51,912 bases of DNA. It comes from an uncultured Gammaproteobacteria bacterium (lineage in GTDB: Bacteria > Patescibacteriota > Microgenomatia > PFEM01 > JAPLYW01). The stretch spans positions 1-51,912 of the forward strand of contig CAZJJY010000001.1 of NCBI GenBank assembly GCA_964546445.1, read 5' to 3'. Position numbers and translations under genes: made by a program. Shown here piece after piece: positions 1 to 51,912 of the stretch. How positions within the stretch are numbered: position 1 is the stretch's first letter; each line of letters starts with the position of its first letter. The notes beneath the pieces are model-generated. The model was given only the letters and a program-made list of their open reading frames with translations, made no database searches and was not told the origin of the DNA.

Positions 1-4
1 AAAA

Positions 5-631
5 ATGAAAAAAGATTATTTAATTTTTGACTTTGATGGGACCATAGCGGATACTTTTGAAGCGATCTTAAAGGCTGTAAGATCGATAAGTAAAGATTAT
101 GGTATGGAGAAAATTACCGATGAAGACATTAAAAAATTTAAAGAGAAAGGGATGAGACAATTAATAAAAGATTTAAAAATTTCTTTAGTTAAAATGGCGA
201 CTATTAATAGAAGAATTAAGGCGATAATTAATAAAGATATTGCTAGTTTAAAATCTTTTCCAGGTTTAGAAGAAGCGTTCTTAGAACTTAAAAAGAGGGG
301 ATATAGTATAGGTATTTTAACTTCTAATTCCAAGGGGAATGTCGAAAAATTTCTTAAAAGTAATGACCTTGGTTTTTTTGAATTCATTTATTCTGATAGT
401 AGTTTATTTGGTAAAGATAAGGTTTTAAAGAAGCTTTTAAGGGAACACAATATCAAATCAAATAGAGTTGTTTATTTTGGCGACGAAATCAGAGATATTC
501 AGGCTGCTTTAAAATTAAATATTAAAATTGTGGCTGTTTCTTGGGGGTTTAATAGCAAAAAAGCTTTAGAAAAGTATAAACCCACTTATTTATTAGAGAA
601 GCCTTCTGAAATTCTGACTCTTTTTAGTTAA
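5..631 (+). CDS. HAD-superfamily hydrolase (phosphoglycolate phosphatase / PpaX-like)
   Basis: 208-aa ORF with HAD motif I DFDGTIADT at the N-terminus, motif II LTSNS and motif IV GDEIRD. Confidence 0.75.
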   Translation: MKKDYLIFDFDGTIADTFEAILKAVRSISKDYGMEKITDEDIKKFKEKGMRQLIKDLKISLVKMATINRRIKAIINKDIASLKSFPGLEEAFLELKKRGYSIGILTSNSKGNVEKFLKSNDLGFFEFIYSDSSLFGKDKVLKKLLREHNIKSNRVVYFGDEIRDIQAALKLNIKIVAVSWGFNSKKALEKYKPTYLLEKPSEILTLFS

Positions 632-655
632 GTTTAAATTTGCTATCATTTTTTT

Positions 656-1126
656 ATGCTCTCTAAAGAATTAATAACTTTTTTAGGCTCGATGATTCCC
701 ATTGGGGAATTGAGAACCTCTATTCCTTTGGCCTTAAGAGCAGGTTTATCACCCTTTCAGGCTTTTTTTTGGTCAGTTTTGGGTAATATGGTAGTTGGGT
801 TGGTCTTACTGCTTATTTTAACCCCTTTATCACGCTTTCTAGAAGATCATTTTTATGTATTGAACCGTTTTTTCAATTGGCTTTTCGATCGTACGAGAAG
901 AAGACATAGTCAAAAGATTGAAAATTGGGGATCCTTGGCCTTAATTGGCTTTGTTGGAATTCCACTTCCCATGACAGGAGTTTGGACAGGAGCTTTAGTT
1001 GCTTTTGTTTTTGGAATTCCTTTTAAAAAAGCCTTTCCAGCCATAATTTGTGGGGCTTTGATTGCTGGAGTAATTGTCACTTTAGTAAGTTTAGGATTAG
1101 TTAGTCTCAAAGAAACTTTGTTTTAA
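656..1126 (+). CDS. Small multidrug-export-like membrane protein (COG2426 / PF06695-like)
   Basis: 156-aa polytopic ORF. The stretch LGSMIPIGELRTSIPLAL...LGNMVVG resembles that family from memory; no HMM was run. Confidence 0.5.
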   Translation: MLSKELITFLGSMIPIGELRTSIPLALRAGLSPFQAFFWSVLGNMVVGLVLLLILTPLSRFLEDHFYVLNRFFNWLFDRTRRRHSQKIENWGSLALIGFVGIPLPMTGVWTGALVAFVFGIPFKKAFPAIICGALIAGVIVTLVSLGLVSLKETLF

Positions 1127-1129
1127 ATA

Positions 1130-1951
1130 ATGAAAACTAAAAAGGTAAAGTTAAAAAACGGTCTAAGAATAAACATTTTTGATTCTTCTTCCATAAAAAG
1201 TTATAAAAATTCAACAACAATTATTTTTATTCATGGGGGTACAGGTTCTTTATTGAATTGGAAATACCAGTTATTTTACTTTGCCAGAAAATACCGAACT
1301 GTTGCCTATGACTGGCGTGGTTGTGGCCAATCTGATGATTCTAAAAGCTATACTTTTGATGATCATTACAGTGATTTTTTAGAATTGATAAAGATTTTGA
1401 AGATATCTGAAAAGCCTATTCTAGTTGCTCATTCCTACGGATGTTTAATTGCCAGACGTTTTATTAATGAAAATGAGGTTGATAAGTTTATCAATGTTAG
1501 TTTGGGGGTTAATAATGGGCTTGGTTTTTTTCTAAGGTTTCTTTTAAGCTTGCCAAAATTTATTAAGCGTCCTCTTTATCGCTGGTTTTTAACTCCTAGA
1601 AACCCTATTTTCACTAAATATTTTATTGCTTCTAAAAAAACACCCCTTCATAAGATTAAGGAGTGTTTAGATGATAACAGATTACAATCATTGGATTTTT
1701 TTGTGGCCTTGAAGACTTTTAGAAAAAAAGAAGCTTTAGGTTGGATGGAAAGATGCCAGAATAAATTACTGATGATCAGTGGTAGGGAGGATAAGAGAAT
1801 GAAGCCTAGAATGATTAGAAAGATCAGACGTTTTATTCCTGAGGCCAGGATTGAGGTTATTCAAGATGCTGGTCACATGATTCCTATAGAGAATCCGCTA
1901 GATTTTAATAATCTTATTGAAAACTTTATAAAAATAGATAAAGAGTATTAA
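1130..1951 (+). CDS. Alpha/beta-fold hydrolase
   Basis: 273-aa ORF with oxyanion-type HGGTGS, a nucleophile elbow AHSYG (GxSxG-like) and a C-terminal DAGHM histidine motif. Confidence 0.7.
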   Translation: MKTKKVKLKNGLRINIFDSSSIKSYKNSTTIIFIHGGTGSLLNWKYQLFYFARKYRTVAYDWRGCGQSDDSKSYTFDDHYSDFLELIKILKISEKPILVAHSYGCLIARRFINENEVDKFINVSLGVNNGLGFFLRFLLSLPKFIKRPLYRWFLTPRNPIFTKYFIASKKTPLHKIKECLDDNRLQSLDFFVALKTFRKKEALGWMERCQNKLLMISGREDKRMKPRMIRKIRRFIPEARIEVIQDAGHMIPIENPLDFNNLIENFIKIDKEY

Positions 1952-2136
1952 AATATTAAAAATGATTTTTATATGGTAAAGTTTTGATATTGGTTACCCA
2001 GATAATTAAGTGTCGTATTTATTATTTTTATTACAAGGAAAGATAATTAATTTTAAACAAAATAAAGATTAAAATTTATACTCTTTTTGTTACTTTATTC
2101 CCTTAATGTTGATTTATTTTAGTAAGTTTATTTTTG

Positions 2137-2937
2137 ATGGAAAAAACTGTTAATTCAAGAAAATACAATCGCTCTTATTTTTTAAAAGACTGTGATGGCG
2201 GAGATTTTTGGCAGCAAGATTTTGGTCAGAAACTAAATCCAAGATTGCTTTATGCTTGGCGATTAGCTCAAGTAAAAAAAGGAGAAAATATTTTAGATTT
2301 TGGTTGTGGTCGGGGAGAAATATTAGTGCGATCAGCCCAGACAAAAGCTAACACATTTGGAGTCGATTATGCATCTTGGGCAATTAAGCTCTCTAAGGAG
2401 GCTTTATTGAAAAATAACCTTAGGGCAGAAGTCTTAAAGATAAAAGATCAAAGACTATCTTTTAAGGATAATTTTTTTGATGTTGTTTTTTTACTTGATG
2501 TGGTTGAACATCTTTATCCTCAAGAGCTTGAGAAAACTTTAGCTGAGGTTAAAAGAGTTTTAAGGCCACAGGGACGTTTAATTATCCATACTGGACCTAA
2601 CAAAGAATATTTAGAAGTAGGTTACAAATATTTTAGTCGTTATCTTAACTTTTTAGCATCAAAAATGATCTGGGAGCCATTTTTTAGAACAAAACTTCTT
2701 TATACTAAGAATCCTCGTAACAAGTCAGAAAAAGAGCTTCATGTTAATGAGCAAACAGTGGATGGGTTAAAGGAGGAGCTAAAGAAGGCAGATTTTAAAG
2801 ATATCAATATTTGGTTAGACTCTAATTTTAGGAAAGTAAAATTAGGCTCTTTTTTTCAGTTTATCTTTTTGCAACCTACTTGGTTGCCAAAGATAGGTAA
2901 GTATTTTGCTTCAGACATTTGGGCTATAGCTAATTGA
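2137..2937 (+). CDS. Class I SAM-dependent methyltransferase
   Basis: Motif I ILDFGCGRGE and post-I/II FDVVFLLDVVEHL. The ORF track starts at TTG 2134; the ATG at 2137 is the more likely start. Confidence 0.75.
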   Translation: MEKTVNSRKYNRSYFLKDCDGGDFWQQDFGQKLNPRLLYAWRLAQVKKGENILDFGCGRGEILVRSAQTKANTFGVDYASWAIKLSKEALLKNNLRAEVLKIKDQRLSFKDNFFDVVFLLDVVEHLYPQELEKTLAEVKRVLRPQGRLIIHTGPNKEYLEVGYKYFSRYLNFLASKMIWEPFFRTKLLYTKNPRNKSEKELHVNEQTVDGLKEELKKADFKDINIWLDSNFRKVKLGSFFQFIFLQPTWLPKIGKYFASDIWAIAN

Positions 2938-2958
2938 CAACTTTGTTATACTTAAGCT

Positions 2959-3435
2959 ATGAATAAAGGTCTCCTAATTTTTCTCATTTTTTTAATTATT
3001 ATTCTTATTGGTATTAGTGGAGGAATTTTATATTGGCTTGTTTTTAAAGGACAAACTATTGAGATTCCTCCTGTACAAAATCTAACCCCAACACCTACCC
3101 TAATTCAAAGCCTTACTCCTAGCCCTACACCAATCGTGGAGGAAAAATCTGATTTGGATCAGATTAAGGAAGCTTTTGCTGAAAAATATAATAAAGTTTT
3201 AAATGATGTCAGTGCTGAAATTTCTGAAAATAATGGAACTTATGCTAAAGGGTTGGTAAGTTTTACTGGAGAAATAGGTGGCGGTTGGTGGTTAGCTTAC
3301 AAAGATAGTACTTGGGTTATCGTGGCTGATGGTAATGGAACAGTTATGTGTAGTTTTATAGAGCCTTACGATTTTCCAATGACCATGGTTCCTGAGTGTT
3401 GGGATGAAAATACAAACATTTTAAAGACTTTTTAA
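2959..3435 (+). CDS. Hypothetical membrane-anchored protein with a Pro/Thr-rich linker
   Basis: 158-aa ORF with one N-terminal TM helix, then a TPTPTLIQSLTPSPTP linker and a small globular C-terminus. No family recognised. Confidence 0.4.
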   Translation: MNKGLLIFLIFLIIILIGISGGILYWLVFKGQTIEIPPVQNLTPTPTLIQSLTPSPTPIVEEKSDLDQIKEAFAEKYNKVLNDVSAEISENNGTYAKGLVSFTGEIGGGWWLAYKDSTWVIVADGNGTVMCSFIEPYDFPMTMVPECWDENTNILKTF

Positions 3436-4119
3436 TTTCTTCTTCCACAATAAACCTCTAAAGACAAGTCTAAAAAATTGAATTGTATCTAAAAAATTAT
3501 TAATTTGGCTTTCAGCCTCATCATGGTAAATGGTTTTAATAGGAATATTTTTTATTCTGTAATTAAGCAGGCCTGCTTTAAGGGCAATTTCAGGTTCAGT
3601 ATCAAAACGATTTGTTTCTAATTTAATATTCTTTATAGCTTTTTTATTTAAGTAGCGAAAGCCTGATTGGACATCTTCAATTTTTCTTCCGACTATTTTT
3701 GAAATAATCCAAGAAGTAGAAAGATTAGTCGCCAGTCTTGTAAAGGGCATATCTTTGGTGTTGTTAAAACGACTGCCGATAATAAGATCAGCATCGTTCT
3801 TTTTAATTTCTTTTAAAAAATAACTAATATTCTTGGCCTCATGTTGGTTATCACCATCGATGGTGATAACTCCCTTATAATTATTTTTTAAGGCATAATC
3901 AAAGCCTGTTTGGAGTGCTTTTCCTTTGCCTTGGTTCTTGTGGTAAGAGAGGATGGTAACTTTTTTCTTAAAGAAGTTTATTTTTTCTAGTGTTTTATCA
4001 GTTGAACCGTCGTTGACGATAACTAAATCTGTTTTAAAAGACAAACAGTTTTTAATAACTTTTTGGATGTTTTTTTCTTCATTGTAGGCTGGAATTAAAA
4101 TGATAATTTTTTCTTTCAT
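3421..4119 (-). CDS. Family 2 glycosyltransferase (polyprenol-phosphate sugar transferase-like)
   Basis: 232-aa ORF with IIILIPAYNEEKNI at the N-terminus and a DxD-type TIDGDNQH motif. Its 3' end overlaps the convergent ORF 2959-3435 by 15 nt. Confidence 0.8.
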   Translation of the reverse strand: MKEKIIILIPAYNEEKNIQKVIKNCLSFKTDLVIVNDGSTDKTLEKINFFKKKVTILSYHKNQGKGKALQTGFDYALKNNYKGVITIDGDNQHEAKNISYFLKEIKKNDADLIIGSRFNNTKDMPFTRLATNLSTSWIISKIVGRKIEDVQSGFRYLNKKAIKNIKLETNRFDTEPEIALKAGLLNYRIKNIPIKTIYHDEAESQINNFLDTIQFFRLVFRGLLWKKKLKSL

Positions 4120-4159
4120 TTTGTTTTAAAATATAATCTATTTTGAGAATTTTATCAAC

Positions 4160-4188
4160 TTGACAAATAATGAGAGTAGTTTTATACT
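4160..4188 (+). promoter_or_regulatory. Sigma70-like promoter for the Rrf2-nifS-iscU operon
   Basis: TTGACA (4160-4165), a 17-nt spacer, then TATACT (4183-4188). AGGAG lies at 4203-4207, 7 nt before the ATG at 4215. Confidence 0.55.
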
Positions 4189-4210
4189 ACTACCCATCCG
4201 GTAGGAGTAT
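4184..4210. promoter_or_regulatory. Imperfect inverted repeat, candidate Rrf2 operator
   Basis: ATACTACTAC-N7-GTAGGAGTAT, with 8 of 10 arm positions complementary. It overlaps the -10 hexamer and the expected transcription start. Confidence 0.4.
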
Positions 4211-4214
4211 ATTT

Positions 4215-4601
4215 ATGTTAGGTTTAACTAAAAATGTTGATTATGGCCTAGATTTAATGATTTTTCTAGGTAAAAATTTTGGAAAAGGACCTATTTCTTT
4301 GAGTAAGGTAGCTAAAGAAAAAAAGATCCCTTATAAATTTTTGGGCAAACTAGCTTTGATTTTGAAACAAGCTGGTTTAATCGAAGCCAAAGAAGGTAAA
4401 GGAGGCGGCTATTTTTTAACTGTTGATCCTTCTAAAATTTCTGTAGCTGATGTGGTTGAAGTTTTAGGTGGTCCGGTTGAAGTTGGTCATTGTTCTGGTT
4501 GTCCTCGTATGGGCGTTTGTGGTCAAAAAGATGTTTGGGCAGAGGTAGGAGATAAAGTCAGAGAAACAATAGAAGAAAAAAGTCTCAAAGATTTACTATG
4601 A
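4215..4601 (+). CDS. Rrf2-family transcriptional regulator (IscR-like)
   Basis: The sequence from MLGLTKNVDYGLDLMIFL and LSKVAKEKKIPYKFLGKLALILKQAGLIEAKEGKGGGY is a typical Rrf2 wHTH. There is a Cys cluster HCSGCPRMGVC. The track start at 4170 falls inside the predicted promoter spacer, so I use 4215. Confidence 0.8.
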   Translation: MLGLTKNVDYGLDLMIFLGKNFGKGPISLSKVAKEKKIPYKFLGKLALILKQAGLIEAKEGKGGGYFLTVDPSKISVADVVEVLGGPVEVGHCSGCPRMGVCGQKDVWAEVGDKVRETIEEKSLKDLL

Positions 4602-5764
4602 AGAAAGTTTATTTTGACCATGCCGCTACAAGTTTTATCGATAAACAAGTTTTAGAGGCAATGCTTTCTTATTTTAAAGATTTTTTTGGTAATCCTTCCG
4701 AGCTTCATTTTCTAGGTCAAGAATCTAAAAAAGCCGTTGAAGAATCAAGAAAGACAATTGCTAATTTTTTTAATTGTAAAAAAGAAGAAATTATTTTTAC
4801 TTCTGGAGCAACAGAATCAATAAACTTAGCCCACAAAGGTTTAACAGAGGCTTTAAAGAATGAAGAAAAGCCACATATTATTACTTCCTCAATTGAGCAT
4901 AAGGCTGTCTTAGATAGCTGTAAACATTTGGAGAAACTAGATTTAGCTAAGGTTACTTATCTTCCGGTTAATGAATTTGGATTAGTTAGTTTAGAAAGTC
5001 TTAAAAAAGCGGTTCTGCCTGAAACAAGATTGGTCAGTATTATGTATGTTAATAATGAGGTGGGGACAGTAGAACCGATTAAAGAGATAGGTGATTTTTT
5101 AAAGAAACTAAACAAGAAAAGAGAAAAGAAAATATTTTTCCATACTGACGCAACTCAAGCCATTGCTTACTTGGATGTTAATGTTGATCATTTAAATGTA
5201 GATTTATTATCTTTGACTGGTCATAAAATTAATGCTCCTAAGGGTGTCGGGGTTTTGTATGTCAGAAAAGGAACAAAGCTAATAAAACAACAGGATGGGG
5301 GAGGACAGGAGTTTAATTTAAGAGCCGGGACAGAGAATGTTCCTTATATTGCTGGTTTAGGCAAGGCAATATCTTTAATTAACAATAAAGATATTCAAAA
5401 GATAAAAGATTTAAGTAAAAAATTAACAGTAAAGATTTTAAAAATTAAAGAAGTTTTTTTAACTGGTCATCCTACCTTAAGATCTCCTCATATTAACTCT
5501 TTTGTTGTTAAAAATGCTGAGAGTGAATCGATGCTTCTTTTGCTTTCTGATAGAGGTGTTGCTGTTTCAGCTATGTCAGCTTGTAACTCTGATCTTCTAC
5601 AGCCTTCTCATGTCTTAAAGGCAATGAAAGTTCCTGAAAATCTCTTAAATAATTCAATAAGATTTTCTTTAGGTAAAAATAATACCTTAGAGGAGGTTAA
5701 TTATGTGGTTAAGAATTTTAAAGAAGTTGTTAATTATTTAAGGAAATTAGCCCCTAAATTATAA
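4598..5764 (+). CDS. iscS: Cysteine desulfurase, NifS/IscS type (class V aminotransferase)
   Basis: 388-aa ORF with the PLP-lysine context SLTGHKINAPKGVG and the catalytic Cys loop SAMSACNS...PSHVLKAM. ATGA overlap with the Rrf2 gene. Confidence 0.9.
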   Translation: MKKVYFDHAATSFIDKQVLEAMLSYFKDFFGNPSELHFLGQESKKAVEESRKTIANFFNCKKEEIIFTSGATESINLAHKGLTEALKNEEKPHIITSSIEHKAVLDSCKHLEKLDLAKVTYLPVNEFGLVSLESLKKAVLPETRLVSIMYVNNEVGTVEPIKEIGDFLKKLNKKREKKIFFHTDATQAIAYLDVNVDHLNVDLLSLTGHKINAPKGVGVLYVRKGTKLIKQQDGGGQEFNLRAGTENVPYIAGLGKAISLINNKDIQKIKDLSKKLTVKILKIKEVFLTGHPTLRSPHINSFVVKNAESESMLLLLSDRGVAVSAMSACNSDLLQPSHVLKAMKVPENLLNNSIRFSLGKNNTLEEVNYVVKNFKEVVNYLRKLAPKL

Positions 5765-5773
5765 GGAGATTAA

Positions 5774-6166
5774 ATGTCAGATTTTGGTAGTCTATATTCT
5801 AAAAAAGTAACCGATCATTTTCGTCACCCTCGCAATATGGGGGAAATAAGAAATCCTGATGGGGTAGGAACTTCAGGTAGTCCTATCTGCGGTGACGTTT
5901 TGCGTTTGTTTATTAAGATAGAAAAGAAAGGGAAAGAAAATTTTATCAAAGAAGCTAAATTCCAAACATTAGGTTGTGGAGCAGCTATTGCCACTTCAAG
6001 TATCTTGACGACAATGATTAAAGGAAAAAGTTTGAAAGAAGTTGAAAAAATTAATAATAAGGAAATTACCAAAACTCTAGGAGGTTTACCACCGGCCAAA
6101 CTTCATTGCTCTGTTTTAGCTTCTCAAGCTTTGGAAAAGGCAATTGAGAATTATTTAAGCAAATAA
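5774..6166 (+). CDS. iscU: Fe-S cluster assembly scaffold IscU/NifU N-terminal type
   Basis: 130-aa ORF with the three ligand cysteines in SPICGD, LGCGAAIATSS and KLHCSVLA. Confidence 0.9.
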   Translation: MSDFGSLYSKKVTDHFRHPRNMGEIRNPDGVGTSGSPICGDVLRLFIKIEKKGKENFIKEAKFQTLGCGAAIATSSILTTMIKGKSLKEVEKINNKEITKTLGGLPPAKLHCSVLASQALEKAIENYLSK

Positions 6167-6218
6167 AGCTAGTCTTCTTGTTTGCATCCCAAGATCTTGT
6201 TAATATAAAAGAAGGAAG

Positions 6219-6413
6219 GTGGTGATTCTTTTGAAACTTAAAAAGGCAAGTTGGCAAAAGTTTGCTCAGTTTTTAATGAGCTTATCTTTATTGTCTGTTT
6301 TTGCGGCCGCTTGGGGATTTTTATTCTCAGATATTTGGCTAGCTTCAACACAGTGGCTTTTAATGGCGGCTGTTTTGGGTGCTTTTGGTCTATATATTAA
6401 GATGGAAAGTTAA
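6219..6413 (+). CDS. Small two-helix membrane protein, hypothetical
   Basis: 64-aa ORF with a GTG start preceded by AAGGAAGG. It has two hydrophobic helices and its stop lies 2 nt before the tpiA ATG. Confidence 0.35.
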   Translation: MVILLKLKKASWQKFAQFLMSLSLLSVFAAAWGFLFSDIWLASTQWLLMAAVLGAFGLYIKMES

Positions 6414-6415
6414 AA

Positions 6416-7063
6416 ATGATTTTTGTTAATTTTAAAACCTACCAAAAAGGGACTGGTAAGTCGGCTCTACTTTTAGCCAAAATTTGCCTAGAAGTTGAAA
6501 AAGAGACAGGAATAAAAATAATTCCTGTCGTTCAAGTAGTAGATATAAACTTACTTAAAGATTTTAACGTTTTTACTCAGCATGTTGATGATATTTCTTT
6601 TGGCCCTAATACTGGTAAAATTCTCCCTCAAGCGATTATTGAGGCAGGAGTCAAAGGAACTTTATTAAATCATTCTGAAAGTAAAATTCCTTTCCAAGTA
6701 ATTGGTTCAACAATTCAAAAGATCAAAGCCTTAGATAATAATTTTAAAGTTTTAGTTTGTTGTGAATCTATAGATGAAGCCCAAGAGATTATTGAATTTA
6801 AACCTGATTTTTTAGCTTATGAACCACCAGAATTAATTGGTGGCGATATTTCTGTTTCTAAAGCGGAACCGGAAGTTATAAGTGATTTTACGAAGATGAT
6901 TAAAGAGGTCCCTATTTTGGTTGGGGCAGGTATAAGGACAGGGGATGATGTTAAAAAAGCCATAGAGTTAAAGGCACAGGGAATTTTGGTTTCCTCAGAT
7001 TTACTTTTAGCCGAAGATTTTAAAAAAGAATTATTAGAATTAGCTTTAGCTTTTAAAAAATGA
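6416..7063 (+). CDS. tpiA: Triosephosphate isomerase, short archaeal-type
   Basis: 215-aa ORF. VNFKTY, GTLLNHSESK, YEPPELIGG, VSKAEPEVI and GAGIRTGDDVKKAIEL match the pattern of archaeal (Pyrococcus-like) TIM rather than the ~250-aa bacterial NWKMN type. Confidence 0.85.
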   Translation: MIFVNFKTYQKGTGKSALLLAKICLEVEKETGIKIIPVVQVVDINLLKDFNVFTQHVDDISFGPNTGKILPQAIIEAGVKGTLLNHSESKIPFQVIGSTIQKIKALDNNFKVLVCCESIDEAQEIIEFKPDFLAYEPPELIGGDISVSKAEPEVISDFTKMIKEVPILVGAGIRTGDDVKKAIELKAQGILVSSDLLLAEDFKKELLELALAFKK

Positions 7064-7620
7064 CCCAAAAAATAAGATATAAAATTTGTATTTCTGGTGG
7101 AGCTAAGGGAAAGAATGCTGAAAAAGCTTATCCTTCAACTAGAAAAGTGGCACAAGAAATAGCCCAAAAAGGTAATATTTTAATCACCGGAGCAACAACC
7201 GGAGTTCCTTTCGAAGCAGCCAAGGCTAATAAAAAAGCCGGTGGTTCTAATATTGGTTTCTCTCCAGCCGGAAGCGAGATTGAACACAAAAACAAATTCC
7301 GTCTTCCTTGTGATCCTAAAATCTTTGATCATATCATTTATGCCGAATCAGGGTATACAGGGAGGAATCTTTTAATGGTTCGTAGTTCTGATGCGACAAT
7401 TATTATTGATGGGCGTATTGGAACCTTAAATGAATTTACTTCTGCTTTTGAAGAAGATAAGGTCATTGGAATTTTAGAAGGTTCGGGAGGTATTGCTGAT
7501 TATATAAGACATATTTTAGATATTGCTAAGAAAGGATATGGAAAAGTCGTTTTTTCATCTGATCCTGTAGATTTAGTAGATAAGGTTATCAAAAAAATTA
7601 AAAAAACAAAAAAGAAATAA
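7060..7620 (+). CDS. LOG/SLOG-superfamily Rossmann protein (TIGR00725-like)
   Basis: 186-aa ORF with ISGGAKG, ITGATTGVPFEAAKANKKAGGSNIGFSP and IIIDGRIGTLNEF (the LOG-type GxGT..E motif). ATGA overlap with tpiA; its stop is 2 nt before pgk. Confidence 0.5.
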   Translation: MTQKIRYKICISGGAKGKNAEKAYPSTRKVAQEIAQKGNILITGATTGVPFEAAKANKKAGGSNIGFSPAGSEIEHKNKFRLPCDPKIFDHIIYAESGYTGRNLLMVRSSDATIIIDGRIGTLNEFTSAFEEDKVIGILEGSGGIADYIRHILDIAKKGYGKVVFSSDPVDLVDKVIKKIKKTKKK

Positions 7621-7622
7621 AA

Positions 7623-8639
7623 ATGAATCTACCCCAAATCAATGAATTAAATTTATCTTCCAAAAAAGTTCTTCTCAGAGCAAATTATGATGTTCCCCTA
7701 AGAAAAAAAGAGAATAAAATAGCTGAGACGGCTCGTATTGATGAATCACTTCCAACAATAGAATATCTTTTAAAAAATAATGCAGAGGTTATTATTGTTT
7801 CTCATCTAGGTCGACCTAAGGGGGAAGTAATTCCTTCCTTGAGTTTAAAACCAGTGGCTGAATATTTAGGAGAACTTTTAGAACAAGAAGTTCCCTTAGT
7901 TACGGAAATTGATAAACTTTCTGAGCAGAATGAATCAGTAGTTTTATTAGAAAATATTCGTTTTTTCAAAGGAGAAGAGGACAATGATAAAGAATTTGCC
8001 TTGAGTCTTTCTAGACAAGCTGATTTTTTTGTTAATGAAGCTTTTGCTTCTCATCAAGCCCATGCTTCAGTAGTAGGTTTGCCTCAACTGTTGCCTTCCG
8101 CTTTTGGTTTTGGCTTCATCAAAGAAATAGAAACATTATCTGCTTTAAGAAAAGAAGCCAAACGTCCATTGGTCGTTATTTTAGGGGGGTTAAAAAAAGG
8201 TAAACTAAGTAGAGTTAAAGATTTAGCTAATTGGGCTGATTACGTTTTAATTGGAGGAAAATTAGCATCTTTTACGGATGATGATTTTCCAACTAATGTT
8301 ATAAAAGCTAAGTTGAATCCAGAAAATAAAGATATTACACTGGAATCATTAAAAGAATTTGAAAAAATTATTAAACAAAGTAAAACTATTGTTTGGGCAG
8401 GGCCAATGGGAATGTTTGAAGAAGAACAATTTAGTCGGGGGACAAAAATGTTGGCAGATATAATTGTTAAAACAAACGCTTTTACGGTTGTTGGTGGCGG
8501 TGATACCCAAGCAGCTTTGAGTAAGTTTGGTCAGGATAAAAAAATTGATTTTATTTCTTCCGGTGGAGGAGCAATGCTAAGGTTCTTGGCTGAAAATTCC
8601 CTACCGGCAATTGAAGCATTAAAAAAAGAAAATGATTAA
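7623..8639 (+). CDS. pgk: Phosphoglycerate kinase (short form, 338 aa)
   Basis: RANYDVPL, VSHLGRPKG, VVGGGDTQAA and SSGGGAMLRFL are all present. Confidence 0.9.
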   Translation: MNLPQINELNLSSKKVLLRANYDVPLRKKENKIAETARIDESLPTIEYLLKNNAEVIIVSHLGRPKGEVIPSLSLKPVAEYLGELLEQEVPLVTEIDKLSEQNESVVLLENIRFFKGEEDNDKEFALSLSRQADFFVNEAFASHQAHASVVGLPQLLPSAFGFGFIKEIETLSALRKEAKRPLVVILGGLKKGKLSRVKDLANWADYVLIGGKLASFTDDDFPTNVIKAKLNPENKDITLESLKEFEKIIKQSKTIVWAGPMGMFEEEQFSRGTKMLADIIVKTNAFTVVGGGDTQAALSKFGQDKKIDFISSGGGAMLRFLAENSLPAIEALKKEND

Positions 8640-9651
8640 AATTGGTATTAATGGATTTGGTCGTATAGGTAGAGTAGCTTTAAGAGCGGCCATTTCTAAG
8701 TATTTAAGCAAAGTTAAAGTTGTGGCTATTAACACTTCCGGTTCTATGGATATTGAAGGCTGGGCTCATCTTTTCGAATTTGATACAGTTTATGGGAAAT
8801 TTAATGGTAAGGTTCAGATAGAAAAAGGCGAAGGAGATGAAATTGGGGTGTTAATAATTAACAATCAAAGAATTCCTGTTTTAGCTCAAAGAGATCCAAG
8901 TTTAGTTCCTTGGCGTAAATATGGGGTTGATTTAGTTATAGAATCAACAGGTGTTTTCAAAGATCGCAAATCAGTTTCATCTCATTTTAAAGGAGGAGCT
9001 AAAAAGATTGTTGTTTCTGCTCCAGCTGAAGGAGTTAAGATTTTTTTGATGGGGGTAAATAATAGAGATTACAAAGGAGAGCTAATTGTTAGTAATGCTT
9101 CTTGTACTACTAATTGTGTGGCTCCGATAACAAAAATAATGAAGGATGAGTTTGGTCTTCAGAAAGCAATGATAAGTACTGTCCACGCCTATACGGCCAA
9201 TCAAAACACGATTGATGGTTCTCATGAAGATCTAAGACGAGCTCGAGCCGCTGGAGCCAATATTATTCCTACAACTACCGGAGCTACAACAGCTACGGTA
9301 GAGACAATACCTTCTCTGAAAGGTCTTTTTACTGGTTTATCATTTAGGGTTCCCGTTATTTGTGGTTCAATTACTGATTTTACTTTTTTGACAACCAAAA
9401 GAACCTCTATTAAGGAAGTCAAAAAGATTTTTGAAGAAGCTTCTTTGGGAAAGTATAGAAAAATCATTGAAGTAACTGAAAAACCATTAGTTTCTTCAGA
9501 TATTATTGGCAATTCTGCCTCAGCTATTGTTGATCTTTCTCTGATAGAAGTTATTGATGGTGATATGGTTAAAGTTGTTGCTTGGTATGATAATGAATGG
9601 GGTTATTCTTGTCGTCTAATTGAGGAGGCTATATGGATAAGCGAACATTAG
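8632..9651 (+). CDS. gap: Type I glyceraldehyde-3-phosphate dehydrogenase
   Basis: IGINGFGRIGR NAD-binding motif, the SNASCTTNC active site and WYDNEWGYS near the C-terminus. 8-nt overlap with pgk. Confidence 0.95.
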   Translation: MIKIGINGFGRIGRVALRAAISKYLSKVKVVAINTSGSMDIEGWAHLFEFDTVYGKFNGKVQIEKGEGDEIGVLIINNQRIPVLAQRDPSLVPWRKYGVDLVIESTGVFKDRKSVSSHFKGGAKKIVVSAPAEGVKIFLMGVNNRDYKGELIVSNASCTTNCVAPITKIMKDEFGLQKAMISTVHAYTANQNTIDGSHEDLRRARAAGANIIPTTTGATTATVETIPSLKGLFTGLSFRVPVICGSITDFTFLTTKRTSIKEVKKIFEEASLGKYRKIIEVTEKPLVSSDIIGNSASAIVDLSLIEVIDGDMVKVVAWYDNEWGYSCRLIEEAIWISEH

Positions 9652-10298
9652 CTAAATATCTAGATTTTGCTAATCATCATCAAGATGCGACTTTAGAGCA
9701 AATAAAAGAGTTATGTTCATTGGTGAGAAAGCATGGATTTCATTCTGCTTTTGTTAATCCTTATTATTTAAAAGAGGCGAAAGAATATTTAGATGGTAAG
9801 GCAACTTTAGGAACAGTTGTTTCTTTTCCTTTAGGCCAAGAGACTAAAGATATTAAGCTTCTTTCTGTTATTGAAGCTGTCAATAAAGGAGCTGATGAAT
9901 TGGATGTTTCGATGAATGTCGGTCTTTTTAAGGCTAGAAAATATGATGAGTGTTTTCAAGAGATGAAGGCTATTGTTGATATGGCCAAGATGAGAAAAAC
10001 AAAAGTTTTGGTTAAGTTTATTATTGAAACAGGTCTATTAACTGATAAAGAAATTCAAAAAGCTTCTTTGTTAGTTTTAAAATCAGGAGCTGATTTTATA
10101 AAAACCTGTTCTGGGATGGGGCCTAGAGGGGCGAGTTTAAAGGATGTTGACTTAATTAAAAGAGCGGTTAAAGATAAGATAATGATAAAGGTAGCTGGTG
10201 GAGTAGATACATTAGAAGAAGCGATGGGATTTATAAAGAAAGGAGTTGATCGTATCGGAACTTCTCAAGCGGTCAAAATTATTAATGAATGTTCGTGA
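9633..10298 (+). CDS. deoC: Deoxyribose-phosphate aldolase
   Basis: 221-aa ORF with ELDVSMNVG, the Schiff-base lysine context FIKTCSGMG and KVAGGV. Confidence 0.8.
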   Translation: MDKRTLAKYLDFANHHQDATLEQIKELCSLVRKHGFHSAFVNPYYLKEAKEYLDGKATLGTVVSFPLGQETKDIKLLSVIEAVNKGADELDVSMNVGLFKARKYDECFQEMKAIVDMAKMRKTKVLVKFIIETGLLTDKEIQKASLLVLKSGADFIKTCSGMGPRGASLKDVDLIKRAVKDKIMIKVAGGVDTLEEAMGFIKKGVDRIGTSQAVKIINECS

Positions 10299-11193
10299 AA
10301 TTTTAGAACAGGCTAAAAATGAAGGTTTTGCCTTGGGAGCTTTTAATGCTGGTAGCTTAGAGATTGCCAAGGCCGTTATTCAGGCTTCAAAGAGTCAAAA
10401 TTTACCTTTAATTATAGAAACTTCAAGTGGAGAAGCGGAACACTTTGGACAAAAAAACTTTTTAGATGTTGTGAAGAATTTTAAAGAAGAAAATAATTTG
10501 TTTTTATTTACCAATCTTGATCATGGTCCGGGGTTGGAGGAATGTCAAAGAGCCATTGAATTAGGTTATGATCTTATTCATTTCGATGGTTCTTCTTTAC
10601 CAATTGAGGAGAATATTAAGATTACTAAAGTCTTGGTAGAACAGGCTCATCAAAAAGGAATTTTGGTAGAGGCAGAGATAGATAAGATTTTTGGTGAATC
10701 TCAAAAAAATGAGGAGACTTCGGAATCAATTCAAGCAATGGCTAATTATACAGATCCAGATAAGGCCTTTGATTTTGTTTCTCAAACAGGATGTGATATT
10801 TTGGCCGTTTTTGTGGGTAATCTTCATGGTGTTTATCAAGATTCTCCAAAATTAGACTTTGATTGTCTAAGAATGTTAGCTCAAAAACTACCTTGTTTTT
10901 TATCTCTTCATGGTGGTTCAGGGATAGAGGAAGAAGATATAAAAAAGGCAATTTCTATTGGGAGAGTAGTTAAAGTTAATGTTAATACAGAACTAAGATT
11001 AGCTTACAAGGAGACTTTGGAAAACGTTTTACGTGGTTCTGATGAGATAGCTATTTATAAAATTATGCCTCCAGTTATTGCAGCCATGCAAAAAATAGTT
11101 GAAGAAAAGATCCAATTATTCAAGGGTTTAAGACAGGAAGATCAAGAACAAAAAGAGCAACCAAATAACCAAGAAGAACAAAATGAAATATGA
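10285..11193 (+). CDS. fba: Class II fructose/ketose-bisphosphate aldolase
   Basis: ALGAFN, NLDHGPG, SLHGGSG and KVNVNTEL are present. The likely start is the ATG at 10285 (MNVREILEQAK); the track start at 10246 lies deep inside deoC. Acidic/Gln-rich C-terminal tail. Confidence 0.8.
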   Translation: MNVREILEQAKNEGFALGAFNAGSLEIAKAVIQASKSQNLPLIIETSSGEAEHFGQKNFLDVVKNFKEENNLFLFTNLDHGPGLEECQRAIELGYDLIHFDGSSLPIEENIKITKVLVEQAHQKGILVEAEIDKIFGESQKNEETSESIQAMANYTDPDKAFDFVSQTGCDILAVFVGNLHGVYQDSPKLDFDCLRMLAQKLPCFLSLHGGSGIEEEDIKKAISIGRVVKVNVNTELRLAYKETLENVLRGSDEIAIYKIMPPVIAAMQKIVEEKIQLFKGLRQEDQEQKEQPNNQEEQNEI

Positions 11194-12127
11194 TGCTATC
11201 AGCTTTGGTTCAGCAGTTTTAGATGTCTTTATAAAATCACCTGAAATAAAGATTATCGACTCAAAAGAGTTTTTTAATAAAAAAGCTTTGCTCTTACCTT
11301 ATGGAGTTAAGTCTGAAGTAGAAGAGTTGACAGTTACTTCTGGAGGAGGAGGGACAAATACGGCGGTAGGTTTATCTCGCTTGGGTTTAAAGACGGCTGT
11401 GGTAGCTCGTTGTGGTTGGGATTTCGGTGGTAAGATTATTCGTCAAGAAATTAAAAAGGAAAAAGTCTCAGATGAATTTTTGGTTCAACTTGAAGGAGAA
11501 AGAACAGATTATTCGACTATCTTGATTGGTCCTGATGGAAATAGAACGATTTTGGTTTATAGAGGAGGGACAAGTTTAGAAAAGTCAGTTATTGATTTTA
11601 AAAATCTAAATAGTTTTTACTTTTGCATTTCTTCTTTAGAAGGTAATTTAGATTTACTAAAAGAATTGGTTTCTTTTGCTTCAAAATGTCATATAAAAGT
11701 CGTCTTAAATCCTGGTCGTAGAGAAATAAAGAAAAGGGAGGAATTGCTTGATATTATCAAAGAAGTTAATTTTCTTATCTTAAATGAAAAAGAGGCTTCC
11801 TTATTAAATCAAGATAAAAAGGAAGAGGGACTATCTTCCTTGCTGTCTAAGACAAAACTTATTATTACTAAAGGTGTTAATGGTGTTTGTTTATATAAAA
11901 AAGGAAAAAGAGAGATAGTAAAGAAAGCTCTAAAGACAAAGATGGTCGATCAAACAGGAGCTGGTGATGGTTTTATATCTGGTTTTGTTGGAGGTCTAGC
12001 AAAAGGTTATCCTTTAGAAAAAGCTTTGGATTTAGGGATTGCTAATGGGGCTTCAGTGGTAACTAAGACGGGAGCAAAAGAAGGTTTGATAAAAGAAAAA
12101 GAACTTGATTTTTGGTTAAAAAAATAA
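11183..12127 (+). CDS. PfkB-family carbohydrate kinase (ribokinase / phosphofructokinase-like)
   Basis: 314-aa ORF with the GG dipeptide region SGGGGTNTA and the C-terminal anion-hole motif DQTGAGDGF. Confidence 0.75.
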   Translation: MKYDAISFGSAVLDVFIKSPEIKIIDSKEFFNKKALLLPYGVKSEVEELTVTSGGGGTNTAVGLSRLGLKTAVVARCGWDFGGKIIRQEIKKEKVSDEFLVQLEGERTDYSTILIGPDGNRTILVYRGGTSLEKSVIDFKNLNSFYFCISSLEGNLDLLKELVSFASKCHIKVVLNPGRREIKKREELLDIIKEVNFLILNEKEASLLNQDKKEEGLSSLLSKTKLIITKGVNGVCLYKKGKREIVKKALKTKMVDQTGAGDGFISGFVGGLAKGYPLEKALDLGIANGASVVTKTGAKEGLIKEKELDFWLKK

Positions 12128-12228
12128 AGATTAGTCACTTCTAGTATTGGTAAAAAAACTGCCTTAAAGCTTATAATTTAATACTATTAGTGTAATTAAT
12201 TTACTCTATAAATTAAGGAAAAATTAAG

Positions 12229-13209
12229 ATGAATATTAGATTAAATAAAGAAAAAGAAATTAAACAAGAAGAACTAATTAAAGAAGACAAGCCAAAAAGA
12301 AAAAGAAAAAAACAACCTCCCAAAGGAAGTCGTTGGACAATAGTTGTCGCTTTCTTTTTAAGCTTAGGAATTATCGCCATTTTTTATTTACAGAAAGAGT
12401 TTCCTTTATTTTGGGAAAAGGTCACTTCTCCTTTGGTTATTAGCAATCTTTCAAAAGAAGAAAAATTTGATGCTAGTTCGGTTTTATCAGAAATTAAAGA
12501 TTTGACCAAAGACCTTCGTGGTAGTTATGGAGTTTATGTTTATAGAATGGATGATAGAAAAGAATATGGTCTTAATCAAGATAAGATTTTTCCAGCGGCT
12601 TCTTTGATGAAATTACCAGTGATGATTACTTTGTATCAGAAGGTAGAAACGGGGAAGGTTGATTTAGAAACAAAATATATTTTAAAAGAAAAAGACAAGA
12701 GAACAGGGGCGGGTATTTTGCAAAATAGAACTGTTGGCTCTTCTTATTCTTATCGAGAATTAGCTGAGTTAATGGGCCATTATTCTGACAACACAGCCTT
12801 TTTTGTTTTAAGAAATATTTTGACTGATCAAGAAATTCAAAAAACAGTTTTTGATTTAGGTATGAAAGAAACGTCATTAAGGGATTTTGAGACAACACCA
12901 AAAGATATGGGGTTTCTTTTCCGAGAGCTTTTTAAAGGGAATATTTTAAATAATAGAAATCGTGATGAGATATTGTCTTTCTTAACTGATACTGTCTTTG
13001 AAGATTGGATACCTCAAGGAGTTCCTGAGGGAACTAAAGTTTCTCATAAAATTGGTCAAGATTTAGGAACTTTTTCAGATGGGGGAATTATTTTCGCTTC
13101 TCGCCCTTTTGTTTTAATAATAATGTCTAGCAATTCAAGACAAAAAGAAGTGAATAATATTTTACCTGAGATTACAAAGAGGGTGTGGGTTTTTGAGAAT
13201 CCTCAATAA
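12229..13209 (+). CDS. Class A beta-lactamase-like serine hydrolase, membrane-anchored
   Basis: Lys-rich N-terminus plus one TM helix. SxxK in AASLMKLP, SDN in YSDNTA, and a KTG-like HKIG. Confidence 0.65.
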   Translation: MNIRLNKEKEIKQEELIKEDKPKRKRKKQPPKGSRWTIVVAFFLSLGIIAIFYLQKEFPLFWEKVTSPLVISNLSKEEKFDASSVLSEIKDLTKDLRGSYGVYVYRMDDRKEYGLNQDKIFPAASLMKLPVMITLYQKVETGKVDLETKYILKEKDKRTGAGILQNRTVGSSYSYRELAELMGHYSDNTAFFVLRNILTDQEIQKTVFDLGMKETSLRDFETTPKDMGFLFRELFKGNILNNRNRDEILSFLTDTVFEDWIPQGVPEGTKVSHKIGQDLGTFSDGGIIFASRPFVLIIMSSNSRQKEVNNILPEITKRVWVFENPQ

Positions 13210-15517
13210 TCTTTTTAATTTCTTCTGCATTGCAATGAGTTTTAGGTTCAGTTCCTGGTAAAAATAATTCCCATTTGGTTGGGCAGCCATTACAGGGTAG
13301 GGTGTTGGTTAAAGAACAAACCTGGATTTTTCGAAGATCTTTTGGTTGGTTAAATTCCTTATCAGGAATATCTTTTAGAAGATAGGTCATCGTTTTATTC
13401 CAAATAGGAGAAGCTCCAGTTACTCCTGAAGCGACATAGCTCATCGGGGTATTATCATTATTACCAACCCAAGTAGCGACTAAATAATCAACAGTATAAC
13501 CGATTGTCCAGTTATCTCTTTGGTTTTGGGTTGTCCCTGTCTTAACGGCCACATGAGAATGATCTTTAATATTCAATAAAGAGGAAGGTCCAAAAGCAGG
13601 TGTTCGGGCTCGGTTATCAGATAAAATATCAGTTAGAAGATAGGCAATATTGGCTGGTAAAACTTTTTGGGGTTTTAAATTATCTTTTTGACTTTCAATT
13701 ATTTCACCTTTGTAGTTTTTAATTTCTAAAATTGGGTTAAGGTTTGCCTTTGAACCTAAATTAGCTAAAGTTCCATAGACGACAGCCAAATCAATCATTC
13801 TTATTTCTCCTCCACCTAGAGTTAAAGATAATCCAAAACGACTAGGATCATCCCAACTGGTAATACCCATTTTTTGCCCCATTTCAATCATTTGTTCTAC
13901 ACCTAAAGCCGAAAGGACCTTAACAGCAGGGATATTATAAGAAGAAGCTAGAGCGGTACGGAGAGTAACGTTGCCGTGGAAGCGATTATCATAGTTCTTA
14001 GGACTGTAAGGTTCGGTTCCTGGTAGAAAGTAGGTAATAGGTGTATCGGGGATAATAGTGGCTGGGGTAAAACCGTTTTGTAAAGCGACAGCATAGTTTA
14101 TTGGTTTAATGGCTGATCCTGGTTGTCTTAAACTTAGAGTAACGTTAACATTGCCGTCATTTTCTTCTGAAAAATAATCTCTAGAACCAACCATGGCTAA
14201 GATCTCTCCATTTTGAGGATTAGTGACTAAAGCTGCTCCATTACCGATTTTCAGACGGTTTAGTTGGTTAATTTCCTGGGTCACTATTTCTTGGGTTTTT
14301 TGATGGATTTCTAAATCTAGAGAAGTCGTAACTTCTAACCCTCCTTCTTCAATCATCCTTTCCCCATATTTCTGAGACAAGAACTCTTTGACATACATGA
14401 CAAAATGGGGAGCTTCAATATTAGTTTTCTGAGGAACAAATTTAATTTCTTTTCTGACTGCCTCTTCTTCTTGTTCTGGAGTAATAAAACCTTCCTGGCG
14501 CATTCTTCCTAAAACTATTTTTTGCCTTTCTTTAGCTAATTTGGGGAAAGCTCCAAAAGGGGAATAAGTAGTTGGAGAAGCAGGTAATCCAGCTAATAAA
14601 GCAGCCTCAGTTAGGGTTAACTCCTCAACGCTTTTATCAAAATATATTTGTGAAGCTTCTTCGATTCCGTAAGTAGCCCCGCCATAACCAACTTCATTTA
14701 GGTACATTTGTAATATTTCATCCTTAGAAAATTTAATTTCAACCATGATAGCTAAAATAAATTCTCTAATTTTTCTTTTTAATGTTCTTTCGGGAGTGAG
14801 CAAGGCATTTTTAACCAATTGTTGAGTAATTGTTGAACCTCCATAAAGCTTTTTTCCTTTAAGATTTGTCAAGACAGCTCTGAAAATGCCTTTGGGGGAA
14901 AAACCATGATGTTGATAGAATTCAGCGTCTTCAATGGCAATGGTAGCTTGAATTAGATGTAAAGGAACCTCTTGAAGATCGATTAGAGTTCTGTTTTGCC
15001 CACGATAGATTTTATATAAAAGATTTCCATTTCGGTCATATATTTTAGTAGAAACAATTTGATTCCTGGTTATTAATTTATTGGGGTTAGGAAGACCTTT
15101 TAAGATAAAAAAATAGGTTAAGAAGCCAAGAACAAGAATAAAAAGAATGGTAAAAATGGTAATAATCTTTTTCGTAGAGAGTTTAAAAAGAGATTTAAAA
15201 GAGAAAAGTAATTTTAAAGATAATTGTTTTATTTTATGAGGCCATCTAGGGAAGAGAACAACCGTTTTTTTCTTTGATTTCTTTCTTCTTTCGATTTTTA
15301 TCTCTATCCCAATTTTAGGGAGCCTTAATTTACGTTTTTTCCCTTTCTTCTTCTGCCCTTCTTTAATTAAAGAAGGAATCTTTTTAAGAAGATTAAAAAG
15401 ATAGCCTAAGAAAATAATGACTATTAAGAATAGCCAATAAAAGGGTTTTCCAATTTTTTCTAAAATTAAGGGCAAGGATTTTAGAGGATTGAAGGTTCCT
15501 GTCCTTTTACCTTCCAT
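13172..15517 (-). CDS. Class A penicillin-binding protein (PBP1A-type transglycosylase/transpeptidase), copy 1
   Basis: 781-aa ORF. GT51 motifs EDAEFYQHHGF, GGSTITQQL and RKIREF; transpeptidase motifs SAIKP (SxxK), SYN and KTGT. N-terminal TM anchor with a Lys-rich tail. Confidence 0.9.
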   Translation of the reverse strand: MEGKRTGTFNPLKSLPLILEKIGKPFYWLFLIVIIFLGYLFNLLKKIPSLIKEGQKKKGKKRKLRLPKIGIEIKIERRKKSKKKTVVLFPRWPHKIKQLSLKLLFSFKSLFKLSTKKIITIFTILFILVLGFLTYFFILKGLPNPNKLITRNQIVSTKIYDRNGNLLYKIYRGQNRTLIDLQEVPLHLIQATIAIEDAEFYQHHGFSPKGIFRAVLTNLKGKKLYGGSTITQQLVKNALLTPERTLKRKIREFILAIMVEIKFSKDEILQMYLNEVGYGGATYGIEEASQIYFDKSVEELTLTEAALLAGLPASPTTYSPFGAFPKLAKERQKIVLGRMRQEGFITPEQEEEAVRKEIKFVPQKTNIEAPHFVMYVKEFLSQKYGERMIEEGGLEVTTSLDLEIHQKTQEIVTQEINQLNRLKIGNGAALVTNPQNGEILAMVGSRDYFSEENDGNVNVTLSLRQPGSAIKPINYAVALQNGFTPATIIPDTPITYFLPGTEPYSPKNYDNRFHGNVTLRTALASSYNIPAVKVLSALGVEQMIEMGQKMGITSWDDPSRFGLSLTLGGGEIRMIDLAVVYGTLANLGSKANLNPILEIKNYKGEIIESQKDNLKPQKVLPANIAYLLTDILSDNRARTPAFGPSSLLNIKDHSHVAVKTGTTQNQRDNWTIGYTVDYLVATWVGNNDNTPMSYVASGVTGASPIWNKTMTYLLKDIPDKEFNQPKDLRKIQVCSLTNTLPCNGCPTKWELFLPGTEPKTHCNAEEIKKIIEDSQKPTPSL
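14783..14842. repeat. 60-nt tract identical to 17312-17371 (PBP paralogue 1)
   Basis: Base-by-base comparison gives tgttctttcgggagtgagcaaggcatttttaaccaattgttgagtaattgttgaacctcc in both genes. It encodes GGSTITQQLVKNALLTPERT. Confidence 0.9.
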
Positions 15518-15526
15518 GCTTCGTTA

Positions 15527-17755
15527 TTATATTCCTTCTTCGGTTTGGTTTGAAGGTGTAGTTATCTCAAAGGTAGGGAGGCTATCAACTCTAATAATTG
15601 TTGGTTCGGTTGGAAAGATACAATCGAGACAAAATGGTGTTTGCAAAGGATCATAGATAACTTGATGTTCTTGTAATTCCTTGTTTTCAGGGGGTGTTTT
15701 ATCGGTCGCTAATTGTCCAGTAGTTTTATCTATTTCAATAAAGGTTTTTGTGTTTTCTATTTCTGTTGGAAGGGTATCTTGAATAAAATATTCGAATCTT
15801 GTCTCACAGGGGCTATCAGGATTAGGTAATTTCCCGGAGATGTTACAAACTGATAGGCCAACAATACCCTGAGGTTTTAAAGGCCAAGATTCTTCCCTAT
15901 CTTTTAGAGCATAAGAAACAATTTTATTCCAAATAGGAGAAGCTCCAGTCACCCCTGAAGCGACGTAACTCATCGGGGTATTATCATTATTGCCAACCCA
16001 AGTGGCGACCAGTATTTCGTTGTTATAACCAATTGTCCAGTTATCACGACGATCATTGGTTGTTCCTGTTTTAACAGAGATTTCGGGATGTCCTTTGACA
16101 TTCAAGTAAGAAGATGGTCCAAAAGCGGCCGTCCTAGCGTTGTTATCCAAAAGCATGTGAGAAACAAGATAAGCGGCTTCCATAGATAAGACTCTTGGTC
16201 CTTCATCTTCTTTTCTTTCATAGAGGGTGTTCCCTTTAGAGTTTTCGACTTTTTGCAGAGCCCAGATATCTTGTCTAATACCTAAGTTAGCAAAGGAAGA
16301 AAAAGCAGTCGCCATATCGATCATTCTAACTTCACCTCCACCTAGAGTTAAGGATAATCCATAATTTTTAGGATCTTTAAAAGTTGAGATACCCATTTCT
16401 CGAGCTTTTTGAACAAATTCTTCAACTCCATTAATGGCCAAGACTTTAACGGCGGGAATATTATAAGAGTTGCCTAGATCAAACCTTATTTGTGTTGGAC
16501 CGTGGAATGTTCCATCATAATTAACGGGGCAGTAAAGCTTTTGTCCAGCAACAGAAAAACAGGTAGGGACATCATTTATAGGGGTGGTGAGAGTAATCAA
16601 TCTTCTGTCTAGGGCGAACCCGTAGTTAAGTGGTTTAATAGACGATCCAGGTTGACGAGACATCAAAGTGACGTTAACATTACCATCAATATCTTCGTCA
16701 AAGTAGTCTTTGGAGCCAATCATGGCCAAAATTTCTCCTGTTTTAGGGTTGGTGGCTAAGGCAGCTCCATTACTAATTTTAAGTCTTTCTAGTTTGGCGA
16801 CCTCGGAAGCAATTGTTTGTTGGGCAAAATCTTGTAAGTCTAAGTCTAGAGTGGTAGTTACTTTTAGACCTCCTTCTTCGACCATTCTCTCTCCATATTT
16901 TTCTACCAATAATCCCTTGATATACAAAACAAAGTGAGGAGCTTTAATACCAATACTAGCTTGGGCGAATTCTAATTCTTCCTCTTGAGCTTTTTTAGCT
17001 TCTTCTTCAGAGATATAACCATCTTCAACCATTCTTTGTAAGACTCTTTCTTGCCTTTCTTTAGCTAAGTGTGGATAAGCCCCGAAGGGGGAAAAACGAG
17101 TTGGAGAAGCAGGTAAACCAGCTAGTAAAGCAGCTTCAGATAAACTTAAATCTTTAACATTTTTGTCAAAGTAAGTTTGCGAAGCTGTTTCAATACCCCA
17201 GGCAGTTCCTCCATAGGGAATTTGATTTAGATACATTCCCAAAATAGTATCCTTACTATAAATAATTTCAGCAAAGTAGGTCAGAATAAATTCTCTTACT
17301 TTTCTTTTAATTGTTCTTTCGGGAGTGAGCAAGGCATTTTTAACCAATTGTTGAGTAATTGTTGAACCTCCTTGGAGAGTTTGTTTAAAGATAATGTTAT
17401 AAGAGGCTCTCAAAATTCCTCCAAAATCAAAACCATGGTGTTGATAGAAGTTTCTGTCTTCTGAGGCGAGGGTTGCCCATTTAACATAATCGGGAACTTC
17501 TTCAAGTTTAATGGGAGTACGGTTTTTATCAGCATATATTTCATAAAGTAATTCTCCGTTGCGATCAAAAATTAAAGTAGAAGCAGGAAACGTTGAAGAA
17601 CCCAAACGAGTAGGGGAAGGAAGATCATAAAAGATGTAAAAAGAAAAGATAATTAACAGAGAAAGAGTGCCAACTAAAATTTTACGTCTTTTTAAGAAAT
17701 TAATAAATTTGTTTTCAGTAATCTTAATACTTTTTTTCTTTTTCATAGGTTGCAA
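15527..17755 (-). CDS. Class A penicillin-binding protein (PBP1A-type), copy 2
   Basis: 742-aa ORF with EDRNFYQHHGF, GGSTITQQL, SSIKP, SYN and KTGT. It sits in tandem with copy 1, separated by 9 nt. Confidence 0.9.
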   Translation of the reverse strand: MQPMKKKKSIKITENKFINFLKRRKILVGTLSLLIIFSFYIFYDLPSPTRLGSSTFPASTLIFDRNGELLYEIYADKNRTPIKLEEVPDYVKWATLASEDRNFYQHHGFDFGGILRASYNIIFKQTLQGGSTITQQLVKNALLTPERTIKRKVREFILTYFAEIIYSKDTILGMYLNQIPYGGTAWGIETASQTYFDKNVKDLSLSEAALLAGLPASPTRFSPFGAYPHLAKERQERVLQRMVEDGYISEEEAKKAQEEELEFAQASIGIKAPHFVLYIKGLLVEKYGERMVEEGGLKVTTTLDLDLQDFAQQTIASEVAKLERLKISNGAALATNPKTGEILAMIGSKDYFDEDIDGNVNVTLMSRQPGSSIKPLNYGFALDRRLITLTTPINDVPTCFSVAGQKLYCPVNYDGTFHGPTQIRFDLGNSYNIPAVKVLAINGVEEFVQKAREMGISTFKDPKNYGLSLTLGGGEVRMIDMATAFSSFANLGIRQDIWALQKVENSKGNTLYERKEDEGPRVLSMEAAYLVSHMLLDNNARTAAFGPSSYLNVKGHPEISVKTGTTNDRRDNWTIGYNNEILVATWVGNNDNTPMSYVASGVTGASPIWNKIVSYALKDREESWPLKPQGIVGLSVCNISGKLPNPDSPCETRFEYFIQDTLPTEIENTKTFIEIDKTTGQLATDKTPPENKELQEHQVIYDPLQTPFCLDCIFPTEPTIIRVDSLPTFEITTPSNQTEEGI
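17312..17371. repeat. 60-nt tract identical to 14783-14842 (PBP paralogue 2)
   Basis: Same 60-mer as in copy 1. A second shared block, 13393-13480 versus 15922-16009, matches at 82 of 88 nt. Confidence 0.9.
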
Positions 17756-17786
17756 TTAGGTTATGATTATTCTATTATACTAGTTA

Positions 17787-18464
17787 ATGAGGTTTTTGGA
17801 TAGAATTTTTAAAAAAGAAAATCTTTCTTTAAAACATATTTTTGCTCTCTTCTCTTTTATTTTTATTATTTGGTCCCTTTATCGTTATTTTCCACAGGTT
17901 TTACCTTTATGGGTAGAAGAACTGATTTTAAAACCTATCATATGGGTTTTGCCTGTTATTTTACTGGTCAAAAAGGTTGAGAAAAAGGGTTTGGTTTCTC
18001 TGGGGTTAATTAAAACAAATATATTTCCTTCTATTTATTGGGGAATTGGTTTAGGTTTAGTTTTTGCTTTTGAAGGGTTGATGACAAATATTTTTAAATA
18101 TAAAGGGCTACATCTCATTGCCTTGGAATACCCGGCTTTCATCTTCCTAGGTTTTTTAGGGGTATCTTTGGTCACTGCCTTTTCCGAGGAATTAGTTTTT
18201 AGAGGCTATATTTTTAATAGGCTTTGGCAGATTTGGGATAAAGAATGGTTAGCCAATATTGTTTCTTCATTTTTGTTTGCCGTGGTTCATCTTCCAATTG
18301 GTATTTTTGTTTTAGGCTATAGTCCAATGGTGATGTTTGCTTATTTGTTTTTTGTTTTTATTTTTGGTTTTGGTTCAGCCTTTGTTTTTGGCAGAACAAA
18401 AAATCTTATTTCTAGTGTTTTGTTACATATCTTTTGGTCTTGGCCAATTATTTTGTTCAGATAA
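17787..18464 (+). CDS. CPBP-family intramembrane glutamic endopeptidase (CAAX protease/Abi-like)
   Basis: Polytopic 225-aa ORF with SEELVFRGYIF (EExxxR), FAVVHL (FxxxH) and a late LLHIFW histidine motif. Confidence 0.8.
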   Translation: MRFLDRIFKKENLSLKHIFALFSFIFIIWSLYRYFPQVLPLWVEELILKPIIWVLPVILLVKKVEKKGLVSLGLIKTNIFPSIYWGIGLGLVFAFEGLMTNIFKYKGLHLIALEYPAFIFLGFLGVSLVTAFSEELVFRGYIFNRLWQIWDKEWLANIVSSFLFAVVHLPIGIFVLGYSPMVMFAYLFFVFIFGFGSAFVFGRTKNLISSVLLHIFWSWPIILFR

Positions 18465-18673
18465 ATACTTATGGATTAAGGAAAAAACCTAGACTGTCCC
18501 TGTTCCTATCCAAGCTGTCCCAGGAAAAATAATTGTGTCTCTTGTTTGAAGTATTATCTTTCTCTGGAGGAATTGCCAGCCTGTTATTTTCCTTCCGAGG
18601 TAGAAAAAACCCATGATCGAAGTTTTCGAAAATTTATAGAATGCCAGACGGGAAAAGGAGGTGATAATTAATA

Positions 18674-19294
18674 ATGTCTTTTAAAATAAAATCTAAAAAT
18701 ATTCTAAGTATTTTTTTAGTTATAATCTTTGCTTTTGGAATTTTAACGACTTCTGTTTTAAGAGCTTCTGCTCAAACAAGCAGTGAAAATTATCAAATAG
18801 ATTCCTTGACAAAAGAAGAAGCAACTGAAGAAGGGGAATTAACTGAGGAACAAGAAAAAGTTGATTATTTTTTAGTCTATCCAGGGGTTTTACCTGATCA
18901 TTTTCTTTATCCAATCAAAATGGTCAGAGATAGAATTTGGCTTTGGTTAACAATGGACCCTTTGAAGAAAGCTGAGCTTTTGCTTTTGTTTGCTGATAAA
19001 AGATTAGGAGCAGGAAAAGTTTTAATTGAAGGGAATAAAGTTGATTTAGGAGTGACGACCTTTAGTAAAGCAGAGAAATATTTGCAAAGAGCAGCTAATC
19101 AAGAAAGAGTAGCTGCTCAAAAAGATAAAGATACAATGGATTTTGTCAAGAAACTTTATAATGCTTCTCTCAAGCATGAAGAAGTTTTGATGGATTATCA
19201 GGAAAAATGTATAAATGAAAATTCTGAAGCAAGGGATGATATCCTAGAGGTTAACCAACAGGTTCAAGATAAAGCAGAACCACTTTTAGAGTAG
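18674..19294 (+). CDS. Secreted/anchored hypothetical protein (DUF5667-like)
   Basis: 206-aa ORF with an N-terminal signal/TM and the motif PGVLPDHFLYPIKMVRDRIWLWL followed by a helical region. Strong SD AAGGAGGTGA lies 9 nt upstream. The family name is from memory only. Confidence 0.45.
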   Translation: MSFKIKSKNILSIFLVIIFAFGILTTSVLRASAQTSSENYQIDSLTKEEATEEGELTEEQEKVDYFLVYPGVLPDHFLYPIKMVRDRIWLWLTMDPLKKAELLLLFADKRLGAGKVLIEGNKVDLGVTTFSKAEKYLQRAANQERVAAQKDKDTMDFVKKLYNASLKHEEVLMDYQEKCINENSEARDDILEVNQQVQDKAEPLLE

Positions 19295-19420
19295 TTTGCC
19301 TTTTGATGTTTTGTGATACCATAATTAATAGTTGACAGCCTCAGCTAAGTAATTGTTAAATAGTTTTGTCTCAAATTTAAGCCTTCTGCCCGGGCAGGCA
19401 TAGTCTTAATTATTTATTTT

Positions 19421-21688
19421 ATGGCTAAAAAAGATAAACCAAAAAATTATCCTAGTTTTGAGTGGAGTGAACAAGCACTCACCGTTTTAAAGGAAAGATA
19501 TTTAATAAAAAATCCTAAAGGGGAGGCTATAGAAAGCCCAGAAGGGATGTGTTATAGAGTGGCTAAAAGAATCGCCTCGGCCGAAAAAAGCTTTAAAACT
19601 TCTCCTAAAGAAATAGAAAAAATAACCAAAGATTTTTATGAAATGATTGGTAAGAAATGGTTCTTACCAAATTCACCAACATTAATGAATGCTGGAAGAG
19701 ATGATAATTTACAGTATTCTGCCTGTTTTGTTTTACCTATCTATGATTCTATTGTTGGTATTTTTGATGCTTTAAAAGGAGCGGCTTTAATTCATAAATC
19801 AGGTGGAGGAACAGGTTTTGATTTTTCTTCTTTAAGGCCTAAGGGAAGTTTTGTCGGTTCGACTAGAGGAGTGGCTTCAGGCCCAATTTCTTTTATGAGA
19901 ATCTTTGACGCTTCTACAGCTGAAGTTAAACAAGGTGGAATGAGAAGAGGAGCGAATATGGGTATTTTACGCGTTGATCATCCAGATATTTTAGAATTTA
20001 TTGACTGTAAAGCTGAGGGAGGGATTACTAATTTTAATATTTCTGTTGGCGTCGATGATAAATTTATGAGAGCAGCTTCAAAGAAAGGAACTTATTGGCT
20101 AATTGACCCTGCAAATAAGAAGAAGATAAAAAAGCTTAAAGCTAAAGAAGTTCTTGATAAGATTATAGAAAGAGCCTGGCAATCAGGAGATCCAGGCTTA
20201 ATTTTCTTAACTCCAATTAACAAAGGTCCGGCTAACCCTGTTCCTTCCATGGGCCCAATCAGTGCAACCAATCCATGTGGTGAACAGCCATTATATTCTA
20301 ACGAGGCTTGTAATTTAGGAAGTATTAATCTTTCCTTAATGATAAAGAAAAACAAAAAAGATGTTGATTGGGATTTGTTGGAAAAAATTACTCGTTTATC
20401 TACAAGATTTTTAGATAATGTTATTGAAATAAATAATTTCCCCCTAGAAGAAATCAATAAAGTTGTGAAACTTAATCGTCGGATTGGTTTAGGAGTTATG
20501 GGTTGGGCAGATTTACTTTTCCAAATGGAAATTCCTTATAACTCACCAAAAGCCTATCAATTAGGACAGAAAATTATGAAATTTATCAAGAAAACTTCTC
20601 ACGATGAGAGTCAAAAACTGGCCAAAGATAGAGGTCCTTTCCCTAATTTCTCAAAAAGTATTTATAAAAAAGGAGCTCCTTTAAGAAATGCAACCTTAAC
20701 AACCATTGCTCCAACGGGTTCTTTATCCATTATCGCCGGTTGTTCTTCGGGAATAGAACCGCTTTTTGCTCTTGCTTTTAAGCATAAAGCAAATGACAGG
20801 GAATTAACTTTCTTTAATCCTCGTTTCCTTGAAGCAGCAGAAAAATATAAGTTAGACAAAGAAATTTTAGATAATATTGAAAAAGCAGGTTCTTTAGAAA
20901 AAGCTGATGTTCCAGAAAAGCTCAAAAAAGTTTTTATTATTGCCCACCAGGTTGATTGGAAGGGTCATATTGATACCCAAGCTGCTTTCCAAAAAGGAGT
21001 TGATAATGCTGTTTCAAAAACTATTAATTTACCCTTTGAAGCCGATATAAAAGAGGTGGCTAAGGCTTATCTTTATGCTCATAAAAAAGGTTGTTTAGGT
21101 ATTACCGTTTATCGTGATGGTTGTAAAGAAACTCAGGTTTTATATGCCGGTAAAGGAAAAGAACAAAAAGATAAAGAAATTGAACTTAAGATGAAAGCTA
21201 GGCCAGGGGTCATTTCTGGTAAAACTTATCGTATTGAAACACCAGTAGGAACAGCTTATGTTGTCATTAACACAACCGAAGGAGAGCCTTTTGAAATTTT
21301 TGTTAATGTTGGTAAAGCAGGTTCTGATATTGCCGCTGATGCAGAAGCGATCGGACGCTTGGTTTCTTTAAATCTTAGGTTAGGATTTAATTTTTCTTCA
21401 AGAGATGTCTTAGAGCAAATTGTTGATCAACTAGAAGGTATTGGTGGGGGAGAAAGTGTTGGTTTTGGTAAGGACAGAATTCTTTCTTTGGCTGATGGAG
21501 TAGCTAAATCCTTAAAAGAATATTTAATTGGACCTCAGAACGAAGAAGCTTCTCAAGTTGGAGAACAAACAAGTCTTTTGAACGGAACTAAGAAACGTCG
21601 TGATCTTTGTCCTTCCTGTGGTAGAGCGAGTCTGATTTATGAAGAAGGTTGCGCAAAATGCCTCTATTGTGGTTTCAATAAGTGCTAA
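19421..21688 (+). CDS. nrdJ: Class II (adenosylcobalamin-dependent) ribonucleotide reductase
   Basis: 755-aa ORF with the catalytic-Cys context NPCGEQPL, TVYRDGC and a C-terminal 4-Cys knuckle CPSCG...CAKCLYCG. Confidence 0.9.
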   Translation: MAKKDKPKNYPSFEWSEQALTVLKERYLIKNPKGEAIESPEGMCYRVAKRIASAEKSFKTSPKEIEKITKDFYEMIGKKWFLPNSPTLMNAGRDDNLQYSACFVLPIYDSIVGIFDALKGAALIHKSGGGTGFDFSSLRPKGSFVGSTRGVASGPISFMRIFDASTAEVKQGGMRRGANMGILRVDHPDILEFIDCKAEGGITNFNISVGVDDKFMRAASKKGTYWLIDPANKKKIKKLKAKEVLDKIIERAWQSGDPGLIFLTPINKGPANPVPSMGPISATNPCGEQPLYSNEACNLGSINLSLMIKKNKKDVDWDLLEKITRLSTRFLDNVIEINNFPLEEINKVVKLNRRIGLGVMGWADLLFQMEIPYNSPKAYQLGQKIMKFIKKTSHDESQKLAKDRGPFPNFSKSIYKKGAPLRNATLTTIAPTGSLSIIAGCSSGIEPLFALAFKHKANDRELTFFNPRFLEAAEKYKLDKEILDNIEKAGSLEKADVPEKLKKVFIIAHQVDWKGHIDTQAAFQKGVDNAVSKTINLPFEADIKEVAKAYLYAHKKGCLGITVYRDGCKETQVLYAGKGKEQKDKEIELKMKARPGVISGKTYRIETPVGTAYVVINTTEGEPFEIFVNVGKAGSDIAADAEAIGRLVSLNLRLGFNFSSRDVLEQIVDQLEGIGGGESVGFGKDRILSLADGVAKSLKEYLIGPQNEEASQVGEQTSLLNGTKKRRDLCPSCGRASLIYEEGCAKCLYCGFNKC

Positions 21689-21740
21689 TTTTTTAAAAAA
21701 TCTTCTCTTTTGATCTTTCTTATACTATAATAAAAGTAAT

Positions 21741-22106
21741 ATGGCACTGCCCTCAAAGGAAAGTTTTGTTTATAAAGATGAAGGAATAAAAAAAGCTCCT
21801 GTAGTTGAAATTGCAATTTCCCCTGAAGTTCCTGAAGTTGAACAAAGCGAATATATCAAAGAGATTAATAAAGAGGTTAGATTAAAGGAGCCCGTTAGGG
21901 ATGGGACAGGTTTGATTGTCATGAATAATCCCAGCCCTAAAAAGGTAAAAATTGTCTTATCTTTGACAGAGCAAGAAATGAACAAAGCTTTACATTTAAA
22001 AGTTATTTATTCTATTCGATGGTTAGCAGAAGTAATTAAAAGGTTAATGAAAATAGCGAGTGGGACAGTTGAATATCATTATAGAATGCAGGAACAAGGA
22101 ACTTAG
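21741..22106 (+). CDS. Hypothetical protein, coupled to the downstream ATPase
   Basis: 121-aa ORF with no recognisable motif. Its stop is 3 nt before the ATG at 22110. Confidence 0.3.
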   Translation: MALPSKESFVYKDEGIKKAPVVEIAISPEVPEVEQSEYIKEINKEVRLKEPVRDGTGLIVMNNPSPKKVKIVLSLTEQEMNKALHLKVIYSIRWLAEVIKRLMKIASGTVEYHYRMQEQGT

Positions 22107-22109
22107 ATT

Positions 22110-24446
22110 ATGCAACAGACAGAAACTTTGATTTCTAGTTTACAACAAGGAGTGATTTCTTTGTTGATCATTCTCCTTAGCCTAGTTATTTTGTTTATAT
22201 TAGGCTATATTTTTATTTTATGGTGGCGTCATCATAGTCGAGAGGAAAATTCTTTAGATTATGTTTTGCTTCAAGTAGTCGTTCCTTTTGATAATGAAAT
22301 AAAAATTGATGCGGCTGAGCAAATGTTTGCCTCTTTATTTTCGATGAAAAAAGGTGGTATGTTGAGTTTTTTACGTTTGCAACCACATATATCTTTTGAA
22401 ATTGTTGCCAAACACGAAGATATTCATTTTTATATTTCTGTTCCTCTTAAATTAAAAGATATGTTAGAGAAGCAAATTAACGGTGCTTATCCCGATGCAG
22501 AAATTCAAGAAGTACCTGAATATAATCTTTTTTCTACCGGTGGAAGAGTTGCTTTTGCCGAGTATGAATTAAAACAAGCTGCCTACCACCCAATTAAACT
22601 TTATAAAGACCTTCCGACAGATCCTTTATCCTCGATAACAACGGCTTTATCAAAAATGGGTCCTGAAGAAGGAGCCGCTATCCAAATTTTAGTTTCCCCA
22701 GCCGATAAGAAATGGCGAACTTTAGGTAAAAGTTATATTGCTTCTACTAAAAAGTCAGAGTCAGATCCTTCCAAAGCTAAGTTTAAAGTTGATGGAAAAG
22801 CTTTAGAAGCGATTGAAAACAAGTGTAGCAAACCTGGATTTAATACAAATATTAGAGTTGTTGTTTCTTCGCCAACAGAAGAAATGGCCAATGTTCATTT
22901 AAGTAACATTAAATCATCTTTTGAACAATTTTCCTCTGATTTAAACAGTTTTGGTAAAAGAAAAATTTGGTGGAAAACTGGTTTTATGGTTGATTTTATT
23001 TATCGTTATCAGCCAATTCTCAGATGGGGTGGCAATAAGACTGTTCTGAACTCTGAAGAGTTGGCCACAGTTTTCCATTTTCCCAATAAACAGATAGAAA
23101 CTCCTCATATTAATTGGCTTTATTCTAAAAGAGCTCCAGCACCAATCAAAATATCGAAAGAGGGTTTGTATCTAGGTAAGAGTAATTACAGAGGAGTAAC
23201 CAGGCCTGTTCATATTTCAGAAGAAGATAGGCAGAAGCATCTTTATGTTATAGGAAAAACAGGGACAGGGAAGACAGAACTTTTAAAGGATATGATTCTC
23301 CAAGATATTAGAGAAGGAAAAGGAGTTTGTTTAATTGATCCCCATGATTTAGCTGAAGATTTATTAGCTCATATCCCACCAGAAAGAGCAGAGGACGTTA
23401 TTTATTTTGATCCTTCTGATACAGAAAGGCCAATAGGTTTAAATCTTCTTGAAGCGGAAACTGAAGATCAAAAACATATGATCACCACGGCCATTATTAA
23501 CTTGATGTATAAGCTTTATGATCCTTATAAAACCGGTATTATTGGTCCTCGTTTTGAACACGCTGTTCGTAATGCGATGCTGACAGTTATGAGTGAAAAG
23601 GGTAATACCTTTATTGAAGTAGTCCGTTGTTTGACTGACTCTAATTTTGTACAAGAATTACTGCCTAAGGTTAAAGATCCTATTATTGCCAGATATTGGA
23701 CAGATCAAATTGCCCAAACATCTGATTTTCATAAGTCTGAAGTTCTTGATTATATTGTTTCTAAATTTGGAAGATTTGTAACCAACAAAGCGATGAGAAA
23801 TATCATCGGTCAATCAAAATCGTCTTTTGATTTTAGAAAAGTTATGGATGAAGGCAAGATTTTAATTATTAATTTAGCTAAAGGGAAAATAGGAGAGGAA
23901 AATTCTAATTTCCTAGGTTTAATTCTTATTCCTAAAATATTAGCTGCAGCCATGTCTCGATCTGATGTTCCCGAAGAACAAAGAAAAGATTTTTACTTGT
24001 ATGTTGATGAGTTTCAAAACTTTGCTACTCCTGACTTTGCTCAAATTTTATCTGAGGCAAGAAAATTTCATCTTAATTTAACTGTCGCTAATCAGTTTAT
24101 TGGACAAATGGATGAAGAAATTAAAAATGCTATTTTTGGTAATATTGGAACTTTGGTTACCTTTAGAGTTGGGGTAACTGATGCCAGCTATTTGCAGAGA
24201 GAATTTCAACCAGTTTTTGGTGAAGATGATTTATTGAATATAGATAGATTTAATGTTTATATCAAAACAATTGTTAAAAATGAACCAGTTCCAGCCTTTT
24301 CTATGGATTTAACCAAAGATATGGAACAGATGAAGAAACTAGAGAATCCTAAACTAGCCGAAATGATAAAAGAATTATCTAGATTGAAGTATGGTGTTGA
24401 CAGGGAAGTGGTAGAAGTGGAAATCAACCAGCGAGCTAGACTTTAA
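22110..24446 (+). CDS. Membrane-anchored VirD4/TraD/TraG-like (type IV coupling protein-like) P-loop ATPase
   Basis: 778-aa ORF. One N-terminal TM helix, then ~330 aa of unassigned domain, then Walker A GKTGTGKT, Walker B FYLYVDEFQNF and a VANQFIGQ glutamine motif typical of coupling-protein ATPases. Confidence 0.65.
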   Translation: MQQTETLISSLQQGVISLLIILLSLVILFILGYIFILWWRHHSREENSLDYVLLQVVVPFDNEIKIDAAEQMFASLFSMKKGGMLSFLRLQPHISFEIVAKHEDIHFYISVPLKLKDMLEKQINGAYPDAEIQEVPEYNLFSTGGRVAFAEYELKQAAYHPIKLYKDLPTDPLSSITTALSKMGPEEGAAIQILVSPADKKWRTLGKSYIASTKKSESDPSKAKFKVDGKALEAIENKCSKPGFNTNIRVVVSSPTEEMANVHLSNIKSSFEQFSSDLNSFGKRKIWWKTGFMVDFIYRYQPILRWGGNKTVLNSEELATVFHFPNKQIETPHINWLYSKRAPAPIKISKEGLYLGKSNYRGVTRPVHISEEDRQKHLYVIGKTGTGKTELLKDMILQDIREGKGVCLIDPHDLAEDLLAHIPPERAEDVIYFDPSDTERPIGLNLLEAETEDQKHMITTAIINLMYKLYDPYKTGIIGPRFEHAVRNAMLTVMSEKGNTFIEVVRCLTDSNFVQELLPKVKDPIIARYWTDQIAQTSDFHKSEVLDYIVSKFGRFVTNKAMRNIIGQSKSSFDFRKVMDEGKILIINLAKGKIGEENSNFLGLILIPKILAAAMSRSDVPEEQRKDFYLYVDEFQNFATPDFAQILSEARKFHLNLTVANQFIGQMDEEIKNAIFGNIGTLVTFRVGVTDASYLQREFQPVFGEDDLLNIDRFNVYIKTIVKNEPVPAFSMDLTKDMEQMKKLENPKLAEMIKELSRLKYGVDREVVEVEINQRARL

Positions 24447-24488
24447 CCTCCTTTATTGATAAAATTACCTTGATTTTCTTTACATTTT

Positions 24489-24561
24489 GGGCCAGTAACT
24501 CAGTGGTTAGAGTGTTATCCTTATAAGATAAAAGTCGATGGTTCGATTCCATCCTGGCCCA
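24489..24561 (+). tRNA. tRNA-Ile, anticodon UAU
   Basis: Hand-folded cloverleaf: acceptor GGGCCAG/CTGGCCC, D stem ACTC/GAGT, anticodon stem TTATC/GATAA, loop CTTATAA (anticodon TAT at 24522-24524), T stem GATGG/CCATC with a TTCGATT loop, discriminator A. No encoded CCA. Confidence 0.85.
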
Positions 24562-24577
24562 CTTAAATTTCTTCATT

Positions 24578-25771
24578 ATGGAAAAGATAAAGCGTCCTCT
24601 AGCTGATCGTATCCGCCCACAAAAATTAGATGATTTTGTTGGTCAAGAGCATTTAATAGGAAAGAAGGGGTTAATTCGCCAATTAATCGAGTCTGATCAA
24701 ATTCCTTCAATGGTTTTTTGGGGTCCTCCAGGATCAGGAAAGACAACTTTAGCTCAAATCATTGCCGAAACAACTCAAAGCCATTTTTTACATCATTCAG
24801 CTGTGACAACGACTCTTAAAGATGTTCGTCAAGCAGTTGAAGAGGCCAAGGAAAGACTTCAAGCTTACAATAAAAAAACAATTTTCTTTTTAGATGAAAT
24901 CCATCGTTTTAATAAAGCTCAACAAGATGCTTTTTTACCTCATGTCGAATCAGGAACAATAATTTTAATTGGAGCAACAACAGAAAATCCAAGTTTTGAG
25001 GTCATTGGCCCTTTGCTTTCTCGAAGTCGTGTTTTTGTTTTAAACCAACTTTCAATCGAAGATTTAAAGATGATTATTAAAAGGGGTTTGAAAGAACTTA
25101 AGGTGACGATAGAACCAAAGGCACTTAAATTTTTGATTGAACTAAGTGGTGGGGATGCACGAGTAGCTTTAAATGGCATTGAAATTGCTGCTTCAACTTT
25201 AAAAAGAAAAAGAAAAATAGAACTATCTTTAATAAAAGAAGTTTTTCAAAAGAAATCTCTTTTATATGATAAGGGAGGAGAAGAGCATTACAACACTATT
25301 AGCTCTTACTTGAAAAGTATGAGGGCTAGTAATGTTGATGCCGCTCTTTATTATCTGGCAAGGATGGTTGAAGCAGGAGAGGACCCGAAGTTTATAGCCA
25401 GAAGAATGGTTATCTTTGCCTCTGAAGACATTGGGATGGCTCTTCCTACTGCTCTGGTGATTGCCAACGAAGTCTTTAGAGCCTGTGAGATAATAGGATA
25501 TCCTGAATGCACTATCAACCTTGCTCACGGAACAGTCTATCTCGCCAAAGCTCCAAAGGATAGAAGTGCCTATAACGGTCTTAGAGCCGCCCAAGAAGAT
25601 GTCAAGAAATTTGGCAATCTTCCCATCCCTTTACATCTTAGAAATCCAGTTACTAAATTGATGAAAAAAGTGGGGTATGGGAAAGGTTATGAGAAATATC
25701 CTGATAAAGATAAATCATTATTACCTGAGAAATTAAAAGGGAGAAAATACTATAAAAAAACTAACCCTTAA
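24578..25771 (+). CDS. rarA: Replication-associated recombination protein A (AAA+ ATPase)
   Basis: 397-aa ORF with [20 protein letters not shown], and the MgsA C-terminal region [19 protein letters not shown]. Confidence 0.9.
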
Positions 25772-25803
25772 GGTTAGTCTCTAAAATTACATTTTAATTT
25801 AAA

Positions 25804-26670
25804 TTAAAGCTCTTCTATTTTAATTTTCTTTTCGTCACCGATCTCTTTAGTTAAGTCAAGATATTTCTCTGTGGTAGAAAGACGTTTATGTCCAACTAAT
25901 CTTTGGATTAAAACAACGGAAGCCCCATTACTTAGTTGGTGGGCGATAAAGGTATGTCTTAAGTCATTAATAGTTGCATCTGTAATCTCAGCTTGTCTGA
26001 AATAGCGACCAACAATGGTACGAATATTTCTAACTAGAAATGCTCGACCTGTTTTGGTAATAAAAATATTTTTTGTTTTAGTTTTAGATCTAAATTCTAC
26101 CCAACGATCTAAGGATTTTTTAGCTGATTGGTTTAAGACAATATTTCTTTCTGGTTGAGATTCATAGGCTTTAATTATTAATTGATTATCTTTAATATCT
26201 CCTAATTCTAATCTGGCTAATTCTCCAATGCGCATTCCAGTTTGTAAAAGTAATTCGACAACAGTAGATATACGAACATCATTACGAACAGCATCTCTTA
26301 AAGCTCGGTATTCCATTTGAGTTAGAATACGAGGCGGTTTAGCTTCGTAAGTAGGGTACTTAATAGATTCAGCCGGGTTTTTATCAACTAAATCCTGATT
26401 ATTTAAGAATTTAAAGAAAGATTTAATTGAATTAAGTTTTCTTGAGGCTGATTTAGGCAAATATTTATTATAATTAAGATATTCTTTGAAATCTTCAATA
26501 TGTTCTGAAGACACAGAAGTAACTTGAGTAATTTGTTTTTTACCCAAAAAATCAATAAACTGCTTTAAGTCGTTCCCATATGCTAAAATAGTTGAAGACG
26601 ACTTGTTTTGTTTCTTTAAAAAGTCTATAAAATTCTGATAGGCAGTGGTTAAATTTTTTTCATTAGCCAT
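25804..26670 (-). CDS. Tyrosine site-specific recombinase (XerC/XerD-like)
   Basis: 288-aa ORF with an N-terminal SAM-like domain. Catalytic-core motifs TGMRIGELARL, LRHTF and LVGHKRLSTTEKYL (Tyr nucleophile). Confidence 0.85.
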   Translation of the reverse strand: MANEKNLTTAYQNFIDFLKKQNKSSSTILAYGNDLKQFIDFLGKKQITQVTSVSSEHIEDFKEYLNYNKYLPKSASRKLNSIKSFFKFLNNQDLVDKNPAESIKYPTYEAKPPRILTQMEYRALRDAVRNDVRISTVVELLLQTGMRIGELARLELGDIKDNQLIIKAYESQPERNIVLNQSAKKSLDRWVEFRSKTKTKNIFITKTGRAFLVRNIRTIVGRYFRQAEITDATINDLRHTFIAHQLSNGASVVLIQRLVGHKRLSTTEKYLDLTKEIGDEKKIKIEEL

Positions 26671-26718
26671 AGAAGCTAAAAGAAGGCAGGTTTAAATAAT
26701 ATTACCTATGAACCTAAA

Positions 26719-26747
26719 GGTGTTATAGGTTAATCCTATAATAACAC
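26719..26747. promoter_or_regulatory. Imperfect palindrome in the xer/ftsB divergent region
   Basis: GGTGTTATAGG-TTAAT-CCTATAATAACAC. The perfect core is TTATAGG/CCTATAA. It covers a plus-strand TATAAT (26737-26742) and the minus-strand TATTAT. Confidence 0.4.
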
Positions 26748-26766
26748 TTTAGAAACATACTGTCAA
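26738..26766 (-). promoter_or_regulatory. Sigma70-like promoter for the recombinase gene
   Basis: On the minus strand: TTGACA (26766-26761), 17-nt spacer gtatgtttctaaagtgt, then TATTAT (26743-26738). Confidence 0.45.
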
Positions 26767-26767
26767 C

Positions 26768-27145
26768 ATGTTAAATAAAAAACTGAACTTATCAATTCGA
26801 AGTAGATCAATCCAGATTATTATTATCATAGCTGGTATCGGTCTTATAGTTAATCTTTCCAAAGATATCATGAGACTTTTAAGATCAGGGGATGAACTTA
26901 AATTAGCCGAGCAAAAGGTATTTGAATTAGAAGAGGAAAGGGTTTTATTAAAAGAAAAGAAGAAATATTATCAATCTGATGGTTTTGTTGAAGAAGTAGC
27001 TAGAAATAAGCTTAATATGTCTAAGGAAGGGGAAACAATTGTTATTCTTCCTGAAGACGTTAAGGGTATTTTAGGGACTAAAGATTCTCAGCTTCCTGAA
27101 TTTGTTCCTAGTTGGAAACAATGGGTTAATCTTTTTCTGGATTAA
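26768..27145 (+). CDS. Septum formation initiator family protein (FtsB/DivIC-like)
   Basis: 125-aa ORF with one TM helix, then a coiled coil LKLAEQKVFELEEERVLLKEKKKYY, then FVEEVARNKLNMSKEGETIVILP. Confidence 0.7.
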   Translation: MLNKKLNLSIRSRSIQIIIIIAGIGLIVNLSKDIMRLLRSGDELKLAEQKVFELEEERVLLKEKKKYYQSDGFVEEVARNKLNMSKEGETIVILPEDVKGILGTKDSQLPEFVPSWKQWVNLFLD

Positions 27146-27147
27146 TC

Positions 27148-27176
27148 TTGTTATAAGTCCTCTTTTTTGTTAAAAT
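27148..27176 (+). promoter_or_regulatory. Sigma70-like promoter (extended -10) for the tRNA pair
   Basis: TTGTTA (27148-27153), 17-nt spacer ending in TGT, then TAAAAT (27171-27176). The predicted start is a few nt before the tRNA 5' end at 27189. Confidence 0.45.
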
Positions 27177-27188
27177 CAGTTCACGTCG

Positions 27189-27261
27189 TGCGGGGTAGTG
27201 TACGGTAGCACGTGAGGCTCATAATCTCACAGACCGGGTTCAACTCCCGGCCCCGCAACCA
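27189..27261 (+). tRNA. tRNA with CAU anticodon (Met; initiator-like acceptor and T arm), CCA encoded
   Basis: Acceptor TGCGGGG/CCCCGCA, discriminator A, encoded CCA (27259-27261). D stem GTGT/GCAC with a 6-nt loop. Anticodon stem TGAGG/TCTCA, loop CTCATAA (CAT at 27220-27222). T stem CCGGG/CCCGG with a TTCAACT loop. Confidence 0.8.
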
Positions 27262-27262
27262 A

Positions 27263-27336
27263 GACAGGGTAGCTCAGCTGGTTAGAGCATTGGATTCATA
27301 AACCAAAGGTCGTGGGTTCAAATCCCACCCCTGTCA
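27263..27336 (+). tRNA. tRNA with CAU anticodon (elongator Met or Ile2-type)
   Basis: Acceptor GACAGGG/CCCTGTC, D arm GCTC-AGCTGGTTA-GAGC, anticodon stem TTGGA/ACCAA (A31xA39 mismatch), loop TTCATAA (CAT at 27297-27299), T arm GTGGG-TTCAAAT-CCCAC, discriminator A. No CCA. Confidence 0.85.
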
Positions 27337-27341
27337 CAGGA

Positions 27342-27366
27342 CCACTTCTTTTAGAGGTGGTTTTTT
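27342..27366 (+). terminator. Rho-independent terminator after the tRNA pair
   Basis: Stem CCACTTC/GAGGTGG (one G-U pair), loop TTTTA, then TTTTTT. Confidence 0.7.
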
Positions 27367-27383
27367 GTTAGAATAACCCTATT

Positions 27384-28364
27384 ATGAGTAGAAAAAGAGT
27401 TTTTTCTGGTATCAGATCAACTGGGAGATTGCATATAGGTAATTATTTTGGAGCAGTTAAGGGAATGCTTGAACTTCAAGAAACCCATGACTGTATTTTT
27501 GGTGTGGTCGATTATCATGGGATAACAACCCCTTTTGATCCTAAAAACATGCAGGAAGAAATTAGGGATGTTATTTTAGACTATTTAGCTGCCGGTTTGG
27601 ATTCGAAAAAATGTCATCTAATGATTCAATCTCAAGTCCCTGAACATGTGGAGCTTTCCTATTTTTTTGCTACTATTTTTCCAGTTTCAAGGTTAGAGCA
27701 ATTACCTACTTATAAGGACAAGAAATTAGAAAATCCTGATTATGTTAATTTAGGTCTTCTATATTATCCAATTTTAATGGCCGCCGATATTTTAATCTAT
27801 AAAGCAGAAGAAGTTCCCGTCGGAAAAGATCAACTACCTCATATTGAGCTGAGTAGAGAAGTGGCCAGAAAATTTAATGTCATGTTCAAGAAGATATTTC
27901 CTGAACCACAAGCTTTTCTAACTAAAGGTGCTTTAATCCCTTCTTTGTTAGGAGAAGGCAAGATGAGTAAATCAATAAGAGGAAGTTATATTTTATTAAC
28001 TGATGATTTAAAAACGATTAAAGAAAAGTTATCCAAAGCGCCGACTGATTCTGGCTCTGGTAAAAATATTCCTCAAGAAGGTGGAGTAGCTAATTTACTT
28101 GTTTTTGTTGAGCTTTTTATGGGTAAAAAAACGAGAGAAGATTACGAAAAACAATATTTGGGAAAAGGAATTAAATATTCAGATCTTAAAGAAAAATTAG
28201 CTCAAGTTATCTTTAAAGCTTTAAAACCAATCCAAGAAAAAAGAACCCTTTTTGAAAAAAATTCTAAATTAGTGGATGAGATTTTAGAAGAGGGAAGAGT
28301 TTATTGTTCAAAGATTGCCAAAGAAACTTTGTCTGAGGTTAAAAAAACCATGGGTTTAGCTTGA
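27384..28364 (+). CDS. trpS: Tryptophan--tRNA ligase
   Basis: 326-aa ORF with the HIGH-type motif GRLHIGNYFGA, KMSKS, and the typical class Ic length. Confidence 0.92.
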   Translation: MSRKRVFSGIRSTGRLHIGNYFGAVKGMLELQETHDCIFGVVDYHGITTPFDPKNMQEEIRDVILDYLAAGLDSKKCHLMIQSQVPEHVELSYFFATIFPVSRLEQLPTYKDKKLENPDYVNLGLLYYPILMAADILIYKAEEVPVGKDQLPHIELSREVARKFNVMFKKIFPEPQAFLTKGALIPSLLGEGKMSKSIRGSYILLTDDLKTIKEKLSKAPTDSGSGKNIPQEGGVANLLVFVELFMGKKTREDYEKQYLGKGIKYSDLKEKLAQVIFKALKPIQEKRTLFEKNSKLVDEILEEGRVYCSKIAKETLSEVKKTMGLA

Positions 28365-28399
28365 ATTTGAAGCTATTTTTATGGTAAGATAAAAACTCA

Positions 28400-30247
28400 A
28401 TGGCAGAGAAAAACAAACCTCCACAAGGTCCAAAAAAGAAATACGAATTTAAATTCCGGTTAAATTTAAGGAATACCCTTCTTTGGGTATTTGTTTTGGT
28501 CGTTTTTTCTTCCTTTTTATTCTCTTTTCCTATGCAATCTGGGGAAAAAGAAGAAGAAATTGCCCTATCTCAAGTCTTAGTTGATATTAAAGAAAATAAA
28601 ATTAAAGAGATTGAATTAGAAGATAATAAGATTAATTTAATCTACGAAGATGAAACGAAGAAATTTTCTCGTAAAGAAGCAGAAATTAGTTTTGCTGAAG
28701 TTTTAAGTTCAGAAGATATTGATCCTTCATCCGTTAATGTTTCTGTCAAAGATACTTCTTTATCCAGAGTTTGGATAAACATCTTATCAGGAATACTACC
28801 TTTTATATTATTGGTTGTCTTTTTCTTCTTTATTTTTAAACAAGCTAGGGGAGCACAAGATTCTATCTTTTCCTTTGGCCGTTCTAAAGCACAGCTCTTT
28901 TCTAAAGGGAAACAATCAATGACATTTAGAAATGTAGCCGGAGTTGATGAAGCCAAAAGAGAACTTGAAGAAGTAGTTGATTTCTTAAAACATCCGGCGA
29001 AATATAAAAAATTAGGGGCGAGAACTCCTAAGGGGGTTTTATTAGTTGGACCATCCGGAACAGGAAAAACACTATTGGCCAAAGCAGTTGCTGGAGAAGC
29101 CAATGTTCCTTTTTTCTCAATGGCTGGTTCAGAATTTATGGAAATGTTAGTTGGAGTCGGTGCATCCAGAGTAAGAGATTTATTCAATAATGCTAAAAAA
29201 GCATCTCCAGCCATAATTTTCATTGATGAGATTGATGCTATCGGAAGACAGAGAGGAACAGGAATGGGGGGCGGTGGTCATGACGAAAGAGAGCAAACTT
29301 TAAATCAGATTTTAGTGGAAATGGATGGGTTCTCTCCTTCAGATAATGTTATTATTTTAGCGGCAACTAACAGAGGTGACCTCTTAGATCCGGCTTTACT
29401 TAGACCGGGACGTTTTGATAGAAGGGTTGTTTTGGATTTACCTGATTTAGAAGATAGAAGAGCAATACTAAAAATTCATGCGAGGGGGAAACCATTTGTT
29501 AGAGGTGTTAATTGGGGTAATATTGCTAGAAGAACGGTTGGTTTTTCTGGAGCTGATTTAGAAAATATGCTTAATGAGGCTGCCATTTTAGCTGCCAGAA
29601 ATGGTAAAAAATCAATTAATAAAGATGATATTGAGGAGTCAGCTACTAAGGTTAAATTAGGCCCTGAGAAGAAAAGAATTCAGTCTGAAGAGGAGAGAAA
29701 AATGACTGCCTATCATGAAGCCGGGCACGCCATTGTTAGTCATAAATTACCTCATATTGACCCTGTTCACCGTATTTCCATTGTTTCTCGAGGAGCGGCC
29801 ATGGGCTTTACTTTAATTCCTCCTAAAAAAGATCGCTACACAGAAACAAAGAGTCATATGGTAGAAATGATTGCCACTTTGCTGGGGGGGAGAGCAGCTG
29901 AAGAATTGATTTTTAATGAGTTAACTGGTGGAGCAGCTTCTGATATCAGTCAAGCTACCAGGATTGCTCGTCAAATGGTTGTTGATTTTGGTATGAGTGA
30001 TTTAGGCCCTATCTATTTAGGTCCTCAATTTGAGACTAGTCTTGGTCATAGTTGGGCTCAGGCTGTGGAAATTAGTCCTGATATGCAAGCTAGGGTTGAT
30101 AAAGAAATTAAACAAATTGTTGATGACGCCTTTAAAAAAGCTTGTGATATTTTAAAGAAAAACAAAAAGAAATTAGATCTGGTTACTGAGAAATTGGTTA
30201 AGAAAGAAACCTTAGAAGGCGAAGAGTTTGAAAAATTAATGGAGTAA
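28400..30247 (+). CDS. ftsH: ATP-dependent zinc metalloprotease FtsH
   Basis: 615-aa ORF with two N-terminal TM helices, the AAA motifs [13 protein letters not shown] and IIFIDEIDA, and the zinc site HEAGHA. Confidence 0.95.
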
Positions 30248-30255
30248 AAACCCTA

Positions 30256-31185
30256 ATGAAAAGTTTGGTTCTTATTGACGGACATGCGATTCTTCATCGA
30301 GCTTATCATGCCTTCCCACTGACATTAACGACGAGAAAAGGGGAGATTGTCAATGCTGTTTATGGTTTTACTAGCATGCTTTTAAATGTTTTAGATAATC
30401 TAAAACCTGATTATTTAGCGGTGGCTTTTGATTTACCATATCCTACCTTTCGTCATCATGAATTTATTGGTTATCAAGCTCATCGTCCTGAGTCAGACAA
30501 AGAATTTAGAGACCAAATAAAGCGTGTTTATGAGGTCGTCAAGGCTTTAAATGTTCCTATTTTTACTAAGCGTGGTTTCGAAGCTGACGATGTTATCGGA
30601 ACTCTTTCAAAACAGGCTTCAAAAAAGAAAAATGTAGAGATTATTATTGTTACTGGTGATAAAGACATTATGCAATTGGTTGATAAAAGAGTAAAAGTCT
30701 ATACTCCTCAAAGGGGTTTTACTCAGGCAGAGATTTTTGGTCCTCAAAAAGTTAAAGAACATTTAGGTATTTCTCCTGATAAAATTATTGATTTCAAGGG
30801 TTTAGTTGGTGATCCTTCTGATAATTATCCAGGAGTTTTGGGAGTTGGACCTAAAACAGCTGCTACACTTTTAAATGAATATAAAACTCTTGAAGCTGTC
30901 TATAAAAATATTGATAAAATCAAGCCTTTATTAGCTGAAAAACTTAAAACAGGAAAAGAAAATGCCTTGCTTTCTCAAAAATTAGCCACTATTATCAGAA
31001 ATGTTTCTGTTAAACTTAATTTAAAGGAATGTCAGGTTCATGATTATGATCATCAAAAAATTGAAAGACTCTTTGAAGAATTAGAATTTAAGAGTTTGAT
31101 TAAAAAATTGCCTGGTCAAAAGAAAGAAGAAGAGAAGAAACAAAAAGAGAAAGAAGATAAAAATAAACAAATGCAATTAGTATGA
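30256..31185 (+). CDS. Stand-alone 5'-3' exonuclease / flap endonuclease (Pol I N-terminal domain homologue)
   Basis: 309-aa ORF with LIDGHAILHRAYHA, GFEADDVIG, TGDKDIMQL and the H3TH motif GVLGVGPKTAATLL. No polymerase domain follows. Confidence 0.85.
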   Translation: MKSLVLIDGHAILHRAYHAFPLTLTTRKGEIVNAVYGFTSMLLNVLDNLKPDYLAVAFDLPYPTFRHHEFIGYQAHRPESDKEFRDQIKRVYEVVKALNVPIFTKRGFEADDVIGTLSKQASKKKNVEIIIVTGDKDIMQLVDKRVKVYTPQRGFTQAEIFGPQKVKEHLGISPDKIIDFKGLVGDPSDNYPGVLGVGPKTAATLLNEYKTLEAVYKNIDKIKPLLAEKLKTGKENALLSQKLATIIRNVSVKLNLKECQVHDYDHQKIERLFEELEFKSLIKKLPGQKKEEEKKQKEKEDKNKQMQLV

Positions 31186-32315
31186 AAGTAGCCTTAGTTC
31201 ATGACTACCTTAAAGAATATGGAGGAGCAGAAAGGGTTTTGGAAGCCCTACATGAGATATGGCCAAAAGCCCCTATTTACACCGCTTTTTGTGATCGGGG
31301 ATCTTCGGCTGGTCAAGTTTTTGCCCAAGCTAAAATAGTTGAATCGTGGTTGGCACCATTGTTAAAGTTTAAAAGTTTTTATAGTCCTCTGCGTTTTTTA
31401 GCTCCGATAGTTTGGCGAAGTTTTGATTTTTCTCAATATGATGTGGTAATTGCCTCTGCTTCTTGGTACATTACTCGTGGTTTTAAAGTTGGACCTAAAA
31501 CCAAGGTTTTTTGTTATTGTCATACGCCACCACGTTACCTTTATGGTTATCAGACCTCCTTGGAATGGCAACGTTATTGGCTAGTGCGGGTTTATGCTCT
31601 AATTGTTAACCATTTTTTACGTCTTTACGATTTTCGCTCAGCTCAGACGGTAGATCATTTTATTGTTAATTCTCGCAACACTCAAGGACGAGTAAAGAAA
31701 TTTTATCGTCGCGATTCAAGCATTATTTACCCACCGGCGGAAGTAGAAAAAATCAAAAAAGCGACCTTAGGTTTAAAACAAAAAAACTATTTTTTGGTTG
31801 TTTCTCGGGTAGTTGGAGCCAAGGGAATTGATCTGGCGATTAAAGCTAGTAGCAAGCTCAAAATTCCTTTAAAAATTATTGGTGAAAAAGCTGGTTTACA
31901 TTGGCTAAACCAAGATTTAAAAAATTTAAAGAGTCGTTGGGTTGAATTTACTGGTCGGGTTACGGATCAAGAACTTTATCGTTATTATGGTCAGGCTAAA
32001 GCCTTTTTAGCTTTAGCAACTGATGAAGATTTTGGTATTACGCCGGTTGAAGCTATGGCATCTGGGCGGCCAGTAATTGCTTATCGTGGGGGTGGTTATT
32101 TGGAGTCAGTTTTAGAAGGTAAAACAGGTGAATTTTTTGATTATCCAACAACAGAAAGTTTAATTAAAATTTTAAAGAATTTTAAGGCCAGTAAATATAA
32201 ATCAGAGGATTGTTACCTTCAAGCAAAGAAGTTTAGCAAGGAACGTTTTCAGAAGGAAATAAAAACCTTTGTAGCAAAAAATTATGCCAGAACTACCAGA
32301 AGTAGAAACAATTAG
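31182..32315 (+). CDS. GT-B fold glycosyltransferase (family 4-like)
   Basis: 377-aa ORF with the C-terminal EX7E-type region EDFGITPVEAMASGRPVIAYRGGG. ATGA overlap upstream and a 32-nt overlap with fpg downstream. Confidence 0.8.
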   Translation: MKVALVHDYLKEYGGAERVLEALHEIWPKAPIYTAFCDRGSSAGQVFAQAKIVESWLAPLLKFKSFYSPLRFLAPIVWRSFDFSQYDVVIASASWYITRGFKVGPKTKVFCYCHTPPRYLYGYQTSLEWQRYWLVRVYALIVNHFLRLYDFRSAQTVDHFIVNSRNTQGRVKKFYRRDSSIIYPPAEVEKIKKATLGLKQKNYFLVVSRVVGAKGIDLAIKASSKLKIPLKIIGEKAGLHWLNQDLKNLKSRWVEFTGRVTDQELYRYYGQAKAFLALATDEDFGITPVEAMASGRPVIAYRGGGYLESVLEGKTGEFFDYPTTESLIKILKNFKASKYKSEDCYLQAKKFSKERFQKEIKTFVAKNYARTTRSRNN

Positions 32316-33099
32316 AAGAGATCTTAAAAGTTTAATTTTAAATCTCAAGGTTTTAGATATCTCAACAGATTCTCCAAAACAAGTTCAACCTTCTTTAAAA
32401 GAGGTTAAAAAAGCTCTTTTAGGAAGAAAGATAAAGGATATTAAACGTAGAAGCAAGGTTTTACAAATCTTTTTTAGTAATGGAGTTATTATTCTTATCC
32501 ATCTGAAATTAAACGGAAGACTTTTGGTTAGGGATAAGAGTGATGGAAAAGATAAATGGCAACATATAACTCTTTCTTTATCAAATGATAAAGAGCTTCG
32601 TTTCTCTGATTCGCGTAAATTTGGTTGGTGGAAATTAATCAAAAATAAAGAGGAGTTAGAAAAAGTTTTAAGTGATTTTGGACCAGAGTTTTTAGACGAT
32701 CTTGATTTTGAAAAATTTAAAGAAATTTTATCTTCAACGAGAAGAAATATTAAGGTTATTTTAATGGATCAAAAAGTCATGTCTGGGGTAGGTAATATTT
32801 ATGCTAATGATGCTTTGTTTTTAGCCGGTATCGATCCCAGAAGAACAGCTGATAAGATTTCTTCAGACGAGATAAAGAAACTTTTTAATGCTTTAGAAAA
32901 GGTTTTAAAGGCAGGCCTTAAATACAGAGGGGCTTCTGATCAATATTATTTAGATGCTCGAGGCCAAAAAGGTTCTTACCAAAACCACTTTTTAGTTTAT
33001 GGTAAAACAGGGCAGAAATGTCTTAATTGTCAAGATAAAATAAAAAGAATTGTCGTTGGAGGAAGAGGGACTTTTTATTGTCCTTCTTGTCAAAAATAA
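32284..33099 (+). CDS. mutM: Formamidopyrimidine-DNA glycosylase
   Basis: The N-terminus MPELPEVE carries the catalytic Pro2/Glu3. H2TH region and a C-terminal zinc finger CLNC...CPSC. Confidence 0.9.
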   Translation: MPELPEVETIRRDLKSLILNLKVLDISTDSPKQVQPSLKEVKKALLGRKIKDIKRRSKVLQIFFSNGVIILIHLKLNGRLLVRDKSDGKDKWQHITLSLSNDKELRFSDSRKFGWWKLIKNKEELEKVLSDFGPEFLDDLDFEKFKEILSSTRRNIKVILMDQKVMSGVGNIYANDALFLAGIDPRRTADKISSDEIKKLFNALEKVLKAGLKYRGASDQYYLDARGQKGSYQNHFLVYGKTGQKCLNCQDKIKRIVVGGRGTFYCPSCQK

Positions 33100-34164
33100 A
33101 TGATTTTAGAAGAATTAAATTTAAAAGATTTTAGAAATTATTCCCAAAAGGAATTTAAATTTAGAACCAATTCAACCTTACTTGTAGGGCAAAATGCAGT
33201 GGGGAAAACGAATATTTTAGAAGCGATTTATCTCTTAGCTACAGGTAAAAGTTTTCGGGCTCAAAAAGGAGAGGAAATGATTCGTTATGGCCATAATCTA
33301 TCCAGATTAAGGGCAAAGATCAGCAATATTGAAGGAGAAGAAGATTTGGAAATTGTTTTAACAACCGGAGAAATTTTAGGGAAAAGAGTTCCTAAAAAAA
33401 GATATTTAGTTAATGGAATTCCAAGACGAATGATGGATTTTGTTGGTAATTTAAGGGTTGTTTACTTTGGCCCAGAAGATTTAAAGATTATTTTAAATAG
33501 TCCTTCAGTCCGTCGAGAATGGTTAGATTATGTTTTAGAACAAGCAGACAAAGAGTACAGAAGAGCAAATCTCTCTTATCAAAAGGGTTTAAGGCAAAGG
33601 AATAAGCTTTTAGAACAGGTTCGTGAACAGGGTAAACCTCGAGGTGTTCTTTTCTTTTGGGATAAGCTTTTAATTGAAAATGGAGGAATTATTAGCAGAA
33701 AAAGAGAGGAATTTATTGATTTTATTAATAGTCAACCTGATTATTTTGGTCAAATAGATGTTATTTATGATAAGAGTATTATTTCTCCACAACGCCTAGA
33801 AAGATATATTGGTAAAGAAATTGCTTCAGGTATGACTTTAGTTGGTCCTCATCGTGATGATTTTGATGTCAAAATAAAAAAAGGAGGGGAAGAAAGAAGC
33901 CTTCATACTTTTGGTTCTAGGGGAGAACAAAGAACAGCCATTTTTAGTTTAAAGTTAGCCGAATTAGAGTTTATGTTTGAAAAAACAAAAGAAAGACCAC
34001 TACTTCTTTTAGATGATATTTTTTCAGAGTTGGATTCTCATCGTCGAGAAAGATTATTAGAAGTCATTCCCAAACAACAAACAATTTTAAGTACAGCCGA
34101 TATAAATTTAGTCGAAAAAGAACATTTAAAGAAGCTGGACGTTATAAAATTGGGAGCAAGTTAG
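33100..34164 (+). CDS. recF: DNA replication/repair protein RecF
   Basis: 354-aa ORF with Walker A GQNAVGKTNILEAI, signature region GSRGEQRT and Walker B LLLLDDIFSELD. Confidence 0.88.
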   Translation: MILEELNLKDFRNYSQKEFKFRTNSTLLVGQNAVGKTNILEAIYLLATGKSFRAQKGEEMIRYGHNLSRLRAKISNIEGEEDLEIVLTTGEILGKRVPKKRYLVNGIPRRMMDFVGNLRVVYFGPEDLKIILNSPSVRREWLDYVLEQADKEYRRANLSYQKGLRQRNKLLEQVREQGKPRGVLFFWDKLLIENGGIISRKREEFIDFINSQPDYFGQIDVIYDKSIISPQRLERYIGKEIASGMTLVGPHRDDFDVKIKKGGEERSLHTFGSRGEQRTAIFSLKLAELEFMFEKTKERPLLLLDDIFSELDSHRRERLLEVIPKQQTILSTADINLVEKEHLKKLDVIKLGAS

Positions 34165-34436
34165 CCGTTTTTAACTCTTTCAGCTAATTTGCTTAGTTGG
34201 AGGGTAATGCCGACGGCTAAAATGGTGATAATAACGGCGTAAATAAGAAGAGAAATAACGCCTGAACCGACACTAATTTTAGTTTTAATGTAGTCGTTAA
34301 TAAAGGTTTTAATAAGCTCATTCCAAGCTAAAGCGGCGACTAAACCGAAACCAGTCGTTGCTAGTTTTAACATTTGGTTAATAACGGCAATCTGATATTT
34401 CTTTAAATTAGCCTTAGTTTTTTTAATGTGTGTCAT
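34161..34436 (-). CDS. Small two-helix membrane protein, hypothetical
   Basis: 91-aa ORF with a basic N-terminus and two hydrophobic helices. Convergent 4-nt overlap with recF. Confidence 0.4.
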   Translation of the reverse strand: MTHIKKTKANLKKYQIAVINQMLKLATTGFGLVAALAWNELIKTFINDYIKTKISVGSGVISLLIYAVIITILAVGITLQLSKLAERVKNG

Positions 34437-34478
34437 TTGGCCTTGAAAATTATCTCTAAAAATTAAATAATAGAACTG

Positions 34479-35540
34479 ATGTATTCTCCTAAGTTTACCA
34501 TAAATAATGAAATACTAGCCAACATTGGGCTTATTGAAGCGGCGAGAGAAGTAATTGAAAATGCTCCTTTAATCCCCATTTATGAAAGTCGTTTTGTTAA
34601 GGATGCCCTAGTCAGAACAGTTCATCATGGAACTCACCTAGAGGGAAATGATCTTTCTTTAAATGAAGTTAGAAAAGCTATTGAAGGAGAGCAAATAGTA
34701 GCTCGTGAGAGAGATATTCAAGAGGTTATTAATTATCGTAATGTTATAAAGTTTATTGAAGATCAAGAGAAAAAGGACAAGAGCCGTAAGTACACTCAGG
34801 GGATGCTTAAAAAAATTCATGGTTTAACTTGTGATCGTATTCTAGATGGTTTTATAGGGGAATACAGACAAACCCAGGTGGTAGTTAAAAATGGTTTTAC
34901 AGGAGAAGTAACTTTCAGACCACCTCCAGCGGTAGAAGTACCTTTTTTACTGGAAGATTTCTTTGAATGGCTTAATGGTTCTAAAGAAGCTCTGGTTAAT
35001 TCTGTTTTAAAAGCGGGTATAACTCACTATTATTTAGTTGCTGTCCATCCTTTTATTGAAGGAAATGGACGAACCGCTCGTGCTTTTGCTACTTTAGTCT
35101 TATTTTTTGAGAATTATGACATTAGAAAATTCTTTTCTTTAGAAGAATACTTTGATAAAGATGCCGCTTCTTATTATCAAGCTCTAGCTAACGTTTCTAA
35201 CCAATCAGCTGACTTAAATAAGCGTGATTTAACTCCTTGGTTAACTTATTTTACACAAGCAATGGCCGTTGAACTAACTAGAATTAAAGAAAAAATAAAG
35301 AAACTTTCTTCTGATTTGAAGATGAAGAGTAAAATAGGTGCACAAATACCATTAAACGAAAGACAAATGAAAATTATGGAATATTTACAGGTTAATGGTT
35401 CAATCACTACTCCTGAAGCTAGAAAAGTAGCTGTCAAATATTCAGACGATACAATCTTGCGTGACTTTAATTATTTCATTAAAAAAGGTATTCTTAAAAA
35501 AGAAGGTAGGACTAAATCGGCAAGGTATATTTTACGTTAA
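34479..35540 (+). CDS. Fic-family protein (AMPylase-type) with C-terminal winged-helix domain
   Basis: The canonical Fic motif HPFIEGNGRTAR is present. N-terminal helix with THLEGN. The C-terminal ~60 aa look like a wHTH (MKIMEYLQVNGSITTPEARKV...). Confidence 0.88.
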   Translation: MYSPKFTINNEILANIGLIEAAREVIENAPLIPIYESRFVKDALVRTVHHGTHLEGNDLSLNEVRKAIEGEQIVARERDIQEVINYRNVIKFIEDQEKKDKSRKYTQGMLKKIHGLTCDRILDGFIGEYRQTQVVVKNGFTGEVTFRPPPAVEVPFLLEDFFEWLNGSKEALVNSVLKAGITHYYLVAVHPFIEGNGRTARAFATLVLFFENYDIRKFFSLEEYFDKDAASYYQALANVSNQSADLNKRDLTPWLTYFTQAMAVELTRIKEKIKKLSSDLKMKSKIGAQIPLNERQMKIMEYLQVNGSITTPEARKVAVKYSDDTILRDFNYFIKKGILKKEGRTKSARYILR

Positions 35541-35558
35541 AAGCTTGTCAAAATTTAA

Positions 35559-35753
35559 ATGAAAACAACAGAACCTCAGTTTCTGTATATGATTCTAATT
35601 TTACCAACCTTGTTTGGTTTAACTTTGATCGGTGAAGGATTAAATAAAGTTTTAAAAGATGAAAAAACAGGTTGGACCTCAATTATTTTTGGAGTATTGT
35701 TCGTTGTTGTCGTCGTCTTTGCTTATTTGTTCTTCTCACAGAATTTAATTTAA
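35559..35753 (+). CDS. Small membrane protein, hypothetical
   Basis: 64-aa ORF with two hydrophobic helices. Its stop is 1 nt before the ligase ATG. Confidence 0.3.
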   Translation: MKTTEPQFLYMILILPTLFGLTLIGEGLNKVLKDEKTGWTSIIFGVLFVVVVVFAYLFFSQNLI

Positions 35754-35754
35754 A

Positions 35755-37470
35755 ATGAATTTTAAAGTTTTAGCGGATTTCTTTCTGAAATTGGAAAAAA
35801 CTGCCTCAAGAAACGAAATAACAATTATTCTATCAGAACTTCTGAAAAAATCTTCACAAGATGAGGTTGATAAAGTTTGTTATTTATCTTTAGGAAGATT
35901 GGTTCCTGCCTATAAAGGGCTAGAGTTTAATATGGCCGAAAGGTTAATGTTTAAAGCAGTCGCTAAGGCTTTTAAAAGAGAAGAAGGGGAAATAAAGAGT
36001 CTTTTTAAACAAATTGGTGATTTAGGAGAAGTAGTCTTTAGCCTTAAAAAAAATAATGGGAATGGGACTCTTTCAGTAAATAAAGTTTATGATCTTTTAT
36101 ATGAGATTGCTAAAGAAGGAGGTCAGGGTTCAGTAGAAAGAAAAATAGATAAGACAGCTAATCTTCTCTTTAATTTAGATCCACTTTCAGCTAAATATAT
36201 CAGCAGGATTCCCTTAGGAAAATTGAGATTAGGCTTTTCTGAATTAACTATCTTAGATGCTTTATCTTGGATGATTAGTGAAGATAAGGCACAAAGAAAG
36301 TTGATTGAGTCTATCTATAATGTAAGGGCTGATATTGGTCAAATTGCCAAAATTATTAAAGATAAAGGTTTAAAGGGATTAGGGGGTTTTAAAGTACAAT
36401 TGGGAGTTCCAGTAATTTCTGCTCTATGTCAGAGATTAGCTAATACTGAAGAGATGATTAAGAAAATGGGTAAAGTAGCGGCTGAACCTAAATATGATGG
36501 ATCAAGGCTCCAAGTTCATAAAAATGGTCAAGCAATTAACATGTTTACCAGGAATCTAGAGAATATAACTGATATGTTTCCCGATATAGACAAGGGAGTA
36601 AGGGAAGAGATTAAGACAAAATCGGTTATCTTAGATGGAGAAGCGATTGGCGTTGATCCTAAGACTGGTAAGTTTCTTCCGTTTCAAGAAACGATTAAAA
36701 GAAAAAGGAAATATGGAGTTGGCGAAAAAACAAAAGAGATCCCTTTGAAGTATTTTGTTTTTGATATTTTATATAAAGATGGAAAAGATTTACTGAACCT
36801 ACCTTTTAATAAAAGAAGAGAAATGTTAAAAAGGTTAGTTAAAAATGATAATAAAGTTGTTTGTTTGTCTCCTCAAATGGTAACTCAAAGTCCAAATGAA
36901 CTAAGGAAATTTCATAAAGAACAAATAAAAAAAGGTTTAGAAGGGGTAGTAATCAAAAAATGGGAAGCTCCTTATGATTCAGGTAAGCGTGGCTATACTT
37001 GGGTAAAATTTAAACAAGAGGAAGGTAAAAAAGGCGGTGGTTTAGCTGATACCTTAGACTGTGTTGTCATGGGCTACTATAAAGGGAAGGGGAGAAGGGC
37101 AAAATTTGGTATTGGTGGATTTCTAGTAGGTGTGAAGGAAAAACAAACAAATGATCAGATTTTAACTATTTCTAAAGTTGGGACTGGTTTATCTGATGAG
37201 CAATGGAGAGAAATGAGAGATCGATGCGATAAGGTTAAGACAGAAAAAAAACCAAAGCAGTACAATATTAATAAGAATTTGAATCCAGATCTATGGTGTT
37301 TACCAAAAATTGTTGTTGAAATTGAAGCAGATAATATCACCAAATCGCCCATTCATGCGGCTAAATTAGCCTTAAGATTCCCCCGTTTAGTTCGTTTCAG
37401 AGATGATAAGAGTCCTTCTCAAACGAGTGATCTTAAAGAAGTCCAGAAACTTTTTGATCTACAAAAATAG
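35755..37470 (+). CDS. lig: ATP-dependent DNA ligase, three-domain archaeal/eukaryotic Lig1-like
   Basis: 571-aa ORF. Adenylation motif I EPKYDGSR, motif III ILDGEAIG, motif IV EGVVIKK, motif V WVKFK. A ~230-aa N-terminal region is consistent with a DNA-binding domain. Confidence 0.88.
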   Translation: MNFKVLADFFLKLEKTASRNEITIILSELLKKSSQDEVDKVCYLSLGRLVPAYKGLEFNMAERLMFKAVAKAFKREEGEIKSLFKQIGDLGEVVFSLKKNNGNGTLSVNKVYDLLYEIAKEGGQGSVERKIDKTANLLFNLDPLSAKYISRIPLGKLRLGFSELTILDALSWMISEDKAQRKLIESIYNVRADIGQIAKIIKDKGLKGLGGFKVQLGVPVISALCQRLANTEEMIKKMGKVAAEPKYDGSRLQVHKNGQAINMFTRNLENITDMFPDIDKGVREEIKTKSVILDGEAIGVDPKTGKFLPFQETIKRKRKYGVGEKTKEIPLKYFVFDILYKDGKDLLNLPFNKRREMLKRLVKNDNKVVCLSPQMVTQSPNELRKFHKEQIKKGLEGVVIKKWEAPYDSGKRGYTWVKFKQEEGKKGGGLADTLDCVVMGYYKGKGRRAKFGIGGFLVGVKEKQTNDQILTISKVGTGLSDEQWREMRDRCDKVKTEKKPKQYNINKNLNPDLWCLPKIVVEIEADNITKSPIHAAKLALRFPRLVRFRDDKSPSQTSDLKEVQKLFDLQK

Positions 37471-37496
37471 GTTCTAATTTATGCTAATATTAACAT

Positions 37497-39989
37497 ATGA
37501 AAAAAGATTTCTCTTTTTCAGGTTTAACTTTTCAAGAAGTTAAAAAACGCTTGGAAGAAAATGGGCCTAACGAACTTCGTAAAGCTCGAGAAATTACTAA
37601 TTTAAAGATTATTCTTTCTCAATTTAAATCACCTCTCATCTATATTCTACTTTTGGCGGGGATAGTAACTTTCTTTTTGGGAGAATTTAAAGATACTTTT
37701 GTTATTTTGGGAGCCGTTTCAATTAATACAATTGTTGGTTTTTACCAAGAGCGAAAAGCTCAAAGATCATTAGAAGCTTTGAGGGATCTTTTAACTCCTC
37801 AAACTAAGGTTATTCGCGATGGAAAACAGCAAATAATACAAGCTAAAGATTTAGTGGTGGGAGATTTAGCTGTTTTGACCATTGGGAGTCGTGTCCCAGC
37901 TGATGGAGTTTTATTAGAAGCAACTGATTTGACTATTAATGAAGCTATTTTGACTGGGGAATCAATGCCAGTTGGTAAGGATCAAGCAACTCAGGAAAGT
38001 TTGGAAACTTCTAAGTATAAAAAAGGTAACATAGTTTTTGCCGGAAGCATTATTAGTAGTGGTATTGGCAGAATGTTAGTAACCAAAACAGGGATGAACA
38101 CAGAAATAGGTAAGATTGGTAGGAGAATTGCTAAGTTAGAAGAAGAAAAGACACCATTGCAAATTCAAATTGGGAAATTAGCTAGGTATTTGGCCATTGC
38201 TGTCGGGGTAATAACGGTAGCTTTGTTCATATTTGGCGAATTTTTGGGTTATGGTTTACTAGAAATGTTTACCATTTCTGTGGCTGTAGCTGTGGCGGCT
38301 ATTCCAGAGGGATTACCAATCAGCTTGACCGTTATTTTAGCCTTAGGGATGCAACGTATCTTAAAGAGAAAAGCTTTAGTACGTAAACTTTTAGCCGCCG
38401 AAACACTTGGATCAGTAAGTGTTATTTGTGCCGATAAAACGGGGACTTTAACAGAGGGTCAAATGAGGGTAGTGGAATCTGTTTTAAATGATGAAAATGA
38501 GAGTAAAGATTTATTAACTAAGGCGGCAATTTTATGTAATGATATGAGGGATCCATTAGAAACGTCAATGAGAATTTGGGCAGAAGAAAAGATGGATGTT
38601 GTCAAACTCCAAAAAGATTATCCTCGTTTAGATGAGATACCTTTTAATCCTAAATATAAATATGTTGCAACCTTGCATCAAGGTAAAAAAGATAATTTAC
38701 TCTTTTTCTCTGGAGCGCCAGAAATAATTTTACATAGATCTAGTTTGACTAAGGAAGAGATTAAAAATTGGGAAGAAAAATTCAAACAACTGGCTGAAAA
38801 AGGCTATAGATTAGTTGGTTTTGCTTATAAAAATTCAAAACTAGAAGAAATAGAACGTAAAAATCTTCACGAATTTAATTGGTTAGGTGTTTTAGTTTAT
38901 GAAGACCCAATTAGAGAAGGGGTAAAATTAATCCTAAAACAAACTCAGGAAGCGAATATAAAGATTAAGGTTATTACAGGTGATTATCCTGCGACTGCTT
39001 TGGCAGTTTTAAAAAAGCTCAATTTAGCTGATAAGGGAAAAGTTTTAGAAGGGAAAGATTTGGAAGAAATGACTGAGAAAGATATTCAGCAAAAAGTAAA
39101 AGAGGTTATCTTGTTTGCCAGAACAACTCCGGAACAAAAATTAAAAATAGTCAAAGCCTTAAAAGCTAATGGTGAAGTAGTGGCCATGATGGGGGATGGG
39201 GTTAATGATGCGCCGGCTTTAAAGCAGGCGGATATAGGTATTGTTGTTGGTCAATCTGCTGATGTAGCTAGACAAACAGCCGATATTGTTCTTCTTGATT
39301 CTAATTTTGCCACTATTTTTAAGGCCATTGAAAGTGGTCGGGCAATGTTTGAAAATATTAGGAAAGTAGTTTTATACCTTTTCTCTGATAGTTTTTCAGA
39401 GGTTATTTTAATTGGAGGTTCTTTGTTTTTAGGTTTGCCATTACCGGTGACAGCCGTCCAGATTCTTTGGGTTAATCTGGTCCAAGATAGTTTTCCGGCT
39501 ATTTCTTTAGCTTTTGAACGTCAAGAAAAAGGGATTATGCAAGAGTTACCAAGGAAGAAAGAGACTCCAATTTTAGATAGTGAACTTAAATTTTTAGTTT
39601 TTGTTATTGGGATGTTGACTAATTTTATTCTTTTAGGCTTGTTTTATTTATTAGCCAAAGGCTATTTAGTTCTTGTTGACACGAGAACGGTGATGTTTGT
39701 TGCTTTAGGAATTGATTCTTTATTTGTTATTTTCGCTTGTCGTAGTTTACGTCGACCAATCTTTAGTTTTAACCCTTTCAGTAATAAAATTCTTACCTTA
39801 TCTGTGGCTATTGGTTTAGCTCTTATTCTTGGAGCGGTTTATCTTGCTCCCTTACAGAGACTTTTAGGAACGCAGCCTTTGGGGATAAGAGAATGGATTT
39901 TTCTTATTAGTTTAGGCATTTTTAATATATTGGCAATTGAAATTACCAAAGGTATCTTTATTGCTTCTAAAAAAAGGAGAAATAAATGA
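37497..39989 (+). CDS. P-type cation-transporting ATPase (P2, Ca2+-type)
   Basis: 830-aa ORF with TGES, the phosphorylation site CADKTGTLT, TGDYPATA and GDGVNDAPAL, plus 10 predicted TM segments. Confidence 0.88.
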   Translation: MKKDFSFSGLTFQEVKKRLEENGPNELRKAREITNLKIILSQFKSPLIYILLLAGIVTFFLGEFKDTFVILGAVSINTIVGFYQERKAQRSLEALRDLLTPQTKVIRDGKQQIIQAKDLVVGDLAVLTIGSRVPADGVLLEATDLTINEAILTGESMPVGKDQATQESLETSKYKKGNIVFAGSIISSGIGRMLVTKTGMNTEIGKIGRRIAKLEEEKTPLQIQIGKLARYLAIAVGVITVALFIFGEFLGYGLLEMFTISVAVAVAAIPEGLPISLTVILALGMQRILKRKALVRKLLAAETLGSVSVICADKTGTLTEGQMRVVESVLNDENESKDLLTKAAILCNDMRDPLETSMRIWAEEKMDVVKLQKDYPRLDEIPFNPKYKYVATLHQGKKDNLLFFSGAPEIILHRSSLTKEEIKNWEEKFKQLAEKGYRLVGFAYKNSKLEEIERKNLHEFNWLGVLVYEDPIREGVKLILKQTQEANIKIKVITGDYPATALAVLKKLNLADKGKVLEGKDLEEMTEKDIQQKVKEVILFARTTPEQKLKIVKALKANGEVVAMMGDGVNDAPALKQADIGIVVGQSADVARQTADIVLLDSNFATIFKAIESGRAMFENIRKVVLYLFSDSFSEVILIGGSLFLGLPLPVTAVQILWVNLVQDSFPAISLAFERQEKGIMQELPRKKETPILDSELKFLVFVIGMLTNFILLGLFYLLAKGYLVLVDTRTVMFVALGIDSLFVIFACRSLRRPIFSFNPFSNKILTLSVAIGLALILGAVYLAPLQRLLGTQPLGIREWIFLISLGIFNILAIEITKGIFIASKKRRNK

Positions 39990-40948
39990 TAATTGTCTTT
40001 TACTTAGTTTTAATATTTTTCTTTGCTTTTTTATTAGTTAAGGCAACTGATATTTTAATCGTTAATTTTCGTGCGTTATCTTTAAAAACAAAGTTAGGTA
40101 AATTTGCTTTAACAAGTTTAATTTTAGGGTTAGCGACTAGTTTGCCTGAACTTTTTGTTGGCTTGAGTTCGGCTTTTAATAATCAACCAATTCTTTCTTT
40201 AGGCAATATCATCGGGGCTAATATTGCTAATTTGTCCTTAGTTCTGGGTGGAGCAGCTTTAGTGGTGGGGCTAATAAATATTAAAGAAGGTTTTATTCGT
40301 CGGGACATTTTCTACGCCTTTTTGGCTGCTTCAGCCCCAATGATCCTTTTATTTGATAAGTTTTTATCTCGGATTGATGGTTTAATCTTACTTGTTTTTT
40401 ATATTTTTTATCAAGTTGTTATCTTTAGTGAAAGACGTGGGGGGTTGGTCAAAGAAAAAGTTAGCATTGTTAAACGCTTTTTAAGAAAAGTTGGACAAAA
40501 AGAAACGAAAAAAGAAATAGTCTGGATTTTTATTGGTATTATTCTGCTTCTGATTTCAGCTAATATTTTAGTTATATTAGCTTCTAGATTAGCTATTGTT
40601 TTTAATTTACCTCTGTTTTTGGTAGGTCTTTTGATTGTGGCTGCAGGGACAACATTACCAGAATTAGTTTTTAGTATAAAAACTCTTAAGGAAGGACAAA
40701 AAGAAATGTTTTTTGGTAATTTGTTGGGTTCAATTGTTACCAATGGAACTTTAGTTATTGGTTTAGTAGCCTTGATTTCTCCTTTTCGTATCCAGGCTTT
40801 TTCTGATTACCTTTTAGCCACAATGGCTTTCTTAATAATTTTTGGTATCCTTTTCTTTTTTATTAAGACTAAACAAAAGTTAGAACGTTGGGAAGGGGTG
40901 GTACTTTTACTTATTTATTTGCTTTTTGTTTTCTTAGAAACTTTTTAA
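39986..40948 (+). CDS. CaCA-family sodium/calcium exchanger (YrbG-like)
   Basis: 320-aa polytopic ORF with two alpha-repeats, GLATSLPELFVG and AAGTTLPELVFS. ATGA overlap with the P-type ATPase. Confidence 0.8.
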   Translation: MIIVFYLVLIFFFAFLLVKATDILIVNFRALSLKTKLGKFALTSLILGLATSLPELFVGLSSAFNNQPILSLGNIIGANIANLSLVLGGAALVVGLINIKEGFIRRDIFYAFLAASAPMILLFDKFLSRIDGLILLVFYIFYQVVIFSERRGGLVKEKVSIVKRFLRKVGQKETKKEIVWIFIGIILLLISANILVILASRLAIVFNLPLFLVGLLIVAAGTTLPELVFSIKTLKEGQKEMFFGNLLGSIVTNGTLVIGLVALISPFRIQAFSDYLLATMAFLIIFGILFFFIKTKQKLERWEGVVLLLIYLLFVFLETF

Positions 40949-41044
40949 AATAAAAAAACGGAGAAAAAAATAGCTGATTTATATCTTGACAAAGAAGGGG
41001 CGGTATGGAACGATAAAACTAGAGAAGGGAGGTGAAAAAACTTA

Positions 41045-41353
41045 ATGGCGGGAACTGGTCTTCCTAAAAAAACTGCTGCAGCTTTAACCTATGTTTTAGG
41101 TTGGGTGACAGGAATAATTTTTCTTATAGTTGAGAAAGATTCTTTTGTTCGTTTCCACGCTGCTCAATCCGTAGTTACTTTCGGTATTCTAACAATTATT
41201 GTCGTTATTCCTTTCCTTTGGTTCTTTGTTCCTATTGTTTGGATTGTTGGTTTCGTTCTTTGGTTAGTTTTAATTTATAAAGCTTATCAGGGAGAAGAAT
41301 TTAAACTTCCTTGGGTTGGTGATCTAGCTAAAAAACTTTTAGGTAAGATCTAA
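41045..41353 (+). CDS. DUF4870-like small membrane protein
   Basis: 102-aa ORF; AALTYVLGWVTGIIFLIVEKDSFVRFHAAQS is typical of that family (from memory). Confidence 0.5.
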   Translation: MAGTGLPKKTAAALTYVLGWVTGIIFLIVEKDSFVRFHAAQSVVTFGILTIIVVIPFLWFFVPIVWIVGFVLWLVLIYKAYQGEEFKLPWVGDLAKKLLGKI

Positions 41354-41378
41354 TTTTACTTAGAAGATTTATTTAAAG

Positions 41379-41401
41379 CCGTTCCTTTGCGGACGGTTTT
41401 T
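41379..41401 (+). terminator. Rho-independent terminator
   Basis: Stem CCGTTC/GGACGG (one G-U pair), 6-nt loop, then TTTTT. Confidence 0.55.
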
Positions 41402-41421
41402 GTATGTTAGAATAGATTACA

Positions 41422-42048
41422 GTGTTGTTTAAAAACAGAATAATTGCTGGTCAGCAATTAGCCGAAAAATTATCTTCCTTAAAAGATCAAAAAAATGTTA
41501 TTATCTTGGGTATTCCTCGAGGAGGTGTGGTTGTGGCTAAAGAAATATCTAAATTATTAAGTGCTCCTTTAGACATAATTGTGACTAAAAAAATTCCTAC
41601 TCCTTCACATCCTGAATTAGCTTTGGGAGCAGTAGGAACAATTGGTGAACCGGTGATTGATGAGGAGTTAGCCAAGAAAATGCAGGCTGATCAAAAATAT
41701 CTTGATGATCAGATTATTCAATTAAGAAAAATGGTTATAGAAAAAGAAAAGCAATTTCGTCAAGAAAAACCATTTTTGGATCTTAAAGGAAAAGCAGTTA
41801 TTTTGGTAGACGATGGTGTTGCCACTGGGTCAACTATTATGGCCGCCATAGAGATTATAAGGCAGAGTAATCCAAATAAGATAATTATTGCTACTCCTGT
41901 TATTGCCAAAGACACCTTATCTAAAATAGAAAAATTAGCTGATGAAGTTATTTATTTACAGGCTCCGTCATTATTTTTTGCCGTTGGGCAATTTTACAAA
42001 GATTTTGAACAAGTCTTGGATAATGAAGTAAAATACTTATTAAAGTGA
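41422..42048 (+). CDS. Phosphoribosyltransferase-family protein
   Basis: 208-aa ORF with a GTG start and the PRPP-binding loop VILVDDGVATGSTI. Confidence 0.7.
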   Translation: MLFKNRIIAGQQLAEKLSSLKDQKNVIILGIPRGGVVVAKEISKLLSAPLDIIVTKKIPTPSHPELALGAVGTIGEPVIDEELAKKMQADQKYLDDQIIQLRKMVIEKEKQFRQEKPFLDLKGKAVILVDDGVATGSTIMAAIEIIRQSNPNKIIIATPVIAKDTLSKIEKLADEVIYLQAPSLFFAVGQFYKDFEQVLDNEVKYLLK

Positions 42049-42590
42049 TTTTAATTGTTGGTTTAGGTAATCCAGGTAAAAAGTATCAGAACACTCGCCA
42101 TAATTTAGGATTTATGGTTTTAGATAAGTTGGCCAATAGTTCTTGGATTAAAAAAGATAAATTCAAGTCATTGGTTTCTTTTCTAGATAAAGATACTATT
42201 TTAGTTAAACCTCAGGCTTTTATGAATAATTCAGGTGAAGCTGTGGCAAAGATAGCTTCTTTTTATAAAATAGACCCTTCTGATATTTGGATAGTTCATG
42301 ATGATCTTGACTTAAAAACTGGCCAACTTAAAATTAAAATTGGAGGTGGGACAGCTGGGCATAAAGGTTTAGAATCAATTATTTCTTATTTAAAAACTCA
42401 AGATTTCGTTAGATTTAGATTGGGGATTAATCATCCATCTTTAGAGATATCTGTAGAAAAATATGTTCTTTTACCATTTAAGAAAGAAGAAAGAGAGTTA
42501 ATAGATAATTTAGTAAAAGAAACAAGAGAAGCGATTAAATTAGCTTTAAAAGAAGGGTTAACTACAGTTATGAATAGATTTAATAAATGA
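42045..42590 (+). CDS. pth: Peptidyl-tRNA hydrolase
   Basis: 181-aa ORF with IVGLGNPGKKYQNTRHNLGF and VHDDLDL. Confidence 0.92.
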   Translation: MILIVGLGNPGKKYQNTRHNLGFMVLDKLANSSWIKKDKFKSLVSFLDKDTILVKPQAFMNNSGEAVAKIASFYKIDPSDIWIVHDDLDLKTGQLKIKIGGGTAGHKGLESIISYLKTQDFVRFRLGINHPSLEISVEKYVLLPFKKEERELIDNLVKETREAIKLALKEGLTTVMNRFNK

Positions 42591-43747
42591 AAATAAAAAC
42601 GTCTTTTACACCTATCGTTTTAACAACTGCTTCTAGAAGAATGGCCTATGGTCTTTTAGGCCTTTTTTCTCCTATTTATATTTTTCAGCTTATTGTTGAT
42701 ATGGCTGATGGAGGAAAAAGCATTAAGTTTGCTATTTTAGGAGTTTTATTTTATGCACTAGCTTTTTATTTAGTAAAACTTCTTACTTTTCCTTTATCTG
42801 AAAATCTTTCTTATAAATTAGGTTTTAAAAACGTTGTGATTCTTTCGACTATCCCACTTTTAATTTTTATTGTTTGTTTATTTCTAGCCAAAGAGAATCT
42901 TTTATTTTTAGGTCTAGCGGCTTTATTTGGAGGAATGGAATCGGCTTTGTTTTGGTTTGGTTATCATGGTTTGTTTATTAAGTCTGTGAATGAACATTCT
43001 TTTGGTTTTAGCGAAGGTATCTGTCGGGCTGTTGGTATTTTAACCTTAACTATCACTCCTATCTTAGGAAGTGTCTTAGTCTTGACCTGGGGATTTTGGA
43101 GTCTTTTTATAGTGGCCGCTTTCTTTTCTCTGATTTCGGCTTTGGTGATTTCATTTTCTCCTGAAGTAAAACCGTATCGCGATGTTAGTATGTTAAGGGT
43201 TTTGGGCCTTTTTAAGAAGAATTTGAGGCCTTTTGGAGCCTATTTAGGTCACGGAGGAGAGTTTGCCGTTTATGGTAGTATTTGGCCTATTTTTTTAATT
43301 TTAGTTTTAGGTGACATTCTAAGTTTTGGTGGGGTTATTTCTGGTGGTATTTTACTTGCTTTTTTGGTGACTTTAGCAATTGGCAAATGGGTGGATAAGG
43401 CAAAGGGAAGGAGTATTGTTACTTTAGGCTCATTGCTAAGTAGTCTTTCCTGGATTTTCAGAATAGTTGCTCGTTTCCCTTTATTTATTGTTGGCGTTGA
43501 TGGCCTTTATAGAATTACAGAGCAAATGTTATCTATCCCTATGGATGTCGAATCTTATAAAAAAGCCTTACGAGGTTGGGTAAGTCATGCCTTGTATTTT
43601 AGAGAAATAGCACTATGCTTGGGTTCAGTTTTAGCTTTAACTCTTTCAATTATTCTGATCTCTCTAGATTTACCTTTATGGTCTCCTTTTATAGTTGGTT
43701 TTTTTGGTAGTCTAGCTCCTATTTTAATGAGAAAAGAGCTTAAATGA
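42587..43747 (+). CDS. Polytopic membrane protein, MFS-transporter-like
   Basis: 386-aa ORF with ~10-12 hydrophobic segments. No diagnostic motif recognised. Confidence 0.4.
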   Translation: MKIKTSFTPIVLTTASRRMAYGLLGLFSPIYIFQLIVDMADGGKSIKFAILGVLFYALAFYLVKLLTFPLSENLSYKLGFKNVVILSTIPLLIFIVCLFLAKENLLFLGLAALFGGMESALFWFGYHGLFIKSVNEHSFGFSEGICRAVGILTLTITPILGSVLVLTWGFWSLFIVAAFFSLISALVISFSPEVKPYRDVSMLRVLGLFKKNLRPFGAYLGHGGEFAVYGSIWPIFLILVLGDILSFGGVISGGILLAFLVTLAIGKWVDKAKGRSIVTLGSLLSSLSWIFRIVARFPLFIVGVDGLYRITEQMLSIPMDVESYKKALRGWVSHALYFREIALCLGSVLALTLSIILISLDLPLWSPFIVGFFGSLAPILMRKELK

Positions 43748-44034
43748 TAAAAAAGAAAAAAGATTTTTATTCCATTAAAGACGTTTTATCAAAAATAGAT
43801 TTGAAAAAGAATAAATATATTAGTCGTGAATTTCAAGATTATGGTTATCGTTTAGCCGAGGAACTTAATGATTTAAAACGTGTAGCCTTATATATTAAAT
43901 ATGCTAAAGAGATGCCTCGAGGTCTTCTTGAAAAAGCTAGAAACTTTGTTAAAGATGCCAATAATGTCAAAAACCAAGCAAGCTTGTTTATGTGGAAGCT
44001 TCAGCAGTTAAAGAAAGAAATTAAAAAAAAGTAG
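43744..44034 (+). CDS. Hypothetical basic protein
   Basis: 96-aa ORF with an ATGA overlap upstream. Lys-rich ends and no recognised motif. Confidence 0.35.
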   Translation: MIKKKKDFYSIKDVLSKIDLKKNKYISREFQDYGYRLAEELNDLKRVALYIKYAKEMPRGLLEKARNFVKDANNVKNQASLFMWKLQQLKKEIKKK

Positions 44035-44116
44035 TTTTTGTTTATTAGGTTCATAGATAGATATTAGATAGAGCTTGGTTGGGGAATATTTTTATGTTAG
44101 GCTAGAAAAGTAGACC

Positions 44117-44665
44117 ATGTTTAAAAAAGAATTATTTAAACGTCTTTTAGTAACTTCAATCTGGTTGATTACTATTGTTTTACTGAGGTGGGATTGGCAT
44201 TGGAGTTTAATCGGTTTCTTTTTAGGAGGCTTTCTAGGTGTTTTCCTTATTGAAATAGATCATTTTTTGTATGTTTTGCTAAGTAATCCTCATGAATTAA
44301 CCGGTCAAAGAGTAAAAAGGTTGTTAGAACAAAAAAACTTTAAGCAAATAATCCCCTTAGTTTTTGATACCTATGAAGAAAGAAAAAGACTGGCCTTTCA
44401 CAATGCTTTGTTTCAGGTTATTCTATATGCCCTTTGTTTCTTTACCATTACCTCTACAGATAATCTATTTGGCTCTAGCTTATTAATGGTGATGTCTTTG
44501 ATGATTCTTAAAGATGAAATAACAGATTGGTTAAAAGATAAGGAACAAAGTCTTAATAATTGGCTGTTTTGGCCAATTAAACAAGAGATTTCTTTACAAC
44601 AACAAAGACTTTTTATTGCTGTGATGGCCTTGTTTTCTTTGTTATTAAGTTTTTTATTAATTTAG
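44117..44665 (+). CDS. Hypothetical membrane protein
   Basis: 182-aa ORF with ~4-5 hydrophobic segments. Confidence 0.35.
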   Translation: MFKKELFKRLLVTSIWLITIVLLRWDWHWSLIGFFLGGFLGVFLIEIDHFLYVLLSNPHELTGQRVKRLLEQKNFKQIIPLVFDTYEERKRLAFHNALFQVILYALCFFTITSTDNLFGSSLLMVMSLMILKDEITDWLKDKEQSLNNWLFWPIKQEISLQQQRLFIAVMALFSLLLSFLLI

Positions 44666-44723
44666 TCTCTTTATCTAATTTTTTGATTAGGTTAATATAA
44701 AAAGAGAGGGAAGTGAGAAAAAA

Positions 44724-45482
44724 ATGTTTGATTTAAAAGGAAAAAAAGCTTTAGTTACTGGTGCCTCTAGGGGTATTGGTAAAGGTATCGCTTTAGTTTT
44801 GGCTAAACAAGGGGCTGATGTGGCCGTTAATTATCGTTCCAAAGAGGATTTAGCCCAACAAGTTGTTTCTGAGATAAAAGCATTAGGAAGAGACTCTTTT
44901 GTCGTTCAGGCTGATGTTTCTAAGTCTGATCAAGTTAAGGGAATGTTTGAAGGAATAAAGAGTAAGTGGGGAAAGCTAGATATTTTAGTTAATAATGCTG
45001 GTATTCTTCAATTTGCGCCTTTTGAACAATTAACAGAAGAACAATGGGATAGCACCTTGGATGTTAACTTAAAAGGACAATTCTTATGTTCTCAAGAGGC
45101 AATTAAGTTAATGACGGACGGAGGCAGAATTATTAATATTGCCTCTATTTCCTCTGGCGGAGTAGGAGTTGGCTTTCCAACAATTGCTCATTACACAGCT
45201 TCTAAAGGGGGTGTAATTGCTTTGACAGAAAATATGGCCATAGATTTAGCGGCTAAGAATATTAACGTAAATGCTATTGCTCCAGGAGTCATTGATACAG
45301 ATATGACTGATAGCATGCTCGCAGATGAGAAATCAAAAGCAGAGTTAATGGCTAGAATTGCTAAAAAAAGATTAGGTAAACCTGAAGATATTGGTGCTAC
45401 CGCTGCCTTTCTGTCTTCTGATGAGGCAGATTATATTACCGGTAGTGTTATTTATGTTGACGGTGGTTGGTTGGCGGGTTAA
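44724..45482 (+). CDS. Short-chain dehydrogenase/reductase (FabG-like)
   Basis: 252-aa ORF with TGASRGIGKG, NNAG and the catalytic YTASK. Confidence 0.85.
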   Translation: MFDLKGKKALVTGASRGIGKGIALVLAKQGADVAVNYRSKEDLAQQVVSEIKALGRDSFVVQADVSKSDQVKGMFEGIKSKWGKLDILVNNAGILQFAPFEQLTEEQWDSTLDVNLKGQFLCSQEAIKLMTDGGRIINIASISSGGVGVGFPTIAHYTASKGGVIALTENMAIDLAAKNINVNAIAPGVIDTDMTDSMLADEKSKAELMARIAKKRLGKPEDIGATAAFLSSDEADYITGSVIYVDGGWLAG

Positions 45483-45560
45483 AATAGAATATTCCAGTTA
45501 AACTCATACTAAGTTAGTAGTTGTTTGATTTTTATTTATTTTTATAAGAAAGGAAATATT

Positions 45561-45878
45561 ATGCAATTAAATGATCAAAATTTTGAAAAAGAAGTTTTAA
45601 AATCTAATATTCCAGTCTTGGTTGATTTTTGGGCAAATTGGTGTGGTCCTTGTAAAATGGCTGGACCAGTTATCGATCAATTAGAAAAAGATTATGCTGG
45701 TAAAATTAAGGTAGGGAAGTTAGATGTTGATGAAAATCCACAAATATCGCAAAAATATGCAGTTATGAGTATTCCTACGGTAATTATTTTTAAAGATGGT
45801 AAAGAAATTAAAAGACAAGTGGGTTTTTCTGGAAAAGAAGGTTATATTAAAATATTAGAGGAGGCTTTAAAAGAATAA
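45561..45878 (+). CDS. trxA: Thioredoxin
   Basis: WCGPCK active site. The ATG at 45561 is preceded by AAGGAAA; the track start at 45525 only adds an AT-rich extension. Confidence 0.9.
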   Translation: MQLNDQNFEKEVLKSNIPVLVDFWANWCGPCKMAGPVIDQLEKDYAGKIKVGKLDVDENPQISQKYAVMSIPTVIIFKDGKEIKRQVGFSGKEGYIKILEEALKE

Positions 45879-46814
45879 ATGGATAACAAAATTTACGATT
45901 TAATTATTATTGGAACCGGCCCAGCGGGTCTAACGGCTTCTATTTATGCTTCAAGGTATCATCTTAATCATCTTGTTTTAGGTAGTAAAGAAGGAGGGTC
46001 TTTGAGTTTAGCGGCCGAGGTAGAGAATTATCCTGGTTTTAAAAAAATTGCAGGTTTAGATTTGGCCAATAAGATGATGGAGCAAGTTGAAGCTTTTGGA
46101 GTTGAAATTTTAGCTAAGGAAACAACGGGAATTGAAAAAAAAGATGGAGTCTTTAAAGTACAGTTTGATGGTGGCAAATTTCTTCAAGCAAAGACAATTA
46201 TTATTGCCACTGGAACAGAAAGAAGGAAGTTAAATGTTCCTGGCGAAACAGAATATTTAGGGAAAGGAGTTTCTTATTGCACTACTTGTGATGGTAACTT
46301 CTTCAAAGAAAAGGTAGTAGCTATGGTTGGTGGCTCTAATGCCGCCGCTTTAGGAACCTATCATTTATCTAATATTGTCAGTAAGATCTATCTTATTTAT
46401 CGAAAAAAACCACTTCGGGCGGAACCTTTTTGGCGAGAGAGGATTGAAAAAGAATCTAATATTGAGATCATTTATGAAACTAATGTAGTAGAGATTTTAG
46501 GAGATGAAGGTAAGGTTACCAAAATTAAGTTAGATAAACCTTATAAAAATAATCAAGAATTAACCTTGGATGGAGTTTTTATTGAAATAGGTGGAGTTCC
46601 AGGGACACAGTTAACTATCCCTTTAGGGGTTGATCTTGACGGGAGTGGTTTTATTAAAGTATCCTCGGATATGAAGACTAATATAGAGGGTATTTTTGCG
46701 GCTGGAGATGTGGCTAATGCTACCGGTGAATTTCATCAGATAGTTACTGCTACAGCTGAAGGTGCTTTAGCAGCTAATAGTGTTTATAAGTATTTGAAAG
46801 GAGGACAAAAATGA
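45879..46814 (+). CDS. trxB: Thioredoxin-disulfide reductase
   Basis: 311-aa ORF with the FAD motif IIIGTGPAGLTAS, redox CxxC CTTCDG, second dinucleotide motif VGGSNAA with YRKKPLRA, and GDVA. It starts immediately after the trxA stop. Confidence 0.88.
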   Translation: MDNKIYDLIIIGTGPAGLTASIYASRYHLNHLVLGSKEGGSLSLAAEVENYPGFKKIAGLDLANKMMEQVEAFGVEILAKETTGIEKKDGVFKVQFDGGKFLQAKTIIIATGTERRKLNVPGETEYLGKGVSYCTTCDGNFFKEKVVAMVGGSNAAALGTYHLSNIVSKIYLIYRKKPLRAEPFWRERIEKESNIEIIYETNVVEILGDEGKVTKIKLDKPYKNNQELTLDGVFIEIGGVPGTQLTIPLGVDLDGSGFIKVSSDMKTNIEGIFAAGDVANATGEFHQIVTATAEGALAANSVYKYLKGGQK

Positions 46815-47008
46815 AAACAGATATTGATAAAGATTTATGTATTGGATGTGGAACTTGCGTTTCAATTGCTCCCAAAAGTTTTAAACTTACTGATGATAGT
46901 AAAGTTGAGGTAATTGAACCTCAGGAGGATGATGAAGTCAAAATTAAGGAAGCTATTGACAGTTGTCCTGTTTTTGCGATAAAATCGATCGATCAAGATG
47001 AGAAATAA
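46811..47008 (+). CDS. Small single-cluster [4Fe-4S]/[3Fe-4S] ferredoxin
   Basis: 65-aa ORF with CIGCGTC plus a distal CP (DSCPVFAI), the layout of Thermotoga/Pyrococcus-type ferredoxins. ATGA overlap with trxB. Confidence 0.7.
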   Translation: MKTDIDKDLCIGCGTCVSIAPKSFKLTDDSKVEVIEPQEDDEVKIKEAIDSCPVFAIKSIDQDEK

Positions 47009-47702
47009 AGGTGGAATCAATTTTTTAACTTTAATTTTAGTAGCCGCTCTAGTAGCCGCTGCTTTTTTTGTTGGTCAATTTTCAGAGAAAGCAAAAGATA
47101 ATGACCCCCAAACTGTTCCACAAGCAGCTCAGGAAGAAGAAGGTCCAATAGTTTTAGGACAGGCAGAATTTGATTTAATTATTGAAGGAGCTCCCGCTAC
47201 TAAAGGGGATGAGAACGCTTCTATAACTATAGTTGAATTTTCTGAATATGAATGTCCTTTCTGTAAACGTTATGTAGATGAAACTTATGAACAGATTTTT
47301 GAAGAATATGGGGATAATATTTACTACGTTTTTAGAGATTATCCATTACCTTTTCATAATCATTCTCAAGAAACAGCTGAAGTAGCCAGGTGTGCTGGGG
47401 ATCAAGGAAGTTATTGGCCAATGCATGACATGCTTTTTGAAGGAAGAGATGAGTGGGCTGAAGAGACAGAAATTACCTCGACTTTAACAAGTTATGCTAA
47501 GAGCTTAGGGTTAGATACCCAAGCATTTAATTCTTGTTTATCTTCCGGCAAATATACTCAAGTGGTTAAAGATGATCTAGCCTTGGGAGATAAGGTAGGA
47601 GTAAGTGGGACACCAAGTTTTTTTGTCAACGGAGTAATGTTGGTTGGAGCTCAACCATTTGAGAGCTTTAAAGCTCTTATCGAGTCAGAATTAAACAAAT
47701 AA
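46998..47702 (+). CDS. Membrane-anchored DsbA-family thiol:disulfide oxidoreductase
   Basis: 234-aa ORF with an N-terminal TM helix, a CPFC active site and a GTPSFFVNG cis-Pro loop region. Confidence 0.75.
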   Translation: MRNKGGINFLTLILVAALVAAAFFVGQFSEKAKDNDPQTVPQAAQEEEGPIVLGQAEFDLIIEGAPATKGDENASITIVEFSEYECPFCKRYVDETYEQIFEEYGDNIYYVFRDYPLPFHNHSQETAEVARCAGDQGSYWPMHDMLFEGRDEWAEETEITSTLTSYAKSLGLDTQAFNSCLSSGKYTQVVKDDLALGDKVGVSGTPSFFVNGVMLVGAQPFESFKALIESELNK

Positions 47703-47720
47703 TGTTATCATATTTAAAGA

Positions 47721-48419
47721 ATGCTTTTAGAACTGCTGCAAAGTCAAGATCCGGGTGCATTAGGACCGATCAACTTCTTAAAACATGCTCTTTACTGGGC
47801 TGTTAACCAGGGTTTTCCTCTAGAATTTTTAGTTTTGATTTTACTTTTACCTCTAGCCGTTTCTCTAGTTGTTCTATTAAGGTATCTTGTTGGAATACAA
47901 GGTTTGGGTATTTTTACTCCAGTTATGATGGGGGTTATATTTTTAAATACCGGTCTTATACCTGGTATTGTAATTTTTCTAATAATTCTTCTTTTTGAAA
48001 TTTTAGCCATTTATCTTTTAAGAAGGTTCAAGATTCATTTTAGGGCCAAGATGTCCTTGGTTTTGTTAATGATTTGTTTTTCCTTTTTCCCTCTATTGAT
48101 TTTATTCCAAAGGCTTAATTTTCAACCTATTTTTAGTTCTGCTTTGACTTCTATTTTAGTTTTAATTCTTTTAGGTGAAAATTTAGCTGAAACCCAATTT
48201 AGAAAACCACCACAAAAGATTACTAAGATAACGATTGAGAATTTAATCTTGGCTACTTTATCATTTTTTATTCTAAGTTCTTACTTTTTGAGGAAAATGG
48301 CTATTTTATACCCAGAATTAACCATTTTAATTGCTTTATTAGCTAATATTATAGTTGGTCGTTTTACAGGTTTACGCTTGCTAGAATACCGTCGTTTTAG
48401 AAAGTTACTTAAAAAATAA
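47721..48419 (+). CDS. 7TM membrane protein of the type usually fused to an inactive transglutaminase (PF14402-like), here stand-alone
   Basis: 232-aa ORF that is almost all hydrophobic helices. VGIQGLGIFTPVMMGVIF and the C-terminal VGRFTGLRLLEYRRFRKL resemble that family (from memory). Confidence 0.5.
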   Translation: MLLELLQSQDPGALGPINFLKHALYWAVNQGFPLEFLVLILLLPLAVSLVVLLRYLVGIQGLGIFTPVMMGVIFLNTGLIPGIVIFLIILLFEILAIYLLRRFKIHFRAKMSLVLLMICFSFFPLLILFQRLNFQPIFSSALTSILVLILLGENLAETQFRKPPQKITKITIENLILATLSFFILSSYFLRKMAILYPELTILIALLANIIVGRFTGLRLLEYRRFRKLLKK

Positions 48420-49712
48420 ATGGCAAAAGCTTCTTCTATTTTAGGCCAGAATGCACGTAATCATCTTTTTCTGTCTTGCAATAAGAAAGAGGGGAAAAGG
48501 ATTGCCAATTCTAAACTTTTGACAAAAAAAGTTTTAAAAAAGCATGGCTTACCTACTCCTGCGGTTTTGGCTGTTCTCAGAACAGATAAAAAAGTTAATA
48601 ATTTCGTTTGGGAAGATTTGCCTAGTAACTTTGTTCTAAAACCTTCCCAAGGTTATGGTGGAGAAGGGGTGATTATTATTAAAAAGAAGGCTAAATGGGC
48701 TGGGGAATGGTATTTAATGGATAATTCTATTATTAATACCCAAGATTTAAAATTTCATGCTTTGGAGATTCTTTCTGGCAGATTTAGATTACACAATGTT
48801 CCTGATACGGCTTTTATAGAGGAAAGAATTAAAATTCAAAAGATTTTTACTAGATATGTTTATCATGGAGCTCCTGATATTAGAGTTTTAGTTTTTAATA
48901 AGGTTCCTGTGGCCGCTATGTTACGCTTGCCGACGAGGGAGTCAGAAGGAAAATCTAACCTTCATCAAGGAGCTATAGGGGCAGGAATTGATTTAGCAAC
49001 AGGTATCACTACTTATGGGATTGTGAATGGGCAATTTATTAAATATATTCCTGAAACAAAAAGAAAAATTAATGGTTTAAAAATTCCTCATTGGAATGAG
49101 ATTTTAAAACTTGCTGGTAAGGTTCAAGAAGCAATTCCTTCCCTGGGGTTTTTAGGAGTAGATATTATTTTAGATAAAGATAGGGGACCGATGATTCTAG
49201 AATTAAATGCTCGACCTGGGTTAGAAGTTCAAGTTGCCAATATGGCTCCTTTAAGAAAAAGATTGGAAAGGGTGGAAGATCTAGAAGTAAAGGATGTTGA
49301 TCATGGAGTCAAAATTGCTAAGGCTCTTTTTGCTGAACGCTTTGCTGATCGTGTTATGGCAGAAGAGGGGGTAAAAATAGTTAATACTTGGGAAAAGATA
49401 AGGCTTTTAGATAAAGATAAGAAAAGACATGAGATAAAGGCAAAGATAGATACAGGGGCTTGGAGAACCTCAATTGATGAAAATTTAGCCAATGATTTAG
49501 GTTTACTTAGGCCAGAGAATGTTTTATGGTCTAAAATCTATAAAAGTGGGTTAGGTGTGCAAGAAAGAGAAGTTATTGGTTTAAATTTCTACTTGGCTGG
49601 CCGGAAGATTAAGACAATTGCTAGTGTGGCTAAAAGAAGTGATCTAAGAGCACAAATGATTATTGGCCGTCGTGATTTAAGTGATTTTTTAGTTAAACCT
49701 AGGAAATTTTAA
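48420..49712 (+). CDS. ATP-grasp amino-acid ligase (RimK-related, alpha-L-glutamate-ligase-like) fused to a C-terminal retropepsin-like (PF05618/RimB-like) domain
   Basis: 430-aa ORF. N-terminal ~300 aa: ILGQNARNHLF, LKPSQGYGGEGVIII, DIRVLVFN, LELNARPGLEVQ. C-terminal ~115 aa: KAKIDTGAWRTSID (DTG at 49449-49457) and MIIGRRDLSDFLVKP. Confidence 0.7.
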   Translation: MAKASSILGQNARNHLFLSCNKKEGKRIANSKLLTKKVLKKHGLPTPAVLAVLRTDKKVNNFVWEDLPSNFVLKPSQGYGGEGVIIIKKKAKWAGEWYLMDNSIINTQDLKFHALEILSGRFRLHNVPDTAFIEERIKIQKIFTRYVYHGAPDIRVLVFNKVPVAAMLRLPTRESEGKSNLHQGAIGAGIDLATGITTYGIVNGQFIKYIPETKRKINGLKIPHWNEILKLAGKVQEAIPSLGFLGVDIILDKDRGPMILELNARPGLEVQVANMAPLRKRLERVEDLEVKDVDHGVKIAKALFAERFADRVMAEEGVKIVNTWEKIRLLDKDKKRHEIKAKIDTGAWRTSIDENLANDLGLLRPENVLWSKIYKSGLGVQEREVIGLNFYLAGRKIKTIASVAKRSDLRAQMIIGRRDLSDFLVKPRKF

Positions 49713-49754
49713 AAAATCTTCATTTATATTCCTTTAGATGTTAAAATTCAATCC

Positions 49755-50888
49755 ATGAAGAAAAAGAAAGTAGCCGTAGCCATGAGTGGGGGTGTTGACT
49801 CTGGTGTAGCGGCCGCTTTATTAGTTAAAGAAGGCTATCAATGTGCTGGTTTTCATATGGAATTGTGGAGTGAAAGAAAAGAAAAAGGTTTTAGAAATAA
49901 ATGTTGTGACCTTGAATCATCTAGAGCTGCTTTGCGAACAGCTCATAAATTAAAAATTCCTTTTTATACGATTGATTTAAAGGATATTTTTAAAGGAAAA
50001 GTCGTTGATTATTTTTTAGAATCCTATGCTTGTGGTTTAACTCCCAATCCTTGTATTAAATGCAATAAGTTGATTAAGTTTGGGGCATTATTAGATTATG
50101 TTAAGAAAAAAGGATATGATTATTTGGCCACAGGTCATTATGTAAAGGTTAAAAAAGATAAAAATGGTTATCAGCTTTTGGCTGGAGTGGATAAGACAAA
50201 AGATCAATCTTACTTTCTTTACAATTTTAATCAAAGGCAGTTGCCTTATCTTCTGTTTCCCTTGGGAAAATATAAGAAAAAAGATGTTGTTTATATGGCC
50301 AAAGAGATGGATTTACCAGTGGCCAATAGGCCTGAGTCACAAGAGATTTGTTTTTTTTCAGAAAACGATTATCGTCCCTTTTTAAAAAGAAATTTAGATA
50401 AAGAAATTAAATCTGGGGAAGTAGTGAATGTCAAGGGGAAAGTGATTGGGTTTCATTCAGGTATACCATTATATACTGTTGGACAGAGGCATGGCTTTAC
50501 TATTAGTAAGGGGCAAGCTTCTAATTTGCCGCCTTTTTATGTTATTGAGAAAAAAATGAAGACCAATCAATTAGTGGTTGGTTTTGGTAAAGAAACAGAA
50601 AGAAAAGAATTTTTGCTAAAGGATATTAATTGGATTAATATTGTTAAATTTAAAGGAAAAGGTTTTAAAACAAAACTAAAGGTTCGTTATCAGGGGGAGT
50701 TATTAAAAGCGAAGGTTTTAAGACAAGATGAGAAAGGAAAATGGTTAGTTATTTTAGATGAAGCCGAAAGAGGTATTTCTTCAGGTCAATCAGTTGTTTT
50801 TTACGAGAAAGATGAGGTGCTTGGAGGAGGGATAATTGATATTGACAAAATGGGTAAAAAATGTTTAAATGCCTCCAGTATGATTTAA
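49755..50888 (+). CDS. mnmA: tRNA 2-thiouridine(34) synthase
   Basis: 377-aa ORF with the PP-loop [13 protein letters not shown] and catalytic Cys contexts NPCIKCN and SQEICF. Confidence 0.92.
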
Positions 50889-50895
50889 GATCTAG

Positions 50896-50941
50896 CCAAG
50901 TTGAAAAAAGGCTTTTTAGCCCCCGCTTGGTGGGGTTTTTT
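50896..50941 (+). terminator. Structured region with a U-tract, possible terminator after mnmA
   Basis: CCAAG/CTTGG encloses GGCT-TTTT-AGCC, followed by CCCC...GGGG and TTTTTT. The stems are short. Confidence 0.35.
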
Positions 50942-50985
50942 AGTCAAAAAATTTGTTCTTTGACAATCAAGATGTAGTAGGAATT

Positions 50986-51912
<927 letters not shown>

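Follow-up and report, generated by a model that had tools for sequence, protein, structure and literature searches.

Type IV coupling proteins (T4CPs) such as TrwB (R388), VirD4, TraD, DotL and Cag-beta have a RecA-like nucleotide-binding domain (NBD), an all-alpha insert, Walker motifs and an N-terminal anchor, and canonical T4CPs usually have two transmembrane (TM) helices. In VirB4-type ATPase loci, virB4 comes after virB3, and the two are fused in some cases. Patescibacteria rely on host cells, and before their chromosomal type IV secretion system (T4SS) no T4SS had, to our knowledge, been found essential to its own bacterium. In a survey of 2,918 Patescibacteria genomes (Quinonero-Coronel et al. 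2025, Microb Genom; PMC12102498), 5,713 VirD4-type T4CPs were reported, about two per genome, of which 148 lie near virB4; VirB3-VirB4 fusions were mentioned and exaptation of T4CP homologues was raised in the same work. By Tn-seq of Southlakia epibionticum ML1, the T4CP SEML1_0293 (921 aa) was scored as non-essential (PMC10633639, Table S1) while the T4SS cluster is essential (PMC12102498). In the same organism, a 139-aa gene (SEML1_0141) ends 12 nt upstream of SEML1_0142, and both were scored as essential as early as T0, a more stringent classification than that of the T4SS genes (PMC10633639, Table S1).

The window (the whole stretch of 51,912 nucleotides analysed here) carries a T4CP gene of the class surveyed in PMC12102498, which is likewise chromosomal, relaxase-less and distant from a near-dnaA virB4 cluster. 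The gene is an ordinary member of this published class, whose separation from the secretion genes is the norm across the phylum. The present genome differs from the survey average in carrying one copy, and useful refinements are added here, since the N-terminal domain, its VirB4-like fold, the small partner and the synteny with NrdJ, Xer and DivIC are absent from the survey. Compared with TrwB, VirD4, TraD, DotL and Cag-beta, the window protein has one TM helix instead of two and an extra VirB4-like domain of about 310 aa, and its gene is not linked to a relaxase or to T4SS genes.

Gene pair and flanking genes

The initial annotation had described a 778-aa ORF with one TM helix and T4CP motifs, preceded at a distance of 3 nt by a 121-aa ORF. 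Coordinates and motif positions were confirmed, and the pair was delimited as follows.

21741..22106, + strand: small partner gene, 121 aa (ORF list, HMM homologues and dN/dS)
22096..22101, + strand: AAGGAA, a Shine-Dalgarno-like hexamer within the 3' end of the small ORF and 8 nt ahead of the ATPase start codon
22110..24446, + strand: 778-aa membrane-anchored coupling-protein-type ATPase, DUF8128-T4CP (profiles, AF2 and Foldseek)

The stop codon of the small ORF (TAG) occupies 22104-22106, the ATPase gene begins with ATG at 22110, and the two genes are probably translationally coupled. Scanning of the intervals from nrdJ through the small ORF to the ATPase gene found no terminator-like site; the counts of the promoter and terminator scans did not exceed those of shuffled sequences and are uninformative on operon structure. 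The flanks were housekeeping genes as first described, with NrdJ upstream and tRNA-Ile(UAU) followed by RarA/MgsA downstream.

The gene order T4CP, tRNA-Ile(UAU), RarA and tyrosine recombinase is one that a remnant of an integrated conjugative element might leave. The recombinase, however, is a 288-aa Xer-type housekeeping enzyme adjoining divIC, the GC content of the locus (0.34-0.35) is the same as that of the flanks, and a search for att-like direct repeats of the tRNA end returned imperfect AT-rich chance matches only. Moreover, the NrdJ/T4CP/Xer/DivIC block is syntenic across many Microgenomatia lineages (among 80 related loci, NrdJ is upstream in 21, Xer downstream in 35 and DivIC present in 23), and the DUF8128 family is universal in the phylum. 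With no att repeats, uniform GC and conserved synteny, the remnant was rejected as very improbable. The T4CP is vertically inherited in the housekeeping block NrdJ / small ORF / T4CP / tRNA-Ile / Xer / DivIC.

Membrane anchor and nucleotide-binding domain

The anchor and the motor of the 778-aa protein were mapped by hydropathy, profile searches, an AF2 model (pLDDT 88.7, pTM 0.75) and an alignment of 70 sequences.

22149..22223, + strand: single TM helix, about residues 14-38, followed by RHHSREE (hydropathy segment 5-41; AF2 helix 2-41)
23166..24443, + strand: T4CP-type NBD, residues 353-778 (TrwB_AAD_bind, TraD-type profiles and Foldseek)
23253..23276, + strand: Walker A GKTGTGKT, residues 382-389 (G382, T384, G385, G387 and K388 invariant in 70 sequences)
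23463..23807, + strand: all-alpha domain inserted in the NBD, residues 452-566 (AF2 secondary structure; very strong conservation)
23991..24023, + strand: Walker B FYLYVDEFQNF, residues 628-638 (D633, E634, F635, Q636 and N637 invariant)
24084..24107, + strand: VANQFIGQ motif, residues 659-666 (N661, Q662 and Q666 invariant)

Given the positive-inside rule and where the ATPase lies, the N-terminal domain and the ATPase are probably cytoplasmic. In the AF2 model, the inserted domain consists of helices only and sits between the strands of Walker A and Walker B; its conserved pattern is YWTDQIAQT..FHKSE..Y..SKFGRF, and its invariant columns include W530, H541, K542, S543, E544, Y548, S551, K552, F553 and F556. 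The dN/dS of the ATPase was 0.04, which represents very strong purifying selection.

The Pfam profile TrwB_AAD_bind matched residues 369-688 with 31.5 bits (cut-off 20.5), and TraG-D_C reached 20.1 bits, just under its cut-off of 22. Partial matches to the NCBIfam models SXT_TraD, TOL_TraD and CD1115 VirD4-like were obtained below their equivalog or subfamily cut-offs. When the NBD profile was compared with PDB sequences, the best matches were DotL (3.6e-6) and then TrwB (7.9e-6), with no VirB4 match. Searching with VirB4 profiles gave 14.3 bits for TIGR00929 (cut-off 643.1) and no match for CagE_TrbE_VirB, P-loop_TraG or AAA_10, and by hhalign of the ATPase with the VirB4 of its own genome the P-loop region alone was aligned, with a probability of 24%. 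The full-length model matched TrwK/VirB4, TrwB, HerA and Cag-beta by Foldseek, with full-length TrwK at the top (E 4e-16) and TrwB at E 3e-12 (target-normalised TM-score about 0.6, rmsd about 5 A).

Taken by its features, the protein has a P-loop NBD with intact Walker motifs, a T4CP profile match, the inserted all-alpha domain, a TrwB-like structure and an N-terminal anchor; a genetic association with a relaxase and/or mating-pair-formation genes was not found. It is a T4CP-type (TrwB/VirD4/TraD) ATPase rather than FtsK or HerA, in agreement with the initial annotation; TrwB_AAD_bind scored above its cut-off and FtsK_SpoIIIE (14.6-16 bits) under its cut-off of 24. Membership in the FtsK/HerA superfamily, the membrane anchor and the adjacency of Xer and DivIC in many loci had brought up a functional replacement of FtsK, acting with the neighbouring Xer at the septum. 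The genome nevertheless encodes a bona fide FtsK on contig C3 (PF01580, 215.7 bits, in a 698-aa frame) while the window protein stays below the FtsK cut-off, and a replacement was rejected as most improbable.

N-terminal domain

The segment between the TM helix and the NBD forms a separate head.

22233..23165, + strand: N-terminal domain, residues 42-352, about 310 aa, DUF8128, with a predicted alpha/beta fold like that of the VirB4 N-terminal domain (precomputed annotation; Foldseek)

In precomputed annotation, PF26449 (DUF8128) is assigned to the identical protein and to all close homologues, and 2,253 representative clusters contain the domain; the Pfam search run here, with a set that does not contain the PF26449 model, returned no match for these approximately 310 residues. 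The initial annotation had put the domain at about 330 residues and could not assign it to a family; it is already catalogued in Pfam, as a domain of uncharacterised function.

To the N-terminal fragment of the relative L075, modelled with the ATPase left out, the sole Foldseek matches were TrwK/VirB4 chains, 14 of them (E 9e-7 to 3e-4, probability 1.00, about 370 aligned columns). At the sequence level, the best match of the N-domain profile (alignment A3) among PDB sequences was to cold-shock proteins with E 0.7, and hhalign of the N-domain with the VirB4 of its own genome, or with the 277-aa protein encoded just upstream of that VirB4, gave a probability below 1%. On the predicted models, the kinship between the head and VirB4 is thus visible in structure only, not in sequence. 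TrwK/VirB4 of R388 (PDB 7o42, 7o43 and 8rtd) has the same layout of an N-terminal alpha/beta domain and a C-terminal ATPase, whereas the window protein has a head without sequence similarity to it, a T4CP-like motor sequence and a TM helix of its own.

The head is shared, with 25-28% identity along its whole length, by T4CPs that Bacillus and haloarchaeal plasmids encode. On plasmid NZ_OX419581 of B. subtilis NRS6116, the gene for the DUF8128-T4CP WP_144625398.1 (913 aa) lies immediately upstream of a 'replication-relaxation family' (relaxase-like) gene, in a module together with TcpC/D/E-like genes, an AAA_10 VirB4 and an M23 peptidase. In contrast to the window protein, WP_144625398.1 has no TM helix, its gene has no homologue of the small ORF upstream, and it sits in a conjugation module. 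In Halorubrum, pHLAC01 encodes a DUF8128-T4CP of 1,276 aa (WP_012660318.1) in a 21-kb neighbourhood of mainly transposases. The same architecture on a Bacillus plasmid with a conjugation module supports a conjugative ancestry of the DUF8128-T4CP. The head had been proposed as a specificity element; it is, however, not lineage-specific, and since DUF8128 is universal in the sampled Patescibacteria, has a VirB4-like fold and is shared with these plasmid T4CPs, a role in docking or assembly is more likely than substrate specificity.

Small partner protein

The product of the upstream gene is conserved mainly in one segment of its C-terminal part.

21957..22058, + strand: C-terminal core of the 121-aa protein (residues 73-106, LSLTEQEMNKALHLKVIYSIRWLAEVIKRLMKIA), conserved and containing a predicted amphipathic helix that bears W94 (alignment A4)

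The N-terminal half, in which Lys, Glu, Val and Pro abound, is poorly conserved. In alignment A4, W94 is the only invariant Trp and the sole invariant residue besides M1, and the hydrophobic moment of residues 87-104 was 0.66. Homologues detected with an iterated HMM are encoded directly upstream of the T4CP in 43 of the 80 related loci, or in 48 when five loci are counted in which a contig end cuts the T4CP gene; with a match about 800 nt upstream in one further locus (L035), the total is about 49. The dN/dS values against close relatives were 0.27, 0.22 and 0.07, and gene callers predict the small gene in relatives at lengths of 115, 118 and 111 aa. In L075 and L076, an in-frame fusion places the 'RWL....R..KKL' helix ahead of the N-domain, in place of the TM helix. 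This occurrence, together with the purifying selection and the fusions, bears out the proposal that the ORF is a coupled partner of the ATPase, and as judged from sequence the family is real and conserved, evolving fast and under purifying selection. No relative of the small protein was found in Pfam, NCBIfam, PHROG or PDB sequences. The L075 model was also considered for the docking site of the fused helix, which was dropped because the low model confidence there (pLDDT 60-72) is insufficient.

A small protein gene directly upstream of that of an ATPase, with a product presumed to bind it, is also found in VirB3-VirB4 and CagZ-Cag-beta (PDB 8dol), and the occasional N-terminal VirB3-VirB4 fusion resembles the fusions in L075 and L076; the likeness is an analogy only, as the small protein lacks a TM segment and resembles none of VirB3, PrgI and CagZ in sequence or profile. 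This likeness of gene order and fusion, the head that matches VirB4 alone and the top structural match of the full-length protein to TrwK/VirB4 would suit a second, VirB4-like energising ATPase (a VirB4 paralogue) with the small gene in the role of VirB3. Against these stand the motor profiles, which are of the T4CP type (TrwB_AAD_bind, TraD, CD1115, DotL and TrwB) while the VirB4 profiles fail, the small protein just described, and a canonical VirB4 with a PrgI partner that the genome already has. A VirB4 paralogue is therefore considered improbable.

T4SS genes of the genome and distribution in the phylum

The genome (588 kb) contains a T4SS-like cluster of Gram-positive type on contig C6, which encodes a PrgI/VirB3-like protein, the 277-aa protein, a VirB4-like ATPase (P-loop_TraG, 102 bits) and a 932-aa multi-TM M23 protein, and adjoins dnaA, dnaN, rnpA and yidC; this arrangement is that described in PMC12102498. 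No relaxase match to PF03432, PF01076, PF02486 or PF13814 was found in the genome. As the initial annotation stated, the window contains no VirB4 and no relaxase, the sole VirB4-type match of the genome being the one on C6. Its description of the ATPase as an orphan stands for the local neighbourhood, which is apart from secretion genes, but not for the genome, with its cluster beside dnaA. A complete T4SS or conjugative element elsewhere in the genome, with this gene as its normal coupling protein, had been named as evidence against the reading; the cluster answers to this in part, having no relaxase and a putative functional link to the ATPase.

DUF8128 was found in all 301 sampled Patescibacteria genomes (248/248 genera) and the VirB4-type P-loop_TraG family in 291 of them. 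Of the 10 genomes negative for VirB4, most are fragmented or have relatives in the same family that are positive, and a few 100%-complete genomes are without a VirB4 match. As both families are near-universal, their co-occurrence is uninformative on T4SS dependence. There is no operon-level link between T4CP and T4SS, as VirB4 lies within 8 kb of the T4CP in just 2 of the 80 related loci.

Possible roles

The explanation towards which the evidence leans slightly is a domesticated, vertically inherited DUF8128 T4CP that docks through a VirB4-like head, has a small partner and probably serves the chromosomal T4SS. The DUF8128-T4CP would form a membrane-bound hexamer, and its head may dock it to the inner-membrane part of the T4SS, in the manner of the VirB4 N-terminal domain of R388, which docks to VirB3 and VirB8. 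ATP hydrolysis would then push a substrate into the T4SS channel. No substrate, relaxase or adaptor could be identified by the relaxase scans of the genome, and because a relaxase is lacking, a complex of relaxase and DNA would be a less likely substrate than a protein or an unprocessed nucleic acid. The 121-aa protein would be a physical partner of the ATPase, with its Trp-bearing amphipathic helix at the membrane-proximal N-terminal edge of the head, where it replaces the TM helix in the natural fusions, and its poorly conserved N-terminal half could serve as a tether or adaptor. Against this explanation stand the lack of an operon-level link to the T4SS, the failure to identify a substrate, relaxase or adaptor, the likeness of the head to VirB4 in structure alone and the non-essentiality of SEML1_0293 discussed below.

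Alternatively, the ATPase and its small partner may be an exapted, stand-alone membrane translocase that moves DNA, nucleotides or protein independently of the T4SS, which is possible but rather unlikely. Its core task might be the uptake of host material, or, as suggested by NrdJ, Xer and DivIC, a function linked to DNA metabolism or division. The location away from virB4 in 78 of the 80 loci and within a housekeeping block, the wider occurrence of DUF8128 than of VirB4 with the few complete VirB4-less genomes, the low dN/dS of the ATPase, the exaptation raised in PMC12102498 and the essentiality at T0 of SEML1_0141/0142, a different pair of the DUF8128 type (PMC10633639), argue for it. On the other side, no alternative channel partner was identified, the state and kinship of most VirB4-negative genomes weaken the difference in occurrence, the synteny with Xer and DivIC may be mere core-genome order, and, on the one B. 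subtilis plasmid inspected, the closest relatives outside the phylum are part of a genuine conjugation module.

For the T4SS-serving coupling protein, universality in the phylum, very strong purifying selection and the VirB4-like head make the DUF8128-T4CP family the obvious candidate motor that brings substrates to the chromosomal T4SS. The head could explain docking despite encoding outside the T4SS cluster, and the small partner, fused in some lineages, is a concrete candidate for a protein-protein interaction. The hybrid of VirB4 head and T4CP motor also bears on the evolution of coupling proteins. In a wider and doubtful reading, the DUF8128 ATPases would be a distinct third branch of VirB4/VirD4 motors, with a VirB4-type docking head retained on a T4CP motor, and a living intermediate in the descent of T4CPs from VirB4, which in Patescibacteria became a vertically inherited core machine with a small Trp-helix partner, at least partly independent of conjugation; if true, it might, for example, gate the entry of macromolecules from the host, either via the essential T4SS or next to it.

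Comparison with Southlakia epibionticum

The best Saccharibacterial match of the window protein was L076 (913 aa, fused form), and judged by protein length and this fused form, its counterpart in Southlakia is probably SEML1_0293. In that case, the non-essentiality of SEML1_0293 beside an essential T4SS cluster (PMC10633639, PMC12102498) would speak against a coupling protein serving the T4SS. The essential pair SEML1_0141/0142 probably represents another paralogue, with another small partner. A 1,024-aa protein (P0149) was tried as a proxy for SEML1_0142 and rejected, its upstream gene being unrelated and without a match to the small-ORF HMM. Likewise, a second DUF8128 paralogue (869 aa) in a Saccharibacteria-labelled genome has no small ORF of the window's family upstream, and the link between the window pair and the essential pair therefore remains one of analogy. 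In both organisms, T4CP-like ATPases (SEML1_0293 and SEML1_0142 in Southlakia, the latter with SEML1_0141) are encoded outside the T4SS cluster.

Gene pair and its neighbourhood

The paired ORFs reported in the initial annotation were confirmed by the ORF table, with a gap of 3 nt between the small ORF and the ATPase gene. The features are as follows.

21741-22106, + strand: small ORF, 121 aa, stop codon TAG at 22104-22106
22096-22101, + strand: AAGGAA hexamer, read from the sequence
22110-24446, + strand: ATPase gene, 778 aa, ATG at 22110
24489-24562: tRNA-Ile, UAU anticodon genomically encoded, directly 3' of the ATPase gene (ARAGORN)

The single N-terminal transmembrane (TM) helix and the Walker A, Walker B and VANQFIGQ motifs that had been quoted for the 778-aa protein were recovered (the helix by hydropathy, as the one hydrophobic helix), and the catalytic residues were intact. 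The housekeeping flanks named there were likewise confirmed. The neighbours are two class-A penicillin-binding proteins, a CAAX protease, a DUF5667 protein and NrdJ (755 aa, 19421-21688, without an intein, ending 52 nt before the small ORF) upstream, and tRNA-Ile(UAU), RarA/MgsA, a 288-aa Xer-type recombinase, DivIC, two tRNA-Met, TrpS and FtsH downstream. The penicillin-binding proteins are encoded in tandem (13172-17755; 781 and 742 aa, combining transglycosylase and transpeptidase) in a genome of 588 kb.

Class assignment of the motor half

The Pfam family TrwB_AAD_bind matched residues 369-688 with 31.5 bits (threshold 20.5), and TraG-D_C, DUF87 and FtsK_SpoIIIE each scored under their own thresholds. 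NCBIfam gave partial TraD and VirD4-like matches. TrwB, the coupling protein of plasmid R388, was the top PDB sequence match of the 778-aa protein, and the family profile matched DotL (3.6e-6) and TrwB (7.9e-6) among the PDB sequences, VirB4 not being among the matches. TIGR00929 reached 14 bits against a cut-off of 643. Judged by sequence, the motor half is like a type IV coupling protein (T4CP).

Fold of the N-terminal head

The N-terminal region of about 330 residues had been called unassignable. It had no Pfam match in the local scan, whose Pfam copy does not include the model concerned; PF26449 (DUF8128), a catalogued Pfam family, was nevertheless precomputed on all homologues of the window protein, which bear Shapirobacteria, Woesebacteria and Patescibacteria names. 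When residues 42-355 were searched alone, 2,253 representative clusters were matched, with DUF8128 N-terminal in every match; among the tested full-length members, those with a Pfam match of any kind carried ATPase domains of T4CP type. The proteins P0230 (1,706 aa) and P0269 (1,422 aa) start with DUF8128, and their remaining residues (at least 1,000) have no Pfam match, even to an ATPase. The head also matched phrog_5156, an 824-position profile of unknown function (E 2.5e-31), so relatives of the head occur on sequences classified as phage.

The AlphaFold2 model of the whole 778-aa protein, built from 70 diverse sequences, was confident (pLDDT 88.7, pTM 0.75). Full-length TrwK, the R388 VirB4, led its PDB matches (E 4e-16 over about 870 aligned columns), followed by TrwB (E 3e-12 over about 430 columns, with a TMt of about 0.6); further matches behind TrwK were HerA and Cag-beta. 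The head was isolated by modelling the ATPase-free N-fragment of a relative (locus L075), in which the head domain had pLDDT >90. The Foldseek search proposed in the initial annotation, run on this fragment, gave significant matches to TrwK/VirB4 chains alone (n=14, with E between 9e-7 and 3e-4 and a probability of 1.00 over about 370 columns), beyond which matches dropped to E >2e-3 with low probability. At the sequence level, the head profile showed no link to VirB4 among the PDB sequences, and hhalign of the head against the genome's own VirB4 and against the 277-aa protein upstream of that VirB4 gave nothing.

With a VirB4-like head fold and a T4CP-like motor sequence, the family joins a VirB4-type head to a coupling-protein motor, a combination for which no describing paper was found in the literature searched. 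A role as a VirB4 paralogue would suit the ranking of the whole-protein model; given the coupling-protein matches of the motor, it is improbable.

Distribution in the phylum and on plasmids

The DUF8128 profile had matches in all 301 Patescibacteria genomes sampled at a completeness of 80% or more (248/248 genera), mostly in 2-3 copies, and the VirB4-type family P-loop_TraG in 291 of the same 301. Both families are core genes of Patescibacteria, and being near-universal, their co-occurrence neither proves nor disproves dependence on a T4SS.

A tblastn search outside Patescibacteria located the head on 57 plasmids, of which 13 came from Bacillus and at least 30 from haloarchaea (Natrinema, Haladaptatus, Halomontanus, Haloterrigena, Halorubrum and other genera), with 25-28% identity across the whole domain. 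The B. subtilis plasmid NZ_OX419581 encodes a 913-aa DUF8128 protein with DUF87, FtsK and TrwB_AAD_bind matches; a 'replication-relaxation family' gene lies directly 3' of it, and TcpC/D/E-like genes, an 854-aa AAA_10 VirB4 and an M23 peptidase are close by. This conjugation context establishes DUF8128-T4CP proteins as a genuine subclass of the conjugative coupling proteins found on monoderm elements, and it agrees with the MPF-FATA ancestry proposed for the T4SS of Patescibacteria.

Synteny and inheritance

Eighty related loci (identity 46-74%) were fetched. On the upstream side, 21 of them encoded NrdJ; on the downstream side, 35 encoded a Xer-type recombinase and 23 DivIC. VirB4 was within 8 kb in only 2. 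The GC content of the gene equalled that of its flanks, and no att-like repeats were found around it. The shared synteny, matching GC and lack of such repeats show that the gene is inherited vertically in a housekeeping block and does not belong to a mobile element; an ICE remnant is thus very unlikely. An FtsK-like role was suggested by the Xer and DivIC adjacency and is countered by a strong FtsK in the genome (215.7 bits), so that a substitute for FtsK is scarcely credible.

Several relatives vary at the flanks. In the close relative L091 (T4CP 94% identical), NrdJ is 1,152 aa with a LAGLIDADG-endonuclease intein (L091:139-3597). In L094 and L095 (T4CP 81% identical), a rve-family integrase takes the upstream place of NrdJ (L094:2063-3067) and a 369-aa TIR-domain protein that of RarA downstream (L094:6490-7599), which marks both sides of the conserved gene pair as variable spots. 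Some close relatives carry an extra 160-aa gene without a Pfam match just 5' of the small ORF (L092:3116-3598, L094:3138-3620); it is absent from the window. The public labels of L004, L005, L055 and many other loci are Gammaproteobacteria, Pseudomonadales, Nevskiaceae, Bathyarchaeia or Limisphaerales; mis-binning or mislabelling of MAG contigs is the probable cause.

Small upstream ORF and proposed partner

By tblastn and then an iterated HMM, the upstream small ORFs formed one fast-evolving family, located directly 5' of the T4CP in 43 loci, in 5 more with the T4CP cut by the contig end, and about 800 nt upstream in one further locus. The supposed pairing was therefore conserved in about 49 of the 80 loci. 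Most of the remaining loci had a short upstream ORF, several of these unmatched ORFs being Pro/Gln/Glu-rich with a basic Trp/Phe-containing stretch at the end. The dN/dS values of the small ORF against close relatives (0.27, 0.22 and 0.07; ATPase gene, 0.04) mark it as a real coding gene, whose protein sequence evolves about 6 times faster than that of the ATPase. In the alignment, W94 was the sole invariant residue apart from Met1, within the motif RWLAE..(K/L)R..K, and its segment was strongly amphipathic (hydrophobic moment 0.66). Comparison with Pfam, NCBIfam, PHROGs, PDB sequences and PrgI gave no relatives, and the inspected B. subtilis plasmid has no counterpart.

The ATPases of L075 (846 aa) and L076 (913 aa, Saccharibacteria-labelled) lack the TM helix; directly ahead of the head they carry, as an in-frame fusion, a Pro-rich stretch and the same amphipathic helix as the small protein. 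This natural fusion supports a physical association of the partner with the ATPase and positions the partner helix at the N-terminal edge of the head, on the membrane-proximal side; the fused helix in the L075 model had pLDDT of only 60-72, and its exact docking is not fixed by the model.

T4SS cluster and proposed mechanism

The window is one of 63 contigs of a genome estimated to be 95% complete, which holds one T4CP copy. A whole-genome scan for VirB4 and relaxase genes, as had been suggested, succeeded for the former (contig C6), and the Relaxase, Mob_Pre, Rep_trans and Replic_Relax families had no match in the genome. The cluster lies at C6:13697-20081 (L003:5698-12082) on the - strand, adjoining dnaN, dnaA, rnpA and yidC, with the following genes in transcribed order.

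Gene 1: PrgI-family (VirB3-like) protein, 316 aa
Gene 2: 277-aa protein
Gene 3: VirB4-like ATPase, 610 aa (P-loop_TraG 102 bits, AAA_10 45 bits)
Gene 4: 932-aa protein, multi-TM block (about residues 493-630) and M23 peptidase at the C-terminus; it may fuse a VirB6-like channel to a cell-wall hydrolase
Gene 5: 343-aa single-TM protein

This position beside dnaA matches the published arrangement, an MPF-FATA-derived T4SS near dnaA with relaxases almost absent (Quinonero-Coronel et al. 2025, PMC12102498). In that survey, 5,713 VirD4-type T4CP homologues over 2,918 genomes were near virB4 in 148 cases only. The ATPase is thus not an orphan as first proposed, since its genome holds a T4SS-like cluster and separation from virB4 is ordinary for the phylum.

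In R388, VirB4 touches VirB3 and VirB8 through its N-terminal domain. We somewhat favour a reading in which the ATPase would form a membrane-anchored hexameric motor, the VirB4-style head would dock it onto the inner-membrane complex of the chromosomal T4SS, the small protein would act as a membrane-proximal tether or adaptor, and the cargo would be other than a relaxase-DNA complex. The main rival, an exapted translocase working independently of the T4SS, would agree with the distance from virB4 and with the survey authors' suggestion that the T4CP may have been exapted (PMC12102498); it is possible but doubtful.

Published work already covers the gene class, the separation from virB4 and the absence of relaxases. 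The VirB4-like head, its universality, the Bacillus/haloarchaeal plasmid link and the Trp-helix partner with natural fusions were not found in the literature searched.

Comparison with Southlakia Tn-seq data

In the Tn-seq data of Southlakia epibionticum ML1 (Wang et al. 2023, PMC10633639, Table S1), GD/ES/ES is scored for the T4SS genes SEML1_0006-0010 and NE/NE/NE for the T4CP SEML1_0293 (921 aa). A second T4CP-like 'TraM recognition domain' ATPase, SEML1_0142 (1,019 aa), is essential from T0 (ES/ES/ES), and the 139-aa hypothetical gene SEML1_0141, which ends 12 nt 5' of it, is GD/ES/ES with zero insertions (PMC10633639). The non-essential Southlakia t4cp of the literature refers to SEML1_0293 only. 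In one Saccharibacteria-labelled genome, the closest paralogue to the window protein was the fused form without a TM helix (916-aa frame, E 8e-113), and the second paralogue (869 aa) was distant and without an upstream small ORF of the family. Accordingly, by length and architecture only, the window counterpart probably belongs with the non-essential SEML1_0293, and the pair scored as essential (SEML1_0141/0142) is probably a different paralogue.
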